DNA of 64,000 nt from IMG/VR virus record IMGVR_UViG_3300032007_004036. One strand, 5' to 3'. The position numbers and the translations under genes were made by a program. The notes below the pieces were generated by a model. It was not told the DNA's origin, ran no database searches, and saw only the letters and a list, made by a program, of their open reading frames with translations. Below, piece by piece: positions 1-64,000 of the stretch (the stretch's first letter is position 1; the number at the start of each line of letters is the position of its first letter). The DNA comes from an uncultured virus (IMG/VR IMGVR_UViG_3300032007_004036) (Duplodnaviria > Heunggongvirae > Uroviricota > Caudoviricetes).

Positions 1-145
1 GACATCCGCTCCCGAACACGTCGGCACAGTAATCACAGTCAGCTCCTGCTTTTAAGTATCTGTTATCAGTTATGTGCGAATAGTTTACGTCAATAGAGTA
101 TTCGCAGTTCTGAACGGGGCAGAAGCCTGTTACTGTTTCAAACAT
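1..145 (-). CDS. Small Cys-rich protein, runs off the window start (MFETVTGFCPVQNCEYSIDVNY...)
   Basis: Translated by hand; GGAGGTG RBS and own promoter TTGACG-N18-TATAAT at 199-170. Confidence 0.7.
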   Translation of the reverse strand, partial: MFETVTGFCPVQNCEYSIDVNYSHITDNRYLKAGADCDYCADVFGSGC

Positions 146-214
146 TAATATCACCTCCCTTCCACCACAATTATAACAGACGGAAGAGAGGAACGTCAAG
201 GAGGTGAAGTGACC

Positions 215-340
215 GTGGAAGCCAAAACGGCAAATGAGCTTTATGAGAGTCTTTCAGACCAGAATAAAGCTACAATAGATGCCCTGTCAAAACTTATGTA
301 TGCACTATTTATCAATATTAGTGCTGTGGCGAAAAGATAA
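215..340 (+). CDS. Small hypothetical phage protein (41 aa)
   Basis: AAGGAGGTG RBS, GTG start, open to TAA at 338-340. Confidence 0.55.
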   Translation: MEAKTANELYESLSDQNKATIDALSKLMYALFINISAVAKR

Positions 341-351
341 AAACTCGCTAT

Positions 352-604
352 TCACGGCGAGAGAAAGGAGTAGAACATGGACAAACTTATAATTCCCTCA
401 AGGAATGAGCTTGAGGACGGCACGCATATCCGCGTAAGCAAAAAGATGAAGGAGCTCGTTGACGAGATAGCGAAGCGCTCTGGACGCAGCCAGTACGTCA
501 TCATTAATAAGATGATAGAGTTCGCTTATGAGCGCGTTGTTATAGAGGACGACGAAGAAGAGGAGTAAACTCGTACAACCCACCATCACGGCGAGAGAAA
601 GGAG
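352..604 (+). repeat. 19-bp exact direct repeat TCACGGCGAGAGAAAGGAG at 352-370 and 586-604
   Basis: Read directly; each copy contains the RBS of the next gene. Confidence 0.9.
377..568 (+). CDS. Ribbon-helix-helix (Arc/CopG-like) DNA-binding protein
   Basis: THIRVSKKMKELVDEIAKRSGRSQYVIINKMIEFA fits the RHH pattern; AAGGAG RBS. Confidence 0.7.
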   Translation: MDKLIIPSRNELEDGTHIRVSKKMKELVDEIAKRSGRSQYVIINKMIEFAYERVVIEDDEEEE

Positions 605-611
605 GGGGAGG

Positions 612-842
612 GTGATAGGTTATTTAAAATTACGCAAAAAAGTGAAGGAGCTTGAAACAAGGCTTAAAGCAAAGGAACAAGAAGCGGAAATGCTTCATAG
701 ACAGCTTGAAGATTTCCATGCTCCAGGCGAGTATAAAAGTGAATTCTGCAAAGCTTGCAGATTCAACTACGGCGTGGTAGACGGAAGAATTATCTGTAAA
801 GCTTGTGATGACATTCCTTGCGAGCATTTTGAGCCTAAATAA
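612..842 (+). CDS. Hypothetical protein, coiled coil plus Cys cluster
   Basis: Strong RBS; CKAC motifs. Confidence 0.65.
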   Translation: MIGYLKLRKKVKELETRLKAKEQEAEMLHRQLEDFHAPGEYKSEFCKACRFNYGVVDGRIICKACDDIPCEHFEPK

Positions 843-1143
843 ACAGATCTATGATTGCAACCAAAAGCGCCAAAGCAGATAATATGAGAGCTGCCCAAGC
901 GTGAAAGGACGCTCGATGAATCTCCCGATGATTCTCAAAATATTTTTCATAAGCTATCATTCCGTTATTGGTGATAACAAGTTTGGGGGATTTAGTTATG
1001 CTGCCATCACGGTTGACTTTAGAAGTTTTATGAGCAATAAGACCTTTATCAAGGAGAGTATCTGTAAGTTCGTCACTAATTATAAGATATTCTGCTTGTT
1101 TGAATTTCTTTAAAAGCTTGTATTCTTTTTTAGTTATATCCAA
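835..1143 (-). CDS. Moron-like antisense gene, protein with C-terminal TM helix
   Basis: GGAGGAGGTG RBS, probable TTG start at 1143, promoter TTGCCA-N18-TATAAT (1196-1167), AT-rich, hydrophobic C-terminus. Confidence 0.75.
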   Translation of the reverse strand: MDITKKEYKLLKKFKQAEYLIISDELTDTLLDKGLIAHKTSKVNRDGSITKSPKLVITNNGMIAYEKYFENHREIHRASFHAWAALILSALALLVAIIDLFI

Positions 1144-1243
1144 TTCAATCACCTCCTCCCGTGCTTATTATATCATGCAGTGGGAGCAGGTGGCAACCCG
1201 TACAACCCATACCGCATAGAATAGACCGAAAGGAGTTGTTATT

Positions 1244-1441
1244 ATGGCTAAACGTACAGAACTCAAATGCGTAAGCTACATATCTATCGGCGGAGCGCCG
1301 CCAGTGAGGTTTGACAGCCTTACACCTGAAAAGAGAGCAGAGTGTGTTGCGAAAATGGCTGATAACATCGGCAGAACGCTCAGCACTTACTGCTCAGAAC
1401 ATCCGGAAGAGGCTCGTCCTCTTATGAATGCACAGAGATAG
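1244..1441 (+). CDS. Hypothetical phage protein
   Basis: AAGGAG RBS, 65-aa ORF. Confidence 0.7.
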   Translation: MAKRTELKCVSYISIGGAPPVRFDSLTPEKRAECVAKMADNIGRTLSTYCSEHPEEARPLMNAQR

Positions 1442-1484
1442 TCCCGGCAGGGGCTATGTGGACAAGCTCAGAAAGGAGCATCAC

Positions 1485-1637
1485 ATGAAAATCTACAAGA
1501 TAACACTTTGTTCCCGGTGGGGCGAGCCATATGTTGTGACCGTCGCCGGAAGCAGTCTCGCAGAAGCGATGAAGCAGGTAACACTCGACCCCGGCTGGAT
1601 ATTCGGGAGCTACTCGGTACTGGGGGTGATAGCATGA
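1485..1637 (+). CDS. Hypothetical phage protein (MKIYKITL...)
   Basis: AAGGAG RBS before ATG 1485; ATGA overlap with next gene. Confidence 0.65.
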   Translation: MKIYKITLCSRWGEPYVVTVAGSSLAEAMKQVTLDPGWIFGSYSVLGVIA

Positions 1638-1852
1638 ACGGACTTGAAAGCAACGTCGGATTGCTGCTATTTATACTCGCGGTCTGCCTTGCGTATCCAT
1701 ACGTGAAGAGGTTTGCAGAGTGGTTCAAGCGCCGGTACGCTATCATGAAGCGCTGCCAGTACCGCCGGGACGCTCTGAGGACGAACCTCAGACTGTACAA
1801 GAATACCGGCGAGGACTACTACATCGAGCGCGTTCGCGAGCTCGGGAGGTGA
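1634..1852 (+). CDS. Small membrane protein (MNGLESNVG...)
   Basis: N-terminal hydrophobic helix; coupled overlaps at both ends. Confidence 0.65.
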   Translation: MNGLESNVGLLLFILAVCLAYPYVKRFAEWFKRRYAIMKRCQYRRDALRTNLRLYKNTGEDYYIERVRELGR

Positions 1853-2079
1853 TGACTATGACAGAAGAACAGCGCAAGAAGGATTTTTTCGTCGAGACTA
1901 AACTTTATCCTTTACTCGACGCTATCGAGGACCACTTAATCTATGCAGAATACGAGGTTGATAAGCACGGCGAAGAATTCGTAGTTCTGACTTACGGGAA
2001 TCCGTTGTCGGGACGTCGTATCAGGGTTACTGGTGACAGCCTTAAAGCCCTCACTATTGATGTTCTCAAGCACATATAG
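1852..2079 (+). CDS. Hypothetical phage protein
   Basis: GGAGG RBS, TGATG overlap. Confidence 0.65.
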   Translation: MTMTEEQRKKDFFVETKLYPLLDAIEDHLIYAEYEVDKHGEEFVVLTYGNPLSGRRIRVTGDSLKALTIDVLKHI

Positions 2080-2084
2080 CGGAG

Positions 2085-2357
2085 GTGGATGTGATGAAGG
2101 TCGATGAATCGTTCACAGACAGGCACGGACGCAGCTGCCTCGTGTTCTCAGGCGTGAAGAAGTTCTCCGACGTGTACGACTGGCTGTTTGACCACTACAA
2201 CGGCTACAAGTTTGGCATAGTGCTCGACTGTTCTGTGTCTGAGCACCCCGGAACGGAGAATCAGATATACGTTCACTTCCTGGATGAACTCCACGATGAA
2301 GTGGCACTCGAGGCTGGATATATCCGCAAGGACAAGGACACATATGTCCACAGATAA
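2085..2357 (+). CDS. Hypothetical phage protein
   Basis: GGAGG RBS; start may be ATG 2094. Confidence 0.65.
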   Translation: MDVMKVDESFTDRHGRSCLVFSGVKKFSDVYDWLFDHYNGYKFGIVLDCSVSEHPGTENQIYVHFLDELHDEVALEAGYIRKDKDTYVHR

Positions 2358-2359
2358 AG

Positions 2360-2435
2360 AAAAAAGCTCCCCGAAGGGAGCAAAAACAAAAAAATATACC
2401 ACCAATACTATATCATGAATAAGGAGAAATGTCAA
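2360..2435 (-). promoter_or_regulatory. Antisense sigma-A promoter (TTGACA-N17-TATAGT) followed by a GCTCCC-TTCG-GGGAGC + T-run terminator
   Basis: -35 at 2435-2430, -10 at 2412-2407, hairpin 2366-2381. Confidence 0.65.
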
Positions 2436-3802
2436 TGGAAATTGAAGAACTCGAACTTGAAGTGAAGGTGTATAACCGGCTGAAAAAAGCCGGTATCAAT
2501 ACGACAGACGAGCTCCTGAGCGAAATGTACAAGGGTAGCAGTGATATAAAAGTTTCTGCACCGGACGCAAAGCGGTGCGAAGAAGCTTTGAAAGCTGTCG
2601 GAATTATAAAGTATGTGCGAGGCGACTACGTCACAGAGGACGACATTGAGTCTGAGCCGCTGACGTGGGATGAGCTTCACGACTGCATCGGCAAACTTGT
2701 TGTACACGATTACAGTACAGAGTCGCACAGGTGGCTGAGAGTCTGCTGGGTATATGATATACAGGACGACGGCGAGGGGAACCTGATATATAACTGCGGA
2801 TTCAGCGGTTACAGTTACTCACGCCGTTCTACTGTCAACGGCGATTTGACAAAGGATTTCAGCCCTTTTCTGAAATATGAAGGGCGATTTTTTAGACTGA
2901 AACAGGAGGTACCACCAATGCCAAAAACACAGGTATTATCCGTCGACTACACAAAGGCAGTAACACTCACAAGACGCATCAAAGCCAATGCACAGGCGGC
3001 TCAGGACTCTCTGTTCGAGGTCTGCAAGGGACTGAAGGAGATGCACGACAGCAAGCTCTACAAAGAGCTTGGGTATCAGAACTTCGGGGAATACAGTGAG
3101 AATGAAATCGGTATCAGTCGCAGGCAGGCACAGAAGTATGCCATGATCGGTGACATGGAAAATGGGAAGTCGACTTCCCATTTTGAAACACTCGGAACTG
3201 AAAAACTCTACATCCTCGCCAAGCTCGACGAGCCTCAGAGAGAGGAGATACAGCAAACAGTCGATGTGGAAGAGGTCTCCGTGAAGGAACTGAAAGCTGA
3301 GATTGAAAAGCTGAAAGCGGAGAAATCAAAGTTTGATGAAGAGAAAGCCGGCTATAAGGAACGTCAGGACAAGCTATTGAAGAAAAACATAGAGCTTGTA
3401 GAAGAGCGTGACAAAGCTCAGCAGAAGCAGGAGAAGCTTGCCGCCAAGTTAAATGCAGAAGGAGCAAGATCCGCAGAGCTCGAAAAGCAGATACAGGAAC
3501 TTGAAAGCCGCCCTCGAGACAGCTATGAGGATACTACCAAGATAGAAGCTTTGAAAAAGGAACTTGAAGAAGCAGAGGCACGCCACAAAATCGAGCTTGC
3601 CAGTGCTCAGAGCGCTCCTGCGGAAGACATCAAAGGCATATTCAAAGCTCACATGATGGCGGCAGTAGACGCGCTTAAACATCTGACACAGTTTACCGAG
3701 CTTCACATAGATTCTCCCGAGAAGACCATATTTATCGAGAAGCTTGTAAATGTGGATATACTTATCAACCAGACTATTTCAAAACTGAAAGGAGAAAAGT
3801 AA
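2429..3802 (+). CDS. RNA polymerase alpha-CTD-like N-terminus fused to DUF3102-like/coiled-coil phage protein
   Basis: IEELELEVKVYNRLKKAGINTTDELL resembles the RpoA CTD; GKSTSHFETLGTEKLYILAKL resembles DUF3102; internal RBS and ATG at 2918. Confidence 0.8.
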   Translation: MSMEIEELELEVKVYNRLKKAGINTTDELLSEMYKGSSDIKVSAPDAKRCEEALKAVGIIKYVRGDYVTEDDIESEPLTWDELHDCIGKLVVHDYSTESHRWLRVCWVYDIQDDGEGNLIYNCGFSGYSYSRRSTVNGDLTKDFSPFLKYEGRFFRLKQEVPPMPKTQVLSVDYTKAVTLTRRIKANAQAAQDSLFEVCKGLKEMHDSKLYKELGYQNFGEYSENEIGISRRQAQKYAMIGDMENGKSTSHFETLGTEKLYILAKLDEPQREEIQQTVDVEEVSVKELKAEIEKLKAEKSKFDEEKAGYKERQDKLLKKNIELVEERDKAQQKQEKLAAKLNAEGARSAELEKQIQELESRPRDSYEDTTKIEALKKELEEAEARHKIELASAQSAPAEDIKGIFKAHMMAAVDALKHLTQFTELHIDSPEKTIFIEKLVNVDILINQTISKLKGEK

Positions 3803-5085
3803 TGTCAGTAAAGATCAACGCGCTTGAGATCGAGAATGTCAAGCGCATCAAGGCAGTCGCACTCGAACCGTCGGAAAATGGACTGACGGTCATAGGCGGC
3901 AGAAACAATCAGGGCAAGACATCAGTGCTCGATGCTATATGCTGGGCACTCGGCGGAGAGAAATATCGTCCGTCACAGGCTCAGCGTGAAGGAGCGCTTG
4001 TACCGCCGAGCTTAAAGTTAACGCTCAGCAACGGCATAATTGTTGAGCGCAAGGGTAAGAACAGTTCTCTGAAAGTTATGGATCCGAACGGTAACAAGTC
4101 AGGTCAGCAGCTTCTCAACAGCTTTATCGAGACGTTTGCGCTTGATCTTCCGCAGTTCCTCAATGCGAGTTCACGCGACAAAGCAAATACACTTCTACAG
4201 ATAATTGGAGTAGGGGATAAGCTTTTTGAGCTTGAACGTCAGGAGAAAGCTAAGTATGACGAGCGTACTGCTATTGGACGTATCGCTGATCAGAAAGCGA
4301 AATTTGCAAAGGAAATGGAGTCCTATGACGGAGTTCCCGAGATACCGATATCCGCATCAGAGCTTATAGCTCAGCAGCAAGCTATACTTGCTAAGAACGG
4401 AGAGAATCAGCGTCTGCGTCAGCGCAAGGAGCAGTGTGACAGAGTGCTTGAACAGGCGCGGCAGGCACTTGATGAGGCTCAGAGACGCTTTGCACTGGCG
4501 CAGTCAAATGCACTGACTGCTGCTAAATCAGCAGAGAACTTACAGGACGAGTCGACCGCAGAGCTTGAAAAGAACATCGCAGATATCGAGATCATCAATG
4601 CAAAGGTCAGGGCAAATCTCGACAAAGTTAAAGCAGAGGAAGAAGCCAAAGGCTACAGCGACCAGTACGCAACTCTCACAACTAAGATCGAGAATATCCG
4701 CAAAGCTAAGTATGAGCTTCTGAACGGCGCAGACCTCCCGCTACCGGAGCTTTCTGTCGAGGACGGCGAGCTCACATACAAGAATCAGAAGTGGGATAAT
4801 ATGAGCGCATCACAGCAGCTTCGTGTAGCGACTGCTATTGTGCGGAAGCTCAATCCGGAATGCGGATTTGTGCTCCTCGATAAGCTTGAACAGATGGACG
4901 CTGATACACTTGCCGAGTTCGGAGCATGGCTCGAAAATGAAGGCTTACAGGTTATAGCGACAAGAGTGTCTACAGGCTCTGAGTGCAGTATCATCATCGA
5001 GGACGGATACGATGCAGCAGGTGTGATAAAACCAAAGCAGGAAGAAGCTGTTCCTGAATCCAAATGGACACCGGGAACATTCTGA
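3802..5085 (+). CDS. SMC/Rad50-like ABC-ATPase (AAA_23)
   Basis: Walker A GRNNQGKT, coiled coil, signature MSASQQ, Walker B FVLLDKLE. Confidence 0.9.
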   Translation: MSVKINALEIENVKRIKAVALEPSENGLTVIGGRNNQGKTSVLDAICWALGGEKYRPSQAQREGALVPPSLKLTLSNGIIVERKGKNSSLKVMDPNGNKSGQQLLNSFIETFALDLPQFLNASSRDKANTLLQIIGVGDKLFELERQEKAKYDERTAIGRIADQKAKFAKEMESYDGVPEIPISASELIAQQQAILAKNGENQRLRQRKEQCDRVLEQARQALDEAQRRFALAQSNALTAAKSAENLQDESTAELEKNIADIEIINAKVRANLDKVKAEEEAKGYSDQYATLTTKIENIRKAKYELLNGADLPLPELSVEDGELTYKNQKWDNMSASQQLRVATAIVRKLNPECGFVLLDKLEQMDADTLAEFGAWLENEGLQVIATRVSTGSECSIIIEDGYDAAGVIKPKQEEAVPESKWTPGTF

Positions 5086-5099
5086 GAAAGGAGAAAACT

Positions 5100-6179
5100 A
5101 TGAACTTTGAAGAAACAAACGGCATCCAGACAGGAAACGGCTTGAAGGTCGTGATCTACGGACAGGAAGGTGTCGGAAAATCAACACTTGCGTCACAGTT
5201 CCCCGGAGCTGTATTCATTGACTGCGAGGGAAGTACAACGCGCATGAATGTTCGCAGACTGCCGAGACCAACAAGCTGGGAAATGCTCAATAATGAGATG
5301 AGTTTTATTCTCGAAGCGTGCAAGGTCAAGGACTATCAGACCGTCATTATCGACACGTTCGACTGGGCGGAACGCCTTGCACTTGAAGCACTTTGTTCAC
5401 AGCACAATATCAGCGGTATTGAGGGCATGAACTACGGCAAGGGCTGGGAGTACGAAAAGGAAATGATAGGGCGCTTCCTCGACAGCACCGACCGGCTTAC
5501 CGCCGCAGGGGTGAACATAGTACTGCTCTGTCATGCTATTACCCGTAAAACAACTCTCCCGGAGGAAATGGAGGAATATGATCACTGGGAGCTGAAGCTA
5601 GGCAACAAGACTACAAACAAGATCGCTCCGCTCCTGAAAGAGTGGTCGGATATGACGCTGTTCCTTGCATTTCAGACGCACATCGAAGCAATGGACGACA
5701 AGGGCAAAAAGCACAAGGCAACGTCCTGTCAGCGCGTGATGTATACGACAAAGACAGCATGGTGGGATGCTAAGAACCGCTTCGGTTTGCCTGACAGGCT
5801 CCCCCTCGCATGGGAGAGCATAGCGCCGATATTCGCACCTTCAGAGCAGAAACTTCAAGTTGAGAGTACTGTTCCGCCTGCACAACAGCTCGTAAGAAAG
5901 GCACAGGAAGCAGGTGTATCCACAGAGCCGACGTGGGCGGATATAACTCCCGAAGACGATTTTACCGGCATCGCACCTGCGCTTACTGACCTGATGAAGG
6001 CAAATGACGTATCGACCTATGAGATAGAACATATCTGCTCAGAGGTGAAAAACTATATGCCGAAGGGTATGCCGGTAAAGGACTATCCGGAAGACTTCGT
6101 GCAGGGCTGTCTGATAGGAGCATGGCAGCAGGTGTATGCAGAAATAATAAAAGCACGCGAATCATTACCATTCAAGTAA
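5100..6179 (+). CDS. Sak4-like single-strand annealing ATPase (AAA_24)
   Basis: IYGQEGVGKST, VIIDTFD, WDAKNRFGL; followed by an SSB gene. Confidence 0.85.
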   Translation: MNFEETNGIQTGNGLKVVIYGQEGVGKSTLASQFPGAVFIDCEGSTTRMNVRRLPRPTSWEMLNNEMSFILEACKVKDYQTVIIDTFDWAERLALEALCSQHNISGIEGMNYGKGWEYEKEMIGRFLDSTDRLTAAGVNIVLLCHAITRKTTLPEEMEEYDHWELKLGNKTTNKIAPLLKEWSDMTLFLAFQTHIEAMDDKGKKHKATSCQRVMYTTKTAWWDAKNRFGLPDRLPLAWESIAPIFAPSEQKLQVESTVPPAQQLVRKAQEAGVSTEPTWADITPEDDFTGIAPALTDLMKANDVSTYEIEHICSEVKNYMPKGMPVKDYPEDFVQGCLIGAWQQVYAEIIKARESLPFK

Positions 6180-6191
6180 AGGAGAATTATT

Positions 6192-6764
6192 ATGGACTAT
6201 CAGAATCAGAACCCCTACAACAGCTATGACCAGCAGGCTCAGAATAACGGCTCATTCGGCTGGGACGACGTCATCACAGAGGAGAGCAGTTTTGTACTGC
6301 TCCCCGAAGGCAATTACAGATTCTCAATAAAGAAATTTGAGAAGGCTCGCTATGACGGCGGCGACAAGATTCCTGCCTGCCCGAAAGCTGTAGTCACGTT
6401 CGAGGTCTATACTCCGGACGGAAAATCAGTTGAGCTTACGGAGAACTTCCTTCTGCATCAGAAAATGGAGTGGAAGCTTTCAGAATTCTTTGCGTCTGTC
6501 GGACTTAAAAAGAAAGGCGAGCCTGTTCGTATGCTTTGGTCTCCTGAACTTATCGGCAAACAGGGCGTCTGCAAGATAATTTTACATAAATACAAGAAAG
6601 ACGGCGAAGACAGGCAGACTAACCGTATAGACAAGCTTTATCCGAGCTATGAACAGCCTCAGATTCAGCAGCCTGCACAGCAGTATGCACCGTCTCAGCA
6701 GCAGTATCAGCAGCCTGTACAGCAGTCTGCCCCTCAGAGTGGCTGGACACCGGGAAAATGGTGA
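6192..6764 (+). CDS. DUF669-type phage single-stranded DNA-binding protein
   Basis: LLPEGNY...WKLSEFFASVG motif, Gln-rich tail, position after Sak4. Confidence 0.8.
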   Translation: MDYQNQNPYNSYDQQAQNNGSFGWDDVITEESSFVLLPEGNYRFSIKKFEKARYDGGDKIPACPKAVVTFEVYTPDGKSVELTENFLLHQKMEWKLSEFFASVGLKKKGEPVRMLWSPELIGKQGVCKIILHKYKKDGEDRQTNRIDKLYPSYEQPQIQQPAQQYAPSQQQYQQPVQQSAPQSGWTPGKW

Positions 6765-6784
6765 TACAGGAAGGAGAATAGTAT

Positions 6785-8374
6785 ATGGAACTCAGACCAT
6801 ATCAACAGGAAGCAAGAGCGGCGGTCTGGGAGCAGTGGGAAACGGGCAGGGATAAAACTCTGCTCGTCCTTCCTACGGGCTGCGGAAAGACAATTGTTTT
6901 CGCTGCTATAACCGAGGACGCCGTCCGTAAAGGCTTTCGTGTGCTTATACTTGCGCATCGCGGTGAGCTTCTTGAACAGGCGGCGGATAAGATAATGAAA
7001 GCGACCGGTCTTGGTTGTGCAGTTGAAAAAGCAGAACAGAGCTGCAAGGGTCAGTGGTTCAGAGTTACCGTCGGCAGCGTTCAGACGCTCATGCGCGTAA
7101 AACGACTTGAACAGTTCTCGCGCGACTACTTTGATACTATCATCATTGACGAAGCTCATCATGCTATCTCAGACAGCTATCAGGTCATTCTCAAATATTT
7201 CAGCAGTGCAAAAGTCCTCGGAGTTACGGCAACTCCTGACCGCGGCGACCAGAAGAACCTCGGCAAGGTATTCGATAGTCTCGCCTATGAGTATACACTT
7301 CCGCAGGCTATCAAGGAAGGCTATCTCGTGCCGATCAGAGCTCTCACAGTGCCGATAAAGATCGACTTCACGAAAGTGGGAACTTCAGCTGGTGATTATA
7401 AGCCCGGTGATATTGCGACAGCTCTTGATCCTTACCTCGAATGTATTGCGGAGGAAATGGCAAAGCACTGCGCCGATCGTAAAACAGTTGTATTTCTGCC
7501 GCTTGTAAAGACATCGCAGAAGTTCCGCGACATACTGAACCGGCATGGATTCAGGGCAGCTGAGGTCAACGGTGATTCCGCCGACCGCGAAGAGATACTC
7601 AAAGACTATGCAAATGGTAAGTACAACGTACTATGCAATTCTATGCTGCTCACAGAAGGCTGGGACTGCCCGGAAGTTGACTGCGTTGTAGTGCTGCGAT
7701 CAACAAAGGTGCGGGCGCTGTATTGTCAGATGGTAGGGCGTGGAACTCGTCTCGCAGAAGGCAAGGATCATTTGCTGCTGCTTGATTTCCTCTGGCACAC
7801 GGAACACCATGAACTCTGCCGCCCTGCCTGCCTTATCGCAGAGAGTGAGGAGGTCGCGAAGAAAATGACAGAACAGATAGCAGAAGCAGGCTGTCCGGTA
7901 GACATCGAAGCCGCTGAAAAGACTGCTTCCGAGGACGTTGTACGCGACCGTGAAGCAGCTCTCGCTGAAAAGCTTGAAAAGATGAAGAAACGCAAGTCAA
8001 AGCTCGTTGACCCTATGCAGTACGCTATGAGCATACAGGACAACAGACTTAGCGGGTATATACCTTCCTTCGGGTGGGAGCAGAACCCTGTCAGTGAATC
8101 GCAAAAAAAAGACCTTGAAAAGAGCGGCATCGACCCCGAAGCAGTCGATACAGCAGGCAGAGCAGAACAGATACTCCGCGCCTGCGCTCAGAGACAGCTT
8201 GCCGGACTTGCAACTCCTAAGCAGATAAGAATGCTTGAACGCTATGGCTTTCAGCACGTCGGCAGCTGGAGCTTCAAAGCTGCTACAAATATGATACAGC
8301 GAATAGCCTGCCTCGGCTGGAAGCACGTTCCCAAAGGCGTCGAGCCATCTACATACACACCACAGGAGGCATAA
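6785..8374 (+). CDS. SF2 DEAD/DEAH helicase
   Basis: LRPYQ, PTGCGKT, DEAHH, TATP, QMVGRGTR. Confidence 0.95.
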   Translation: MELRPYQQEARAAVWEQWETGRDKTLLVLPTGCGKTIVFAAITEDAVRKGFRVLILAHRGELLEQAADKIMKATGLGCAVEKAEQSCKGQWFRVTVGSVQTLMRVKRLEQFSRDYFDTIIIDEAHHAISDSYQVILKYFSSAKVLGVTATPDRGDQKNLGKVFDSLAYEYTLPQAIKEGYLVPIRALTVPIKIDFTKVGTSAGDYKPGDIATALDPYLECIAEEMAKHCADRKTVVFLPLVKTSQKFRDILNRHGFRAAEVNGDSADREEILKDYANGKYNVLCNSMLLTEGWDCPEVDCVVVLRSTKVRALYCQMVGRGTRLAEGKDHLLLLDFLWHTEHHELCRPACLIAESEEVAKKMTEQIAEAGCPVDIEAAEKTASEDVVRDREAALAEKLEKMKKRKSKLVDPMQYAMSIQDNRLSGYIPSFGWEQNPVSESQKKDLEKSGIDPEAVDTAGRAEQILRACAQRQLAGLATPKQIRMLERYGFQHVGSWSFKAATNMIQRIACLGWKHVPKGVEPSTYTPQEA

Positions 8375-10609
8375 ATGGACTACAAAAACGACAACCTTGA
8401 TGAGCTCCTTGAATACATCGACCCTGCACTGCTCAGCTATCAGGACTGGCTCGGTGTAGGAATGGCATTGAAGGATTCGGGCTATGATGTATCAGTATGG
8501 GAGGCGTGGTCTGCACGCGATGCGGCTCGCTATCACTCAGGAGAATGTGAGAACAAATGGCGTGGCTTCAACGGCTCTGATACGCCTGTCACAGCCGGAA
8601 CTATTGTGAAAATGGCTCTTGATAACGGATATACTCCGCCGCGAAAGGATAATGCAAATAAGGTGTTAGACTGGAATGATGTCATTGGCGAGAACTATAC
8701 CGTAACATCTGCCGAGGATACACAGGAGCTCCCTATCGACGAGCCGAAGGAATGGAATCCAGCAGCTGAGATACGGCGATATCTTGAAACACTGTTTGAA
8801 ATGTCAGATATAGTCGGCTATGTTACAGAAGTATGGAAAGACGAATCCGACGGCGGGAAATATAAGCCAAAAGCCGGTAGTTATGACCGCACAGCAGGTC
8901 AGCTCCTTCAGGAGCTTGCGCGATACAATGGTGATATTGAATCCGTATTCGGAACTATCAATGAAGAATGCGGAGCATGGATACGTTTCAATCCGCTGAA
9001 CGGTGAGGGTGTAAAAAATGACTGCGTTGCTGATTATAAATACGCGCTTGTAGAGTCCGACAGCATACCTGTTGCACAGCAGAATGGTATCATGCACGAC
9101 TTGAAGCTCCCGATAGCCGCACTTGTATTTACTGGCGGTAAATCGCTTCATGCGATAGTCAGAGTTGAGGCAGGCAGCTTCAAGGAATACCGCGAACGTG
9201 TAGAATTTCTGTATAAGATATGCGATAAGAATGGTCTGCACGTAGACCGCAACTGCCGTAATCCCTCACGCCTGAGCCGAATGCCGGGGGTTATGAGAAA
9301 TGGAAAAAAGCAGTTTCTCGTCGAGACCAATACCGGATTTGCTTCATGGCAGGAGTGGAAAGAATGGATAGAATCAGTCAACGATGACCTCCCAGACTTC
9401 GAGGACATGAGTGATTCATGGGAGAATATGCCGGAGCTCGCTCCTCCGCTTATTGAAAACGTACTTCGTCAGGGACATAAAATGCTGCTTGCAGGTCCCT
9501 CAAAAGCCGGAAAATCCTTTGCTCTCATAGAGCTTGCAATAGCTATAGCAGAAGGCAGGCAATGGCTCGGCTGGCAGTGTGCAAAAGGAAAAGTCCTCTA
9601 CGTCAACTTGGAGCTCGACAAGGCTTCATGCCTGCACCGCGTAAAGGACGTTTATTCGGCGCTGAACATACCGCCTGCAAACCTGCATAACCTCATGATT
9701 TGGAATCTCAGAGGGCAGACGAAGCCTATGGATAAGCTCGCACCGTCGCTGATATGGCGAGCAAAGCGTGAGGGTTTTCTCGCTGTTATCATCGACCCGA
9801 TATACAAGGTTATCACCGGCGACGAGAATTCAGCTGACCAGATGGCGCACTTCTGTAATCAGTTCGATAAGGTATGTACAGCGCTCGGGTGTGCCGTGAT
9901 ATATTGTCATCATCACTCGAAAGGCTCTCAGGGCGGAAAGCGGTCTATGGACAGAGCGTCCGGTTCCGGAGTATTCGCCCGAGACCCTGATGCACTCCTT
10001 GACATGGTCGAGCTTGACCTAACTGAGGACATCATAAAGCAGCTGAAGAATAATGCAAGCTGTCTTATATGTGCAGACTATCTGAACAGATATGCTCCGA
10101 GTGCGGCGGCAGACGCTTCTCCTGACGACCTGCTGAGTCATACAGCATCTTTGAAACTTTGTTATGACAATTTACCTTCTGAAAAATACAGCGAGCTTAA
10201 ACAAGCTGTCAGCGCTTCTGATGAATATGTCCAGCAGCAGACAGCATGGCGCATGGAAGGAACGCTGCGAGAGTTCCCGAAGTTCACGCCGAAGAATTTG
10301 TATTTCCGCTATCCGATACACGTTGAGGATACAGTCGGCGTACTCAAGGACTTGCAGGCAGACTCGGAGCTGTCACCGTGGCAGCGAGGAGCGAAGAAAG
10401 GTGCGGCGGCTCGTCAGCGGTCAGAAAAGGCTAAGACTGCGGACAAGAATGCCGAACTTATCAATACGTTCAACGCCTGCAACGTCAACGGCGAGGTTAC
10501 TCTCAAAGAAATGGCTGAGTATATCGGCTGCGAACCTCAGACGATAAGAAACAGGATTAAACATTCAGGCGAGCTGTACGTCAAGGATTCAAAAGTGTAC
10601 AGAAAATAA
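8375..10609 (+). CDS. Primase-helicase (PriCT-2 + primase + AAA_25 RepA-like helicase)
   Basis: YQDWLGVGMALK (PriCT-2), GGKSLHA, SRLSRMPG, GPSKAGKS, IIDPIY, HHHSKG. Confidence 0.9.
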   Translation: MDYKNDNLDELLEYIDPALLSYQDWLGVGMALKDSGYDVSVWEAWSARDAARYHSGECENKWRGFNGSDTPVTAGTIVKMALDNGYTPPRKDNANKVLDWNDVIGENYTVTSAEDTQELPIDEPKEWNPAAEIRRYLETLFEMSDIVGYVTEVWKDESDGGKYKPKAGSYDRTAGQLLQELARYNGDIESVFGTINEECGAWIRFNPLNGEGVKNDCVADYKYALVESDSIPVAQQNGIMHDLKLPIAALVFTGGKSLHAIVRVEAGSFKEYRERVEFLYKICDKNGLHVDRNCRNPSRLSRMPGVMRNGKKQFLVETNTGFASWQEWKEWIESVNDDLPDFEDMSDSWENMPELAPPLIENVLRQGHKMLLAGPSKAGKSFALIELAIAIAEGRQWLGWQCAKGKVLYVNLELDKASCLHRVKDVYSALNIPPANLHNLMIWNLRGQTKPMDKLAPSLIWRAKREGFLAVIIDPIYKVITGDENSADQMAHFCNQFDKVCTALGCAVIYCHHHSKGSQGGKRSMDRASGSGVFARDPDALLDMVELDLTEDIIKQLKNNASCLICADYLNRYAPSAAADASPDDLLSHTASLKLCYDNLPSEKYSELKQAVSASDEYVQQQTAWRMEGTLREFPKFTPKNLYFRYPIHVEDTVGVLKDLQADSELSPWQRGAKKGAAARQRSEKAKTADKNAELINTFNACNVNGEVTLKEMAEYIGCEPQTIRNRIKHSGELYVKDSKVYRK

Positions 10610-10760
10610 TTCACTGCTTTAGTATGTAAAAATCAGTGTAAACACCCTATATATAATATATAATTTACACTTACACTATCAATGATAGTCAATGAGGTAG
10701 TACGTATAAAGTGGCTCAATAGCCAGCCACTTTATACTATACCTATTTCATTGACAAGCG
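10610..10760. other. Probable phage replication origin: AT-rich tract plus long inverted repeat
   Basis: GTGTAAA...TTTACAC around a TATA-rich core; 13-bp perfect IR 10704-10716/10725-10737 nested in GTCAATGA/TCATTGAC; directly after the primase-helicase. Confidence 0.55.
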
Positions 10761-10782
10761 CAAAACAGAAAGGAAGTTTTTT

Positions 10783-10974
10783 ATGAATTGCATAGCAGAA
10801 GACAGCAGAAGAAACCTCGAACAGAACAAGAAGAAACTCTGTCCCCTGTCGTTCTCTTCAGAAGACAAACCGATGCACTGCCAAACACTTGACTGTATGC
10901 TCTACGATGATGAGATACACGAGTGTGCACTCGGTAGAAAGACCTATCTCGATGAGGAAGATAACGATGCTTGA
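10783..10974 (+). CDS. Small Cys-containing phage protein
   Basis: AAGGA RBS; CP...C..C..C pattern. Confidence 0.6.
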   Translation: MNCIAEDSRRNLEQNKKKLCPLSFSSEDKPMHCQTLDCMLYDDEIHECALGRKTYLDEEDNDA

Positions 10975-11359
10975 ATTTTTCATTGATATGATACCGCCTA
11001 CAGCTACACATCAGGAGAAGGGATGCACTGTAGTAAACGGTAAGCGAAAATACTACGACAGGAGTAACGGAGATGCCGAGCAGAAACTTACAGCATATCT
11101 CGCTCAGTACCGTCCGGAAGCTCCCCTCACAGGAGCATTACAGGTTGTTGTGAAATGGTGCTTTCCGGTCAAGGCAAAGCATACCAACGGCGAACCATAT
11201 ACCAATAAGCCGGACGCGGACAACCTCTGCAAGGCTCTCTACGACATTATGACCAAGCTCGGCTACTGGAAAGACGACAGCCATATCTACAGCAGCATCA
11301 CAGAAAAGTTCTGGGCTCAGCGGCCAGGACTATATATAAAAATTGAAGAAAGGCGGTAA
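10967..11359 (+). CDS. rusA: RusA-family Holliday junction resolvase
   Basis: KPDADNLCKALYD...WKDDSHI catalytic motif. Confidence 0.9.
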   Translation: MLEFFIDMIPPTATHQEKGCTVVNGKRKYYDRSNGDAEQKLTAYLAQYRPEAPLTGALQVVVKWCFPVKAKHTNGEPYTNKPDADNLCKALYDIMTKLGYWKDDSHIYSSITEKFWAQRPGLYIKIEERR

Positions 11360-11364
11360 AGCAA

Positions 11365-11775
11365 TTGAAAGATAATTCAACATATCAGAAATGGGCAACA
11401 GAACTGAGCGAAGCAACGGCATTTGAAAAGGCACTCCGCAGGGAGAAGCCGACAGACGAACTGGAGCAGGCGTTCTGGCAGGGGTATCTTGCCGGACTCA
11501 GGGAACAGGACAACAGAATAAAGGAGATAGCCTATCATTACGGCTATGAGTCACAGCGTGAGCAGCTTATTGAGGAGTGTGCAGAAGCTATCCTCGCAGC
11601 TCAGAAGTGCAAGAGATACGGCAGTAACGGAAGTTTTAAGGCGTTATGCAGCGAGGTCGCAGATGTGCTCGTCATGGCACAGCAGATGCGGCTCCTCATG
11701 GGCGCGAAGGTTATAGACGAGATCATAGATAAAAAGCTCAACAGGCAGCTCGGGAGGATAGCGCATGAAACGTGA
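11365..11775 (+). CDS. MazG-like nucleotide pyrophosphohydrolase
   Basis: LIEECAE...SEVADV...KLNRQ motif. Confidence 0.75.
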   Translation: MKDNSTYQKWATELSEATAFEKALRREKPTDELEQAFWQGYLAGLREQDNRIKEIAYHYGYESQREQLIEECAEAILAAQKCKRYGSNGSFKALCSEVADVLVMAQQMRLLMGAKVIDEIIDKKLNRQLGRIAHET

Positions 11776-11956
11776 GCAGGTATGCAGTCAGCAGGTCCAC
11801 TGCCTGAGCTGCCCGCTGATTAAGTTCCGCAGCGGTAAGAACTGCGAGGAGCTATCCCCGGAGCAGATAAGTGAAATAATGAGGAGGTCGAGACTGAATG
11901 ATATACTACCGCGGACGTTGGCTGATAGAGCCGGAAATAAAGGCTCTGCTGAGTAA
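11765..11956 (+). CDS. Hypothetical Cys-containing protein
   Basis: GGAGG RBS; overlaps both neighbours. Confidence 0.45.
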   Translation: MKREQVCSQQVHCLSCPLIKFRSGKNCEELSPEQISEIMRRSRLNDILPRTLADRAGNKGSAE

Positions 11957-12197
11957 GCTCGAAGCAGAGAACGAGAAACTGAAACAGGAGAACACGGTCG
12001 TTCTTCGTGAGACTGACAGGCTTATCAAGGAAAAAGGTCAGCTTATTGCTGAAAACTATGAAGCTAAGAAGCTCCTGCGTGAGAGCCTGCCTGTACTGCA
12101 CAGAGCTTTCTTCGCAAACTACAAAGACACGAACGCTGCTAATGAGCTGTACGATAGGATTATAAAAGCTGTGGGAGGTGCAGAAAATGACACTTGA
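11898..12197 (+). CDS. Hypothetical coiled-coil protein
   Basis: GAGGAGG RBS. Confidence 0.65.
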   Translation: MIYYRGRWLIEPEIKALLSKLEAENEKLKQENTVVLRETDRLIKEKGQLIAENYEAKKLLRESLPVLHRAFFANYKDTNAANELYDRIIKAVGGAENDT

Positions 12198-12348
12198 ACA
12201 GTACATAGAGCTTTTTGAAAAACCAAACTTCAAAGTGGAAGTTGACACAGCAGAATTGATAAGGCTGTTTAAAGAACTTCGGGATTCACGGGAACTTATC
12301 AAAAATCAAGCACAGTACATAGAAAATCATATAGATGTTAGGAGGTGA
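12187..12348 (+). CDS. Hypothetical protein (MTLEQYIELFEK..., 53 aa)
   Basis: GGAGGTG RBS; translated by hand; fills the gap between neighbours. Confidence 0.65.
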   Translation: MTLEQYIELFEKPNFKVEVDTAELIRLFKELRDSRELIKNQAQYIENHIDVRR

Positions 12349-12866
12349 ACATGATGAATATTGATGAAGCTATAAAGTACGCTGAAGATTTAGGCACAGA
12401 GGAAGAAAACAAAATAGACTACGATAAAGATAGTCCACACATGATAATATGCAGGAAGAATACGGTTAAAGACTACAGACAGCTTGCTGAATGGCTGACG
12501 GATTACAAAGGACTGAGGGCTGAAATAATAGACCTTCGCTTGTATGTCCAAATGTTAGAAGAATATCGGGAAAAAGCAAAGCGACTTCTGAAAGTGGCGG
12601 TTGAGGATATGAAAGATGTTGTCAGCAGCGACTGTGGATGCCGATGTTGCAAGGGTGAACAAGCTGCAAGCTGTGCGTACATAAAATGCTGGACTTGGCG
12701 TTATGCTGACGAAGCCCTCGCGCCTATAAACGGCTTCGGGCTGACGACAAAAGGCTTTGAAAGCGCTACGTATAAGAAAGCAAACAAGATTCTTGATGAA
12801 GAATACAGACGGCTGGCTGAAATGACCGAAGAAGAAATTCAACGTGAAATGGAACAGGAGGGCTGA
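12345..12866 (+). CDS. Hypothetical phage protein
   Basis: IDEAIK...YRQLAEWL motif common in Firmicute phages. Confidence 0.7.
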   Translation: MNMMNIDEAIKYAEDLGTEEENKIDYDKDSPHMIICRKNTVKDYRQLAEWLTDYKGLRAEIIDLRLYVQMLEEYREKAKRLLKVAVEDMKDVVSSDCGCRCCKGEQAASCAYIKCWTWRYADEALAPINGFGLTTKGFESATYKKANKILDEEYRRLAEMTEEEIQREMEQEG

Positions 12867-12868
12867 AA

Positions 12869-13291
12869 ATGAATGAATTTGAGAAAGGCTATGAACAAGG
12901 CTATAAAGACGGAGTGGGCGGCGCAGCATTGCCGAACGTCAACGACAACGGTGACAAGATAGACGGTTACAACTATGCGTACAAGACAGACAGCAGAGGT
13001 GAGCCGTACATTCACATAGACAGCGTGAGAAGTATGCTGAAAAAAGCCGCAGACGTACAGCCTGTTGATAGGTGGATAAGCGTTAATGATAGGCTGCCGG
13101 AAGAAAACATACTTGTGCTATGCTATGCGAGGAGTACGACCGGCGAAGGAAATAATTATTTTCTTGGAGCACTTGCACACGGAGAATTTTGGTTCTTAAA
13201 AGTCAATGACATTGGACACGTCAGTTGCCCTGTACTTCACTGGGAAGTCACTCACTGGCAACCACTTCCAGAATCACCAAAGGAGGACTGA
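12869..13291 (+). CDS. DUF551-domain protein
   Basis: WISVNDRLPE...VTHWQPLPESP. Confidence 0.85.
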   Translation: MNEFEKGYEQGYKDGVGGAALPNVNDNGDKIDGYNYAYKTDSRGEPYIHIDSVRSMLKKAADVQPVDRWISVNDRLPEENILVLCYARSTTGEGNNYFLGALAHGEFWFLKVNDIGHVSCPVLHWEVTHWQPLPESPKED

Positions 13292-13294
13292 AAA

Positions 13295-13426
13295 ATGACT
13301 GATGTAATATGCAGTTGTGATTACTGTGCACATATACTACCTAACGGCATATGCGGTTTAGAGAGTATTGACATCGACGGAGCTGCCGAGTGTGCGAGTT
13401 ATGAAGAAGCGGAACAGGAGGAGTGA
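13295..13426 (+). CDS. Small Cys-rich protein (DUF1540-like)
   Basis: AAGGAGG RBS; MTDVICSCDYCAY...C...C. Confidence 0.6.
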   Translation: MTDVICSCDYCAHILPNGICGLESIDIDGAAECASYEEAEQEE

Positions 13427-13581
13427 CATTGAAAACAACAATAGATTTTTATAACGAGGTAGGAATACCTTGCTATCATTGCAAATATGCATTTTCTCCT
13501 GCGTGTACGGATTGCATTGATTTGACGCTATGCCATATGTGCGATATTGCTGAAGATATGATACTGCGAGGTGATTATTGA
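13423..13581 (+). CDS. Small Cys-rich protein
   Basis: GGAGGAG RBS; three CxxC pairs; translated by hand. Confidence 0.55.
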   Translation: MTLKTTIDFYNEVGIPCYHCKYAFSPACTDCIDLTLCHMCDIAEDMILRGDY

Positions 13582-13910
13582 TGAAAACACTTAAATTTAT
13601 GGGACACTCAGACGATACCTTCGGCGAGTACGGCGCAACAATGGACGACGTTGACAATGCCGGCAGCGGCACACCTATCCAGTGTGTTGTCGAAGCGGAC
13701 GGAACTGCTCTGATAGTGACCGGACAGTACGATAGAAACGGCACCGGCACCTGGGACATTGGTATAAGCTTACAGGACGAAGACCTCTCTTATCCTGACT
13801 GGGATATACATATCAGCTTTGAAGGCTATACAACAGTCCTTGAAATAGACGTTCCCGACGACTTTGAGCTTACCTGGTACAATGACGGAGAGAGAATGGA
13901 GGGGTACTGA
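13578..13910 (+). CDS. Hypothetical phage protein
   Basis: 110-aa ORF coupled to neighbours. Confidence 0.7.
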   Translation: MMKTLKFMGHSDDTFGEYGATMDDVDNAGSGTPIQCVVEADGTALIVTGQYDRNGTGTWDIGISLQDEDLSYPDWDIHISFEGYTTVLEIDVPDDFELTWYNDGERMEGY

Positions 13911-14095
13911 TGCCGAAAGTAAGATCCCGCAAGTGGCTCGTCCCTCGCTACCGGATAAGGAATAACATCACCGGCGCGTACATACACGACACTCCCACAC
14001 AGCCGATGACCTTCCTCGACCACGCTGAGGCGTGGCGATACATAAAGCAGCACGGTCTTAACCCAGAGATCTATTTCGTGGAGGTCGAACGATGA
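13910..14095 (+). CDS. Hypothetical phage protein
   Basis: GGAGG RBS, TGATG overlap. Confidence 0.65.
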   Translation: MPKVRSRKWLVPRYRIRNNITGAYIHDTPTQPMTFLDHAEAWRYIKQHGLNPEIYFVEVER

Positions 14096-14574
14096 CTGCG
14101 AAAGAATACCTTGAACTCGCTTACAAGGTCGATAATGCTGTACAGCGCAGGCGAGAGGTCGCAAATAAGCATAGGGACAGCCTTTACGGACGAAGCATAG
14201 ACTATTCTGAAAGCGGCGGAAATCATAACAGCGGCGATACTTTAGGTGAGGCAATAGCCAGTATTTGCAGCTATGAGAAAGAAACTGATATGATTATTGC
14301 GGCTCTTGTAGATATCAGGTTTGAGATTGAGAAGTCCATTAATGCTGTTCCGAATAAAAAACAAAGGGATATTCTGACATATCGTTATTTACTCTATATG
14401 CCGTGGAAGAACAAATGCGACAAAGATACCGGCGAAATACTTGAGAAGGGAATAAAGGAAAAAACAGGATATTCTTCGGAATCAGTGTTTAAATTTCATT
14501 CAGCCGGATTGAAAAAAATTTCAGTTCCTGAAAAAATTACAGTAAAATACAGTGAAATACAGAAATATTTGTGA
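14092..14574 (+). CDS. ArpU/RinA-family (DUF1492-like) late transcriptional activator
   Basis: MTAKEYL...RDILTYRYL...sigma-4-like HTH; last gene before the packaging genes. Confidence 0.85.
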   Translation: MTAKEYLELAYKVDNAVQRRREVANKHRDSLYGRSIDYSESGGNHNSGDTLGEAIASICSYEKETDMIIAALVDIRFEIEKSINAVPNKKQRDILTYRYLLYMPWKNKCDKDTGEILEKGIKEKTGYSSESVFKFHSAGLKKISVPEKITVKYSEIQKYL

Positions 14575-14580
14575 TATGAT
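14536..14580 (+). promoter_or_regulatory. Late promoter: three TACAG repeats at 10-bp phase plus extended -10 TGaTATGAT
   Basis: TACAG at 14538, 14548 and 14558; -10 at 14575-14580; lies at the 3' end of the activator gene as known for RinA/ArpU-type regulators. Confidence 0.7.
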
Positions 14581-14737
14581 AAGAGCATGAAAGCAGGCGG
14601 AAAAGGTTATGGCTTTCGGGAGTGTTCCACATCCTCACTCCCTTTGCCTCCACCTTCTGCTTTCGGTTTCTACTATCATTACGATTTCTTCATTTGATTT
14701 TCTCCTGCGGTCAGCACCCTTCCTGACCGCGAATTTC

Positions 14738-14813
14738 GGCAGAGTGGAGCAGTTGGCAGCTCGCAAGGCTCATAACCTTGAGGTCGTTGGTTCAAGTCCA
14801 ACCTCTGCAACCA
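14738..14813 (+). tRNA. tRNA-Met(CAT), initiator (fMet)-like, CCA encoded
   Basis: 76-nt cloverleaf: acceptor GGCAGAG/CTCTGCA, anticodon arm CAAGG-CTCATAA-CCTTG, T arm GTTGG-TTCAAGT-CCAAC, ACCA end; 1x72 mismatch and A11-U24. Confidence 0.92.
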
Positions 14814-14911
14814 AAGGACTAACATTTTCAATTAACTCCTTATTTTTTCAGACAGAAGTACCTCGGCAACAGCTGGGGTATTTCTGTTATACGCGAAAGG
14901 ACGGTGAACTT

Positions 14912-15352
14912 ATGGCAAGACCGAGAAAATTCAGAAGCCCGAAAGCACTTGAAGAAAAGTGGGAGGAATTCAAAGAATACTGCAATAACAGGACAGTGCT
15001 GAGCCATGAGTTCAGTTCTAAAAACAGCGAATTCGTATCTGCTGAACTGAAGCGTTCGGTAACGTATACGATAGAGGGATTCTGCGTGTATTCAGGTATA
15101 TCAAGGCAGTCATTCTATGATTACTATGCGGAGAATGAACGGTTTGCTGACATCGTTACGCGCATGAAGGAAGAATGCGAGGCTGATGCCCGTGAAAAGT
15201 TTGAGCTTGGTGTGATACCGTCGCAGCTTGCGGGGCTCTGGATGTCAAAGTACGGCTACAGCACCAAGCAGGACGTCAACGCTAAGGTTGAACCGTCCGA
15301 GAAGCTTGCTGACGTAATGGATCAGATCGGCGGTGAGGGGCTTGAAGAATAG
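14912..15352 (+). CDS. terS: Terminase small subunit
   Basis: MARPRKF...YTIEGFCVYSGISRQ; directly upstream of terL. Confidence 0.85.
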   Translation: MARPRKFRSPKALEEKWEEFKEYCNNRTVLSHEFSSKNSEFVSAELKRSVTYTIEGFCVYSGISRQSFYDYYAENERFADIVTRMKEECEADAREKFELGVIPSQLAGLWMSKYGYSTKQDVNAKVEPSEKLADVMDQIGGEGLEE

Positions 15353-16667
15353 TTTTCCGCTCTCGCAGAAGTATATTGACTTCATCAACAGCGTCAATGG
15401 CGTGACTGCGGAATTTCTTGAGGGCACCACAGCCTCGGGCAAGACGACCGTCGGAGCAGGTATAAAGTTCATGAGAATGGTTTCGGCGTCACAGAAGAAG
15501 CTGCACGTTATAGCTGCCAAGACTACTGGCAAGGCTGAGGAGACGATAATTCAGCAGGACAACGGTATTCTCGACCTGCATCACAACGCTTCGTATTACG
15601 GCAACGGCGACAAGGACTTCAAGCTTCCACACATCAAGTTCGAGGGTAAGATAATCTATATCCTCGGCTATGATAATCGTGACAAGTGGGAAATGGCTCT
15701 CGGAGCACAGTTCGGCTGTGTATACATTGACGAGATAAACACTGCGGACATTGAGTTCGTGCGGGAGATATCCACACGTAACGAGTATCTGCTTGCTACG
15801 CTCAACCCTGACGATCCGTCGCTTCCGGTCTACAAAGAATTCGTTAACCGCTCCCGACCGTACAGCAAATATGCCGGAGATGTCCCCAAGGAGATAATGG
15901 ACGAGCTCCTGAAGGAAGAGCCGACGCCGCACTGGAAGTATTGGTTCTTTTCGTTCCTGGACAACCTAAGCCTGACCGCAGAGGACATCGAGCGCAAGAA
16001 AGCAGCAGCTCCGAAAGGAACTAAGCTTTACAAGAATAAGATACTCGGGCAGCGTGGCAAGGCAACAGGTGTTATTTTCGACTGCCGCGACAGCAATATC
16101 ATCACACCTCAGCAGGCGCGGGAGTACAAGTTCACGCTGTTCTCTGCGGCTCTTGATACTGCGTACTCTCAGACCTCGCCTGATACGATAGCTTTCACGT
16201 TCATCGGCATCACTGCTGACAGGAAGTGCATAGTGCTCGACGAGAGAGTTTTCAACAATGCAGAGCTGACAGTGCCGAAAACTCCGTCGGATATTCCTGT
16301 CGAGTATACAGCCTTCCTCGAGCTCAATCGAGAGCGCTGGGGATTTGCAAGAGACGTATATATCGACAGCGCAGATCAGGCAACAATTACCGAGTGTGGG
16401 AAATATAAGCGCCTGACAGGCAGCATATATAACTTTATTCCCGCCTTCAAAAAGACTAAGATCATCGACCGCATCCAGCTTCAGAGCGCATGGATGGCAG
16501 CCGGTGATTTTCTTATACTCAACCACTGCAAGACGATGATAGCGGAGTTGAACGTCTACAGCTGGAAAGAAGAGAAGTACGAGCCTGAGGACAGGAACGA
16601 CCACTGCATCAACTCCTGCCAGTATGCATGGCTCCCTTATAAAGCAATGATAGGAGCGATAAAATGA
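15342..16667 (+). CDS. terL: Terminase large subunit
   Basis: EGTTASGKT, YIDEIN, ALDTAY, DRNDHCINS. Confidence 0.93.
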   Translation: MKNSFPLSQKYIDFINSVNGVTAEFLEGTTASGKTTVGAGIKFMRMVSASQKKLHVIAAKTTGKAEETIIQQDNGILDLHHNASYYGNGDKDFKLPHIKFEGKIIYILGYDNRDKWEMALGAQFGCVYIDEINTADIEFVREISTRNEYLLATLNPDDPSLPVYKEFVNRSRPYSKYAGDVPKEIMDELLKEEPTPHWKYWFFSFLDNLSLTAEDIERKKAAAPKGTKLYKNKILGQRGKATGVIFDCRDSNIITPQQAREYKFTLFSAALDTAYSQTSPDTIAFTFIGITADRKCIVLDERVFNNAELTVPKTPSDIPVEYTAFLELNRERWGFARDVYIDSADQATITECGKYKRLTGSIYNFIPAFKKTKIIDRIQLQSAWMAAGDFLILNHCKTMIAELNVYSWKEEKYEPEDRNDHCINSCQYAWLPYKAMIGAIK

Positions 16668-18103
16668 GCTTATTTGAGACTATAGGAGAAAGGGTGAGAG
16701 AAAAAGTGAAGAACTGGCTTCGGCTGAATCCAGCCCCGCAGCAGAGTTTCAACATAAACGAATATACTACACGTGAGACTGAGATAATCCGTTCGCAGCT
16801 CTGGTACAGAGGAGACGCGAACGAGCTGTTCCAGTTTTTTCATCAGCTTAACGGCGTACAGGGCAGCTTCTGGGGGAGCGTGCCTTCTGACAGCTCTGTT
16901 CGTAAGGTACACAGTGGTATCCCTGCGATAATCGCGGACACTCTGGCATATATTGTCAAGTCTGATATGGACGGCATCGAAGCTCCCGATGAGTGGGACG
17001 ACATTGCCAAGAACATTGACTTTGTCGAAACTGTGGGAAAAGCTATCATTGATACGCTTGTCGAGGGCGACGGAGCTTTCCGAGTATCCGCTGACGGCGA
17101 CAAAATAGAACTCGGTTTTGTCGGAGCTTCACGCTGCGAGTATGAGGACGATGAGGTCATTATACATACGGAATACTCGGCAAAAAAGCGTACATATATG
17201 CTATCGGAGCGTTACGGTAAGGGCTTCATCGAGAGCAGATTGTACGACGAGAACGGACATGAAGTTCCTCTCAGCACTGTCCCGGAGCTTGCAGGGGTTG
17301 AGCCGTATATCGTGTTCAGCGGAGACTATAGTCTTGCAGTTCCGCTTATGTTCTACGCTTCCAAGAAATACAAAGGACGTGGCAAGTCAATATTTGACGG
17401 CGGAAGGTCTGACTGCTTCGACGCACTCGATGAAGTCATATCCCAGTGGTGGGACGCAGTGAGACAGGGCAGAGTCAAGCAGTATATCCCTGAGAGCATG
17501 ATGCCGCGCGATCCGAACAATGGAAGCCTTCTTGCACCGAATCAGTTTGGAAATAACTATATATCCGTCAGCGCTCCGCTCATTGAGGGCGTGAACAATC
17601 AGGAGATAAAGACAGTACAGCCTGAGATCAAGTATGAAGCATTCGTAAGCGCTTATACTAACGCACTGCTGATGTGCTTGCAGGGGCTTGTATCACCTGC
17701 GACACTCGGCATTGACGTCGGCAAGATGTCCAGCGCAGACGCTCAGCGCGAAAAAAAGGACGTGACCGGTCATACTCGGAATACTATTACAGCGGCTCTT
17801 GAAAATGTTTTGCCGAAGGTCATCAATGCCGTGTTCATGACGCTCGATAATATACACAATACGGAGCCTATCGAGCGCGAAGTGACCGTCAGCTTCGGCG
17901 AGTACGGAGCTCCCGACTTTGACAGCCGCGTCGAGACGGTCGGCAAGGCGGCGACCTACGGTATCATGTCAACAGAGACGCAAGTTGACGAGCTCTGGGG
18001 CGGCAGCAAGGACGACGAGTTCAAGGCTGCCGAGGTACAGCGAATCAAGACGGAGAAAGGCATCATGCCGGCAAGCGAGCCCAGCGTAGGCGGTGAGCCG
18101 TAA
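16664..18103 (+). CDS. Portal protein (A118-like)
   Basis: Position after terL; GKSIFD...DALDE motif. Confidence 0.9.
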   Translation: MSLFETIGERVREKVKNWLRLNPAPQQSFNINEYTTRETEIIRSQLWYRGDANELFQFFHQLNGVQGSFWGSVPSDSSVRKVHSGIPAIIADTLAYIVKSDMDGIEAPDEWDDIAKNIDFVETVGKAIIDTLVEGDGAFRVSADGDKIELGFVGASRCEYEDDEVIIHTEYSAKKRTYMLSERYGKGFIESRLYDENGHEVPLSTVPELAGVEPYIVFSGDYSLAVPLMFYASKKYKGRGKSIFDGGRSDCFDALDEVISQWWDAVRQGRVKQYIPESMMPRDPNNGSLLAPNQFGNNYISVSAPLIEGVNNQEIKTVQPEIKYEAFVSAYTNALLMCLQGLVSPATLGIDVGKMSSADAQREKKDVTGHTRNTITAALENVLPKVINAVFMTLDNIHNTEPIEREVTVSFGEYGAPDFDSRVETVGKAATYGIMSTETQVDELWGGSKDDEFKAAEVQRIKTEKGIMPASEPSVGGEP

Positions 18104-20070
18104 TGCTCAAGCCCGAGGATATCGCTGCTATCTTTGAGTGGATAGAGCTGCTCCTGATAGCGAACCTCAAGCGCAACCTTGCCCGACATAAGGACGAGGA
18201 GGAGCAGGAGGGATTTACCTGGTCTGCATGGCAGGCGGAGAAGCTCCGCAGCGTCAACATATTCCGCCGACAGTGCAGCGCCATAATGAACCGATACAAG
18301 GATCAGATAGACGACGAGACACGTCAGCTGCTCGAGGAACAGTTCGAAGAGGGGGTGAACGGAGCTGTCAAGGAGCTCGAGGAAGCTCATTCGGAAAAGG
18401 CAGCGCCGGCGGCTTTGCCCGCTGCCGAAGAGCAGCAGACACCGGCAGAGAATCCGGAGCAGGGCCACTCGGACTCGCCGAAAGAACCTCCTGCGGAAAA
18501 AACATCTGCTGACACAACTGTCGCGGCTGAGATCAACCCTGAGCCGCAGTTCTTTGGAGTGGATAAGGCAAAGACCGAGAAGCTTATCGAGGATGTCACC
18601 AACATTGAGGAGCAGGCTGAGACGGCAGCTCTACGACTGACCGACGATGTCTACCGTCAGACGGTGAACAGAGTGCAGCTGGCAATGGCTACCGGCTCTA
18701 TCACCTACGAGAAGGCTGTGGACATGGCTGTGGCTGACTTCCTCGCGCAGGGTATCAACTGTATCGAGTACAAGGACGGCAGACGCGTTAATATTGCAGA
18801 CTATGTGCGAATGGTACTGAGGACGACCTCGACCAGAGCAGCGCTGCAAGGCAAGTCCGAACGCTTCAAGGCTCAGGACTACGATACAGTGCTCGTCAGC
18901 AGCTACGGTATGTGCAGCAAGACCTGTCTGCCGTGGCAGGGGCGCGCCTATATCAACGACGCTTTTACTGACTGGCAGGGCGAGACTAAACTTGAAAACG
19001 GCGTGAAGTTCGGCAAATCGTTCTACTGCGGCAAGTGGTTTCCACTCCTGAGCAGTGCCATCGAGCATGGACTTTTTCACCCGAACTGTCGGCACAGCAT
19101 CAATCTCTTCATCGACGGCGTGACTGAGCTCCCCGTGCCGATGGATAATTCCGAGATAGAGCGCCGTTACAAGGCTGAGCAGGCGCAGAGAGCTCTTGAA
19201 CGCGAGGTCAGGAAAGCAAAGCGCAAGGTCGAGGGAAGCCTTGACCCTGCTGATGTCAAAAAGGCTAAAGACGAGCTGAGGAAAGCACAGAAGAACGTCC
19301 GCGACCATATCAACAAGACAAATGCCGATGAAGGAACAAGAGTCCTTGTACGCAAGCCATTGCAGGAGAAGATATACGGCGGTGATGTGCGTATCGGCTC
19401 AGATGCGGATCCTGTTTACGGTCCGAAGTCTCCGCCGGAATCAGTTCCGGAGGGATATGCAGTTGATGTGGACGTCGCGGCTCCGAAGCAGTCAGTTTCC
19501 GCACAGTATACAGGGGAGAAGATACCTGAGAAGTTGAAGGTGGCAGGCGGTCAGGTCACTGTCAGCGAGCCTGAGGAGGCGGAGGGAGCTTATACTGAGG
19601 AGAAGATACCACAAAAGGAAAAGCCCTACACAGAAGTGCAGGACGAATACGAAGCTACTGCTACACCAGGTGAAGGTGTTATCACCCGTGACAGTGATTA
19701 TAAAGAGAAAAAGCACAAGGAAGAAATTGACTTTGCAGAATGGCTTCATAACAAATACGGCGGTGATATACATATTCAGCAAGAACGCCATGATAAAGAA
19801 TACGCCGATTACATTTGGAGAGGGAAACACTGGGAATTAAAGTCTCCTGAAAGTCAAAAAGGTACAAACAGTGCATTAAAGAAAGGATATAGTCAAATAA
19901 GCGAAAATCCCGGAGGGGTAATGATTGACTATGGGGATCATGATATTGATTTAGATTTTGTAATGAAAGCTATTAAACTGCGTATGCAGTGGTATCATGG
20001 AGAAGCTATGGACATAATGCTTGTGCATCGTGGAAACGTCTTGAAAATACTTAGGTATAAAAAAAGATGA
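18103..20070 (+). CDS. MuF-type minor head protein with C-terminal CdiA-like PD-(D/E)XK toxin domain
   Basis: CSKTCLPWQG, GLFHPNCRH, QRALER; C-terminal ADYIWRGKHWELK...Q...GGVMID. Confidence 0.85.
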   Translation: MLKPEDIAAIFEWIELLLIANLKRNLARHKDEEEQEGFTWSAWQAEKLRSVNIFRRQCSAIMNRYKDQIDDETRQLLEEQFEEGVNGAVKELEEAHSEKAAPAALPAAEEQQTPAENPEQGHSDSPKEPPAEKTSADTTVAAEINPEPQFFGVDKAKTEKLIEDVTNIEEQAETAALRLTDDVYRQTVNRVQLAMATGSITYEKAVDMAVADFLAQGINCIEYKDGRRVNIADYVRMVLRTTSTRAALQGKSERFKAQDYDTVLVSSYGMCSKTCLPWQGRAYINDAFTDWQGETKLENGVKFGKSFYCGKWFPLLSSAIEHGLFHPNCRHSINLFIDGVTELPVPMDNSEIERRYKAEQAQRALEREVRKAKRKVEGSLDPADVKKAKDELRKAQKNVRDHINKTNADEGTRVLVRKPLQEKIYGGDVRIGSDADPVYGPKSPPESVPEGYAVDVDVAAPKQSVSAQYTGEKIPEKLKVAGGQVTVSEPEEAEGAYTEEKIPQKEKPYTEVQDEYEATATPGEGVITRDSDYKEKKHKEEIDFAEWLHNKYGGDIHIQQERHDKEYADYIWRGKHWELKSPESQKGTNSALKKGYSQISENPGGVMIDYGDHDIDLDFVMKAIKLRMQWYHGEAMDIMLVHRGNVLKILRYKKR

Positions 20071-20131
20071 GGTAAAGCCTCTGCCCAGAATAGCGGAGGG
20101 AACCTCATCTTTGATTGCATTTCTGCTATCA
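20059..20131 (-). ncRNA. Putative ~72-nt antisense sRNA overlapping the 3' end of the muF toxin gene
   Basis: Perfect promoter TTGACA-N17-TATAAT with TG (20165-20137); GCA-GAAA-TGC hairpin; long hairpin followed by T7. Confidence 0.65.
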
Positions 20132-20194
20132 CTAATATTATACCATAATGATGACGATTTGTCAAGATATATTGCTGAAAGGTGGTGAGAAATA

Positions 20195-20443
20195 ATGGAA
20201 CTGAAAGACACGATAGAGCTCATGCAGTCCGAGAACTACAAGGAGCGGTTCAAAGCTGAGTATTATCAGGTGAAGATAAGACTTGAAAAGCTGGAAGCAA
20301 TGCTCGAAAAGTGGGATAACGGAGAACTGGACTTCACACCTACTTGCCCGAGAATGGTATATGACGGTCAGGTACAGGCTATGTCAGACTACTGCTCAGC
20401 TCTGATAGCACGAGCTGCTATGGAGCATATCGTAATTGAATAA
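20195..20443 (+). CDS. crAss001_48-like small phage protein
   Basis: MELKDTIELMQSENYKERFKAEYYQ...FTPTCP. Confidence 0.8.
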   Translation: MELKDTIELMQSENYKERFKAEYYQVKIRLEKLEAMLEKWDNGELDFTPTCPRMVYDGQVQAMSDYCSALIARAAMEHIVIE

Positions 20444-20508
20444 CGCTTGAAAGCATTTGCCAAGGACATAAATGTCCCTCGCAGTGAGAATGTGGAGGAG
20501 TAAAAACA

Positions 20509-20607
20509 ATGTACAACATTCCAACCGGCAGAATAGTCGAAAGTCTGTTCACGCCGTGGCTCATGAAGCATCTGAGCCGCAGAAGAAACGTTAAAAAGCA
20601 CCGCTGA
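20509..20607 (+). CDS. Possible 32-aa basic micro-protein
   Basis: GGAGGAG RBS; MYNIPTGRIVESLFTPWLMKHLSRRRNVKKHR. Confidence 0.4.
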   Translation: MYNIPTGRIVESLFTPWLMKHLSRRRNVKKHR

Positions 20608-20645
20608 GGTGCATTTTTTATACCCAAAATCAAGAAAGAGAGGTC

Positions 20646-21242
20646 ATGACCATGCCAACAGAAAACACTGATACAAAGGACACTCAGAACACCGCAGAAG
20701 CGCAGAACAATTCTACAGAGGATAATACATCCACCGAAGCACAGAACGGCTCTGCAAGCGAATCTGAGCAGGCTGAGAGCACACTCCCGAAAACTCAGGA
20801 GGAGCTTGACAAGCTCATCGAGCGCAGGCTCAAAAAGGAGCGGCGCGCATGGGAGAAGGAGAAAACAGCTCCCGAGCCTAAGACCGAGAGTGACGGCAGT
20901 ACTGCCGCCGCAGCTCCTGATAACTCCGCAGAGATCGCATCCCTCAAGAGTGAACTCCAGGAGGCAAGAGCGCAGAACACCGCTGCAAAGCTCGGTTTCA
21001 AGGCTGATGCTATCGACGATGCTGTATATCTCGCAATGAGGAACGCTGCCAAGAACAATGACGGCGAGTTCGATGATGAGGACATCAAGACAGAGCTTTC
21101 CGCTGTCCTCAAAAAGCATCCAGAATGGAAAGCTGATGCAGGAAAGAGCGCGGGCTTCCGTGTAGGAGCTCCCGAGCCTAAGCCGAATGCGAATTCAACC
21201 AAGGTTACAGCGCAGAAACGCTGGAATAGATTCAATCATTAA
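20646..21242 (+). CDS. Capsid scaffolding protein
   Basis: Acidic N-terminus, TQEELDKLIERRL; directly before the major capsid gene. Confidence 0.85.
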   Translation: MTMPTENTDTKDTQNTAEAQNNSTEDNTSTEAQNGSASESEQAESTLPKTQEELDKLIERRLKKERRAWEKEKTAPEPKTESDGSTAAAAPDNSAEIASLKSELQEARAQNTAAKLGFKADAIDDAVYLAMRNAAKNNDGEFDDEDIKTELSAVLKKHPEWKADAGKSAGFRVGAPEPKPNANSTKVTAQKRWNRFNH

Positions 21243-21254
21243 GGAGGAATACTT

Positions 21255-22349
21255 ATGCCTAACACAAACAACTATGCTGAGGTGTGGGAGAGCGAGCTTC
21301 TTGAATCCCGTATCCAGGAAACACTTTCGAGTCCCTTCGTGACTACTAATGTCCGCTGGCTCGACGCGAAGACCTTCCACTTCACACAGCAGTCCACATC
21401 CGGCTATAAGTCTCATAACAGAAACGGCGGCTGGAATTCCGGAAAGTATGTTCAGACGGATGTACCTTTCACAGTTACCCACGACAGAGACATTGAGTTC
21501 CTGGTAGACAAGGCTGATGTCGATGAGACAAACCAGACAGCATCTATCATGAATATCTCGCGCACATTCGAGACTAATCAGGCGTCGCCCGAGCAGGACG
21601 CTCTCTTCTTCTCGAAGACTGCGGCAAAGGCTGAGACTCTTGAAGGATATCACAGTGAGACAGCGGCAAACACCTATACAAAGTCGAATGTATTCGACAA
21701 GCTCAAGGGTATGCTCGCATCAGGCAAGCTCAGAAGATACAAGGCTCAGGGCGCACTTATCATGTATGTTACTTCCGCTATCATGGATCTGCTTGAACGT
21801 TGCCTCGACTTCACTCGCAAGATCGAGATGACGCAGATCGCAGAGGGCGCTGGAACAGGCCTCGAGACAAGAGTTACCGACATTGACGGTGTACCGCTCA
21901 TGGAGGTTATAGACGATGAGCGTTTCTATGACCGCTTCAACTTCGATCCGGAGGACGGCGGCTTCGAGCCTGCGCTTGCTGACTATGCACTCACTCAGGA
22001 TACCGACATCGTTGACGGCAAGACCTACTACACTCGTTCCGGTTCTGAGGGCGCGTATACTTATACAGCAGTTGCTTCGCCTTCAAAGTCAAGCCTCGGC
22101 AGCTACTATGAGAAGACTGCTCTCGGTTCCAGAAAGATCAACGTACTCATCGCTTCTCCTCTTACCACAAAGGTAGTTCCGAAGATATCAAGCATCTACT
22201 TCTTCGCTCCCGGCAGTCATACCAAGGGTGACGGCTACCTCTACCAGAATAGAGCACTGTCCGATGTATTCACCTTCCCGAACGGTAAAGACGGCAAGGT
22301 CGACAGTATCTATGTTGATGTAGATACAACTGAATACACGGGTTCATGA
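21255..22349 (+). CDS. Major capsid protein
   Basis: NYAEVW...HDRDIEFLVDKADVDETN...YLYQNR; position and size. Confidence 0.9.
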   Translation: MPNTNNYAEVWESELLESRIQETLSSPFVTTNVRWLDAKTFHFTQQSTSGYKSHNRNGGWNSGKYVQTDVPFTVTHDRDIEFLVDKADVDETNQTASIMNISRTFETNQASPEQDALFFSKTAAKAETLEGYHSETAANTYTKSNVFDKLKGMLASGKLRRYKAQGALIMYVTSAIMDLLERCLDFTRKIEMTQIAEGAGTGLETRVTDIDGVPLMEVIDDERFYDRFNFDPEDGGFEPALADYALTQDTDIVDGKTYYTRSGSEGAYTYTAVASPSKSSLGSYYEKTALGSRKINVLIASPLTTKVVPKISSIYFFAPGSHTKGDGYLYQNRALSDVFTFPNGKDGKVDSIYVDVDTTEYTGS

Positions 22350-22708
22350 GCGCGTATCTGAGACCTGGGGAGTACCACGGCAGCATACCTTCGGACCAGC
22401 TTGAGAGCAGGATCCGCAGGGCTTGCAGAGACATCGACAGTCTGACGTTCAACAGGATCGTCAAGGCCGGCTTTGAGAATCTGACAGAGTTCCAGCAGGA
22501 GCTCATCAAGGAATCCGTAGTGCTCCACATGGACTTCTGTTACGAGAACGCTGAGCTTCTCGAGTCGCCGCTGAGTGCTTATTCTATCAACGGAGTGAGT
22601 ATGAGCTTTGACAAGTCAAAGATAGTCACAGTAGGCGGTGTTACGACTTCAAGCGAGGTCTACGGACTGCTTATGCAGACGGGACTATGCTATAGGGGGC
22701 TGATGTGA
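22346..22708 (+). CDS. Head-tail adaptor
   Basis: RACRDIDSLTFNRI...SYSINGVSMSF...TGLCYRG. Confidence 0.8.
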   Translation: MSAYLRPGEYHGSIPSDQLESRIRRACRDIDSLTFNRIVKAGFENLTEFQQELIKESVVLHMDFCYENAELLESPLSAYSINGVSMSFDKSKIVTVGGVTTSSEVYGLLMQTGLCYRGLM

Positions 22709-23044
22709 ATGAAGTATCCTCAGCTCGTACCGGATAAGGTATGCAAAACTCCCATAACAGTGTACAGGGAGGGTGGTCTCAACAGGGACGGCTCTCCCAA
22801 GCGTACCGTTATATACGAGGGAAAGTGCAACTACAGCGAAAAGACTTTCCAGCGCATGACCGCAGACAAGCAGCTCGTTACGCTCAATGCGACGGCGCTT
22901 TTCAACGGTGACATTGCTCCCGATGTTGATAATATCGAGGGCGACGTTGAAGTTCTCAGCGGCATTCACCGTCGAATTTACGCAAGTCAGAAGAACCGCA
23001 ACCCTGACGGATCTGTGAACTATACTCGACTGGAGCTGATATAA
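22709..23044 (+). CDS. Head closure protein
   Basis: Position; RNPDGSVNYT motif. Confidence 0.75.
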   Translation: MKYPQLVPDKVCKTPITVYREGGLNRDGSPKRTVIYEGKCNYSEKTFQRMTADKQLVTLNATALFNGDIAPDVDNIEGDVEVLSGIHRRIYASQKNRNPDGSVNYTRLELI

Positions 23045-23439
23045 TGAAAGTCAAGGTAACGCTTAACAAAGCTGTGATACAGCGCATATCTGATGCCGCA
23101 AAAGCCGCAGCTGTCGATACAATGGAGCAGTTATGCACTGACCTTGTGGACTCTAAAACAATGCCGTTCGACAGCGGAGATATGCAGAATAATCAGACCT
23201 TTGTTGCAGTTGAGGGTGAAGATATTATAAACGGCGTTGAGACCTATTCAGTGAGCCTTGTAACCGGCTCTCCGCAGGCTCGGCGATTGTATTATCACCC
23301 TGAGTACAACTTTCAGCAGAAGGAAGGCGCTAACGGTTCGCGCGGTGCATTCTGGCTTGAACCGTATATCAGCGGAAGCAAGAAGAACTTCATACGCGAC
23401 AAATACACTGAGCTGTTCAAAAGGAGGGCGGGGCTGTGA
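23044..23439 (+). CDS. Neck protein (Minor_capsid_2-like)
   Basis: MPFDSG...PQARRLYYHP...GAFW. Confidence 0.8.
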   Translation: MKVKVTLNKAVIQRISDAAKAAAVDTMEQLCTDLVDSKTMPFDSGDMQNNQTFVAVEGEDIINGVETYSVSLVTGSPQARRLYYHPEYNFQQKEGANGSRGAFWLEPYISGSKKNFIRDKYTELFKRRAGL

Positions 23440-23831
23440 ACTATCTGACACTGCTTGAAGTCGCTGATATACTCGCGGAGCTGCTCAGCTTCGAGGACAT
23501 TACTGCCGGTACTATAGACTGCTCCCTCAGCGAGACCATAGGCGTATACCAGCGCGGAGAATTCGTTCCGCGTGAGTGCATAGGTACTGACAGCAGCTAC
23601 GAAACATCAAAGCTCAGACTGCTTGTACGGTGGGGCAAGAATCCCACAACGGCAGAAGCTAAGGCTGCCGAGCTTGCAGGACTTGTGCAGGCGCTCAGAG
23701 ATATGCCAACAGGATCGCATATTATCAAATTCGCGGACGTGAAAGCTGTCCGCGCCATAGGAAAAGACGAAAAAGGCGTCTGCGAGTATACCGTAGACGC
23801 TGATGTTATCTATTCAGAAAGGAATGAATAA
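23436..23831 (+). CDS. Tail terminator (Minor_capsid_3-like)
   Basis: Position; IGKDEKGVCEY. Confidence 0.75.
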   Translation: MNYLTLLEVADILAELLSFEDITAGTIDCSLSETIGVYQRGEFVPRECIGTDSSYETSKLRLLVRWGKNPTTAEAKAAELAGLVQALRDMPTGSHIIKFADVKAVRAIGKDEKGVCEYTVDADVIYSERNE

Positions 23832-23834
23832 ACT

Positions 23835-24308
23835 ATGCCTGATGAGAACAATGTAACAACAACTCCCGTAAGCGGAGTTTATCCCTGCTATGAGAATCAG
23901 TTCAGTATCGACATTACCGGCGGTGACGGCACTACAGAGGCAAACCTCAAGACCATTGCAGATATGGAGACTTTCTCCGTAGCTATTGACGGCAACGTTG
24001 AGGAGTGGAATCCCTTCGACACCGAGGGCTGGACACGCCGTCTCGTAACCGGTAAGGCTATCACTATCTCGGTCAGCGGCAAGCGAAATGTCGGTGATGC
24101 CGGTAACGACTACATCGAAAGCATTGCGACCAAGACAGGACAGGAGTGTTCAACTACGTTAATATGGAAATTCCCGAGCGGAGCCACTCTTACAATGCCC
24201 TGCGTCGTAAACGTCACAGAGTGGGGAGCAGGTGACTCGCGCAACGTTGCACCTCTTGCGTTCGATGTAATGAGTGACGGTAAGCCGACTTTCACACCGG
24301 CGGCCTGA
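23835..24308 (+). CDS. Major tail tube protein
   Basis: GWTRRLVTGK...DAGNDY...FDVMSDGKP. Confidence 0.85.
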   Translation: MPDENNVTTTPVSGVYPCYENQFSIDITGGDGTTEANLKTIADMETFSVAIDGNVEEWNPFDTEGWTRRLVTGKAITISVSGKRNVGDAGNDYIESIATKTGQECSTTLIWKFPSGATLTMPCVVNVTEWGAGDSRNVAPLAFDVMSDGKPTFTPAA

Positions 24309-24419
24309 CGACTGCTGCAACGTCAGAGCCGCAGAATGAACCAAGCAGTAATGAAATAACAGAAACAGCGTCCGATCCTGAATGACCGGGCGCTGTGTGA
24401 TAAATGGAGGTAATGCGAT

Positions 24420-24743
24420 ATGGCAAGAATGTACACACTGGACAAAAAGCTGCTTTGCGGCAGTCCTGAGATAAGAATAGGTGAAAAGGTCTATCCGGTC
24501 GATGACCGAACAAAAACCGTAAAAAAGATACTGAAGCTTTTTAGTGATAAGAGCAGTAAAGCTGATGACACTGAGAATACGGAGGAAGCACTTAAACTTG
24601 CATTCGGCGAGAAGTACAGGGAGATAGAAGCTCTTGACCTGCCGTTTGCAGCTTATCAGGAGCTCGTTAACCTCGTTATCGCTGCAATGACCGGTGAAGA
24701 GCCGAAGGAGAAAAATGACTCCTTTCCCGAGCTCGAACAGTGA
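24420..24743 (+). CDS. Tail assembly chaperone (gpG-like)
   Basis: Lies between the tail tube and TMP genes. Confidence 0.8.
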   Translation: MARMYTLDKKLLCGSPEIRIGEKVYPVDDRTKTVKKILKLFSDKSSKADDTENTEEALKLAFGEKYREIEALDLPFAAYQELVNLVIAAMTGEEPKEKNDSFPELEQ

Positions 24744-25068
24744 GGTATGGTACGACCTTGAGCATGACGCAGAGCTCATCACGCAGTCAGTAGCAAAGCA
24801 GTATAAGCTTCTTCCCTCGGAGCAGGAGAAGATACACTACTCCGAGTGGCTGCTGCTTGTTGGAGGTCTCATGGAAGATACTCCGCTCGGTCAGATAGTG
24901 CTAATACGTAAGGAAAAAGACCGCGACCGTATAAAACGGTTCACGCCTTATGAGATGAGGATACACAACGAGTGGCGGAGTTTCCGGACAAAGAAAATGC
25001 TTTCAAATGCCAAGCCGGAGGACTTCTCGAAGCAGTTTGAGAAGATGTTTTCGGCTATGTTTGGCTGA
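24715..25068 (+). CDS. Tail assembly chaperone C-terminal part (A118 Gp15-like)
   Basis: YDLEHD...QY...LMEDTPLGQIVLIR.E; overlaps the previous ORF in the +1 frame. Confidence 0.8.
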   Translation: MTPFPSSNSEVWYDLEHDAELITQSVAKQYKLLPSEQEKIHYSEWLLLVGGLMEDTPLGQIVLIRKEKDRDRIKRFTPYEMRIHNEWRSFRTKKMLSNAKPEDFSKQFEKMFSAMFG

Positions 25069-25106
25069 TTGACAAAAAATGCTCTAAACAAGGAGGAGGT
25101 GAGAGT

Positions 25107-28100
25107 ATGCCGGAAACAAGTGCAGGTGCTATATCGCTTGATCTGACTATCCAGGACAAGCTGACTGAGCAGATAGAACGGTCGATATCGTCTGCGAGAA
25201 GGTATGCAGAATCACTCGGCAGAGAGCTTGAAAATTCAATAACTGCGCCGATAAAGCGTGCAGCTGAAAAGGTAAAGGCAGTTGATGTACCTGTCAGCGT
25301 CAGAACTGAGGATATCACAGGAAAGCTCCACGAAACACTGGAGAATACGAAAACAACTCTGGATATCCCTGTCGATGTCAGTAGCGGGAATATCGCTCAG
25401 AAAGTCCATGATATCACAGAGCAGGCGCAGACGGCTATAACTATTCCGGTTGATATCGAGCCGGAAAGCGCTTTCCGCGCAGTTGAGGAGAAGATGAGCA
25501 GCATTGCTGAGAGTATCCGGGAGAAGCTCGGAGCTATCGACTTCCCGACTGCAAGTGCTGAGAGATTCACATGTCAGCTTGAAGTTATGACTGAGAAGCT
25601 GGCTCTGATGCAGAAAACGTGGCAGGAACTCTCAGCAGCGGACCCTTTCAGTACGGCAGCAGACCGTGCAGGTAAACTCGAAAAGAAGATAGCCGACCTT
25701 GAGAACCGGCTTGCAAAGCTCTCGAAGGGCGGCAAGATCGCATTACCGGAGCCGCGTAAGGTCAAAACTCCAACAGCTACGGTCACGAAAACTGATACAG
25801 GCAAAAGCAGCGTGCCTGCTGTAGACGTTGGTCCTGCTATTGGCGGAGGAATAAGCGGTATAGCCGGTATGATAGGTACCGCTGTTAGTGGAAATCCCGC
25901 TATCGGTTCGGCTGTCAGCTCTGTCGCAAGTACGATAACAGGCACTCTTGGAAATGCGTTCAAGGGCCTTCACAACCTGATAAACAAGGTCACAGGCAAC
26001 GCCTCAGCAAAGCTGAAGAAGCTCATCGGCAATATCATAGACATCACCAAGCCGCTGAGAAAGCTCGGCGACACTCTGAAACGAGCATTCAAGAGCGTAT
26101 TTCTTGCTGCCGGTGCTTACGCAGCATTCCGCGCACTGAAGGACGGACTGCTCGAAGCGGCAAATGCTGATGAGCGCTTTGTGAAGTCTCTGAATGAGGT
26201 CAAAGCCAATCTCGCAATAGCGTTTACACCGATAATTCAGCAAGTAATGCCTATGCTTGACAGTCTGATGGAAAAGCTTGCAGTGACTACCAAGCAGATA
26301 GCTGCATTCACAGCAAACCTGTTTGGCATGACCTACAAACAGGCTGCCGATGCTGCTAAGAAGATAAAGGACGTTACAGCTGCCGCAAAGAAAGCGAAGA
26401 TGGCAGTCGCAGGCATAGATGAGCTGAATATCCTCTCTGACGGCAGTGACGATGATAAACAAGGCATCGACTACAGCAAGCTTGATATGTCTGAGCCTGA
26501 GCTCCCTGACTGGGCGGAACGGCTCAAAACCTCAATAAAAACCGGAGACTGGAACGGTGCAGGAAGAGCACTCGCGGCGAAAGTCAACGAAGTTCTCGGC
26601 TCTGTGAACTGGGAAAAGGCTGAGCAGAAAGTCAAAGAAAAGGTCAGGAACCTTGCAGACCTGATAAACGGCTTCACGGACGAGCTTGACCCACGCGGGA
26701 TAGGTAATGCTATCGCCGGAACTCTTAACACGATAACCGGAGCAGTAACAACTTTTGCCGACACGGTCAACTGGGGCAGGATAGGTCGTAAGCTCGCATC
26801 AGGGCTCAATACTGCTGTCCGTAAGATAAAGTGGCGTCAGCTTGGCAAGGCTCTTACATCGGGTATAAAGATACTCACTGACGTTCTTTACAATTTCTCT
26901 GAGGAGTTCGACTTCAAACAGTTAGGCAGCGGTCTGAGCAGAGCCATGAACGGAGCGGTTGCCAATGTTGACACTGCAAAGATAGGCAGTACCCTTTCAA
27001 ATATAATCAAAGGCTCGATATCTGCTGCAACGGAGTTTCTAAAGGGAACCGACTTCAACATGATAGGCGAGAAGATAGGAGATTTCCTTGAAAACCTCGA
27101 CTTCGAGAATATTCTCAGAGGTGGAGCATCTCTTATCAGGAAGATATTCTCGTCCATGCTCGATATAGCAGACGGACTGCTTGATAATACAGACTGGGCG
27201 AGTATCGGATTATCCATAGGCAGAGGACTCGGCGGAGCTGAGAAGGACGGCGTGCAGGAAGGTCTCTCGGGCGAAAACGGCATCTTTGACGGCTTCTGGG
27301 CAAAGCTCGTGCGAGTAATGCTCAAATGGTCAGCGGCAATGTCTGACCTCGCAGTCACTATCGGTGCAGGCATAGTATGGGGCATACTCGACGGTATTAC
27401 CGGCGAACTCAAAAGTATCGGGAAATGGCTCGACGACAATATCGTAATGCCGTTTATTGACGGTATCAGGGACAAATTCGGTATAAAGAACGGCAGCTCG
27501 TCCAAGACCAAGAACATAGGCAGCAGTCTGATGACCGGTATCAAGAACGGTGCTTCCGAAAAGCTTGAATCCGCGAAAAAGGTATTTACCGGACTTCGCG
27601 AGAGTATAGAGGCAATATTCACGGATATCGGCGACTGGTTCAAGGTGAAATTTGAATCAGCACGAGACAATGTAAAAAAACCGTTCAGCTCTATCGGGTT
27701 ATGGTTTGCTGAGAAATGCAGTGAGATAAGAGCACCATTTCTGAATGTTGGTTCGTGGTTCGGAGAGCGGTTTCAGGCTGCACGTGATAATATCGAGCGT
27801 ATATTCAATGACGTAGGCGCGTATTTTGGCAAGCGCTGGGACGATATCAAAGAGCATTACAGCACGGTGGGTTCATGGTTCAGAGACCGCTTCGAGGCTG
27901 CATATGACAATATCCGCAACGTGTGGAGTTATCTTCCTGACGTATTCGACCAGATATGGAGTGATATCAAGGATTCGGCTCTCGACAGCCTTAACGACAT
28001 TCTCGGCGGACTTGATGAGTTCTGTGGGAAATTAGCTGATGTTCTGAGTTCAATGTCAGTCGCAGGCATTGGTGGAAACATCCTTCTGCCTAAGATATCG

Positions 28101-28385
28101 AAGATACCGCACCTTGCGACCGGTGGACTTGCCAAAGCTCCGACACTGGCAATGGTAGGCGATAACAGGAATGCACGCAGCGACCCCGAGGTCATTTCTC
28201 CGCTTTCAAAATTGCAGGGAATGATCGATTCCGGCAGCAATGCAGAAATCGTAGAACTGCTAAGACTGATAGTCGAACTGCTCAGAAACGGCATATCTGC
28301 GGAGCTTATAGGTTCGATGTTCGGCAGCGACTTCAAACGTACAGTGCTCCGGATAGTTGCCGAGGATAATACAAGGAGAGGATAG
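25107..28385 (+). CDS. Tail tape measure protein
   Basis: 1092 aa, periodic W/F repeats, IPHLATGG...PTLAMVGD...PEVISPLSKL. Confidence 0.93.
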   Translation: MPETSAGAISLDLTIQDKLTEQIERSISSARRYAESLGRELENSITAPIKRAAEKVKAVDVPVSVRTEDITGKLHETLENTKTTLDIPVDVSSGNIAQKVHDITEQAQTAITIPVDIEPESAFRAVEEKMSSIAESIREKLGAIDFPTASAERFTCQLEVMTEKLALMQKTWQELSAADPFSTAADRAGKLEKKIADLENRLAKLSKGGKIALPEPRKVKTPTATVTKTDTGKSSVPAVDVGPAIGGGISGIAGMIGTAVSGNPAIGSAVSSVASTITGTLGNAFKGLHNLINKVTGNASAKLKKLIGNIIDITKPLRKLGDTLKRAFKSVFLAAGAYAAFRALKDGLLEAANADERFVKSLNEVKANLAIAFTPIIQQVMPMLDSLMEKLAVTTKQIAAFTANLFGMTYKQAADAAKKIKDVTAAAKKAKMAVAGIDELNILSDGSDDDKQGIDYSKLDMSEPELPDWAERLKTSIKTGDWNGAGRALAAKVNEVLGSVNWEKAEQKVKEKVRNLADLINGFTDELDPRGIGNAIAGTLNTITGAVTTFADTVNWGRIGRKLASGLNTAVRKIKWRQLGKALTSGIKILTDVLYNFSEEFDFKQLGSGLSRAMNGAVANVDTAKIGSTLSNIIKGSISAATEFLKGTDFNMIGEKIGDFLENLDFENILRGGASLIRKIFSSMLDIADGLLDNTDWASIGLSIGRGLGGAEKDGVQEGLSGENGIFDGFWAKLVRVMLKWSAAMSDLAVTIGAGIVWGILDGITGELKSIGKWLDDNIVMPFIDGIRDKFGIKNGSSSKTKNIGSSLMTGIKNGASEKLESAKKVFTGLRESIEAIFTDIGDWFKVKFESARDNVKKPFSSIGLWFAEKCSEIRAPFLNVGSWFGERFQAARDNIERIFNDVGAYFGKRWDDIKEHYSTVGSWFRDRFEAAYDNIRNVWSYLPDVFDQIWSDIKDSALDSLNDILGGLDEFCGKLADVLSSMSVAGIGGNILLPKISKIPHLATGGLAKAPTLAMVGDNRNARSDPEVISPLSKLQGMIDSGSNAEIVELLRLIVELLRNGISAELIGSMFGSDFKRTVLRIVAEDNTRRG

Positions 28386-28386
28386 A

Positions 28387-28743
28387 ATGAACGTAATACT
28401 GTCGATAAATGGAAAAGCTCCGGCAGTTCAGCCGCTGAGCGACGGCGGATACAGCGTTGTTACGTCTGACTTGCTTTCTTCGGGTTCAGGGCGGTCTGCT
28501 GAAACAGGAAGAACTATTCGTTACAAAGTAAGAGCGAATACATACAAGCTCTCCCTCAAATTCAAAGGACTGAAAGAGGAAGTAGCAAGTGTATATGCAC
28601 AGATAAAGGCTTTCACTCTGACAGTCAGATTCTATGACCCGAGTGAGGGCGGATATGTAACGGCAGACTTCTATTCAGGTGACCCGACATTTGTTCCTGA
28701 CCAGTATACTGCTGAGCTGTCTGTTAATCTGATCGAGATATGA
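28387..28743 (+). CDS. Distal tail (Dit-like) protein
   Basis: Position after TMP; SGRSAETG...FYSGD...LSVNLIE. Confidence 0.75.
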   Translation: MNVILSINGKAPAVQPLSDGGYSVVTSDLLSSGSGRSAETGRTIRYKVRANTYKLSLKFKGLKEEVASVYAQIKAFTLTVRFYDPSEGGYVTADFYSGDPTFVPDQYTAELSVNLIEI

Positions 28744-28752
28744 GGTGATAGG

Positions 28753-30336
28753 GTGTATGAAGTAAGAAGCGAATTCAGGACGGCTATGCTGTCCGGAGAT
28801 GTCCGCCATAGAATAAGAGGTGTTATCACTGACGTGACCGGCTCTGATATCTCCATTTGTGAAGAGATCGGCGAGAATGTCAGGATAGAGCAGCAATGCA
28901 CGACAGATACAGACGTGTTTGCAGTGGGGCAGCTTTATACCGGCACGGTCGAGCTGACACTGCTCGGAGCAGATGAACTACAGCGTGAGACACTCCGCGG
29001 CGGAACGGTAACTCTTGAATTCGGACTTGAAGGGCATGATGAATGGGTACCGCTTGGTATCTGGAACATCACCGACCCGCAGCGCGGTTCCGAGAACAGC
29101 ATAATGATCAAGGGAGTGGATAACACGTCCAAGCTTGACGTGGAAATACCTGTATTTGTCGGACACGTCAAAATGACCGACCGTATACGCATGATAAAGA
29201 AACTCACAGGACTGGAATTTGCACAGACAGCAGAGGAACTCTCGGCACTCGCAGGGGCAGATATAACGTCCAATGACGTATTTGGAACGAGTTATTGTCC
29301 GACGTGCAGGGCTGAGGTTTGCGCTATAGCTGAATTTATAGGCGGTATTGCCTTCATCGACCGCGAAGGCAGGATAGCGTTCCGGCGATTTGGTGACAAT
29401 GCAGGCGAGTATGTGGTACCTGCGTCAAGGCGATTTCGCGCCGACCTGAGTGAGTACAGCTTCAAGGTTACGGCTGTAAGCTACAGTGAGGACGGCAAAA
29501 CAGCCACAACTCCGGAAGCACCGGGAGAAGATGCAAATACGCGAGCCTGCCTGCCGCTGAATGGCTATCCATATGCACAATATATAAACGAATCCGATAT
29601 AGCAGATGCTCTCATGAGGGTACGCGATAATCTTGCGAGTGCCGGAGTATGGGTACCGGGAAGCTTTGATTATGCCGGAGACCCCACTATCGACCTCGGA
29701 GACCGTTTGTATCTGACCGGAGGAGTGACCGGTGCCGCGCAGTCAGCATTCCTCGTCACAGCGCAGACATGGCAGTTTCGCGGACCGCACACCCTCATAT
29801 CAGCCGGAGCAGGCGAATCCGTAGGGAATTACAACAGCGGAGGCGGAAGTGCCGGAGGAGGCGGAAGCTCGACAACTATCATAGAGGACCCGCTGAATTT
29901 TGTGAAGATGCGGGAAATACCCGGAGAAATAGCATCTGACCCGGTCATAGCGGCAGAAGCGTATTTCAGGGCGGCATTGCCGACAGTGCTGTATGTCAGC
30001 GTATCAGCAGCCGTGGAAAGTAATGAGGATAGTCTGACAAGTATCAGAGTGTACCTCGACGGTAACGAGCTTTATATGTGCAGTGAAGACACATTATCTG
30101 CCGGTGAGCGTCGTACAGTGCATTTCGGGCAGATGTGTACAGTTACCGCCGGCTTGCATAATTTGGCAGTGGAAGCGACCGGAGCAGGCAGTATAAAGCG
30201 TATCACAGGTTCAGTATTCGGAAAGAAGATATCCGCTGATATTTCAATGATACGCACATGGGGAGAAGCTTCTGTCTTTAAATGGAGCGACATATTACTC
30301 TTGAAATGGGGAGATATAAATGGAACGAACGACTAA
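28753..30336 (+). CDS. Baseplate hub / tail tip protein
   Basis: Position; EWVPLG, GDPTIDLGD, Gly linker, C-terminal beta domain. Confidence 0.75.
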   Translation: MYEVRSEFRTAMLSGDVRHRIRGVITDVTGSDISICEEIGENVRIEQQCTTDTDVFAVGQLYTGTVELTLLGADELQRETLRGGTVTLEFGLEGHDEWVPLGIWNITDPQRGSENSIMIKGVDNTSKLDVEIPVFVGHVKMTDRIRMIKKLTGLEFAQTAEELSALAGADITSNDVFGTSYCPTCRAEVCAIAEFIGGIAFIDREGRIAFRRFGDNAGEYVVPASRRFRADLSEYSFKVTAVSYSEDGKTATTPEAPGEDANTRACLPLNGYPYAQYINESDIADALMRVRDNLASAGVWVPGSFDYAGDPTIDLGDRLYLTGGVTGAAQSAFLVTAQTWQFRGPHTLISAGAGESVGNYNSGGGSAGGGGSSTTIIEDPLNFVKMREIPGEIASDPVIAAEAYFRAALPTVLYVSVSAAVESNEDSLTSIRVYLDGNELYMCSEDTLSAGERRTVHFGQMCTVTAGLHNLAVEATGAGSIKRITGSVFGKKISADISMIRTWGEASVFKWSDILLLKWGDINGTND

Positions 30337-30520
30337 TTTCGGACTTTATAAGCCGGGTGCGGACGATTTTATAAGCATTGATGACATCAATGCGAATATG
30401 GACATAATCGATGAGGCGCTTGCGAACAGGTCCGGCGGCAATACACCTGTCAGCGCAATGCTCGTCGCTGATTCAGCAGGTGACTCAATAATCGGAGACG
30501 CACAGAAGGAGGAAGAATAA
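30320..30520 (+). CDS. Small tail-associated protein
   Basis: TTNFGLYKP..DDFISIDDINANMDIID.AL, typical of tail-fibre N-termini. Confidence 0.7.
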   Translation: MERTTNFGLYKPGADDFISIDDINANMDIIDEALANRSGGNTPVSAMLVADSAGDSIIGDAQKEEE

Positions 30521-31140
30521 TGGCAATAGAGAAAACTATAGAGAAAACTATATTTGCCGGAATGAGTGATGCACAAAAGAGAACAGCGTTTAAAGAATGG
30601 CTCGCTGATTCCGGGCTTTTTGATAGTGTTGAACTCGACGGTACGACTGTAAAATGCTATGTTGGGGAAAGACTTGTGTATGAATTCTGGAAAACAGCGT
30701 CGTATCATGTTGCGCACTTAAAAAATGGGTACGAATGGGATATGGGCGATTTCGGCATTTCTCAACTCTCCTATGGTGTAAAAACTTCCAAGGGAATTTA
30801 TATTCAGGCACAGCAGACATATAAAATGCATATTTTTATTACCAAATCAAACAACGGCGATATTGTTGTGTTAAGAAATTATCATGAACTAGAAGTAAAC
30901 GTACCGGATTTGGAAAAAAGTCCGGCTTATGTTTCAGGTACCTATACATGGAATGTGCCCGGTTCTTGTTTCGTAAAACAAGAGGCAACGTCAATGGCTC
31001 CGATATCTTCATATGGAACCAATACCTATCCGGTCGGCTTATATTTAATTGTTTTTAATCAGTATCCCAATGAAGAAGCGAAAATAATAGTTGACGGTAA
31101 AAAATATTATTCAAACGGATTCATAGCACTGGAGGAATGA
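30520..31140 (+). CDS. Hypothetical protein, possible receptor-binding module
   Basis: Position at the end of the tail cluster; visibly AT-richer. Confidence 0.6.
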   Translation: MAIEKTIEKTIFAGMSDAQKRTAFKEWLADSGLFDSVELDGTTVKCYVGERLVYEFWKTASYHVAHLKNGYEWDMGDFGISQLSYGVKTSKGIYIQAQQTYKMHIFITKSNNGDIVVLRNYHELEVNVPDLEKSPAYVSGTYTWNVPGSCFVKQEATSMAPISSYGTNTYPVGLYLIVFNQYPNEEAKIIVDGKKYYSNGFIALEE

Positions 31141-31141
31141 T

Positions 31142-31519
31142 ATGCAGTACATAATAATGCTCGCGATAGTCCTCGGACTGGCTCTCGCGGACTTTGCAAC
31201 AGGACTAATAAAAGGCTACATCACGCACCAGCTCAACAGTGCGAAAATGCGAAGCGGCGGGCTCAACAAAATATGTGAGCTCATCATCATGGCTACAGCG
31301 TGCGGACTTGAAGTCGGTATAAATCAGCTCGGGCACTACTATGAGAGCGACGTTCTCGCCGGTATCGCTGGAGCAGTAGCGGCAATCGTGGTATTTGGAT
31401 ATATTGTTATTATGGAGCTAATCTCCATACTTGAAAACTACGCGGAAATAAACAAAGATGCCGCTTGGGTAGGAAGACTGCTCAAACGGCTGAAAAATGT
31501 AAGTGATAAAGAAAAATAA
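31142..31519 (+). CDS. Holin (holin_4 family)
   Basis: ADFATGLIKG...SAKMRSG..K...ELISILEN; three hydrophobic segments. Confidence 0.9.
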   Translation: MQYIIMLAIVLGLALADFATGLIKGYITHQLNSAKMRSGGLNKICELIIMATACGLEVGINQLGHYYESDVLAGIAGAVAAIVVFGYIVIMELISILENYAEINKDAAWVGRLLKRLKNVSDKEK

Positions 31520-31603
31520 TTATTTTTTAATAAACGGTTTTCCATTGAGAAATACGCTTTTCCCGACCCCTTATGCGGATACACTCACAGAAAGGAAAAA
31601 ATT

Positions 31604-32026
31604 ATGTTATCAATAATCAGAATAGAATTCATACGATTCATAAGCTATGACTACACCAGTGCCCGAAGCCTGAACAGGGTAGAACTGTGTGTTGACTCTG
31701 CAAGCGAGCTTCCGGCAGTCGACGCCTTTGATAATATGCTCCTGGCTCAGGGAAGCATTGCGTGGGACGTCAGCACTGGAGACTTCTATGGTCTCGGCTC
31801 AGACGGCACATGGTACAAACAGGACGGTACAGGTGCATATGAACCTGATTCAGATGCTGCTCCTAATCTTAACATCGGCAGCTTAAATCGTCCGTCTGTA
31901 CAGCCTATATCAGACACATTTAATATGTCCCCGACATCTCTGAACGAATCAGATGACACACCAATCCCTGAGGAAAGCGAGGTAAATGCAGATGACGAGT
32001 CTTTACGAGGTGCTGAAACGGAGTAA
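31604..32026 (+). CDS. Hypothetical phage protein between holin and lysin
   Basis: AAGGA RBS; GSIAW...TGDFY.L..DGTW. Confidence 0.7.
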   Translation: MLSIIRIEFIRFISYDYTSARSLNRVELCVDSASELPAVDAFDNMLLAQGSIAWDVSTGDFYGLGSDGTWYKQDGTGAYEPDSDAAPNLNIGSLNRPSVQPISDTFNMSPTSLNESDDTPIPEESEVNADDESLRGAETE

Positions 32027-32810
32027 AACTGCCCCACAATTAGCGCCTGATATGTTTACAGCATTGTGGGCAAAGTCCATCACCGCCGGGAAAACGATTG
32101 AACTGTCTGGGCAAGTGCCGCTGTCTTTTAAGGCTAACGGCGAACCGCTTCTCGACTACCTCATCAGCGGCAACACAGTCCAGTCCGGCACACCGACTCA
32201 GGATAACCCGTTAACTCCGAGCGAGTGTGGAGATTTAGAAGCAACAGGTGAACACGCAGGACAGTTTAAAATCCCGATTTCATCAGCAGGACAGACAAAC
32301 AACATCTACCTTGGTGAAGTACAGACAACAAGACAGATTAAGAAGTTAGTGCTGACCGGAGAAGAGCTGTGGGGTAAGAGTGGAGACGGAATCTATTCAT
32401 ATTTTGGCTTACGTCTTGGAGATTCTTCAACCACATTTACAACTGCGGTATGTACACATTATGAAAATGTTGATGTCACAAAAACTTCCCCTGCTGTTGG
32501 ATTTATGTTGACCGCAAGTTCGAGAAATCTGCGCATTAGAACGAACGACGTAGAAAATGTTTCACTTAATGACTTCGTATCATTCCTTACACAGCAATAT
32601 GCAAATGGCACACCAGTCACCGTCTGGTATGTTTTAGACACGCCCGAAACAGGCTTAGTAAACGAGCCTATAAGAAAGATTGGTGATTATGCTGATACTC
32701 TAAGCATGGAACAGGCAGGGGTGCAGATACCGACTAACAAGGGCAGTACAACGCTCGATGTACTGACAGCGGTTAAACCGAGTAACGTGAGCATCAAATA
32801 CAGAGTATAA
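31986..32810 (+). CDS. Hypothetical, probably structural phage protein
   Basis: ISGNTVQSGTPTQDNP...NGTPVTVWYVL.TP. Confidence 0.7.
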   Translation: MQMTSLYEVLKRSKTAPQLAPDMFTALWAKSITAGKTIELSGQVPLSFKANGEPLLDYLISGNTVQSGTPTQDNPLTPSECGDLEATGEHAGQFKIPISSAGQTNNIYLGEVQTTRQIKKLVLTGEELWGKSGDGIYSYFGLRLGDSSTTFTTAVCTHYENVDVTKTSPAVGFMLTASSRNLRIRTNDVENVSLNDFVSFLTQQYANGTPVTVWYVLDTPETGLVNEPIRKIGDYADTLSMEQAGVQIPTNKGSTTLDVLTAVKPSNVSIKYRV

Positions 32811-32818
32811 GGAGGATA

Positions 32819-33538
32819 ATGACAATGACTAAAAACGGAATTGATGTCTCGAAGTATCAGGGAAACATCGCATGGAAACAGGTAAAGGACAGCGGAATTG
32901 AGTTCGCCATTATCAAAGCAGGCGGCTCTGATGACGGATTCTATATAGACCCGACCTACGAAGCAAACTACAAGAATGCCAAAGCAGTCGGAATGCCAGT
33001 CGGAGCATATTATATAGTGGGACCGTACTGCGTATCTAAAGAAGACGGCATTGCAGATGCAAAGCGATTCCTGAAAATGCTTGAAGGTAAGACCTTTGAG
33101 TATCCTGTCTACATCGACCTTGAAACTACGTCACCGGCAACGAAAGCCGGAACAACTGACGCGGTACTCGCCTTCTGTCAGACTATGGAGGTGGCAGGAT
33201 ATTTCTGCGGCATATACGCATCGGATATATCCGGATTCAAGGATAGGCTTGACATTGACCACATCAACTCTCGTGCTAAATGGGTTGCAAGCTATGGAAG
33301 TAAGCCTACATATACCAAGTCTTACGGAATGTGGCAGAAGTCGGACAAAGGACGTGTGCCCGGTATAGCCGGAGACGTTGACCTCGACGAATGTTTTGTC
33401 GATTACCCGAAAATCATCAAAAATGCTGGCGACAACGGCTTCCCGAAGCATACAGCTCCTGCGCACACCAAGAAGACCATGAAAGTCACTGTCGAGTACG
33501 ATGACCACACCTACAGCGGGCTCCTTGAGGAGCAGTAA
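32819..33538 (+). CDS. Endolysin, GH25 muramidase
   Basis: GIDVSKYQG, VYIDLE, WQ...G.VPGI.GDVDLD. Confidence 0.93.
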   Translation: MTMTKNGIDVSKYQGNIAWKQVKDSGIEFAIIKAGGSDDGFYIDPTYEANYKNAKAVGMPVGAYYIVGPYCVSKEDGIADAKRFLKMLEGKTFEYPVYIDLETTSPATKAGTTDAVLAFCQTMEVAGYFCGIYASDISGFKDRLDIDHINSRAKWVASYGSKPTYTKSYGMWQKSDKGRVPGIAGDVDLDECFVDYPKIIKNAGDNGFPKHTAPAHTKKTMKVTVEYDDHTYSGLLEEQ

Positions 33539-33573
33539 GTTCTTCATTTTCGACATGGTCCTAAGATTATATC

Positions 33574-33697
33574 TTGACCTGCGGCATATCATGATGTATA
33601 ATATCAATTTGGAAATGCCTGAATTCGATCCGCACTTAAATCTACAGACATTTCTGAAAAACCTCCCCTCAGAGCCGATTCGAGGGGAGGTTTTTTT
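33574..33697 (+). ncRNA. Promoter plus putative ~90-nt sRNA ending in a terminator after the lysin gene
   Basis: TTGACC-N17-TATAAT (33574-33602); stem GAAATG..CATTTC; terminator AAAAACCTCCCCTC/GAGGGGAGGTTTTTTT. Confidence 0.5.
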
Positions 33698-33984
33698 ATA
33701 TCTTTTTGGAGTTCAGACCGCCGAGTTGTGATATTATCACCTTTGCCATACGCGGGTCAGGGTTTTTTATATTTACCGGATACTGTAATTTATTACAATA
33801 TCCATGTTGTACATAAGAGAATATGGCTGTATACAGCCATTTGATTTTGCCGATGATTCACTATAATTCAAAAAACATACTATATCTATTTCTGCAAGAA
33901 AAAGATTATCAATTCACTTGAAATATCTTACAATTTAGCGTATAATATAATATAAGTAGTATTGGTCTATTATCTGTAAAGGAG

Positions 33985-35580
33985 ATGACTATTATGAATA
34001 TCGCCGAAAAACGAACTCTGCCTACCGGTATACAGAGCTTTGAGAAGCTCAGAGAATTTAACGCCGTTTACGTTGACAAAACTGAATTTGTATATAAGCT
34101 CGTGCATGAAGTAACTCCTTTTTTTCTGAGCCGCCCAAGACGCTTCGGAAAGAGCCTTCTCCTTTCAACGCTTCGTGCTTATTGGGAGGGCAAGAAAGAG
34201 CTGTTTAAGGGACTTGCTATCGAGCAGCTTGAGGCTGATAATCCCGATGCATGGCAGCCTTATCCTGTTTTTTATTTTGACTTGAACGGACAGGACTACA
34301 CAAAGCCTTCCGCCTTAGAGAATACATTGTCTACGCATCTTAAGACATGGGAGCAGCAGTACGAATGCACTACCAATGAAGAATCACTTCCGATACGTTT
34401 CAAGAATCTGCTTACTGCTGTACATGAAAAAACAGGCAAGCGCTGTGTAGTTCTCGTTGACGAATATGATAAGCCTCTGCTTGATCTTTCTGAGCACCCT
34501 GAACTTCGTGAACATAATAAGGCTGTTTTCAAAGGCTTCTTTGGCAACCTTAAAAGCTGTGACGATCATATCCGCTTTGTGTTTATAACAGGCGTGACAA
34601 AATATCACAAAGTCAGCATTTTCAGCGACTTGAACCAGCTTTTTGATATATCGCTGAGCGAAGAATTTGCAGCTATTTGCGGAATAACTGAGGACGAACT
34701 TAGAAAATGTTTTTCGCCTGAAATTAAAGAAATGGCAGAAAAACAAAAAATAGACGAAATCGTATGTATGCAAAAGCTCAAAGAATATTATGATGGTTAT
34801 CATTTTCATCAGGACGGCGAAGGCGTGTATAACCCCTACAGTCTTCTGAAAGCATTCTTCACCAAATCATTTGACTCATTCTGGTTCGAGAGCGGTACGC
34901 CGACATTTCTGGTGAAGCGACTTAGGTCTATGGATTTTGATCTACGCAGATTAAGCAACGAGACCTTGTACGCTAACGCAAGTATGCTTAAGGACTACAG
35001 CGAGGACAATCCTGACCCGATACCGCTTTTGTATCAGACTGGCTATCTGACTATCGCTGATTACGACCCAACTGCCCATGAGTATACGCTTGCGTTTCCG
35101 AACAATGAGGTCAAGTACGGCTTCCTTGAATGTCTGATGCCGGAATATGTTTCTGATTATGGCTCGGGATCTGGTATAGATATTTTTACTCTCAGGCGCT
35201 ATATAAACCGCGGAGAACTGGAAAGCATTAAGAATGTGCTCACCGCTCTTTTCGCAAGGATAACCTATACTACAAAAGACACTGCCTTTGAGCATTATTT
35301 TCAGACCGTCATCTACCTTGTTTTTACTCTGCTTGGACAGTTTACAGAATGTGAGATGCACACTTTTACAGGACGTATTGACTGCAAGGTGGAAACGGAC
35401 AAATTCATCTACCTGTTTGAGTTTAAGCGTGATAGATCAGCCGATGAAGCCTTGAAGCAGATAGACGATAAAAGCTATTCGCTTCCGTTTGCAGCAGATC
35501 AGAGAACTCTCTACAAGATAGGCGTATCCTTTGATTCTGAAAAGCGTATCCTTTCCGATTGGAAGTCTGTTGAAGCATAA
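33985..35580 (+). CDS. AAA-ATPase-like protein with C-terminal PD-(D/E)XK nuclease (PDDEXK_9 type)
   Basis: LPTGIQSFEKLR, SRPRRFGKSL, LVDEYDKP, GRIDC...FEFK; promoter TTGAAA-N17-TATAAT upstream. Confidence 0.92.
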   Translation: MTIMNIAEKRTLPTGIQSFEKLREFNAVYVDKTEFVYKLVHEVTPFFLSRPRRFGKSLLLSTLRAYWEGKKELFKGLAIEQLEADNPDAWQPYPVFYFDLNGQDYTKPSALENTLSTHLKTWEQQYECTTNEESLPIRFKNLLTAVHEKTGKRCVVLVDEYDKPLLDLSEHPELREHNKAVFKGFFGNLKSCDDHIRFVFITGVTKYHKVSIFSDLNQLFDISLSEEFAAICGITEDELRKCFSPEIKEMAEKQKIDEIVCMQKLKEYYDGYHFHQDGEGVYNPYSLLKAFFTKSFDSFWFESGTPTFLVKRLRSMDFDLRRLSNETLYANASMLKDYSEDNPDPIPLLYQTGYLTIADYDPTAHEYTLAFPNNEVKYGFLECLMPEYVSDYGSGSGIDIFTLRRYINRGELESIKNVLTALFARITYTTKDTAFEHYFQTVIYLVFTLLGQFTECEMHTFTGRIDCKVETDKFIYLFEFKRDRSADEALKQIDDKSYSLPFAADQRTLYKIGVSFDSEKRILSDWKSVEA

Positions 35581-35595
35581 TATCGTAACATAGAA

Positions 35596-35626
35596 ACAGC
35601 TCCGGGGGATACCCCGGAGCTGTCTT
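35596..35626. terminator. Intrinsic terminator between convergent genes
   Basis: ACAGCTCCGGGG / CCCCGGAGCTGT. Confidence 0.8.
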
Positions 35627-35637
35627 TGGATTTAGCA

Positions 35638-35898
35638 TTAATCCATAAGGATCTCCATATTCTTCATATGTGAGATATCCTGACCTGTGAACGCTATCTG
35701 CATAAGCGCATAAGTAACGTCCGCAGCGATCTTTTCTTCCTCTTCCTTCGTGTGTTTGGGAATATGACAGATGACCGTGGCACCGCTGTATCTTGTTTTC
35801 AACACGGCGATAAGCTCGGTGTCTGTCTCGGTCTCACTTATAACGTCATACTCTGAGCGCTCCCACAGTGAAGGCTGTTCTTTCTTCTTTTTTGCCAT
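35638..35898 (-). CDS. Hypothetical protein
   Basis: AAAGGAG RBS; 86 aa. Confidence 0.7.
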   Translation of the reverse strand: MAKKKKEQPSLWERSEYDVISETETDTELIAVLKTRYSGATVICHIPKHTKEEEEKIAADVTYALMQIAFTGQDISHMKNMEILMD

Positions 35899-36009
35899 AC
35901 TATCCTGCTCCTTTCGTTTAATTATATGCGGTATCGCTTGTACCGCTTGCTGTTTTGTATTTTGATGTAAAATATTTATAGGCTGGCTCCCGAAAAGGAG
36001 CCAACATTA

Positions 36010-39000
36010 TTAGCAGCCATATATTTCCTTGAACTTCTCGTAGAGAGGAGTCTCGACGAAGTTGACGACTCTGCCTTTCATGGTCAGTGCCTCGTTCTCG
36101 CCAGTCTCCTTATTGTAGCCGTCAAATTCAAGGATTGTGTCGCCAGCCTTGAACTTGTTGAAGCCAGCATCAACAGCGTTGCTGTAGCCGAGCTTCTGCG
36201 CCACTCTGTCCTCAGACTTGCCGGGACGACAGAAGCTCTTCATATTAGCCTGCTTCATCACGTCAAGGTGTGAGCTACCCTGATTATAATAATCTTGCGT
36301 AGCTCCTATCAGAGCTGTGTGGAACTTACGCCCCTGTTTAACAATCGTCTGAAGCGGTGAGCCCGTGCTGAAATCCTGATCTATAAGCTCGTCTATCACA
36401 ATGGATAGAAAGCCATTGTCATGGGACATCTGCCAGTTGAAGAGGCTTCCGACCATCATATCGAGAAGCTGATGTGTGCTGTCACCGACCTCGTTACCGA
36501 GGTTTATAACTATGATCTTACGTTCCTGCAAGAACAGGTCGTCCCAGGTCTGCTCCTCGTATCCTACTTCATTGATGTCATCAAGGACTGACTGAACGCA
36601 GTCAGCCACACCAGCACCAAAACCTCCAGTTTTCTCTAATTCAGAGCAAAGGTTATTCAGAGATACCGAGTATTCTTTATCTTTGAGATAGTCAGATAAG
36701 AAGCCCTTCAGCTTTCGTGATGTACCCTTGTCGATAGGTCCTGTAGCTGCTCTGAGAACACTGTATATAGCTCTCTTTTTGTCAGGAAGAGTCTCACAGC
36801 CTCTCAGTGAGCCGAGGTCAACTGGTATCATATCCATGCCGTATTCAGCACCGATATTGATAAAACGGAAGAGTTCCTCAACTACTTCAGGTGGAAGCAT
36901 CTTAAGGAGCTTTTCCTTAGTGTAACTGCCGCTGACATCAAACACAACAACGATTTGACCGAGCATAAAAAGCATACAGATTATCTGAGCAATAGCCCAA
37001 CTTTTGCCGGATCCGGTTTTGCCTGTGCCGAAGTAGATGTTCGACTCTTCAGCTGCATAGCGAAGCATCTTGCCTGCGAATCTTCCATCAACCGTCTTAA
37101 TCAACGGCAGGAAGCCTTCTCTCGGTATCTCATCGTACTTGAACAGGTTCGCCTCTTTATCCAACAACTCGAATCTAAGCTTGTTCTCCTGCGTAAGCAG
37201 CTTATAGCTTATTGCGTGTACATATAGAGGATACGGAATGCCGTCAGAGGTTTCAGCCGCTATCCTCACGCTTTTTTCATCCCTTGGATTCTTGGGAAGG
37301 TATCCTCCACTGTAAAGAGCAGCAGTCAAGCTGTCGGTATCAGCTACAGAGGACATTTCGTTCTTAGCAATGTCAAAGCTGTCAGCCGTTTCCACATAGA
37401 TCCGGCGTTCATCCTTATCAACTACTATCGTATGACTGCCCTTATCAAACGGAGTTGTCTCTTCCTTCAATATCAAGCGGTAATAGCCCTCAGCGATCTT
37501 CTGGTTGAGAATCTTTCCGTACTCGGAGCAGATCACGTCGTACAGCGGCTGTATCTCCTGCTCCTGAGAGCAAAGCCATTCTTGTATATACTGTTCGATA
37601 TCTGGACAGAACAGCGGTGTGTACCACTCGTTGTAGATCCGCAATGCCGTCATTAACATGATATAGGTATTGTGCTTGGATGAAGGGAGTGCAGTAGGAA
37701 TATTGTTTTGTATCTCATCGACGTGCTTGTTAAAAGCTTTGATGAAATTGCCGCAGTTGCAGCCATATTCGGTTCTGAGAATCATATTCGCATCCAAGCG
37801 TTTGAGTGCGGTTCTATACGTCTCAACCGAATACTCTGTTGTCGTATCGCTGAACTTAAGTACACATCGCTTATCCGGCGGAATATATATATCAGCCCAT
37901 TGTGATATGAGCGCTGTAATATGATGTGCGGTCTTATCGTTTCCGCCTGCACTGCTTGTATCATTGATAAGCAAGTCGTAGCCTTTCTCCGCCTTCTTTA
38001 CCTGATCGGCAGCGTATACATCCACTGCTACCACAACGCCGTCATTAACGGTCTCCAAATCAAACTTTAAAGGCCTGACATTCGGGCCTATAGGTGGTGC
38101 ATCGAGAGAGTCATACCTTGTGTTCTTCAATAATGCAACAGGAAGGTTGCTGGGAATCTCGGCAGAAGGTTTTACAATCAGCGTGTTATCTGAACATTTA
38201 GACTTCTCTGCAAAGAAGCTCTGATGAAAACTTGCCATTCTGCACAGCAATGCGACCTCTAATTCCTTTTGTCCTGCAAACAGTGGAGCCAATATTGGAG
38301 TCACATCAATTGTCCTCAAGTCGCTTGAGGGTGGGAATTGCCGGCAAGTCACAGAAGACGGAAGATATTTGAATAATTCTTTGCGGAGCATTCGCGGCGG
38401 AGTGAAATGAATTTTACCGTCGAGGCATCTCGAGAAACCTTGCCGCTCCCCAACATACTCTAAGGAATCGTGTGAAGGAACTGCTATTCGCTTACCTATT
38501 ATGTATAATAGGAGCTTGCCGACTTCCTTGGAATCACAAGCTGTCTGTCCCTTGAGCTGAGGAAAACAACTAAGTATGCGCTCGGGAGTATATTTGCTCT
38601 GCGGAATAGCCGCTGTCGCTGCCGGAACATTGATTCCAGGTGTGTAACCTACAACGAGATTGTCAAAACCCGAAAAGTCATTGTTATATACTTTAAGCCA
38701 ATTTAACTTAAAAGACATAACAAAAGAGGCTGAAAGAAATTTGCCTTTTCTTAGCTTCATCTTGAACCAAATCGTCCCCTCGTTGTCACTGACGTACATG
38801 TCCTGGCTCAGTCGTGAGATAAAAAGTGGATTTCTTAACAATTCCGCCATGTTGCTAAACTGGCCGGCAATCTTGTTAAGATTCTTGTCGTAGACAGTCA
38901 GTCGAAGTCCGAGATCCTTCTGAAGGCTTACGAGTTCAGTTGCTGTTTGTAGCGCAGCTGTGTACTGTGCATCAGGATTTGTTACCTGACTTTGTTGTTG

Positions 39001-39033
39001 TGCCGGAATTGGCACAGATGAGGGAAAATTCAT
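36010..39033 (-). CDS. Large protein with C-terminal HerA/FtsK/VirB4-like ATPase
   Basis: GTGKTGSGKS, VVFDVSGSY, IVIDE, QGRKF...IGATQ; AGGAGG RBS before ATG 39033. Confidence 0.85.
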   Translation of the reverse strand: MNFPSSVPIPAQQQSQVTNPDAQYTAALQTATELVSLQKDLGLRLTVYDKNLNKIAGQFSNMAELLRNPLFISRLSQDMYVSDNEGTIWFKMKLRKGKFLSASFVMSFKLNWLKVYNNDFSGFDNLVVGYTPGINVPAATAAIPQSKYTPERILSCFPQLKGQTACDSKEVGKLLLYIIGKRIAVPSHDSLEYVGERQGFSRCLDGKIHFTPPRMLRKELFKYLPSSVTCRQFPPSSDLRTIDVTPILAPLFAGQKELEVALLCRMASFHQSFFAEKSKCSDNTLIVKPSAEIPSNLPVALLKNTRYDSLDAPPIGPNVRPLKFDLETVNDGVVVAVDVYAADQVKKAEKGYDLLINDTSSAGGNDKTAHHITALISQWADIYIPPDKRCVLKFSDTTTEYSVETYRTALKRLDANMILRTEYGCNCGNFIKAFNKHVDEIQNNIPTALPSSKHNTYIMLMTALRIYNEWYTPLFCPDIEQYIQEWLCSQEQEIQPLYDVICSEYGKILNQKIAEGYYRLILKEETTPFDKGSHTIVVDKDERRIYVETADSFDIAKNEMSSVADTDSLTAALYSGGYLPKNPRDEKSVRIAAETSDGIPYPLYVHAISYKLLTQENKLRFELLDKEANLFKYDEIPREGFLPLIKTVDGRFAGKMLRYAAEESNIYFGTGKTGSGKSWAIAQIICMLFMLGQIVVVFDVSGSYTKEKLLKMLPPEVVEELFRFINIGAEYGMDMIPVDLGSLRGCETLPDKKRAIYSVLRAATGPIDKGTSRKLKGFLSDYLKDKEYSVSLNNLCSELEKTGGFGAGVADCVQSVLDDINEVGYEEQTWDDLFLQERKIIVINLGNEVGDSTHQLLDMMVGSLFNWQMSHDNGFLSIVIDELIDQDFSTGSPLQTIVKQGRKFHTALIGATQDYYNQGSSHLDVMKQANMKSFCRPGKSEDRVAQKLGYSNAVDAGFNKFKAGDTILEFDGYNKETGENEALTMKGRVVNFVETPLYEKFKEIYGC

Positions 39034-39202
39034 ATCGTCCCATCCTCCTTTAAAAATTTTATCATTTGGCGTGAAATGCGGTGGAAAAATGAATCTTCTA
39101 TTCGCTACGCTGAAAAAGTGTTCTTTTTTCATCAGTATCAGAAACTGTTTTTTTCGGTACCGCATTTTTAAGCACTCAGCACATTTTTTTGGAATCCGAG
39201 TG

Positions 39203-39299
39203 TTGCCAGCTCCATTTCAACGTGCTATAATGTGATTGTATTTTTTGAAAGAAGACGAGACGGGATTTTTCAAACTTACATCTTGTCTCATCTTCTTTT
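39203..39299 (+). promoter_or_regulatory. Promoter plus long leader hairpin and T-run
   Basis: TTGCCA-N17-TATAAT; hairpin 39248-39298. Confidence 0.65.
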
Positions 39300-39343
39300 A
39301 GCGAGTATTATATTGCTTGAACAACATTTTGGGAGGTATTATA

Positions 39344-40285
39344 ATGCCAGGAACAGAAATATCCTTTGCAGAGTATGCGCAAGCATTCTATGAGACCGTT
39401 TATGACAGTAAACCACCAAAGGCTTTATTTATGAAAGAATTTCTAATAATTGGGCTGAATGATTATCAAAAAGAAACCATCAATGATATATTCCCGACGA
39501 TAATAAACGACAACGGAAAGCGCATTATAGAAAAGAACAAGGCCGATCGACTACGAAAATATCTCCGAGGTGAGAATGGTATCAGTGACCTCATCAGTGA
39601 GCTTGGATGGAAATTCGACTCAGAATTCAAGAGGCGATATATTGAGGAGTTGCAAGAATTTGATGAATCGAAGCTGATAGAGTTTGCCCAAAGATTCCAG
39701 CTAGATGTAGACGAAGACAATATCGATCAAGTTTCAGAAGCTATCGCCGACTTGTATATTGCTATAATTAATAATGAATCCTCGAAGAAATTCTCAAAGG
39801 CAAGCAAGATAACAATAATTTCTAAACCAGACAAGAAAGAATTATTTTCTTCATATACGCTTAATAAGTCTGAGAAGCAGGCGATTATTAATATCTGTAA
39901 ACTGATAAAAACTGAGCTGAAACAACTAGAATCTCATACTACTAAAATCAGCAATAAGCGCAATGAGCTAAAAAAGCTCACTGATTCCGCGGAAAACAAA
40001 CACTGGAAAAAGTATCTTGAAGCCGAAATCTCATCATATATTAGACGACTTGACAAAAGCTTCGCTAAGTTAGAACAACTATGCGCTGATTTGTCTGCCT
40101 TACTCGCTCCTAAACGGGTTATGGATGAAGAATACGCTAAACTAAACACGTGCGCGATTAATATCTGCAATGATAGGTATAAATCGACGTGCCATGCTGG
40201 TTATGATTTTGATGCACTTTGGCAATTGATATCGCAGTTTGATAAAAGTATTGACAATGTACTTGGCGCTATAGATAAGGGTTAA
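39344..40285 (+). CDS. Hypothetical alpha-helical protein
   Basis: GGAGG RBS; AT-rich ORF. Confidence 0.8.
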   Translation: MPGTEISFAEYAQAFYETVYDSKPPKALFMKEFLIIGLNDYQKETINDIFPTIINDNGKRIIEKNKADRLRKYLRGENGISDLISELGWKFDSEFKRRYIEELQEFDESKLIEFAQRFQLDVDEDNIDQVSEAIADLYIAIINNESSKKFSKASKITIISKPDKKELFSSYTLNKSEKQAIINICKLIKTELKQLESHTTKISNKRNELKKLTDSAENKHWKKYLEAEISSYIRRLDKSFAKLEQLCADLSALLAPKRVMDEEYAKLNTCAINICNDRYKSTCHAGYDFDALWQLISQFDKSIDNVLGAIDKG

Positions 40286-40385
40286 GTGTGTCAGTAGAGC
40301 TTAGTCTATTGACGCACTCAAAAACTGTGTCATTTAAGTTGTTTTTCGGCTTTTGAAATATGTCAGATAAAAATGACACCCTATT
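40286..40385. other. Putative res site of the resolvase
   Basis: Several TGTCA / TGAC(A/G) inverted half-sites with different spacers next to the resolvase gene. Confidence 0.5.
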
Positions 40386-40422
40386 GAAAGAGTTTGAGCC
40401 GGCAGTGCCGGCTCAATTCTAT

Positions 40423-40995
40423 TTATGTAATCTTTCTTTTGTACTCTCTTATCCGACGATAGAAAGTGTTGGCTTGAAGCCCCATTTGTTTCTGAAATTC
40501 AACGGCTGTGATATTTCCTAACTTCCACTGCTCGTACAGTTGACCGAACTTTATCCAGTCGATAGGTAAAGGTTGTCTGCCTTTGTACTTGCCCTGAGAC
40601 TTGGCGATGGCGATACCTTCACGCTGTCTCTGTAGGGTTTGTTCACGTTCAAGCTCTGAGAGCGCCGCAAATATCGACAGCACAAAGCGTCCCTGCGGAG
40701 TGTTGGTATCTATATTCTCCTTGCTGCTGACAAGAGTAACGCCCTTTTTCTGGAGCACATCAATTATGTTGAGCAGGTCGCGGGTCGAACGTCCGAGCCT
40801 GCTGATGCTTTCAATATATAGGGTATCTCCCTCGCGGACATATTCCAGCATCGCTTTTAGCTCGGGACGGTTGGCGTTCTTACCGGACATCTTCTCAGCG
40901 AACACACGCTCTACCTGATACTGCTCCATGATAGCTTCCTGACGAGCTGTCTCCTGATGTTCAGTTGAGACGCGAATGTATCCTATCTTGCCCAT
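40423..40995 (-). CDS. Small serine recombinase (resolvase/invertase)
   Basis: GYIRVST..Q, SGK...RPEL, SRLGRS, C-terminal HTH; TGATG overlap with the GATase gene. Confidence 0.93.
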   Translation of the reverse strand: MGKIGYIRVSTEHQETARQEAIMEQYQVERVFAEKMSGKNANRPELKAMLEYVREGDTLYIESISRLGRSTRDLLNIIDVLQKKGVTLVSSKENIDTNTPQGRFVLSIFAALSELEREQTLQRQREGIAIAKSQGKYKGRQPLPIDWIKFGQLYEQWKLGNITAVEFQKQMGLQANTFYRRIREYKRKIT

Positions 40996-41990
40996 CACCA
41001 GACAACTCCATAGCAACTCTCATACTTTTCTTCTCCGAGCATATATTTAACATCCCTGAGAGCTTCATGGAGCAGGTTCGTATCCATGAGCATTTCTTCA
41101 ATCTCATCGCAGGTATAGCCATACTCCAGCAAAAGCTCAACGTCCTCACTGTCAACGCCATAGCAGCCGCACATAAGAAGCAGGTTATTTTCGTAATCGT
41201 CATAATTCTTGCTGTTCATCCCGTAGTCAAACCAGTTATACAGGCGGCGTGAGCGATATGAATAGCGAGGCTCGATGTAGTCGAAACTGCTTATAGAAAG
41301 CTTACCGTCAGCATCAATGCAGACAATACTTCCGTTCTCCACTTTTATATTCTCGCACATAGCATTGAAACGCACTCTTTTGAGAGCTTCTACGAGTATC
41401 TCCGTTGTTGATGCGTAGAGGTAAAGTCCATACTCAGGAAAATGTAAAAGAGTAAGTGGATTATCGCCTTTTACAAGGAACAGCGAATTATCATCTCTCA
41501 GGACTGTGAACACAAAGCTACCGATAACGGTTTCTGCTACTGTTTTTAATGCAGTACTGTCAACGGCATTCAGTTTCTCCAAGAGCTGCACAGCAACATA
41601 GCTGTCGGTTTCAATTTTTGTTTCAGGGAAATGCTCGCTCTTTTGTAGAGACAAGTCATTATAGATAACTCCATTGTGAGCGAGAGAAAAACTGTGAGTT
41701 ATAGTTTTTCCCTCGAATGGATGATTGTTCCAATTATGCTTTGCATCGCCCTGTGTTGTCATTCGATTGTGACCGATAAGTGCTGTTGTGTTAGCAGGAA
41801 ACACAAGCTTCATTCTGTGAGCAGGCTTTGCTTTCTTGAATGTGAATACTCTGCCGTTTCTGACATAGCTAATCCCTGTTGCATCAGTTCCTCTACTCTC
41901 GGCGTTTATCGATATCTCGCGCAGAATCTTAGTCAGCAGCTTATGCGGTATCTTTTTTCCGTAGTTCAAAAATCCATATACAGCGCACAT
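40995..41990 (-). CDS. Class II (Ntn) glutamine amidotransferase
   Basis: Start M-C-A-V-Y-G (catalytic Cys), RGTDATG, GHNR, NNHPF, AHNGVI, TDS. Confidence 0.9.
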   Translation of the reverse strand: MCAVYGFLNYGKKIPHKLLTKILREISINAESRGTDATGISYVRNGRVFTFKKAKPAHRMKLVFPANTTALIGHNRMTTQGDAKHNWNNHPFEGKTITHSFSLAHNGVIYNDLSLQKSEHFPETKIETDSYVAVQLLEKLNAVDSTALKTVAETVIGSFVFTVLRDDNSLFLVKGDNPLTLLHFPEYGLYLYASTTEILVEALKRVRFNAMCENIKVENGSIVCIDADGKLSISSFDYIEPRYSYRSRRLYNWFDYGMNSKNYDDYENNLLLMCGCYGVDSEDVELLLEYGYTCDEIEEMLMDTNLLHEALRDVKYMLGEEKYESCYGVVW

Positions 41991-41994
41991 CAGA

Positions 41995-42171
41995 TTACTC
42001 CTCCTTCTCAGTGTGGGTTTCAAATGTTGGGATATTGGGACGAGGTGTTTCCTGTAACATTTTTTCTAGCCGCTTCACAAGCAGAGTTGCTGTGAGAAAT
42101 GTCGCAATTTTAAGTATTTCACCGACAGGGCTTGCGGTCGGGATAGCCTTGATTATTCTATCAAATTTCAT
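41995..42171 (-). CDS. 58-aa protein (MKFDRIIKAIPTASPVGEILKIATFLTATLLVKRLE...EKEE)
   Basis: Translated by hand; exactly fills the amidoligase-GATase gap; GAGGAGG RBS. Confidence 0.65.
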   Translation of the reverse strand: MKFDRIIKAIPTASPVGEILKIATFLTATLLVKRLEKMLQETPRPNIPTFETHTEKEE

Positions 42172-43269
42172 TTATATATCCTCCTCAGTATTTTCAATTT
42201 CGTTTATGTAGAGTCTGCGCTCCTTCAGATACTGGATCAACTCCGGTTCCTTGATGATGCTGACGAATTCGGACCACGACAGCTTATGCAGACCATCTTC
42301 GCTATAGTTCAGCGCAACGTCGATTATCGCATTTACAAGCTCCAGAGTCGCCATAAAGGTATTCAGTTTCAGTGTTCCTCTGAACATACGGAACTCTATG
42401 GTCGAATAATTCATAAGGTTCACCGCAGCGTAACGCCCGTTATTGCCTTTCTTCGCTTTATCGAGGATAGCACGGGCTGAATTCTCATAACCGTAACGAG
42501 ATGCCCACCTATTCATAGCATACTCAGAACGGCGGGAGAATTTCAGGAGCTCATTCCAATGGTGCTCCACGAAGTAGAGAATGCGACTGATGACCTCGTC
42601 CTGCTCATCCTTAGATTCACCGAGGCAGTTGCGATTCACATGAACGTGCAGTCCACAGGTACTTGTTTGATGTGAGCGATATCCCAGATATATAGCTTTT
42701 TTCATTATCTCGTCCCAGCAAAAGGACTTGTGGTATTCAAGGCTCATGGGGTGACTGACGAGCTCTAAACCTTCATCAAGCGAACCGTCGGATTTTACAT
42801 AAATATGCTCGCCGTGAACATTAGCAATCTCCTTGAGAATGCGGGCGTTATCATCGTCCTTTCCACCGTAGTCTATTTCGAGTTCTACGCCGAAAAAGCG
42901 TGTTCCATCGCCGTAGAATATCGGCTCGGGCTTGTAGCTGTACTCCTCGATTTCAGTACTCAAATTGTCATAGCACCTGTCACAGTAAGGTGAATCGCCA
43001 TTCCAGTTGACGTAGTCATCATGTATTATGCGGTTGCAGGATTCGCAGCGGTGGTAGAAATCGTTAAAGCAGCTCTGACAAAGCGTTGTGTCGTCGTCTT
43101 GTACCGAATCATCAATGATAATTCTTTCTCCACACCTGTCGCAAGTTACCGTATTCTCATCTATGCAGGCATCGCACCATATCTGACCGTTGATTGTGTC
43201 GTAATCCTCGTCCTCGATACGCTCGCCGCAGTGAGCACAGTATATCGCATTTTTGTTATTATCTTCCAT
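42172..43269 (-). CDS. Amidoligase (COOH-NH2 ligase, Amidoligase_2-like) with N-terminal CxxC zinc-ribbon repeats
   Basis: FGVELE, DGSL..GLELVS.P, CGLHVHV, RYAAVN, TIEFR; six CxxC pairs. Confidence 0.9.
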   Translation of the reverse strand: MEDNNKNAIYCAHCGERIEDEDYDTINGQIWCDACIDENTVTCDRCGERIIIDDSVQDDDTTLCQSCFNDFYHRCESCNRIIHDDYVNWNGDSPYCDRCYDNLSTEIEEYSYKPEPIFYGDGTRFFGVELEIDYGGKDDDNARILKEIANVHGEHIYVKSDGSLDEGLELVSHPMSLEYHKSFCWDEIMKKAIYLGYRSHQTSTCGLHVHVNRNCLGESKDEQDEVISRILYFVEHHWNELLKFSRRSEYAMNRWASRYGYENSARAILDKAKKGNNGRYAAVNLMNYSTIEFRMFRGTLKLNTFMATLELVNAIIDVALNYSEDGLHKLSWSEFVSIIKEPELIQYLKERRLYINEIENTEEDI

Positions 43270-43328
43270 TGTAAAAACCTCCATAAAATAGATTGAGCCG
43301 TCCCGAAGGACGGCTGTATTGTAAATAA

Positions 43329-43577
43329 TCATTTGTCGCTGCCTATAAGACCGACTGCTACCCTTGCTCCAAGCTGGAGCCCTGAGCGTACACCTGAGTT
43401 GAACGCCGCAGCAGTCAGAGCTGATGCGATATCGTCAAGTTCCGTAGACTTCTCAGCTTTCAGTTCTTCTGAAAACTCATGCAGCAGTGCCGTTGATTTC
43501 AGATAATCGCTGTTGTTACAAAGCTGAGAATCCAATGTGATAGCAAACTTCTCCGCAAGTTCATCAAGTATGTCCAT
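43329..43577 (-). CDS. Small helical hypothetical protein
   Basis: GGAGGTG RBS before ATG 43577. Confidence 0.7.
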   Translation of the reverse strand: MDILDELAEKFAITLDSQLCNNSDYLKSTALLHEFSEELKAEKSTELDDIASALTAAAFNSGVRSGLQLGARVAVGLIGSDK

Positions 43578-43641
43578 AGTTATCACCTCCCGAATAATAT
43601 ATAAAACAGAAAACCGCTCCCGAAGGAGCGACATCGTCTTA

Positions 43642-43926
43642 TTAGTATTCACTTGCGAGCAGCATTGTTGAGTGGTCGCCGTCGTCAATAATATAGACCT
43701 TTTCGGCGATTGGATTTTCCATCGGAATAACATATTCCATCTTGTACACAGGTTCTTCCGAACGGTGCGTTATTGACTGTAGTATACCTACGGGCTTCAG
43801 CTCGAACACCTGCAAATAGTCCTTTGGAGCAGGCATACGGTCTACGCACTCCCATAGGAATAACTGCAATTCTAATGGGATAGTGCTGTCTACTCCGCAG
43901 GTCAGATAGCGTTTATTGTTGAACAT
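43642..43926 (-). CDS. DUF960-family protein
   Basis: RYLTCGV...PLELQLFLW...DYLQVF...VYIIDDG..STMLLASEY. Confidence 0.85.
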   Translation of the reverse strand: MFNNKRYLTCGVDSTIPLELQLFLWECVDRMPAPKDYLQVFELKPVGILQSITHRSEEPVYKMEYVIPMENPIAEKVYIIDDGDHSTMLLASEY

Positions 43927-44279
43927 TATTTTTCTCCTTTCTTAATCAGATTACCACGGACGTGATATCAGAATAATAATGTATATCCTGAAAGTCCGAA
44001 AAATAGGAGAAAACGCATTTTTGGGATATATATTATTACTCGGAAGAGGTAAAAGTACTACATAAATATGAAAAAATACTACATTAGTATAATAGGAGCG
44101 AAGCGACGCCTGCAAGAAGTATAATATATCAATAATAATAACAATGAATGAGTAATGAAGACTATAAGACTTATGATACATATACAGCTATACATGGAAC
44201 ATTACATACGGTTATATTAGTATAATTATACGCGCTGGATTTCCTTGCCCCTAAAATACATTTTATGGAGGGCTTTACA

Positions 44280-44549
44280 ATGAAAGCTGAAACAGATAAG
44301 AAAAACAAGAGAACTTCTGTTACGATGACAAATGAGGACTTTGATATCATAGAACAGAAGGCAAAGAAAAGAGGACTGTCAGTTAGTCCTTTTATGGTGG
44401 AATGTTCGGTTCATTCACAGGAGTGCTTAACTCCCGAAAATAAGGCGAAAATTCAGAATCTTGTGAATAAGGTCTGCATGATCGCTGAGGAGATAGCTCC
44501 TGACAGAATAGATGAGATAAGAATGGAGGCTGACGGACTGTGGTACTGA
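44280..44549 (+). CDS. MobC-like RHH relaxosome accessory protein
   Basis: TSVTMTNEDFDIIEQKAKKRGLSVSPFM; overlaps the relaxase gene. Confidence 0.75.
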   Translation: MKAETDKKNKRTSVTMTNEDFDIIEQKAKKRGLSVSPFMVECSVHSQECLTPENKAKIQNLVNKVCMIAEEIAPDRIDEIRMEADGLWY

Positions 44550-45040
44550 TAAAGTCAAAAAAGTGCTCAGATGGTTATGACAGCGGCTATCTTTACAAGG
44601 CTTTGAACTATCTCTACGATAAGGAAAAAGCTCTTCATATCGGCGGATATGGGGTTGATCCCTACGATCTGAAAAAGACCTATGAGCAGATGCTATATGT
44701 TAAAAATTACTATCATGAAACTCAGGAGAATCCTATTATGCACTTCATAGTATCATTCGGCGATGAAGTCCGTACTTATGAAAAAGCAAAGGCGTGGGCT
44801 ATCCTCATTGGAGCATTTTTCAAGAATCAATACCAGCTCTTATGGGCTGTTCACAAAAAGAAGCGTGGTGAGTCGCTGTTCCACGTTCACTTCATAATGA
44901 ATACGGTGAGCTTCGTTGACGGCAAGCTCTACAACAGCTCCCGCGCACATCTCACCGACTTCTGTAAGTACGTTGAGCGCGTCACCGGATCGCCTTGCAA
45001 ATACTATTTTTCGGATCCGCGCACCTCAGATGATGTGTGA
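44540..45040 (+). CDS. Short MOBP/VirD2-like relaxase
   Basis: ALNYL, MHFIVSF, AVH...FHVHFIMN. Confidence 0.85.
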   Translation: MVLIKSKKCSDGYDSGYLYKALNYLYDKEKALHIGGYGVDPYDLKKTYEQMLYVKNYYHETQENPIMHFIVSFGDEVRTYEKAKAWAILIGAFFKNQYQLLWAVHKKKRGESLFHVHFIMNTVSFVDGKLYNSSRAHLTDFCKYVERVTGSPCKYYFSDPRTSDDV

Positions 45041-45160
45041 GATTTATTTAGTGAGCGACTACTATTAAAAATCAACTGACAAACAGCAAGGGTATTTGAT
45101 CGTTTCCTCCCCGTTATGGGGAGGAGCTGTTTGTCAAATCAAAATAATTATTCAGAACAC

Positions 45161-45272
45161 TTGACATTCGTGTGCTTCCGTGATATACTAAGTACAGTAA
45201 AAATTAAAGGCATTGAATTTTAGGCGCGTTACACCTAAGGGTGTACTGTGTTCAAAATTCAATGCCTTTTTT
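45161..45272 (+). promoter_or_regulatory. Promoter plus long G-U-rich hairpin and T-run
   Basis: TTGACA-N17-TATACT; 16-bp perfect outer stem 45206-45221/45254-45269. Confidence 0.7.
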
Positions 45273-45370
45273 GTTATGTCAGCAGCTTGACAAACCGCGT
45301 CGGGAGACGCTGACGAGCCGCCGGCTCAACCCATTCACACACGGTAAACCATGCTTCTATTAAAGGAGGA

Positions 45371-45958
45371 ATGATTATGAGTACAGTACCCGAAATGGAA
45401 CCTTTATTTGAACTGACACCTGAATATTCTACAGAAGAGGAAAGGCTTGAGTTCCTCCTTGACCTTCTATCCTCTGATGACAGAATTAATGATAGTCTTG
45501 ATGATGATCTATTCGATTTTGAAGACGATGAAGACTACACTTCTTGCGAAGACGATATTACTTTGGAAGACGAAGAAGACGATGAATACGAATACTTATA
45601 CGGGAGGAGTTTTTATCAGGCGACTTTCGAGCCGAGAAAGTGCCAGATAGAGGGACTGACAATGGAGAATGCAGAGTTCGCAGACAGGACATTCGGTAAT
45701 TTTTATCTCGAAAACGTTACTTTCAATAATGTCTCTTTCAAAAACTGCACTTTTGACCGAATCTACTGCGAAAGCGCAAAGTTCATACACTGCGAATTTG
45801 AGGACTGCAATATTAATTATTTTTCGGGCGAAGGATACGGATTCATTGACTGTATATTTACAAGATGCCATTGGCTCAGTAGTAACTGCATAGACGACTG
45901 CTATTTCTATAGAAAATGCGAGTACAACGACTGCCAGGTGGACTTCGACGAAGACTGA
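45371..45958 (+). CDS. Pentapeptide-repeat protein with acidic N-terminus
   Basis: NAEFA DRTFG NFYLE NVTFN NVSFK NCTFD... Confidence 0.85.
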   Translation: MIMSTVPEMEPLFELTPEYSTEEERLEFLLDLLSSDDRINDSLDDDLFDFEDDEDYTSCEDDITLEDEEDDEYEYLYGRSFYQATFEPRKCQIEGLTMENAEFADRTFGNFYLENVTFNNVSFKNCTFDRIYCESAKFIHCEFEDCNINYFSGEGYGFIDCIFTRCHWLSSNCIDDCYFYRKCEYNDCQVDFDED

Positions 45959-45979
45959 ATGAAAGGGAAAGGTGTTTAT

Positions 45980-46582
45980 ATGGATAATAAGGATTTTGAT
46001 ATGATGAACCGTAAGCTCATTGACAATTATATTTTCCGTCAGAAAAATACTCAGATGCTCGATGATGACAGCTATCCCAACGGCAAGAAGTACCGCATAT
46101 CACATTGGGATCAAAAGTTTGTTGGCAGAAACTTGTATACGCCTTTTCACAGGGATGATGTTATGAAGTATTCAAAAAATGATCTCAGAATGACAAAAGT
46201 AGGAAAGTTCACTCTCATCAATTTCACCCTCATTGATTTGAAGTTTGAGCGCATGATAGCCGAGCATTGCTCCATAATGAATGGCACTTTCAAAAATGTC
46301 GAGTTCTTCCGTTTCTGCATTAAAGGCAAGCCTCTTAGTGAAAGTTACGAAGCATTAAAGAACATGCCATTTAAGAATAATGAGTACCACGAATACCGTA
46401 ATATCGTCATGAACTGTAAGTTCGTAGACTGCACGTTCATGAACTCATACTCAGAGCATACCGACTGGATAAACTGCAAGTTCATCAACTGCACCTTCAT
46501 CAACAGCAATCTCTGCTGCGAGGGCTCTCAGCAGCAGAACTGCAAGTTCACGGACTGCAATACTATGTATTTAAAGGCGTGA
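45980..46582 (+). CDS. Pentapeptide-repeat protein
   Basis: NCKFV DCTFM...NCKFI NCTFI...NCKFT. Confidence 0.8.
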   Translation: MDNKDFDMMNRKLIDNYIFRQKNTQMLDDDSYPNGKKYRISHWDQKFVGRNLYTPFHRDDVMKYSKNDLRMTKVGKFTLINFTLIDLKFERMIAEHCSIMNGTFKNVEFFRFCIKGKPLSESYEALKNMPFKNNEYHEYRNIVMNCKFVDCTFMNSYSEHTDWINCKFINCTFINSNLCCEGSQQQNCKFTDCNTMYLKA

Positions 46583-46586
46583 GGAC

Positions 46587-46720
46587 TTGACAAATGCGGA
46601 AGTGAGTGATATAATAAATGCAGATAATATTTGAAAGGCAGGGCAGCTGTGGATCAAGAAAATATGGCATCGCTTTTAAGGGGCGTGCTGTGTCTTCTTG
46701 GTTCCGGCAGCTCTTTTCTT
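46587..46720 (+). promoter_or_regulatory. Promoter plus long G-U-rich hairpin and T-run
   Basis: TTGACA-N17-TATAAT with TG; hairpin ~46640-46717. Confidence 0.7.
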
Positions 46721-46848
46721 GTTCTCAGTGCTTTTCCACTCAGGCTCTCTGCGGCAAGGCGTTGCTGTTTTCACAGGCATCGAAAACTTAGGAACCAGTT
46801 CCGCTTGACCGCCCCCTCAGCAGTATAGAGGGAGAATGGAGTATTATT

Positions 46849-47376
46849 ATGGGAAGAGACTTGATAAAGCAGACCGTGAGATTTACCGACCGCTATGTTG
46901 GTTTAGGTACAATAACTGCAGATATCCTGATTGACGCAAGATATGGTCGGTTTAAGATTGTATGCGATAACTACGTTTCACCCTTCACACTCGTCGATAT
47001 TGTTGCAGGAAATAAGCAGATTCGCAAATTGAAACCTGTAGAATGTCAAAAAATATACATGATTGCCGACTACGAATCGGAAGATTACTACGTAGAAGGC
47101 AAATCATATTATGAGCGATGTTTCGATGTCTTTGAAAGAGAATATATTCTGAAGACGAAGCATTTATCGAATTATAGAATTAAGGAGACTGGGTGGCTTT
47201 CTGCGGAAGAGCTCGAAAAGCTTTCCGATTATATCTGGCGCAGGCATTATGAAGATTCCGATAGTGAACATGATAATGATAAAACGCAAAACCACAGCAA
47301 AGTTCACTATAAACGTGTCAGAAGTCAGCTAAAAAAATACTGCGACTTTCTTTATGTAGAAACACACGTAATATGA
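46849..47376 (+). CDS. Hypothetical protein
   Basis: GGAG RBS, 175 aa, terminator at 47396-47421. Confidence 0.75.
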   Translation: MGRDLIKQTVRFTDRYVGLGTITADILIDARYGRFKIVCDNYVSPFTLVDIVAGNKQIRKLKPVECQKIYMIADYESEDYYVEGKSYYERCFDVFEREYILKTKHLSNYRIKETGWLSAEELEKLSDYIWRRHYEDSDSEHDNDKTQNHSKVHYKRVRSQLKKYCDFLYVETHVI

Positions 47377-47454
47377 TACTATAATAATCATAAAGAACGG
47401 CTTCCTTTACGGGAAGCCGTTGCTGTTATAATTGCTTTTATTTTCACATGTATA

Positions 47455-47570
47455 TGCGAGAGGATACTCCCAGCCACATGAAAGCACAGTTTCTCATAGC
47501 TCTGCTTCATTTCAGAGACAGCTCGTTCGTCCCTGTTCCATAGTAATTCAATGATCGATGCATCGTTCAA
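47455..47570 (-). pseudogene. 5' fragment of an ECF sigma factor gene
   Basis: AAAGGAGG RBS; NDASIIELLWNRDERAVSEMKQSYEKLCFHVAGSILS, then similarity is lost before the DAEE motif. Confidence 0.75.
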
Positions 47571-47938
47571 GGCTCAACCTCCTTTCTGACTATATATACA
47601 ACTTTTTTTCGTTTACATTTCACTTTTTCAAAAATTATTTTTTCTATTATACCACTTTGCAGCAGCATTTACAATTGATATCGACCGCGGTGAAAAACTA
47701 CCGTCCCGAAAATGTAACACCGCTGTCACAGCACAAACCCGAAAAAGCGTTCCCTGCATTACTTATCTTGAAATTTCGGGGCTGCTGCAATGGCATTATA
47801 AGTGAAATTGAACAAAAATTATTTTGGAATATGTCGATTATATTGACTTTTATCCGCAGCATTGCTATAATTTTCCTTGGCGGCTGTAAATGCTCTCCTA
47901 TATCAGGGAAAGCACCCGCCAAAAGGAGGCTTTTTGAA

Positions 47939-50900
47939 ATGTGGAAGAATACTCACAAAAAACTTAGCTCAAGGGCGCTGTCAGCACTTGCTGCTTCTGC
48001 TGTTGCAGGCAGTCAGTTCCTTGCTGCTATGCCGTACAGCGCTGTGGCAGCAGAAGCCGAGATCACCGATGCAGTCAGATACGGCGATGCTAACGGCGAC
48101 GGTGTTATAGACGCTGAGGACGCTGCTGCTATTGAAAAGTACGCAAGAACTTACGATGACGATTCTTTGGATCTTGATGCAGCAGACGTTGATCTTGACA
48201 GTAACGTTACCCTGCGCGATGCTGAGATAATATATCAGTATTTCAGCGGTCAGGACGTAAAACAGCTCCCGTATAACGGCTATGTCAATTGGCAGAAGTA
48301 CCCCGACCCATTGAAATATGAGGTCATAAACGAGGGTATGACTTGGACGGAAGCTGAGGCTTACTGCGAGAACAAGGGCGGTCACCTCGCTGTTATCACC
48401 TCAGAGGAGGAGCAGGCTCAGGTCGAAGCTCTTATTAATCAGCAGTGGGCTCCGTATATCAGAAACAACTACTGGATAGGTCTGAAAAGAGACAGCAATA
48501 ATAATTTCGGCTGGGTAACGGGCGAGAAGCTCTCCTACACGAACTGGTGTTCGGATTCCCCGAACAATTCGGACGGAAGCCAGAATTCAGGCTATCTGTA
48601 CGGTAATTACTATGAGCCCGCCGACAGGCATATCGGAAAATGGGACGACCTGAACGAAAACGGCGTCTGGAAAAATGACGATTTCTTCGGGCTCGACAAC
48701 TACGGCTTTGTCTGCGAATACGGCGGAAATGCAGTCAAGGACTACCCCATCTGGACAGATGAGAACAGCTTCCCGACATCGGGCTGTTACAAGCTCGGCT
48801 GCGATATCAAGTCGGGATATGTGACTGTGGACAAATATCTCGACATCGACCTCAACGGTCATTCAGTTGATGTTGAATGGATAGACTGCGACGGCAGCGT
48901 CACTATCAGGGACACTTCTTCCAAAAAGAATGGTGAGATACATAATTCGGGCGCAGTCCCGATTTTTGACGTTCGCGGCAAGCTTACTGTTTACGGAGGA
49001 AACATAAACGGTAATGCAGAAAACAATAATGACGCTGTAATAAATGTAATAGGTTCGGGCTGCTTTGAAATGTACGGCGGAACTGTCACATCATACGGCA
49101 GCCCTGCGCTCTCACTCGCTGAAAGCAGCGGAACAGCGCTCCTTGCAGGCGGTACTCTCAAAAACACCGATAGCGGCACAGAAACTTCTGTTGAAGACAG
49201 CGCGGCTGTATATGCCGATGAATCGTATTCGGGAACTCTCAATATCACAGGTTCGCAGATATCCTCCGAGACAGGTGCGGGCATCTTCTCCAAAGCCGAT
49301 AAAGGCTGTATCAATATCAGCGGCGGTAAGATAACAAGCGATGAAAGCTACGGTATCTGCTGCACAGCGGGCATACCGATAAACTTTGAAAAGAAGGTGT
49401 ATATCGTCGGAAAGAACGGCGGCATCTACCTTCCCAAGGGCAAAAAGATAAACCTCACAGGCAAGATAAGCAGCATAAACACAAGCGTCTATGCTGAGGA
49501 TTCGGGCGTTATCACCGAGGGCTTCAAAGAACTCGGATACGGAAGCTCTGTCGTGCCGTATCTCAGCAGCGCAGGCGTCAACGGTACTATCTCGCTTGAC
49601 GAGAGCGGAGAGCTCCGCATAGACATTGACGAGGACGTTCCTGCCGAAACAACAACTTCTGCAACAACCACTACAACTACTTCAACATCAACCTCATCAA
49701 CTACCACTACTACTTCTACAACTACCACGACCTCTGCAACAACAACTTCAACTACAACGTCAACAACCACAACTTCTACAACTACTACAGCAGAAACTAC
49801 CGCCGCAGCTACTACAACAAATACCGACCCTGTGCCTCCCGCTCCTCATAAGCTCGATATCGACGGCGAGATGACCGTAAAGGAAATGGACCTCGATGAG
49901 ATAATCGCGGCAGGCATCGACCTCGGCGACGAGGAAAACTACCACGTCTTTAAATATGAGCTGAAAATGACTTTTGATGCTCAGCCCGTCGTCATCACAA
50001 AATACGAGGTCGAGAGCGGTTCGTCGGGAAGTTCGGGCTCCGTCAGCGGAAGATACTGTTACGGCTCTCCGATAATTACTGTTGGCGGTATGCCTGTAAG
50101 GGTCATCGGCTATCAGGAAACAGCTCACGAAGAGATGTACATGGTCATCAAGGGCGAGTGCAAATGGCTCAAGGAATTCTACGACGTACAGCTTATCGTG
50201 ATAAACAAGGACGGTTCGGGCGAAAGCCTCACCGACTGCACTGCAACTCTGAACTCTCCCGAGGGTCTTACCCTTATGAACTGCGACAGAGTTCAGCACT
50301 TCGATAAGCTTGAAGCAGGCAGCCCTTATATGATACACTGGTATCTGCGCGGCGATGAAGCAGGAGACTATGACCTCACAGCTCAGCTCAAAGGAAATAG
50401 CGGCGGCGAGGAGTACACCTACGATTTCAAGTCGAAGAACACTCTCCACGTCTACGCAGGAAATGCTCTCAAAATGAAGATAACCCTTCCGAGATATTCC
50501 TTCTACGATGAGGATTACCCCGTAAAAATAAGCTTCACCAACGTTTCCGACAAGCCCATTTACAACATCGAGCATACTATTTTCGGCTTCACTCAGGATT
50601 CAAAGCTGACGATCAACAGATACAAAGACGGTAAGCTTGTAAGCACGGAGGAAAACTACGAAAACCTTCAGGACGTTACACTCAACAAGAGCTGTTTTGT
50701 TGAAGAGCTTGACCCCGGCGATACGCTCGTTGCCGAGGTGACTATCCACGATATCTGGAATTCTATCCTCGAAAAGAACATCAACGAAATGAAGAAAGCA
50801 GCTGACATGATAACACTTATGAGCTGCGCTTCAAGAGATGAATACGGTCTCGCTATCAATCTCTCGTCTACCATCTGCAAGTCCGTTCTTGACAGCATAG

Positions 50901-52375
50901 TTGTCGGACACGTTCTTGAATGTGTGGACGTTGCGACCCTCGAAGACTCTACGACAAAGATACCATACGAAGTCGAAGTGACCGATATATCCCCCGAACT
51001 TGCGGAAAAATATCAGTTCAAGCTTCTCCAGAACCTTGAAAGAGACCTGACAGGCTGGGTGCTCGACAAAGCAGGTGCGCCTGATGCCGCACAGTATATC
51101 TACAACTACGGCGTGTTCTATGAGGGCGTAAGCGATGCTGAGACTATAAAGGATCTGCAAGACCCATGCGTTCAGTACGGATTATCTGTACTGCCCGACA
51201 ACGGAGCATCTTCACTGCTCTACACTTTGAATGAGGAATACTACTGGAGAGTAAATCAGCCCGAGGGCGGCGGAGATGTCGTGTTCTATGTTGAAAAAGC
51301 CTCCTACCCCGTACAGGCTCTTTCTTCGGCAAACATCGGAAGTCGTATCAGCAGGGCTGCTGTGCCGTTTGCAGGAAATGTCATGGCTCAGGGCACTGTA
51401 TCGGGTGAGGACTTCGATATCGAAGTCGTAAGCGGAGACTACACCGTCGGCGAAGACGGAAAGATCACTCTCAAAAGCAATGCTGTCGTTAAGGTCACTC
51501 CAAAAAAGGCAGGCGTAAAGGCTGTTGTCTGCGCTGCTGCGGAAAACGGCGAGGAAATGCGCGTTCCCGTTGAGACAGTTGACGAGCATGAGTGCAAGGG
51601 AGATTTCTTTATCCTCAGTATACCGAATGAGGAAAACGGCGCTGTAAGGGCTTCTTTCTGCGATACCTGCAACGAGCTCCTCGACTGCAAACAGCTTTCC
51701 AAGAACGTTGTTGCTATGTTCAGCAACGGCGAGTGCTACGACGATATCAGAGGCGCTGCTGCTGACGCTGAAAAATACGGCGAGGGTCTTAAACTCTACA
51801 TCTTCGGTGATGTTAACGTCGCTGATGACGTAACTATCCCCGATGACCTCACGCTTGTTATCACTCCCTATACAAATATCATCGTAAAAGACGGCTGCAA
51901 GCTCGTCGCTAAGGGCAAGGTCGAGGACTACAGCGGCAGAAATTATGACCTCAGCGGAAACGGCCCTGTTGACCCTGCGGCAACTACGACAACGACTGCC
52001 ACAACTACTACCACCACAACTACTACCACAACTTCCACAACTGAAAGCACCACAACTTCTTCTTCCGAGACAACAACTTCTACAGCTTCTACGACTGCTA
52101 CGACTTCAACATCAACGCCCGAGAAGTACAAGTTCGGCGACTCGAACGGTGACGGCAAAATAGACTCCAGTGACGCATCGTTCGTTCTCGGAGTATACGC
52201 AATTCTTGCAACAGGCGGCAAGTCAGGTCTTACAGAGGAACAGATCAAGGCTGCCGACGTCAATAAAGACGGCAAGCTTGATGCGAAGGACGCTTCTGCT
52301 ATTCTTTCGTACTACAGCTATACCTCTACCGGTGGCAAGGAAGACCTTGAGACCTTCCTAAAACAGAAAAACTGA
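47939..52375 (+). CDS. Large secreted protein: signal peptide, dockerin, C-type lectin domain, beta-solenoid region, Thr linkers, second C-terminal dockerin
   Basis: YGDANGDGVID...AADVDLD; TWTEAEAYC...WIGL...WDD...FVCEY; FGDSNGDGKID...AADVNKDG; RBS and promoter TTGACT-N17-TATAAT support ATG 47939. Confidence 0.9.
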   Translation: MWKNTHKKLSSRALSALAASAVAGSQFLAAMPYSAVAAEAEITDAVRYGDANGDGVIDAEDAAAIEKYARTYDDDSLDLDAADVDLDSNVTLRDAEIIYQYFSGQDVKQLPYNGYVNWQKYPDPLKYEVINEGMTWTEAEAYCENKGGHLAVITSEEEQAQVEALINQQWAPYIRNNYWIGLKRDSNNNFGWVTGEKLSYTNWCSDSPNNSDGSQNSGYLYGNYYEPADRHIGKWDDLNENGVWKNDDFFGLDNYGFVCEYGGNAVKDYPIWTDENSFPTSGCYKLGCDIKSGYVTVDKYLDIDLNGHSVDVEWIDCDGSVTIRDTSSKKNGEIHNSGAVPIFDVRGKLTVYGGNINGNAENNNDAVINVIGSGCFEMYGGTVTSYGSPALSLAESSGTALLAGGTLKNTDSGTETSVEDSAAVYADESYSGTLNITGSQISSETGAGIFSKADKGCINISGGKITSDESYGICCTAGIPINFEKKVYIVGKNGGIYLPKGKKINLTGKISSINTSVYAEDSGVITEGFKELGYGSSVVPYLSSAGVNGTISLDESGELRIDIDEDVPAETTTSATTTTTTSTSTSSTTTTTSTTTTTSATTTSTTTSTTTTSTTTTAETTAAATTTNTDPVPPAPHKLDIDGEMTVKEMDLDEIIAAGIDLGDEENYHVFKYELKMTFDAQPVVITKYEVESGSSGSSGSVSGRYCYGSPIITVGGMPVRVIGYQETAHEEMYMVIKGECKWLKEFYDVQLIVINKDGSGESLTDCTATLNSPEGLTLMNCDRVQHFDKLEAGSPYMIHWYLRGDEAGDYDLTAQLKGNSGGEEYTYDFKSKNTLHVYAGNALKMKITLPRYSFYDEDYPVKISFTNVSDKPIYNIEHTIFGFTQDSKLTINRYKDGKLVSTEENYENLQDVTLNKSCFVEELDPGDTLVAEVTIHDIWNSILEKNINEMKKAADMITLMSCASRDEYGLAINLSSTICKSVLDSIVVGHVLECVDVATLEDSTTKIPYEVEVTDISPELAEKYQFKLLQNLERDLTGWVLDKAGAPDAAQYIYNYGVFYEGVSDAETIKDLQDPCVQYGLSVLPDNGASSLLYTLNEEYYWRVNQPEGGGDVVFYVEKASYPVQALSSANIGSRISRAAVPFAGNVMAQGTVSGEDFDIEVVSGDYTVGEDGKITLKSNAVVKVTPKKAGVKAVVCAAAENGEEMRVPVETVDEHECKGDFFILSIPNEENGAVRASFCDTCNELLDCKQLSKNVVAMFSNGECYDDIRGAAADAEKYGEGLKLYIFGDVNVADDVTIPDDLTLVITPYTNIIVKDGCKLVAKGKVEDYSGRNYDLSGNGPVDPAATTTTTATTTTTTTTTTTSTTESTTTSSSETTTSTASTTATTSTSTPEKYKFGDSNGDGKIDSSDASFVLGVYAILATGGKSGLTEEQIKAADVNKDGKLDAKDASAILSYYSYTSTGGKEDLETFLKQKN
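49650..49822 (+). repeat. ACN-codon low-complexity Thr linker (second one at ~51980-52115)
   Basis: Poly-Thr/Ser coding sequence. Confidence 0.85.
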
Positions 52376-52387
52376 TCATACATAAGA

Positions 52388-52412
52388 AATGCCCGACATT
52401 ACGTCGGGCATT
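52388..52412. terminator. Terminator between convergent genes
   Basis: AATGCCCGAC / GTCGGGCATT. Confidence 0.75.
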
Positions 52413-52418
52413 AAATGA

Positions 52419-54014
52419 TTAGCGCTGTATTCCCATTATATCATAAATTGAGTATTGACCATTACGTGTCAATTCGAGCCAATCGCGCTTCATAGATTCT
52501 ACATTGGTGGTCATTGACTTCATGAAGCCTTTCATAGAATTGTTCCCTCTGAGCTTATCCTCGTAGCACTTGGCATTTTGGCATTTATTATCAAAGTCTG
52601 TCAGTAGTCTGTTATAGCCATTAACAAACTTCTCAATAAGATTTGGGTGCATTTGGATACGTTTTATCTTTTCTATATTTTCAACGATATCTCGTCTGAA
52701 GATAAAATCATTACGGGTTTTGTAGAGAATATCCTTATTTTGTTCGATAGCTTTTCGATTTGCCTCTGCATATTCTCTTGAAGTAAAAACGACTCCCATT
52801 ATAGTACGATATTCAATATCATATTTATTGAGCTTATCATCAATTTGTTTATACAGAACAAGTGCGTTATTCTGTGATAATGAATACTCTTTTACAAATT
52901 CTTCTGTTTCTATGCGAAGTTTTTTTGCAGCTTCTTCATTTGTCCCTATATTCTTAGAGATGTAATCTTTGAAAATAGCAACACATCTTTCTTGAATAAA
53001 CTGTTCTGCCTCTTGCTTGCATTTTTCAGGAAAGCCAAGTTCAGCAATAACATCATTCAAAAGCTTTCGGCAGCTTTTTACATCATCAGGTGTAGTACCT
53101 ATATTGGCTATAGCGACTTTTTTTACGATCTCTGACAATTCATCAGTCAGATCAACTCCCATATAGTTGGCTATAGCGATTATTTCTTTGGAATTCTTTA
53201 AGTATTTTTTGATGAATGCGATATAGTATTCAGATTGATATGGGTCGAGTGTCAGAATGTTTAATGATAATTCCTTATTCTTTTCTTCAGTTAATTGCAT
53301 AGTATTGATATTATTGAATATAGCTCTTGCTTTTTGTTTCTCTTCAGTAGTGATGGCGTCATTGATTTTGAATGTATTAATCATTATAATACCAATACTC
53401 TGAGCAGATTCACGAACACCATTAATTATTTTTTGTTTATATTCAGAATTGTTGGAAAACGCTGCTATTTCGTTTGTGAATTGAGAAGAGGCTTTAGAAA
53501 TTGCGGCGGCGGCTGTAGCAGTTCCAGCGCCAATGAGAGCAAGACCTAAAAGACCTCCGCCTATACCACTGGCATTAGTTCGCCAGTCAGTTTTTCGATC
53601 AATATTTGAAATCGTAGCATTTCTTTTCTGAATTATCGAATTATATGCATTAGAGTATTCTCTAATAGCTGAATTAGCTTTATCATAACACTTCTTCTGC
53701 TCACAAATCTTTTTAACAGTGGCTTCATCTAAAGTATAACAGTCGACAGAAACAGCATCTTTGACAATTTCTTTGAAGATATCATCGTAAGAAGCGGCTA
53801 CATCTGACCCAAAATTATTGATTATGCTTTCAACGTTTTGATGTTTGCGTATCTTATCTGCATATTTATTAGAAGCGATAAGTGCAAGTTCATTATATTT
53901 CTTCTTTACCTGAGAATAAACTCGACGCTTAGTAGGAATTATAAGAGTATTTCCAAGGAAGGGAAATTCAATATTATTTTGATTCTCAGAAATTATTTCA
54001 TTTAAGCTTTTCAT
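52419..54014 (-). CDS. Hypothetical helical protein with a central Gly/Ala-rich hydrophobic segment
   Basis: GIGGGLLGLALIGAGTATAAAAI; AAAGGAG RBS. Confidence 0.8.
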   Translation of the reverse strand: MKSLNEIISENQNNIEFPFLGNTLIIPTKRRVYSQVKKKYNELALIASNKYADKIRKHQNVESIINNFGSDVAASYDDIFKEIVKDAVSVDCYTLDEATVKKICEQKKCYDKANSAIREYSNAYNSIIQKRNATISNIDRKTDWRTNASGIGGGLLGLALIGAGTATAAAAISKASSQFTNEIAAFSNNSEYKQKIINGVRESAQSIGIIMINTFKINDAITTEEKQKARAIFNNINTMQLTEEKNKELSLNILTLDPYQSEYYIAFIKKYLKNSKEIIAIANYMGVDLTDELSEIVKKVAIANIGTTPDDVKSCRKLLNDVIAELGFPEKCKQEAEQFIQERCVAIFKDYISKNIGTNEEAAKKLRIETEEFVKEYSLSQNNALVLYKQIDDKLNKYDIEYRTIMGVVFTSREYAEANRKAIEQNKDILYKTRNDFIFRRDIVENIEKIKRIQMHPNLIEKFVNGYNRLLTDFDNKCQNAKCYEDKLRGNNSMKGFMKSMTTNVESMKRDWLELTRNGQYSIYDIMGIQR

Positions 54015-54041
54015 TTTTTCTCCTTTCAGGGTTCAAGACCA

Positions 54042-54143
54042 TTAATCATTAAAAGAGACGAATTGTTTGCTGACGTATCCATAATAATCAATATCGCCTT
54101 TCGCTGCCATTACAAAAACTGACCATTTATCGTTCTTCAAGAT
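54042..54143 (-). pseudogene. Remnant of an SH3b-domain gene 3' end
   Basis: Reads ILKNDKWSVFV...YYGYVSKQFVSFND-stop, resembling the ...YGYVSSKYISISE end of 58526-59614. Confidence 0.5.
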
Positions 54144-54161
54144 GGGATTTAAGTGTTTTTT

Positions 54162-55763
54162 TCAAAGATTTGTTTTCTTAGCACCACAGTTATTACAGAA
54201 ATTACCAATAATATTAGTATTACCGCAGGAACAATCCCATGTAGCAGATGCTTCCGGCTTTTTAGCTCCGCACATATTGCAGAAATTGCCAATGACTCCC
54301 TTGTTGCCGCATGAGCAGTCCCATGTCTGCGGAGGCTCGGGCTTTTTGCTTCCACAGTTATTGCAGAATAATCCCGTAGCATTATTTCCACAGCTGCACT
54401 GCCATGAATTAGATGACGGCTGCGGAGCAGGTGAGCTTTCAGAGAATGTATTGGGCTGAATTCTACCAAACATATTTCCAAACTGTGGTGCAATATTCTG
54501 TGCAGCCGCAAGACCTAATCCCATACCAAGCATATCACCCATTACTCCTCCGCCTGAACCATTAATTGTCATATTACCTATGCCCTCAGCGTATGCTTTT
54601 TGAACTTCAGCCTGCAAAACATCTTTCTGATTATAACCCTTAGCATGCATTATCTCTGCTTCTGTGAGACCATGCAAACGCTGAGCCTGAGCCTCCGCTT
54701 GAGCTTCAATTATTCGGCGTTCAGCTTCACGTTTAGCTATCTCCGTTTCAGTGAGCTGACGCTGTAACTCGGCATCGCGTTTAGCAGCTTCGATTGCCGC
54801 CTTGCTTTTTTCCTGTTCAGTTCGATAAAGAGTCTCTGATTGCGCTTGAGCCACTTTTACATCGGCCTCAGCCTGCAAGACTTTTTGCTGTAATGTAACG
54901 GTATGCAGTTCTCGTATACGTCTAAAATTAGGATCAGCTTCTGGGAGTATAATGCTTGTAACATAAAACTGAGGGATTGTCAGGCCATATTCCTCGAATC
55001 CGGGGAGTATTTTTTCTCTCAGATTTGATGATATCAAGTCAAGCTTTTCGTCTATTTCAAGGAGGTCTATGTTATTCTGTTTGATGACAGATGTCAGATT
55101 CGTCTTGACTGCATTTGATATAAGCGGACGGAATGCGAGCTGAAGTGACTTTGCAAATCCATTTCCAGTATCGTTCCAAGCAATTCCTGTCATCGTTCCT
55201 ACTACATTCAAAAGCAGCTTTTCAGGATCGCTGACAGCAAGGTTCATCTCGCCGCAGGCACCAATTTCAAGCGGCGTTGAAGTCAGTGGATCAATAAAAC
55301 GAACCTTGTCCGGTGTTCCCCATTTAACGCCCATCTGAACGGTTTTATTAATAAAATATACTTCACAGGAGAAAATCGTATCCGAATTGATAGCATGTGC
55401 AATCAACTTTCTCAGCAGTGGGATATTCTGAGTGATTAGAGTATGGCTTCCGGCAGTGAAACGATCGCACATCTGACCGTTTTTGAAAAATACTGCTTCC
55501 TGTGATTCGTGAACAATCAACTGAGAACCAATGTTGAAGTTTTCAAGCGGATGTTTCCAGATAAATGTATTATTGTCGCCTTCATACTTTATGACAGAGA
55601 TAAGTCCCTTATTGCTTTCCTCATACATTGCAACAGCCTTTGCAACGTCAATGACCGAATTACACATAGGACATACATATCTATCCGGAAGCGATGTAAA
55701 TAAACCATCGGCAAGTTTAGTCATTCTGCCGCAGGTCGGGCATTTTATAGTATGTTTGCTCAT
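54162..55763 (-). CDS. SPFH/band-7 protein with N-terminal zinc ribbon and three C-terminal double zinc ribbons
   Basis: GSQLIVHESQEAVFFKNG, coiled coil, three WxCxCG...FCxxCG repeats. Confidence 0.9.
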   Translation of the reverse strand: MSKHTIKCPTCGRMTKLADGLFTSLPDRYVCPMCNSVIDVAKAVAMYEESNKGLISVIKYEGDNNTFIWKHPLENFNIGSQLIVHESQEAVFFKNGQMCDRFTAGSHTLITQNIPLLRKLIAHAINSDTIFSCEVYFINKTVQMGVKWGTPDKVRFIDPLTSTPLEIGACGEMNLAVSDPEKLLLNVVGTMTGIAWNDTGNGFAKSLQLAFRPLISNAVKTNLTSVIKQNNIDLLEIDEKLDLISSNLREKILPGFEEYGLTIPQFYVTSIILPEADPNFRRIRELHTVTLQQKVLQAEADVKVAQAQSETLYRTEQEKSKAAIEAAKRDAELQRQLTETEIAKREAERRIIEAQAEAQAQRLHGLTEAEIMHAKGYNQKDVLQAEVQKAYAEGIGNMTINGSGGGVMGDMLGMGLGLAAAQNIAPQFGNMFGRIQPNTFSESSPAPQPSSNSWQCSCGNNATGLFCNNCGSKKPEPPQTWDCSCGNKGVIGNFCNMCGAKKPEASATWDCSCGNTNIIGNFCNNCGAKKTNL

Positions 55764-55793
55764 TTATTTATCCACCTTTCCAAAGAGGTTTTT

Positions 55794-58496
55794 TTAATTT
55801 CCAAAGAATGCTTGTTTAAGTATTCCGCCAATAGTATATTTTATTTTATACGGCTTTCCATTATTAGGGGGATAAACAACAAATTCACCCACTCTATTAC
55901 CGTTTTCCCATCTTCCAGCATATCTTGTGCCGTCTTTATCAAAATAAACTCCTGTGCCATGGCATTTATTGTTAGCCCAGTTACCTTTGTATATAGTACC
56001 GTCTGTATTGACACAGATTGCATATCCATTTAATTGATTATTAATGAAATTTCCTTCATTAACCAAACCGTTATCCAGTTCAAGTTTACCTTTTCCGTGC
56101 CTTTTTCCGTTTATTATTTCACCGGTGTATTTTCCATTGGTGTACGCTACAATACCTCTGCCTGTCCAGAATTCATCATCTTTGAATTCACCTTCAAACG
56201 TTCCTCCGGCTTTATAAGTCACCTTTCCTTTTCCTTGGCGGTTATTATTCTGCCATTCACCTTCGTATATATCTCCGTTTTGATATATCATTTTTCCATA
56301 ACCGTTGCGTTTCCCTTCAGATACAGTTCCGTTGTATGACCTACCGTCATTTAAGTAAATTAAACCATTACCAGACCAGAAATCATCATTTTTGAATTCG
56401 CCTTCAAATACCTCTCCGTTCGTATAAGTTACCTTACCCCTGCCTTGACGTTTACCATTTAGCCACTCCCCTTCGTATATATCTCTGGTTTTACATATAA
56501 ATTTTCCGTAGCCGTTGAATTTCCCTTGAGATAATTCTCCATTGTATGATACTTTATCAGAGTAAATGACTAAGCCCTTGCCAGACCAGAATTCATTATC
56601 TTTGAATTCGCCTTCAAAAACCTCTCCGGTTGCGTATGAAACTTTTCCTCTTCCATTACGTTTATCATTCACCCATTCTCCTGTATAGGAATTACCGTTT
56701 TTTGTTATCAACTCGCCATTTCCGTGTCGATTATCGTTCAACCAATCTCCTTCGTATACATCACCATTTTCATACATCAGCTTTCCTTTACCATTGAACT
56801 TACCTTCACTTAATTCACCAATGTATGAGTTCCCGTCAGAGAAGTTAACCAAGCCCTTACCACTCCATGGGATTTCATCTTTAATCTCACCTTCAAATGT
56901 TTCTCCGTTTTTATACATGATCTTTCCTTGGAAATGACGTCCTTTATCCGACCATTCTCCTTCATAAACGTCTCCGTCCTGATCTATGAGTTTTCCATTA
57001 CCGTTAAGAGAACCTTCTAGTATTTCTCCTATGTATGAGGGACCGTCAGGATAGTTGACAAGACCGTTTCCTTTCCAGACAACACCGTCCTTGAATTCAC
57101 CTTCAAACGTCTCTCCGGTCGTATATATTATTTTTCCGCTGCCATTAGCCTTGTCGTCAGCCCATTCTCCTTCGAAGATTTCTCCAGTTGTATATTTGAT
57201 TTTTCCTTTGCCATTGCGCTGACCTTCGGATAATTCACCAGTATATGCTCCGTCAGAGTAATTAATCAGACCGTGCCCCGACCACCTTTTATCATCCTTA
57301 AATTCACCTTCAAATGTCTCACCGTTTACATATAGAATTTTTCCTTTTCCATGGCGCTTATCGTTAATCCATTCTCCTTCATATACATCGCCATTTTTGT
57401 ATGTTAGCTTTCCTATACCATGTCGATTACCAAGTTTCCATTCACCTTCATATATATTACCACTGCTATACTCAATACGTCCTTTTCCGTTTGGCTTACC
57501 GGCAAAAGTTTCTCCGCTATACATTCCATTATCAATAATGAGTTCTTTTGTTTCACGGCTATTCTGAGAGCTGCTTTGCGGTTTAGCCGGTGCTTCTGTT
57601 TCAGTTTTAACGATCTTCTTGATGCCTCTTACAAGATCCTGCATAAAGCCGAGCTTGGACATATCCTGTGCCTGAAACATCGAAAGCGCGTCTGGCAGTT
57701 CATAAGGATCCATATCTTTGTATGCAGGGATTATGGTACGACTGCGATCCTCCTGCATGAGCATAAGATAACGCGACCATTCGTTGCGCACCCATACGGC
57801 ATTGTAATAATCTGGTTTTGTACCAATAACAACCATGACCTTAGAACTCTTAAGTGCAGCAAATATGTAAGGCTCATATTCGCTTCCAAGCTTTGATTCG
57901 AGTGTAATACGCGAAAAGAACACCTTGAACCCTTCCTGTGTGAGACCATAGTAAAGTTCCTGCGCAAGAACTGAATCGCGTGTGCGTCTTCCGTCCTCGT
58001 CAGTTTCCTTGTAACATATGAAAACGTCAAACGGCTCTTCCTTTTTGGATATTTCAATAATTCCTTTTTGCACATTGTCGATGTAAGCAGCCTCGCTTTC
58101 ATAAATGCTTCGTTGTAGCAGATCAGCATATTCAAGTGCAATATGGTAGTCGGGATCATCCAATATCGAACGAATCTGTGTGCGATGACAGGTAGGTATT
58201 TTTTTCTTTGTAAGAGGATCGTCAACGTATTCTATTCCATATCTGCATAATAACATTGACCAATAAAGCTCAGAATCGCCTTCAGAACTGTTTGACATTT
58301 TTTCATAAATCTCTGCCGCCTTATCAAATTCGCACTGTTGACGAAAATGATTTGCGCGGTTAAACATATTCAGGTTACGTTCATTATCGGTTTTGGGGAG
58401 TGTTTGCTTGGTGCCGCAATATTCACATTCGCAAATCGTCATTCCTTCAGATATCTCAAGCGTACCTCCACACATTTTACATTTATATACTGCCAT
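55794..58496 (-). CDS. Zinc ribbon-TPR-TIR protein with long C-terminal MORN repeat array
   Basis: CKMCGG...CEYCG; FDVFICYK...WVRNEW; many YEGEW..G.R.G.GK repeats. Confidence 0.9.
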   Translation of the reverse strand: MAVYKCKMCGGTLEISEGMTICECEYCGTKQTLPKTDNERNLNMFNRANHFRQQCEFDKAAEIYEKMSNSSEGDSELYWSMLLCRYGIEYVDDPLTKKKIPTCHRTQIRSILDDPDYHIALEYADLLQRSIYESEAAYIDNVQKGIIEISKKEEPFDVFICYKETDEDGRRTRDSVLAQELYYGLTQEGFKVFFSRITLESKLGSEYEPYIFAALKSSKVMVVIGTKPDYYNAVWVRNEWSRYLMLMQEDRSRTIIPAYKDMDPYELPDALSMFQAQDMSKLGFMQDLVRGIKKIVKTETEAPAKPQSSSQNSRETKELIIDNGMYSGETFAGKPNGKGRIEYSSGNIYEGEWKLGNRHGIGKLTYKNGDVYEGEWINDKRHGKGKILYVNGETFEGEFKDDKRWSGHGLINYSDGAYTGELSEGQRNGKGKIKYTTGEIFEGEWADDKANGSGKIIYTTGETFEGEFKDGVVWKGNGLVNYPDGPSYIGEILEGSLNGNGKLIDQDGDVYEGEWSDKGRHFQGKIMYKNGETFEGEIKDEIPWSGKGLVNFSDGNSYIGELSEGKFNGKGKLMYENGDVYEGDWLNDNRHGNGELITKNGNSYTGEWVNDKRNGRGKVSYATGEVFEGEFKDNEFWSGKGLVIYSDKVSYNGELSQGKFNGYGKFICKTRDIYEGEWLNGKRQGRGKVTYTNGEVFEGEFKNDDFWSGNGLIYLNDGRSYNGTVSEGKRNGYGKMIYQNGDIYEGEWQNNNRQGKGKVTYKAGGTFEGEFKDDEFWTGRGIVAYTNGKYTGEIINGKRHGKGKLELDNGLVNEGNFINNQLNGYAICVNTDGTIYKGNWANNKCHGTGVYFDKDGTRYAGRWENGNRVGEFVVYPPNNGKPYKIKYTIGGILKQAFFGN

Positions 58497-58525
58497 GATT
58501 AATACTCCTTATAGTTTTTCCTATA

Positions 58526-59614
58526 TTATTCGCTGATTGAGATATATTTTGAGCTGACATATCCATAAATGACAATACTATTGCCCCCTCCCATTGGGTT
58601 CTCTCTAAAAGTGTACCATCTGATATAGCACCATTCATTGTTCGTACCAAGTACCTCAACAGAAGCTCCTTTAGGTATTTCATCTGCGACTTCAAAATCT
58701 GTACCCGGTCCACTTCTCAAATTTAGGCTGGTTGATTCGGTTTCAACTACACCTCGTTTTATGTCTGAATCCCCATAGAACTCCATATCAGATGGAGCGT
58801 TTTCACTGTCAAAAAAGCCTGAATACGGATTAGAACTATTGACGGTTTGGTTATTAATCGGATGCTCCTCATTGATAGATGTTGTTTTATCACTGGAATT
58901 TGTTGTTTCTTCATTGATTATTTTAAGTTCTGAATCATTTATTATAACTGCTGGAAAACCATCTTCATTTGAAGAGAATAAGCGTTCTCCATATGAATTA
59001 ATCCAATTATCCAAATCGCTATTATATGACCAACCATTATGAAATGTTAGCATACTACCTGGCTTAATTGTAGATGTCAAACTATTCTTATTTGAAGACA
59101 AATCGTGATAAAACTTTTGAATCTCATACCGTGTATCAGGTTGATAGTATGAGATTTCAATGATTCCATCTTTTTGTACTACGCTCTTGTTTTCAAATGA
59201 ATAATATGAATCCGGCAACTGCGTAAGCTCTTGGATAGTGTTGCCTTCATTATCAATTATCAAATAATACATATATAAGTCATCGTCTTCAATCAAAAAC
59301 AATATGTTATCATCAAACGATTCACACCAATAATAGTGACCATTAAGCGCAGATAAACAATCATAAACTTGTGCCTTCGGAATGTTTAATAAATAATATT
59401 GATTCGTTTTTGATTCCTTATAAATCACATGTTCTTCATCTAAATATCTTAAATCAGTATATTCTCCGTTACCTAATGAATTAAAATCAAATACTGTTCC
59501 ATCAGGCAAACTAAGATATGGTGAAGCAAAGAAGAAACCACTATTATATGGATACTTTGTTTTATCATCAAATCCATTACCATCGTTTCTTTTAACAGCT
59601 GATTCAAAAAACAT
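58526..59614 (-). CDS. Protein with C-terminal SH3b domain, possibly 5'-truncated
   Basis: SLNLRSGPGTDF...IPKG..V.VL....WCYI...GYVSS.Y. Confidence 0.75.
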   Translation of the reverse strand: MFFESAVKRNDGNGFDDKTKYPYNSGFFFASPYLSLPDGTVFDFNSLGNGEYTDLRYLDEEHVIYKESKTNQYYLLNIPKAQVYDCLSALNGHYYWCESFDDNILFLIEDDDLYMYYLIIDNEGNTIQELTQLPDSYYSFENKSVVQKDGIIEISYYQPDTRYEIQKFYHDLSSNKNSLTSTIKPGSMLTFHNGWSYNSDLDNWINSYGERLFSSNEDGFPAVIINDSELKIINEETTNSSDKTTSINEEHPINNQTVNSSNPYSGFFDSENAPSDMEFYGDSDIKRGVVETESTSLNLRSGPGTDFEVADEIPKGASVEVLGTNNEWCYIRWYTFRENPMGGGNSIVIYGYVSSKYISISE

Positions 59615-59659
59615 CCTCTTATCGGTATTATATGTCGTTTTTAATCGGTATGAGTATTC

Positions 59660-60340
59660 TCAAGGAGACAGTGCACCACCGCCAAACCCAGCACCAGGCG
59701 AAGGTACGCCCATTGCTTCAGTCATTGCTTTTTCAGATACTCTCCAGCCATCGTCAGAAAAGTAAATAACATCAAAATTAATGATTTCTTTCTCATCATC
59801 CTTGCTTTGAGGTTTTACTTCAACTTCAAGTGCATAACCTTTTTCTATCTTCGGACACTCTCCAGAAAAATTATACGAGTAATATGACTGAAGTGAATTA
59901 ATATTATAATCATCCAATTCCGTTTTCCCCTTGATTTTGAATTTTATTTTATAATTTTTTTCAAACATCTTCATTATTTCCATCGTAGCCCCCCAGTTGC
60001 TATTAAAACTATCGATTTTATTTTGACCGATATTGTGATATTGTTCTGATGGCAATGTGCATTTGAACATCAAATCCCCGTCAACTTTGTTTAATGCTTT
60101 TTCAAAATCATTCACAGCGCTTTTATAGCTGGAATAATAAATCCTTCTTCCGCTACTCTTACTACTGTTCTCATTTGTAGAAGACGGCGATAAAATAAAT
60201 GAAAAGCCACAACATGAACAGCACCCGAAAACCATTACAAATAAGATTACCAAACCAATCCATAGTAATGTTGAACCTGATTTAGAACCATTGTTTTCCA
60301 TAGTCTGAGAGCCATTTGAATTAGGCATAGTATTATTCAT
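59660..60340 (-). CDS. Membrane-anchored hypothetical protein
   Basis: N-terminal TM helix with GCCSCCG; NTF2-like C-terminus ending DDGWRV. Confidence 0.75.
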   Translation of the reverse strand: MNNTMPNSNGSQTMENNGSKSGSTLLWIGLVILFVMVFGCCSCCGFSFILSPSSTNENSSKSSGRRIYYSSYKSAVNDFEKALNKVDGDLMFKCTLPSEQYHNIGQNKIDSFNSNWGATMEIMKMFEKNYKIKFKIKGKTELDDYNINSLQSYYSYNFSGECPKIEKGYALEVEVKPQSKDDEKEIINFDVIYFSDDGWRVSEKAMTEAMGVPSPGAGFGGGALSP

Positions 60341-60386
60341 TATTCTTTCCCCTTGTGCTATAATAGAATTACACATGATATGCACT

Positions 60387-61772
60387 GCCGCAAATTTCTG
60401 CAATCAAAGTCAACCCCTCACTTTTTTACCGAAAAACAGGTATTTTTACTGCAACATCTGACGATAATTCTGACGGCGAATACACTTTTGATTCAAGCAA
60501 CTCCATACACGCTATCTTACGCTCCATAGAGGTATGAACATAGCGATTCAGCGTAGTTTCCACGCTCGCGTGACCGAGTATCTCCGAAAGCGTCTTCACA
60601 TCGAATCCTGCTTGAAGACAATTCGTAGCAAATGCGTGGCGAAGGCTATGATAGCTGACTGACGGTAAATCTGCTTTTTTCAGTATTTGTTTGAAACGTC
60701 TCTGCAAGGTTCTTGGTTCAATTACTATCTCAGAATTCGATAAAACATAATGATTATCAGCGCTGCGGGATTCCCGCAGCAGCTTCATAATAAATTTTGT
60801 TATTGGAATAGTGCGCTTTGATGTGCGGCTTTTCGGAGTATCTGCTATAATGCGTGTTTTGTGGCTTTCAGTACGTATACGCTGAACTGTTCGTCTGACG
60901 GTTATTATGCTTTTCTCAAAGTCAATATCTCGCCACATCAGACCGCAGACCTCACCTACACGAAGTCCCGTATACAAGCTCAGGAGTATACATAGAGCTG
61001 TCGGACTTAGGTTCTTTGTAAGGAACTTGCATAGCTGCCACTGCTGAGTATTTGAAAGCAAGGGCTTCTCTTTTTTCTGCACTTTAGGAAGTGACACATC
61101 TGCCAATATATTGCGAAATCCGTGAATTTTAGATATATACTTAGCCATAGTTTTGAAAACGATAATAATATCTGAAACATACTTCGCGGATAGTCCTCCA
61201 TCAAGCTTTTTCTGAATATAGCTGTTAATCATCTGCACCGTCAGGGAATCATAGCGAAGTCCGCCAAATTCAGGCATGATATGCTTTTCGACCTTCATCT
61301 GATAGTTTGCGTAGGTTGAGAGCTTCACTCGAAGCTTTACTGCTGACAGCCACTCGTCAAATAGCTCTTTTACCGTCAGGCGGCAAGTGGTTTGAGGAGC
61401 GGTGACATTCACCTTCAAATCAACAAGCTTTGAACGCACCTCTGTGTAGGAGTGTCCGTATACAGAGCGATATTTAGCCTTTCCGTAGTCATTATATCCG
61501 CATTTATACCGTCCCTCCCAGCGTCCGTCCTTGCGTTTATAAATGTTTTCTCCGCGGCGAGCCATAGCTCTTCCTCCTCCTTGACCATATTCCTGACGCA
61601 CTAAAACTGTTATTTGTAACAAAGCAGACCGGTTCTGATTGTCGAAACTGCTGATTTTTATTTCTTATTAGTGAACAATTATCAAAATCTGTTGAATGAT
61701 ATTTCTTTTTATGTTAAAATCGTACATATAAAGTTCAACGTATGATCGCCGTGAATTGCAGAAATTTGCGGC
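60387..61772. repeat. Perfect 18-bp inverted repeats flanking the tyrosine recombinase gene
   Basis: GCCGCAAATTTCTGCAAT at 60387-60404 and ATTGCAGAAATTTGCGGC at 61755-61772. Confidence 0.9.
60426..61565 (-). CDS. Tyrosine recombinase/integrase with N-terminal arm-binding domain
   Basis: MARRGENIYKRKDGRWEGRY; TGLRVGE, HSLRHAFAT, LGH, RYVH; AGGAGGAGG RBS. Confidence 0.95.
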   Translation of the reverse strand: MARRGENIYKRKDGRWEGRYKCGYNDYGKAKYRSVYGHSYTEVRSKLVDLKVNVTAPQTTCRLTVKELFDEWLSAVKLRVKLSTYANYQMKVEKHIMPEFGGLRYDSLTVQMINSYIQKKLDGGLSAKYVSDIIIVFKTMAKYISKIHGFRNILADVSLPKVQKKEKPLLSNTQQWQLCKFLTKNLSPTALCILLSLYTGLRVGEVCGLMWRDIDFEKSIITVRRTVQRIRTESHKTRIIADTPKSRTSKRTIPITKFIMKLLRESRSADNHYVLSNSEIVIEPRTLQRRFKQILKKADLPSVSYHSLRHAFATNCLQAGFDVKTLSEILGHASVETTLNRYVHTSMERKIACMELLESKVYSPSELSSDVAVKIPVFR

Positions 61773-61780
61773 GAATTTTT

Positions 61781-61809
61781 TTGACAATGAGACGCAGATA
61801 TGGTACACT
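61781..61809 (+). promoter_or_regulatory. Sigma-A promoter of the NACHT gene
   Basis: TTGACA-N17-TACACT with TG. Confidence 0.7.
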
Positions 61810-61896
61810 TATTACATCAATTAAATCATATCATGACGGAGAATAGAATCTGCCGCAAAAACAGCATGATTTGCCGCAAATATCGGGAGGTGTGAT

Positions 61897-64000
61897 ATGC
61901 TTTCCTTGAATGTTGTATTATCGCTTATAATGCAGGCGAAGCGAAAAGGTAAGGGCATTCTTTCAAACGGAACTGTTTATGCTATGCTTATGCTCTGTAT
62001 TTCGGACTTTTCGTGTGAAAACGAACTTCTGAAATGCTTCAATAATGAGGTCGTTCCGAAAGAAGCAAACAGAAAGCTTGAAAGATATTTGAGTCGTTTT
62101 TTCAGGGACGGCAAAGGGTATCCGTATAATCTGATATGCTTTTCTGAATTTGAAAGCTGTATCGGCAGTACCGATAAAATGGCGGTATACTGTCGAAAGC
62201 TCAGAACAGTCCTTGACAGTTTTATAGATGAGCAGAAGACAGAGTCGCTTGTATTTACACTTCTCGAGCTTCTGAGAAATGACAGGAATGTCGATAAAAT
62301 AGTTTACGGAAGTGGATATATCCGCAAAGAGGAAATGTTTGGGAGCAGCGCACATCAGAAGCGTATATGCGTAGAAGCGCTGCTCCTTGGAATGCTCTAT
62401 CTATGCCATAAAACTGCTGATATATCCCCAAAAACAGAACTTTTGGAATATGTGGGAAAAAGGGCTTTTTTCACCGTCAGATTCTCTGATAGTACTTCAT
62501 TTGACCTTGAATACAAGGTCGATGTTATTGAAAATATGTTTGCAGCAGCCAAACGTCAGCAACTGAAAAAACTGCGCTATCCGCTTGAATTATGTGTTGA
62601 CGGAGAAGTAACTGGAGAACTGCCAAAAAACGGCGATCTCTTCCTATGTGGAGTTCACGGCTCGGGCAGAACATCGCTTATGAAAAGTATCATAAACTCC
62701 GACGATTCAGCATTTATCTATATTCCGCTCGAGGGCTATACTTCCGAATTCCACAGCGAATTCAGCAATGAGCCATGCTGGGTACTCTTAAACGCTTTGA
62801 TGAAATACCATTATCAGGACGAATATCGGTCATTTGAAATGCTTGTCTTATCCGAAGGCAGGGATACCGCTTTACAGCAGCTCACAAGTCTTAGCAGGGA
62901 ATTCAGAAATAAGCCTGTTCACAGCCGCAGCTGGACACTGCTGCTTGACGGACTGAACGACATTGATATCAGCAGCCAAGAGACATTTATCAGTGAATTG
63001 GAGTATATCCATAAAAACTGGAGCAATGTCCGTATCATTGTTTCGGGGTGTGCTGTTCCGAAGAACGATATTTTCAATGAGTTCATCATAGCTGAAATTA
63101 TCGGTATACCGTCGGACTACATAAATGAGAGGTTTGCTGAGAGTAATATAAGCACTGAGCTTAGAGAAATGCTGAAAATGCCGGCATTACTTGATATTTA
63201 CGAAAACAACAGCGACAGTATAAAAACACGGGGCGAGCTGCTTGATGCATTTTTTAATGAATGGCAAGGCAGTGACACTGTACGCTTTCTTGTTCAGTTT
63301 GCTCTCCCAATGATTGCTAAAAGAATGCTTGAGGATTCCTCGCTTGACAAGCTTTCAAGAGCGGAGGTAATAAAGCTCATCAATACAGCTGTCAGAATAT
63401 ACATCAAGAATGATTATGTTTATCAGAGCTGTATTTCAGTTAAAGGCATAGATAAAAAAATCCTGCTCGAAAGCAGGAAGAATCATAACTGGATAGATAT
63501 ACTTCTGAAAAACACCGGACTTATGGTCGAAGATGATGCAGATGATCTTTCTTTTGTAAACAGATCGTTCCGCGATTATTTTGCTGCAAAACACATCATC
63601 AATGCCATAGGTATCTTTGAGGACGGCTGCATTATTGCACACGATAATGAGAAATACTTTGAGGAGATAGGTCTTTCCGGTATATGGTTCGACAATATAG
63701 ATTTATTCCCTGAGAAACGTAATGTTTACAGGCTTATCGGTGAATTGTGCCGGGAATATGTCAAGAAAGCCGGCAGTGAGAAACTCTACACAAAGAATCA
63801 GCTTGACAGATTCCTTGATATCTGCCGAGGTTTAATAAACGGATACAACGTTGAAAATATCATCACTGTAAGAAAAATAATACATAATAACATGGTTTTT
63901 CATACGGATTTCGGCTGGCTAAATACACCGCTGCTGCTCCCGTCTGACGTTACGTACAGTTTAGACGGAGAATATCCGTGTGATTTCTATGGTTGCAGGA
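61897..64000 (+). CDS. NACHT/STAND NTPase-like protein, runs off the window end
   Basis: Absent from the ORF track because there is no stop; translated by hand: GGAGG RBS, GVHGSGRT, LLLDGLND, SFRDYFAA. Confidence 0.85.
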   Translation, partial: MLSLNVVLSLIMQAKRKGKGILSNGTVYAMLMLCISDFSCENELLKCFNNEVVPKEANRKLERYLSRFFRDGKGYPYNLICFSEFESCIGSTDKMAVYCRKLRTVLDSFIDEQKTESLVFTLLELLRNDRNVDKIVYGSGYIRKEEMFGSSAHQKRICVEALLLGMLYLCHKTADISPKTELLEYVGKRAFFTVRFSDSTSFDLEYKVDVIENMFAAAKRQQLKKLRYPLELCVDGEVTGELPKNGDLFLCGVHGSGRTSLMKSIINSDDSAFIYIPLEGYTSEFHSEFSNEPCWVLLNALMKYHYQDEYRSFEMLVLSEGRDTALQQLTSLSREFRNKPVHSRSWTLLLDGLNDIDISSQETFISELEYIHKNWSNVRIIVSGCAVPKNDIFNEFIIAEIIGIPSDYINERFAESNISTELREMLKMPALLDIYENNSDSIKTRGELLDAFFNEWQGSDTVRFLVQFALPMIAKRMLEDSSLDKLSRAEVIKLINTAVRIYIKNDYVYQSCISVKGIDKKILLESRKNHNWIDILLKNTGLMVEDDADDLSFVNRSFRDYFAAKHIINAIGIFEDGCIIAHDNEKYFEEIGLSGIWFDNIDLFPEKRNVYRLIGELCREYVKKAGSEKLYTKNQLDRFLDICRGLINGYNVENIITVRKIIHNNMVFHTDFGWLNTPLLLPSDVTYSLDGEYPCDFYGCR

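Follow-up and report, generated by a model that had tools for sequence, protein, structure and literature searches.

In the 64,000-nt stretch of uncultured Caudoviricetes DNA analyzed here (IMG/VR IMGVR_UViG_3300032007_004036; hereafter the window), the interval between the late promoter and the first late gene carries on the + strand a tRNA gene and three short motifs that resemble reverse complements of translation starts, each a CAT followed by CTCC and each in or beside a hairpin. The original prediction took these motifs for an array of trans-acting antisense small RNAs (sRNAs) that would occlude the ribosome-binding sites of host or competing-element mRNAs late in infection. We asked whether the motifs behave as such seeds and, if not, what the interval is. 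Our preferred answer, to which we give a probability of roughly 60%, is that positions 14587 to 14911 form the untranslated, hairpin-rich 5′ end of a rumen phage's late transcript, which covers the packaging and head genes, and that this leader is processed and acts in cis.

Genomic setting and promoter

Upstream of the leader lies a + strand gene for a 160-aa late-gene transcriptional regulator (14092 to 14574), which matches phrog_36 "transcriptional regulator" (E = 1.5e-8); searches of this gene against Pfam and NCBIfam returned no match. Relatives of the regulator were found in MAGs of Oscillospiraceae, Ruminococcus, and other Clostridia. Within the 3′ end of the gene are 10-bp direct repeats on the + strand (TACAGTAAAA / TACAGTGAAA / TACAG, 14538 to 14562), candidate regulator-binding boxes that may stand in for a −35 element. 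This repeat DNA is conserved in three relatives (L002, L003, and L004) despite regulator proteins of only 63 to 69% identity, and a second phage group has three to five comparable repeat units ahead of the same type of −10 element. A promoter scan placed an extended −10 element on the + strand at 14570 to 14580 (TGTGATATGAT), within a promoter-like site of the form GTGAAA-17-TATGAT with a TG, whose 3′ edge is position 14580; the TGnTAnnnT element is also present in relatives, at an equal distance from the start of the leader.

Transcription is predicted to start at 14587 to 14588 (+ strand), 7 nt past the −10 element, and alignment A1 puts the 5′ boundary of the shared leader at the same place: similarity to contigs with different upstream regions begins at 14587, with loose ends in X20 and X15. 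From this coincidence of cassette edge and predicted start we infer a start near 14587. Contigs from one RNA-library run (X20) and three DNA runs were compared with the region. An X20 contig covers 14587 to 14644 joined to unrelated upstream sequence, but X20 contigs include upstream DNA and are therefore uninformative on the start site; ends and strands are unreadable from contigs, which thus do not count as evidence that the leader is transcribed. Downstream, the first late gene is terS, encoding the small terminase (14912 to 15352, + strand; phrog_606, E = 9.4e-18; Pfam GP3_package, 58.2 bits), followed by TerL and portal genes. The + strand translation start of terS (14895 to 14914) can be read directly, with a Shine-Dalgarno sequence GAAAGGA at 14895 to 14901 and a start codon at 14912 to 14914. 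With a regulator gene upstream, a promoter-like site that ends at 14580, and terS, TerL, and portal genes downstream, the region's original description as a late-promoter leader is borne out. In phage GenBank records, DNA-level matches were confined to the tRNA and a short part of terS; none of the records yielded an annotated relative of the leader.

A leader cassette shared among Clostridia phages

We found 38 unique versions of the leader in Clostridia phage contigs. The shared order is an extended −10 promoter, a 5′-terminal hairpin (hairpin 1), a U/C-rich single strand, hairpin 2, and an initiator-like tRNA-Met, followed 3′ of the tRNA by a spacer with a pyrimidine box, a covarying hairpin 3, and the first late gene. 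This cassette occurs after at least four kinds of upstream gene or repeat and before different first genes, and it therefore travels as a unit; some of the regulators linked to it give weak matches to DUF1492 or sigma-70 region 4. Positions 14587 to 14911 are one copy of this cassette, which is modular, mobile, and common to many Clostridia phages. Keyword and motif 16-mer searches of the literature outside subscription-only papers and supplements yielded no description of the leader or of the host sRNA discussed below.

Hairpins of the leader RNA

The leader structures are those of + strand RNA (fold z score of −4.4, versus −2.1 for the minus strand), and predicted folds recovered all three of the hairpins originally proposed. 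Hairpin 1 (14589 to 14664, + strand), the 5′-terminal stem-loop, begins at +1 to +3 relative to the predicted start and holds the first CAT...CTCC motif. Its apical stem pairs GGGAGTG (14619 to 14625) with CACTCCC (14636 to 14642), and its base stem covaries among versions (AGAAAGCAGGCGG/CCGCCU.CU.CU; AGAACUCAGGCGG/CCGCCUGAG.UUCU; AGAGAUCAGGC/GCCUG.UCUCU). Hairpin 2 (GCGGTCAG-8 nt-CTGACCGC; 14707 to 14730, + strand) ends 7 nt 5′ of the tRNA. A stable hairpin occupies this position in 35 of the 38 cassettes (p ≤ 0.05 versus shuffles; mean z, −3.8), built by eye from about a dozen unrelated stem sequences.

Hairpin 3 (14851 to 14888, + strand), with 17 bp and a 4-nt loop, lies just upstream of the terS ribosome-binding site. 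In alignment A2 it has 12 consensus pairs with 98.2% of cells paired, compared with 84.5% in shuffles (0/500 reached the real value) and 46 to 52% when the alignment was slid. Four of the pairs show compensatory double changes, and G-U pairs are conserved. The hairpin 3 pattern had no hairpin occurrence in 401 host-family genomes. A long-range stem around the tRNA, joining the upstream tract to the trailer, was also considered and rejected, as it reached p ≤ 0.05 in only 3 of 38 cassettes, which is the chance level.

An initiator-like tRNA

ARAGORN and Rfam both identify a tRNA-Met(CAT) with an encoded CCA at 14738 to 14813 on the + strand (RF00005, 59.5 bits; threshold, 29). Bacterial initiator tRNAs lack a Watson-Crick pair at position 1:72, and their anticodon stem ends in three G-C pairs in a row. 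The window tRNA has no Watson-Crick pair at 1:72 (G1·A72), and the mismatch is kept in 27 distinct cassette tRNAs (G·A or C·A); initiator-type tRNAs of the host family have C·A. The anticodon stem of the window tRNA ends in A-U, G-C, and G-C rather than three G-C pairs, and because it has only two of these pairs we call it initiator-like, its initiator status being putative. The GGG/CCC stem is kept in some relatives (L250, L266, L273, and L338). In each of four host-family genomes the best cellular match is a tRNA-Met with C1·A72 and GGG/CCC (82 to 87% identity), and the window tRNA is 87% identical to the initiator-type tRNA of one genome, G017.

The three CAT...CTCC motifs

All three motifs can be read directly in the sequence: CAT 14630 to 14632 with CTCCC 14638 to 14642 (module 1), CAT 14691 to 14693 with CTCCT 14702 to 14706 (module 2), and CAT 14823 to 14825 with CTCCTT 14836 to 14841 (module 3). 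Three occurrences of CAT-N5-12-CTCC in 337 nt (14575 to 14911) compare with a mean of 0.18 in 5,000 dinucleotide shuffles (P[≥3] = 0.0014), a value that is optimistic because the pattern was defined post hoc. Only one other + strand stretch in the 64 kb, at ∼35.5 kb, has at least three motifs in 337 nt.

The proposal of three antisense seeds against translation starts is not supported, as only module 3 is conserved across cassettes. The apical sequence of module 1 occurs in 2 of 38 unique cassettes, and its CTCCC is paired with GGGAG in the fold, with an unpaired probability of ∼0; the strict form of module 2 occurs in 3/33. Module 3 lies in the tRNA trailer or spacer (14814 to 14850, + strand). 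Its strict CAT-N5-12-CTCC form is found in 17/38 and a relaxed form in 31/38, with the reversed order in none. The spacer contains a CAT in 35/38 cassettes and a pyrimidine box no more than 30 nt from hairpin 3 in 37/38, and across more than 12 unrelated spacer sequences (by eye) CAT and box always stand in one order. Conservation among related phages, which antisense seeds should show, is mixed: module 3 is kept in 17/38 cassettes in strict form, and modules 1 and 2 are kept in 2/38 and 3/33.

Nor did the seeds find targets in the window, where the modules and single-stranded tracts paired with 212 start regions (RNAduplex) no better than shuffled modules did; shuffled versions were at least as good as the real modules in 24, 6, and 19 of 30 shuffles. 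The extended complementarity to start regions on which the antisense idea depended was therefore absent at this scope. Module 1 consists of the 3′ strand of the apical stem together with a loop that varies. Module 2 is what is left of a U/C-rich tract in which relatives have a host-sRNA-like CU motif that the window has lost. The seeds show no target-specific variation; conservation falls on a generic pyrimidine (anti-Shine-Dalgarno-like) box. For the most part, the three motifs come as by-products of a leader cassette that many phages share.

The box itself could act close to home. In a 150-nt fold, UCCUU (14837 to 14841) pairs with AAGGA (14897 to 14901) of the terS Shine-Dalgarno sequence, and the box is paired with the first gene's Shine-Dalgarno in 4 of 12 minimum-free-energy (MFE) folds (the window, L293, L300, and L374). 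In a test of pairing between the 5′ flank and the Shine-Dalgarno, for which the hairpin finder skipped many cassettes and eight with an identifiable start were taken in, none of the eight beat shuffled flanks at 0.05 (fractions, 0.07 to 0.90). Most likely, the conserved pyrimidine box, which stands with CAU beside hairpin 3, has a cis role, either in RNA processing or in how accessible the first ribosome-binding site is.

The U/C-rich tract and a host sRNA gene

Between hairpins 1 and 2, the tract that holds module 2 (14665 to 14706, + strand) is predicted to be unpaired; over 33 cassettes it averages 49% U, 25% C, 17% A, and 9.5% G. In most relatives (e.g., L299 and L293) it contains a 21-nt CU motif with a mean unpaired probability of 0.72 (≥0.5 in 22/27), and this motif (17 to 21 nt) is invariant while both flanking hairpins have diverged completely. 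The window keeps only ..TTTCTAC.., and nhmmer with the A3 profile of the host sRNA described below, whose invariant block is ..GTTGTCTCCTTTCTTTTGTTCTACAC.., had no hit at E ≤ 10 either there or in L001.

The same 21 nt recur without variation as the core of a chromosomal sRNA gene that lacks annotation; 110 of 401 Oscillospiraceae-family genomes carry this gene, at one copy each (reversed-motif control, 0). Its layout is promoter, hairpin, motif, terminator (loci L391 to L425), and its invariant core extends to ∼28 nt. A profile of the host sRNA matches phage leaders, best in L311 (E = 2.8e-12) and also in the sibling phage L002/L293 (E = 1.3e-8). The motif and the 16S rRNA 3′ end of four Oscillospiraceae-family genomes have 9 nt in common (CTCCTTTCT). 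At 19 of 68 loci a classifier found the motif's complement to be the ribosome-binding site of real genes; two of these loci (L343 and L369) are leader cassettes without a recognized tRNA. Two other phage contigs, L315 and L317, carry standalone promoter-motif-terminator units. In five host genomes, near-complementary sites (≤3 mismatches in 19) were about as numerous for the CU motif as for the reversed control.

Searches of Rfam 15 gave, besides the tRNA, only subthreshold chance-level matches in window region 13500 to 16000 (E = 0.29 to 9.1). They gave tRNAs and two subthreshold matches in eight phage loci (PsrR1, E = 0.62; tmRNA, 15.6 bits versus 47) and one subthreshold match, to mir-2, in seven host sRNA loci. 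That no Rfam family besides tRNA is matched agrees with the earlier remark that no named system with this layout is known. The strong sequence conservation of single-stranded tracts (the CU motif in relatives, and CAU with its box in the spacer) points to a sequence-specific partner that the cis-acting reading leaves unnamed. The presence of the motif in a host sRNA gene and in the L315 and L317 units is easier to reconcile with an RNA that acts in trans than with a leader and nothing more, and the host gene's core in the relatives' leaders lends such a role indirect support there.

A model for the leader and its alternatives

What the analysis establishes is the leader's anatomy, conservation, covariation, + strand polarity, and tRNA kinship; to these the cis-acting reading adds, by inference, the start site, the processing steps, the stabilizing roles, and the cis role of the box. 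Under this reading, transcription would start at ∼14587 from a regulator-dependent extended −10 promoter, and the RNA would fold at once into the 5′-terminal hairpin 1, behind which come the U/C-rich strand, hairpin 2, the tRNA, the trailer, and hairpin 3. The tRNA would then be excised by RNase P at 14737/14738 and by 3′ trimming in the trailer, leaving three pieces: an ∼150-nt 5′ RNA capped, and presumably stabilized, by hairpins 1 and 2; the tRNA, which would add initiator-type tRNA late in infection; and the late mRNA, whose new 5′ end would be guarded by hairpin 3 near the terS ribosome-binding site. The + strand layout would thus allow flanking RNAs to be freed by tRNA processing, as the original prediction had suggested.

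Could the region instead be translated? An open + strand frame does run from 14609 to 15352, which refines the earlier statement that this strand has no credible ORF; relatives with the same terS do not keep the frame (5 and 20 codons; shuffle P = 0.0097), and + strand coding through the leader was rejected on this lack of conservation. On the minus strand, the modules would mark where translation really begins, either for micro-genes or for a regulatory mini-ORF that runs antisense to leader and tRNA. Module 3 there reads AAGGAG-N10-ATG and opens a 48-aa ORF (14825 to 14679); the "MKKS-stop" previously read from module 2 is present, not as a peptide of its own but as the in-frame tail of this ORF. 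The CAT-then-box order in 31/38 cassettes, never reversed, suits such starts, as does a minus-strand promoter-like site at 15397 to 15370 (10/12 matches; the scan gave 4 sites versus 1.9 expected). We nevertheless consider minus-strand translation very improbable: there is no conserved minus-strand peptide, the frame of the ATG with respect to the tRNA differs among cassettes (all three occur) with peptides of 10 to 72 aa that are alike only where they mirror the tRNA, and PHROG and Pfam searches with the 48-aa product found no match. In addition, the start spacing is unsuitable in several lineages (2 to 4 or 16 to 18 nt), three conserved G-U pairs of hairpin 3 become A-C mismatches on that strand, and the 48-aa ORF would overlap a functional tRNA gene. 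An equally slight chance attaches to an attenuator or antitermination site, in which hairpin 1 or hairpin 2 would serve to terminate transcription in the leader, or as a boxA-boxB site of the rrn/nut type, with read-through only once the regulator modifies RNA polymerase. Distant relatives L004 and L100 have terminator-like hairpins right after the same promoter type, and a leader that stays constant behind changing regulators is reminiscent of Q and qut in lambdoid phages. However, a scan of 13800 to 15600 detected no intrinsic terminator on the + strand, hairpin 2 is followed not by a T-run but by 5 to 7 mixed bases and then the tRNA, and the rrn leaders and spacers of four host-family genomes share CCTTGAAAATTGAACAA, unlike the CU motif and the leader. 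Composition could also have produced the motifs, if the leader is pyrimidine-rich for an unrelated cause (for instance, as a rut-like C>G tract that loads Rho, or to keep ribosomes from binding) and the CAT...CTCC pairs have no function of their own. Consistent with this are the single-stranded tract (74% pyrimidine), the shuffled pyrimidine-rich flanks that pair with Shine-Dalgarno regions as well as real ones, the lack of conservation of modules 1 and 2, and the post hoc pattern. We regard chance as unlikely given that dinucleotide shuffles yield three motifs in 0.14% of trials, that CAT and box persist in constant order despite unrelated spacers, and that the relatives' motif is invariant between hairpins that have diverged completely.

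More serious is a role in trans, in which the 5′ fragment freed by RNase P, and perhaps the trailer, would act as a phage copy of the host sRNA by pairing with Shine-Dalgarno or start regions or by titrating a factor that recognizes 16S-tail-like sequence. Its 5′-terminal hairpin, accessible strand, and 3′ hairpin are the architecture of a stable sRNA, and the relatives' strand carries the core of the host gene, its kinship with the 16S 3′ end, its complement at real ribosome-binding sites, and the precedent of standalone units. The window leader, however, lacks the core, its modules 1 and 2 are not conserved, and the 212 start regions in the window are bound no better by its modules than by shuffled ones; five host genomes contain no ≥16/19 complementary site exceeding the reversed control, and a generic anti-Shine-Dalgarno RNA would not spare the late genes of the phage itself. 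For the relatives, an anti-Shine-Dalgarno role in trans is plausible; for the window phage it is unproven, and for the leader at hand we hold it doubtful. Slightly less doubtful, and still tentative, is a broader proposal that phages of gut and rumen Oscillospiraceae-type hosts captured the host sRNA, built it into their late-operon leader, and swapped its terminator for an initiator-like tRNA, reprogramming late translation initiation. RNase P would then make the 3′ end of the sRNA while transcription continues into the late genes, and the resulting sRNA–tRNA-fMet-like–mRNA leader would either act as a sponge for Shine-Dalgarno sequences or lure away a factor that recognizes the 16S tail; the CAU...CUCC of modules 2 and 3 in the window would be surviving or alternative seeds.

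Implications

If the cassette works as proposed, temperate Clostridia phages fit into a single untranslated leader an element for RNA stability, a source of initiator-type tRNA, and a third function, present in most relatives, as a host-sRNA look-alike. The leader passes from phage to phage tied neither to the regulator nor to the structural genes. The comparison also brings out a single-copy, apparently undescribed sRNA gene, carried by at least 110 of the 401 genomes sampled from a major bacterial family of gut and rumen, and its 16S-tail-like core offers a testable hypothesis on global control of translation initiation. As a more general caution, reverse-complement look-alikes of a ribosome-binding site plus ATG in a pyrimidine-rich leader are weak evidence of antisense function unless seeds are conserved and targets exist.

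Comparison with known systems

Firmicutes have sRNAs whose pyrimidine- or C-rich motifs act as anti-Shine-Dalgarno sequences, of the RsaE/RoxS and RNAIII types. The leaders described here resemble these in having accessible pyrimidine motifs complementary to Shine-Dalgarno sequences, and they resemble the leuZ external transcribed spacer in that RNA would be freed as a by-product of tRNA processing. None of these families is matched in Rfam searches, and the candidate RNA lies 5′ of a tRNA in a phage late leader. The host sRNA (L391 to L425) and the window's relatives share the invariant core (21-mer and flanks) and the layout, in which a U/C-rich strand stands between a 5′ and a 3′ hairpin. 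They differ at the 3′ end, where the host gene has a T-run terminator and the phage version runs up to the tRNA; the window copy is without the core.

Firmicutes mRNAs are also stabilized by 5′-terminal stem-loops, as in ermC- and aprE-type leaders, and are cut by RNase Y at sites upstream of stem-loops. Hairpin 1 of the window, within 3 nt of the predicted 5′ end, is comparable to the former, and hairpin 3, between the required trailer cut and the first ribosome-binding site, to hairpin-guided processing; hairpin 3 is, however, conserved in sequence as well as structure, which a pure stabilizer would not need. Among lambdoid phages, the PR′-tR′ interval gives the 6S leader, and in Stx phages tRNA genes sit in the stretch that separates the late promoter from the first late genes. 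Here too there is an untranslated leader with tRNA genes, and regulators vary while the leader stays constant. The window differs in showing no evidence of a terminator or qut-like site, in its Gram-positive host, and in its single, initiator-like tRNA; to our knowledge, conserved hairpins flanking the tRNA have not been described for lambdoid phages. The late control regions of temperate Firmicutes phages with RinA/ArpU/Alt-type regulators (for RinA, PMC3152322) share with the window a small regulator gene, a promoter, and then terS and morphogenesis genes. The window departs from them in a regulator that matches only phrog_36 and in the ∼325-nt structured leader, with its embedded tRNA, that lies between promoter and terS.

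Late-operon leader and its predicted promoter

The 337-nt gap between the regulator gene (14092-14574; 160 amino acids, phrog_36 "transcriptional regulator") and terS (14912-15352, + strand; phrog_606 and Pfam GP3_package, followed by TerL and portal genes) holds three CAT…CTCC modules, three hairpins, and a 76-nt tRNA-Met(CAT) gene at 14738-14813, and every sequence detail of the original prediction about them was correct. The + strand of the gap folds with a z score of -4.4, matched in 0 of 100 shuffles, and the minus strand folds more weakly (z, -2.1). On the + strand, frame 14609-15352 stays open over the 101 codons before the terS ATG, through the tRNA, but is only 5 and 20 codons long in relatives that share this terS, so we regard it as a chance opening.

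A promoter-like site that ends at 14580 has an extended -10 (TGTGATATGAT). Ahead of it, in the last part of the regulator gene, lie direct repeats of 10 bp (TACAGTAAAA/TACAGTGAAA/TACAG; 14538-14562). Two phage groups whose leaders differ, that of the window (14538-14562) and the L034, L043-L103 group of contigs, have three to five units of the form TAC(A/T)GT(A/G)AAA directly 5′ of an extended -10; the phrog_36-type regulator probably binds at these repeats. Behind this repeat-type promoter there is also a second family of late leaders (L034, L043, L044, L048, L073, L085, and others). Its members have a short 5′ hairpin whose tail is T-rich, a number of pyrimidine tracts containing CTCC, additional hairpins, and what seem to be other tRNA-like genes. 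On the minus strand, a promoter-like site (TTGACG-16-TATACT, 15397-15370; 10/12 matches, from a scan that found 4 sites against 1.9 expected) lies inside the terS/TerL overlap and faces the leader.

A shared cassette in Clostridia phages

Among IMG/VR relatives of the regulator, one (L002) has a 99% identical protein, but its leader differs in part and its terS is another one; the regulator of another (L003) is 69% identical. Regulator relatives were found in assemblies of Oscillospiraceae, Ruminococcus, Faecalibacterium, Blautia, and other Clostridia, and the public runs containing the stretch are gut metagenomes of cattle or other animals. Searching the collection with both arms of hairpin 3 returned 54 loci, 23 of which (21 unique) carry the 32-nt form of this hairpin adjoining a tRNA; a 17-nt query from the CU motif of those relatives, an element of their single-stranded tract, returned 75 loci (68 unique). 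In all loci pooled, ARAGORN identified 62 tRNA-Met genes, reducing to 38 unique cassettes that include the window's own copy (L297); Ser, Thr, Leu, and other tRNAs also appeared in the pooled set.

These cassettes share one order. An extended -10 is followed after about 7 nt by hairpin 1, which begins at +1 to +3, and then by a 35- to 60-nt U/C-rich single strand and hairpin 2. Another 5 to 7 nt separate hairpin 2 from tRNA-Met, whose trailer contains a pyrimidine box and leads to hairpin 3 and the first late gene. At least four kinds of upstream genes and repeats precede the cassette (phrog_36 with TACAGT repeats, DUF1492/sigma-70-region-4-like with ATGTCC repeats, and two unassigned), and the first genes after it belong to two terS families, are HNH-like, or are replaced by a G-rich element and then a portal-like gene. 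This variety on both sides argues that the cassette is exchanged between phages as one unit. In public-run contigs that carry the leader but other upstream DNA, the match begins at 14587, the predicted transcription start.

Variants in which ARAGORN finds no tRNA also occur (L302, L318, L343, L369, L370, and L268); some have a shorter sequence ending in GCACCA at the tRNA position, and in L268 a single CAT…CTCC tract is all that separates hairpin 1 from hairpin 3. In eight contigs (L003, L004, L256, L264, L279, L291, L296, and L309) an element GGGGGGAGG-(2-4 nt)-CCCCC is conserved 3′ of hairpin 3, with CGTCACTGCTCA(A/T)ATTTCTCGCTGAAAGG about 30 nt further on and then a portal-like gene. Several contigs terminate close to this element, which could mark a cos-type genome end or be a further RNA element.

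Hairpins and modules

The hairpins are + strand RNA structures. In 19 distinct sequences of hairpin 3 (14851-14888), 98.2% of cells pair, compared to 84.5% in column shuffles (0/500 as high) and 46 to 52% when the partner is slid; both bases have changed in 4 of 12 pairs, and G-U predominates at two positions, where the opposite strand would have A-C. Hairpin 2 (14707-14730) is significantly stable in 35/38 cassettes (mean z, -3.8) and ends 4 to 9 nt 5′ of the tRNA; its stems comprise about a dozen sequences that appear unrelated by eye. Hairpin 1 (14589-14664) has a base stem from the 5′ end that covaries between lineages and a variable apical part. A stem enclosing the tRNA and an rrn-type boxA in the leader were also tried, and neither was supported.

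The original prediction read the modules as an array of three anti-ribosome-binding-site seeds, which the comparison does not support: the first is structural, the second a remnant, and the third a conserved box. CTCCC of module 1 (14638-14642) is the 3′ strand of the hairpin 1 apical stem, paired with GGGAG, and its CAT (14630) lies in a loop whose sequence is common to only 2/38 cassettes. Module 2 (CAT 14691, CTCCT 14702-14706) recurs in strict form in the single-stranded tract of 3 of the 33 cassettes with an assignable start, as often as in reverse order (also 3). Only module 3 (CAT 14823, CTCCTT 14836-14841) is conserved: 37/38 cassettes have a pyrimidine box (CTCC, CCCC, CTTCC, or CCTTT) no more than 30 nt from hairpin 3, 35/38 have a CAT in the trailer, and the module pattern is found in 17/38 (strict, all 17 being close relatives with one hairpin 3 type), 31/38 (relaxed), or 0/38 (reverse order). 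Its UCCUU (14837-14841) can pair with the terS Shine-Dalgarno sequence AAGGA (14897-14901) in the window; shuffled pyrimidine-rich flanks can do so equally well, and the pairing is predicted in only 4/12 relatives. The box probably functions in cis.

The tRNA

Bacterial initiator tRNAs are marked by a 1:72 mismatch and an anticodon stem with three G-C pairs at its foot. The window's tRNA has a G1·A72 mismatch and is 82 to 87% identical to the C1·A72, GGG/CCC tRNA-Met in 4/4 host-family genomes, placing it nearest to the initiator type; we thus classify it from its sequence as initiator-like. Only two of the G-C pairs are present in the window's tRNA and three in some relatives. Across the 38 cassettes, the mismatch is retained as G·A or C·A, the anticodon stem is often weakened (AGG/CCU), and the loop is altered (TTCATGC) in some relatives.

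Relatives' leaders and a host sRNA gene

The single strand of most relatives carries GTCTCCTTTCTTTTGTTCTAC, predicted to be unpaired with a mean of 0.72 (≥0.5 in 22/27). The CU motif is also found ahead of tRNA-Leu genes within tRNA arrays of 135- to 162-kb phage contigs (L311, L313, L320, and L345), which keep the hairpin-motif-hairpin-tRNA order. Two further phage contigs have standalone promoter-motif-hairpin units (L315:418-540 and L317:415-615) with a strong sigma-70-type promoter, the motif at the extreme 5′ end of the predicted transcript, and no tRNA or gene after; the first ends in a T-run terminator, and the second has one further downstream. From their layout, they look like phage-borne sRNA genes.

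With up to one mismatch, the 21-mer occurs in 110 of 401 genomes from the family of an Oscillospiraceae MAG (G004), almost always once; a reversed control pattern gave 0. By inspection, 29 of 30 fetched loci contain a complete small gene: a sigma-70-type promoter (TTGACA-17-TATAAT), a variable 5′ hairpin, a U/C-rich single strand of about 55 nt with 28 invariant alignment columns, and a G+C hairpin with a T-run. This single-copy chromosomal sRNA gene (L391-L425 in genomes G004-G405, e.g., L398:1451-1575) has ordinary neighbors, among them methionyl-tRNA synthetase just downstream on the same strand in four loci, pyruvate:ferredoxin oxidoreductase, UvrC, peptidase M16, and aldose epimerase, and the hairpin 3 pattern is absent from the 401 genomes save two non-hairpin chance matches; these are therefore host genes rather than prophage leaders. 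Rfam 15 gave no above-threshold match to the seven sRNA loci compared, and the CU-motif 16-mer was not found in the literature searched. The host-gene profile matches phage leaders well outside the 17-mer query (L311, E = 2.8e-12 over 60 profile positions; L002/L293, 1.3e-8), demonstrating at the sequence level that the relatives' leader is akin to the host sRNA. It does not match the window or L001; L299 has the window's apical hairpin, and comparison with it shows that the core was lost from the window, where only TTTCTAC remains. The motif and the 16S 3′ end plus first spacer bases of four family genomes have CTCCTTTCT in common, and a classifier assigned 19/68 motif loci to real genes that use the motif complement as their ribosome-binding site, although 2 of these 19 (L343 and L369) are actually leader cassettes without a recognized tRNA.

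A proposed processed leader and its alternatives

A trans-acting anti-Shine-Dalgarno role, as originally proposed with possible release by tRNA processing, appears unlikely for the window. Such release is plausible in relatives because their leader holds the host sRNA core, but this core is gone from the window's leader, and the modules' predicted complementarity to start regions, across the 64-kb window, did not exceed that of shuffled modules. That the modules merely reflect composition or chance we consider more doubtful still: the gap contains three CAT-N5-12-CTCC pairs where dinucleotide shuffles average 0.18 (P[≥3] = 0.0014, which overstates significance since the pattern was picked post hoc). 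Attenuation would call for a terminator in the leader, which is unsupported, and is very improbable. Minus-strand coding is equally so: the ORFs opened by the minus-strand ATG of module 3 span 10 to 72 amino acids, take each of the three possible frames with respect to the tRNA, and have no peptide in common; we therefore reject micro-genes.

We favor, with a probability of about 0.6, a leader that is processed and acts in cis; the anatomy, conservation, covariation, polarity, modular exchange, and tRNA kinship of the region are all directly observed. Transcription would start at about 14587, RNase P would cut at 14737/14738, and a further cut would fall within the trailer. Hairpins 1 and 2 could then protect the 5′ fragment, and hairpin 3 the late mRNA. 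The structures and the tRNA are parts of a conserved and apparently undescribed late-leader cassette, the proposed processing of which draws on what is generally known of tRNA maturation and of 5′-terminal stem-loops in Firmicutes.
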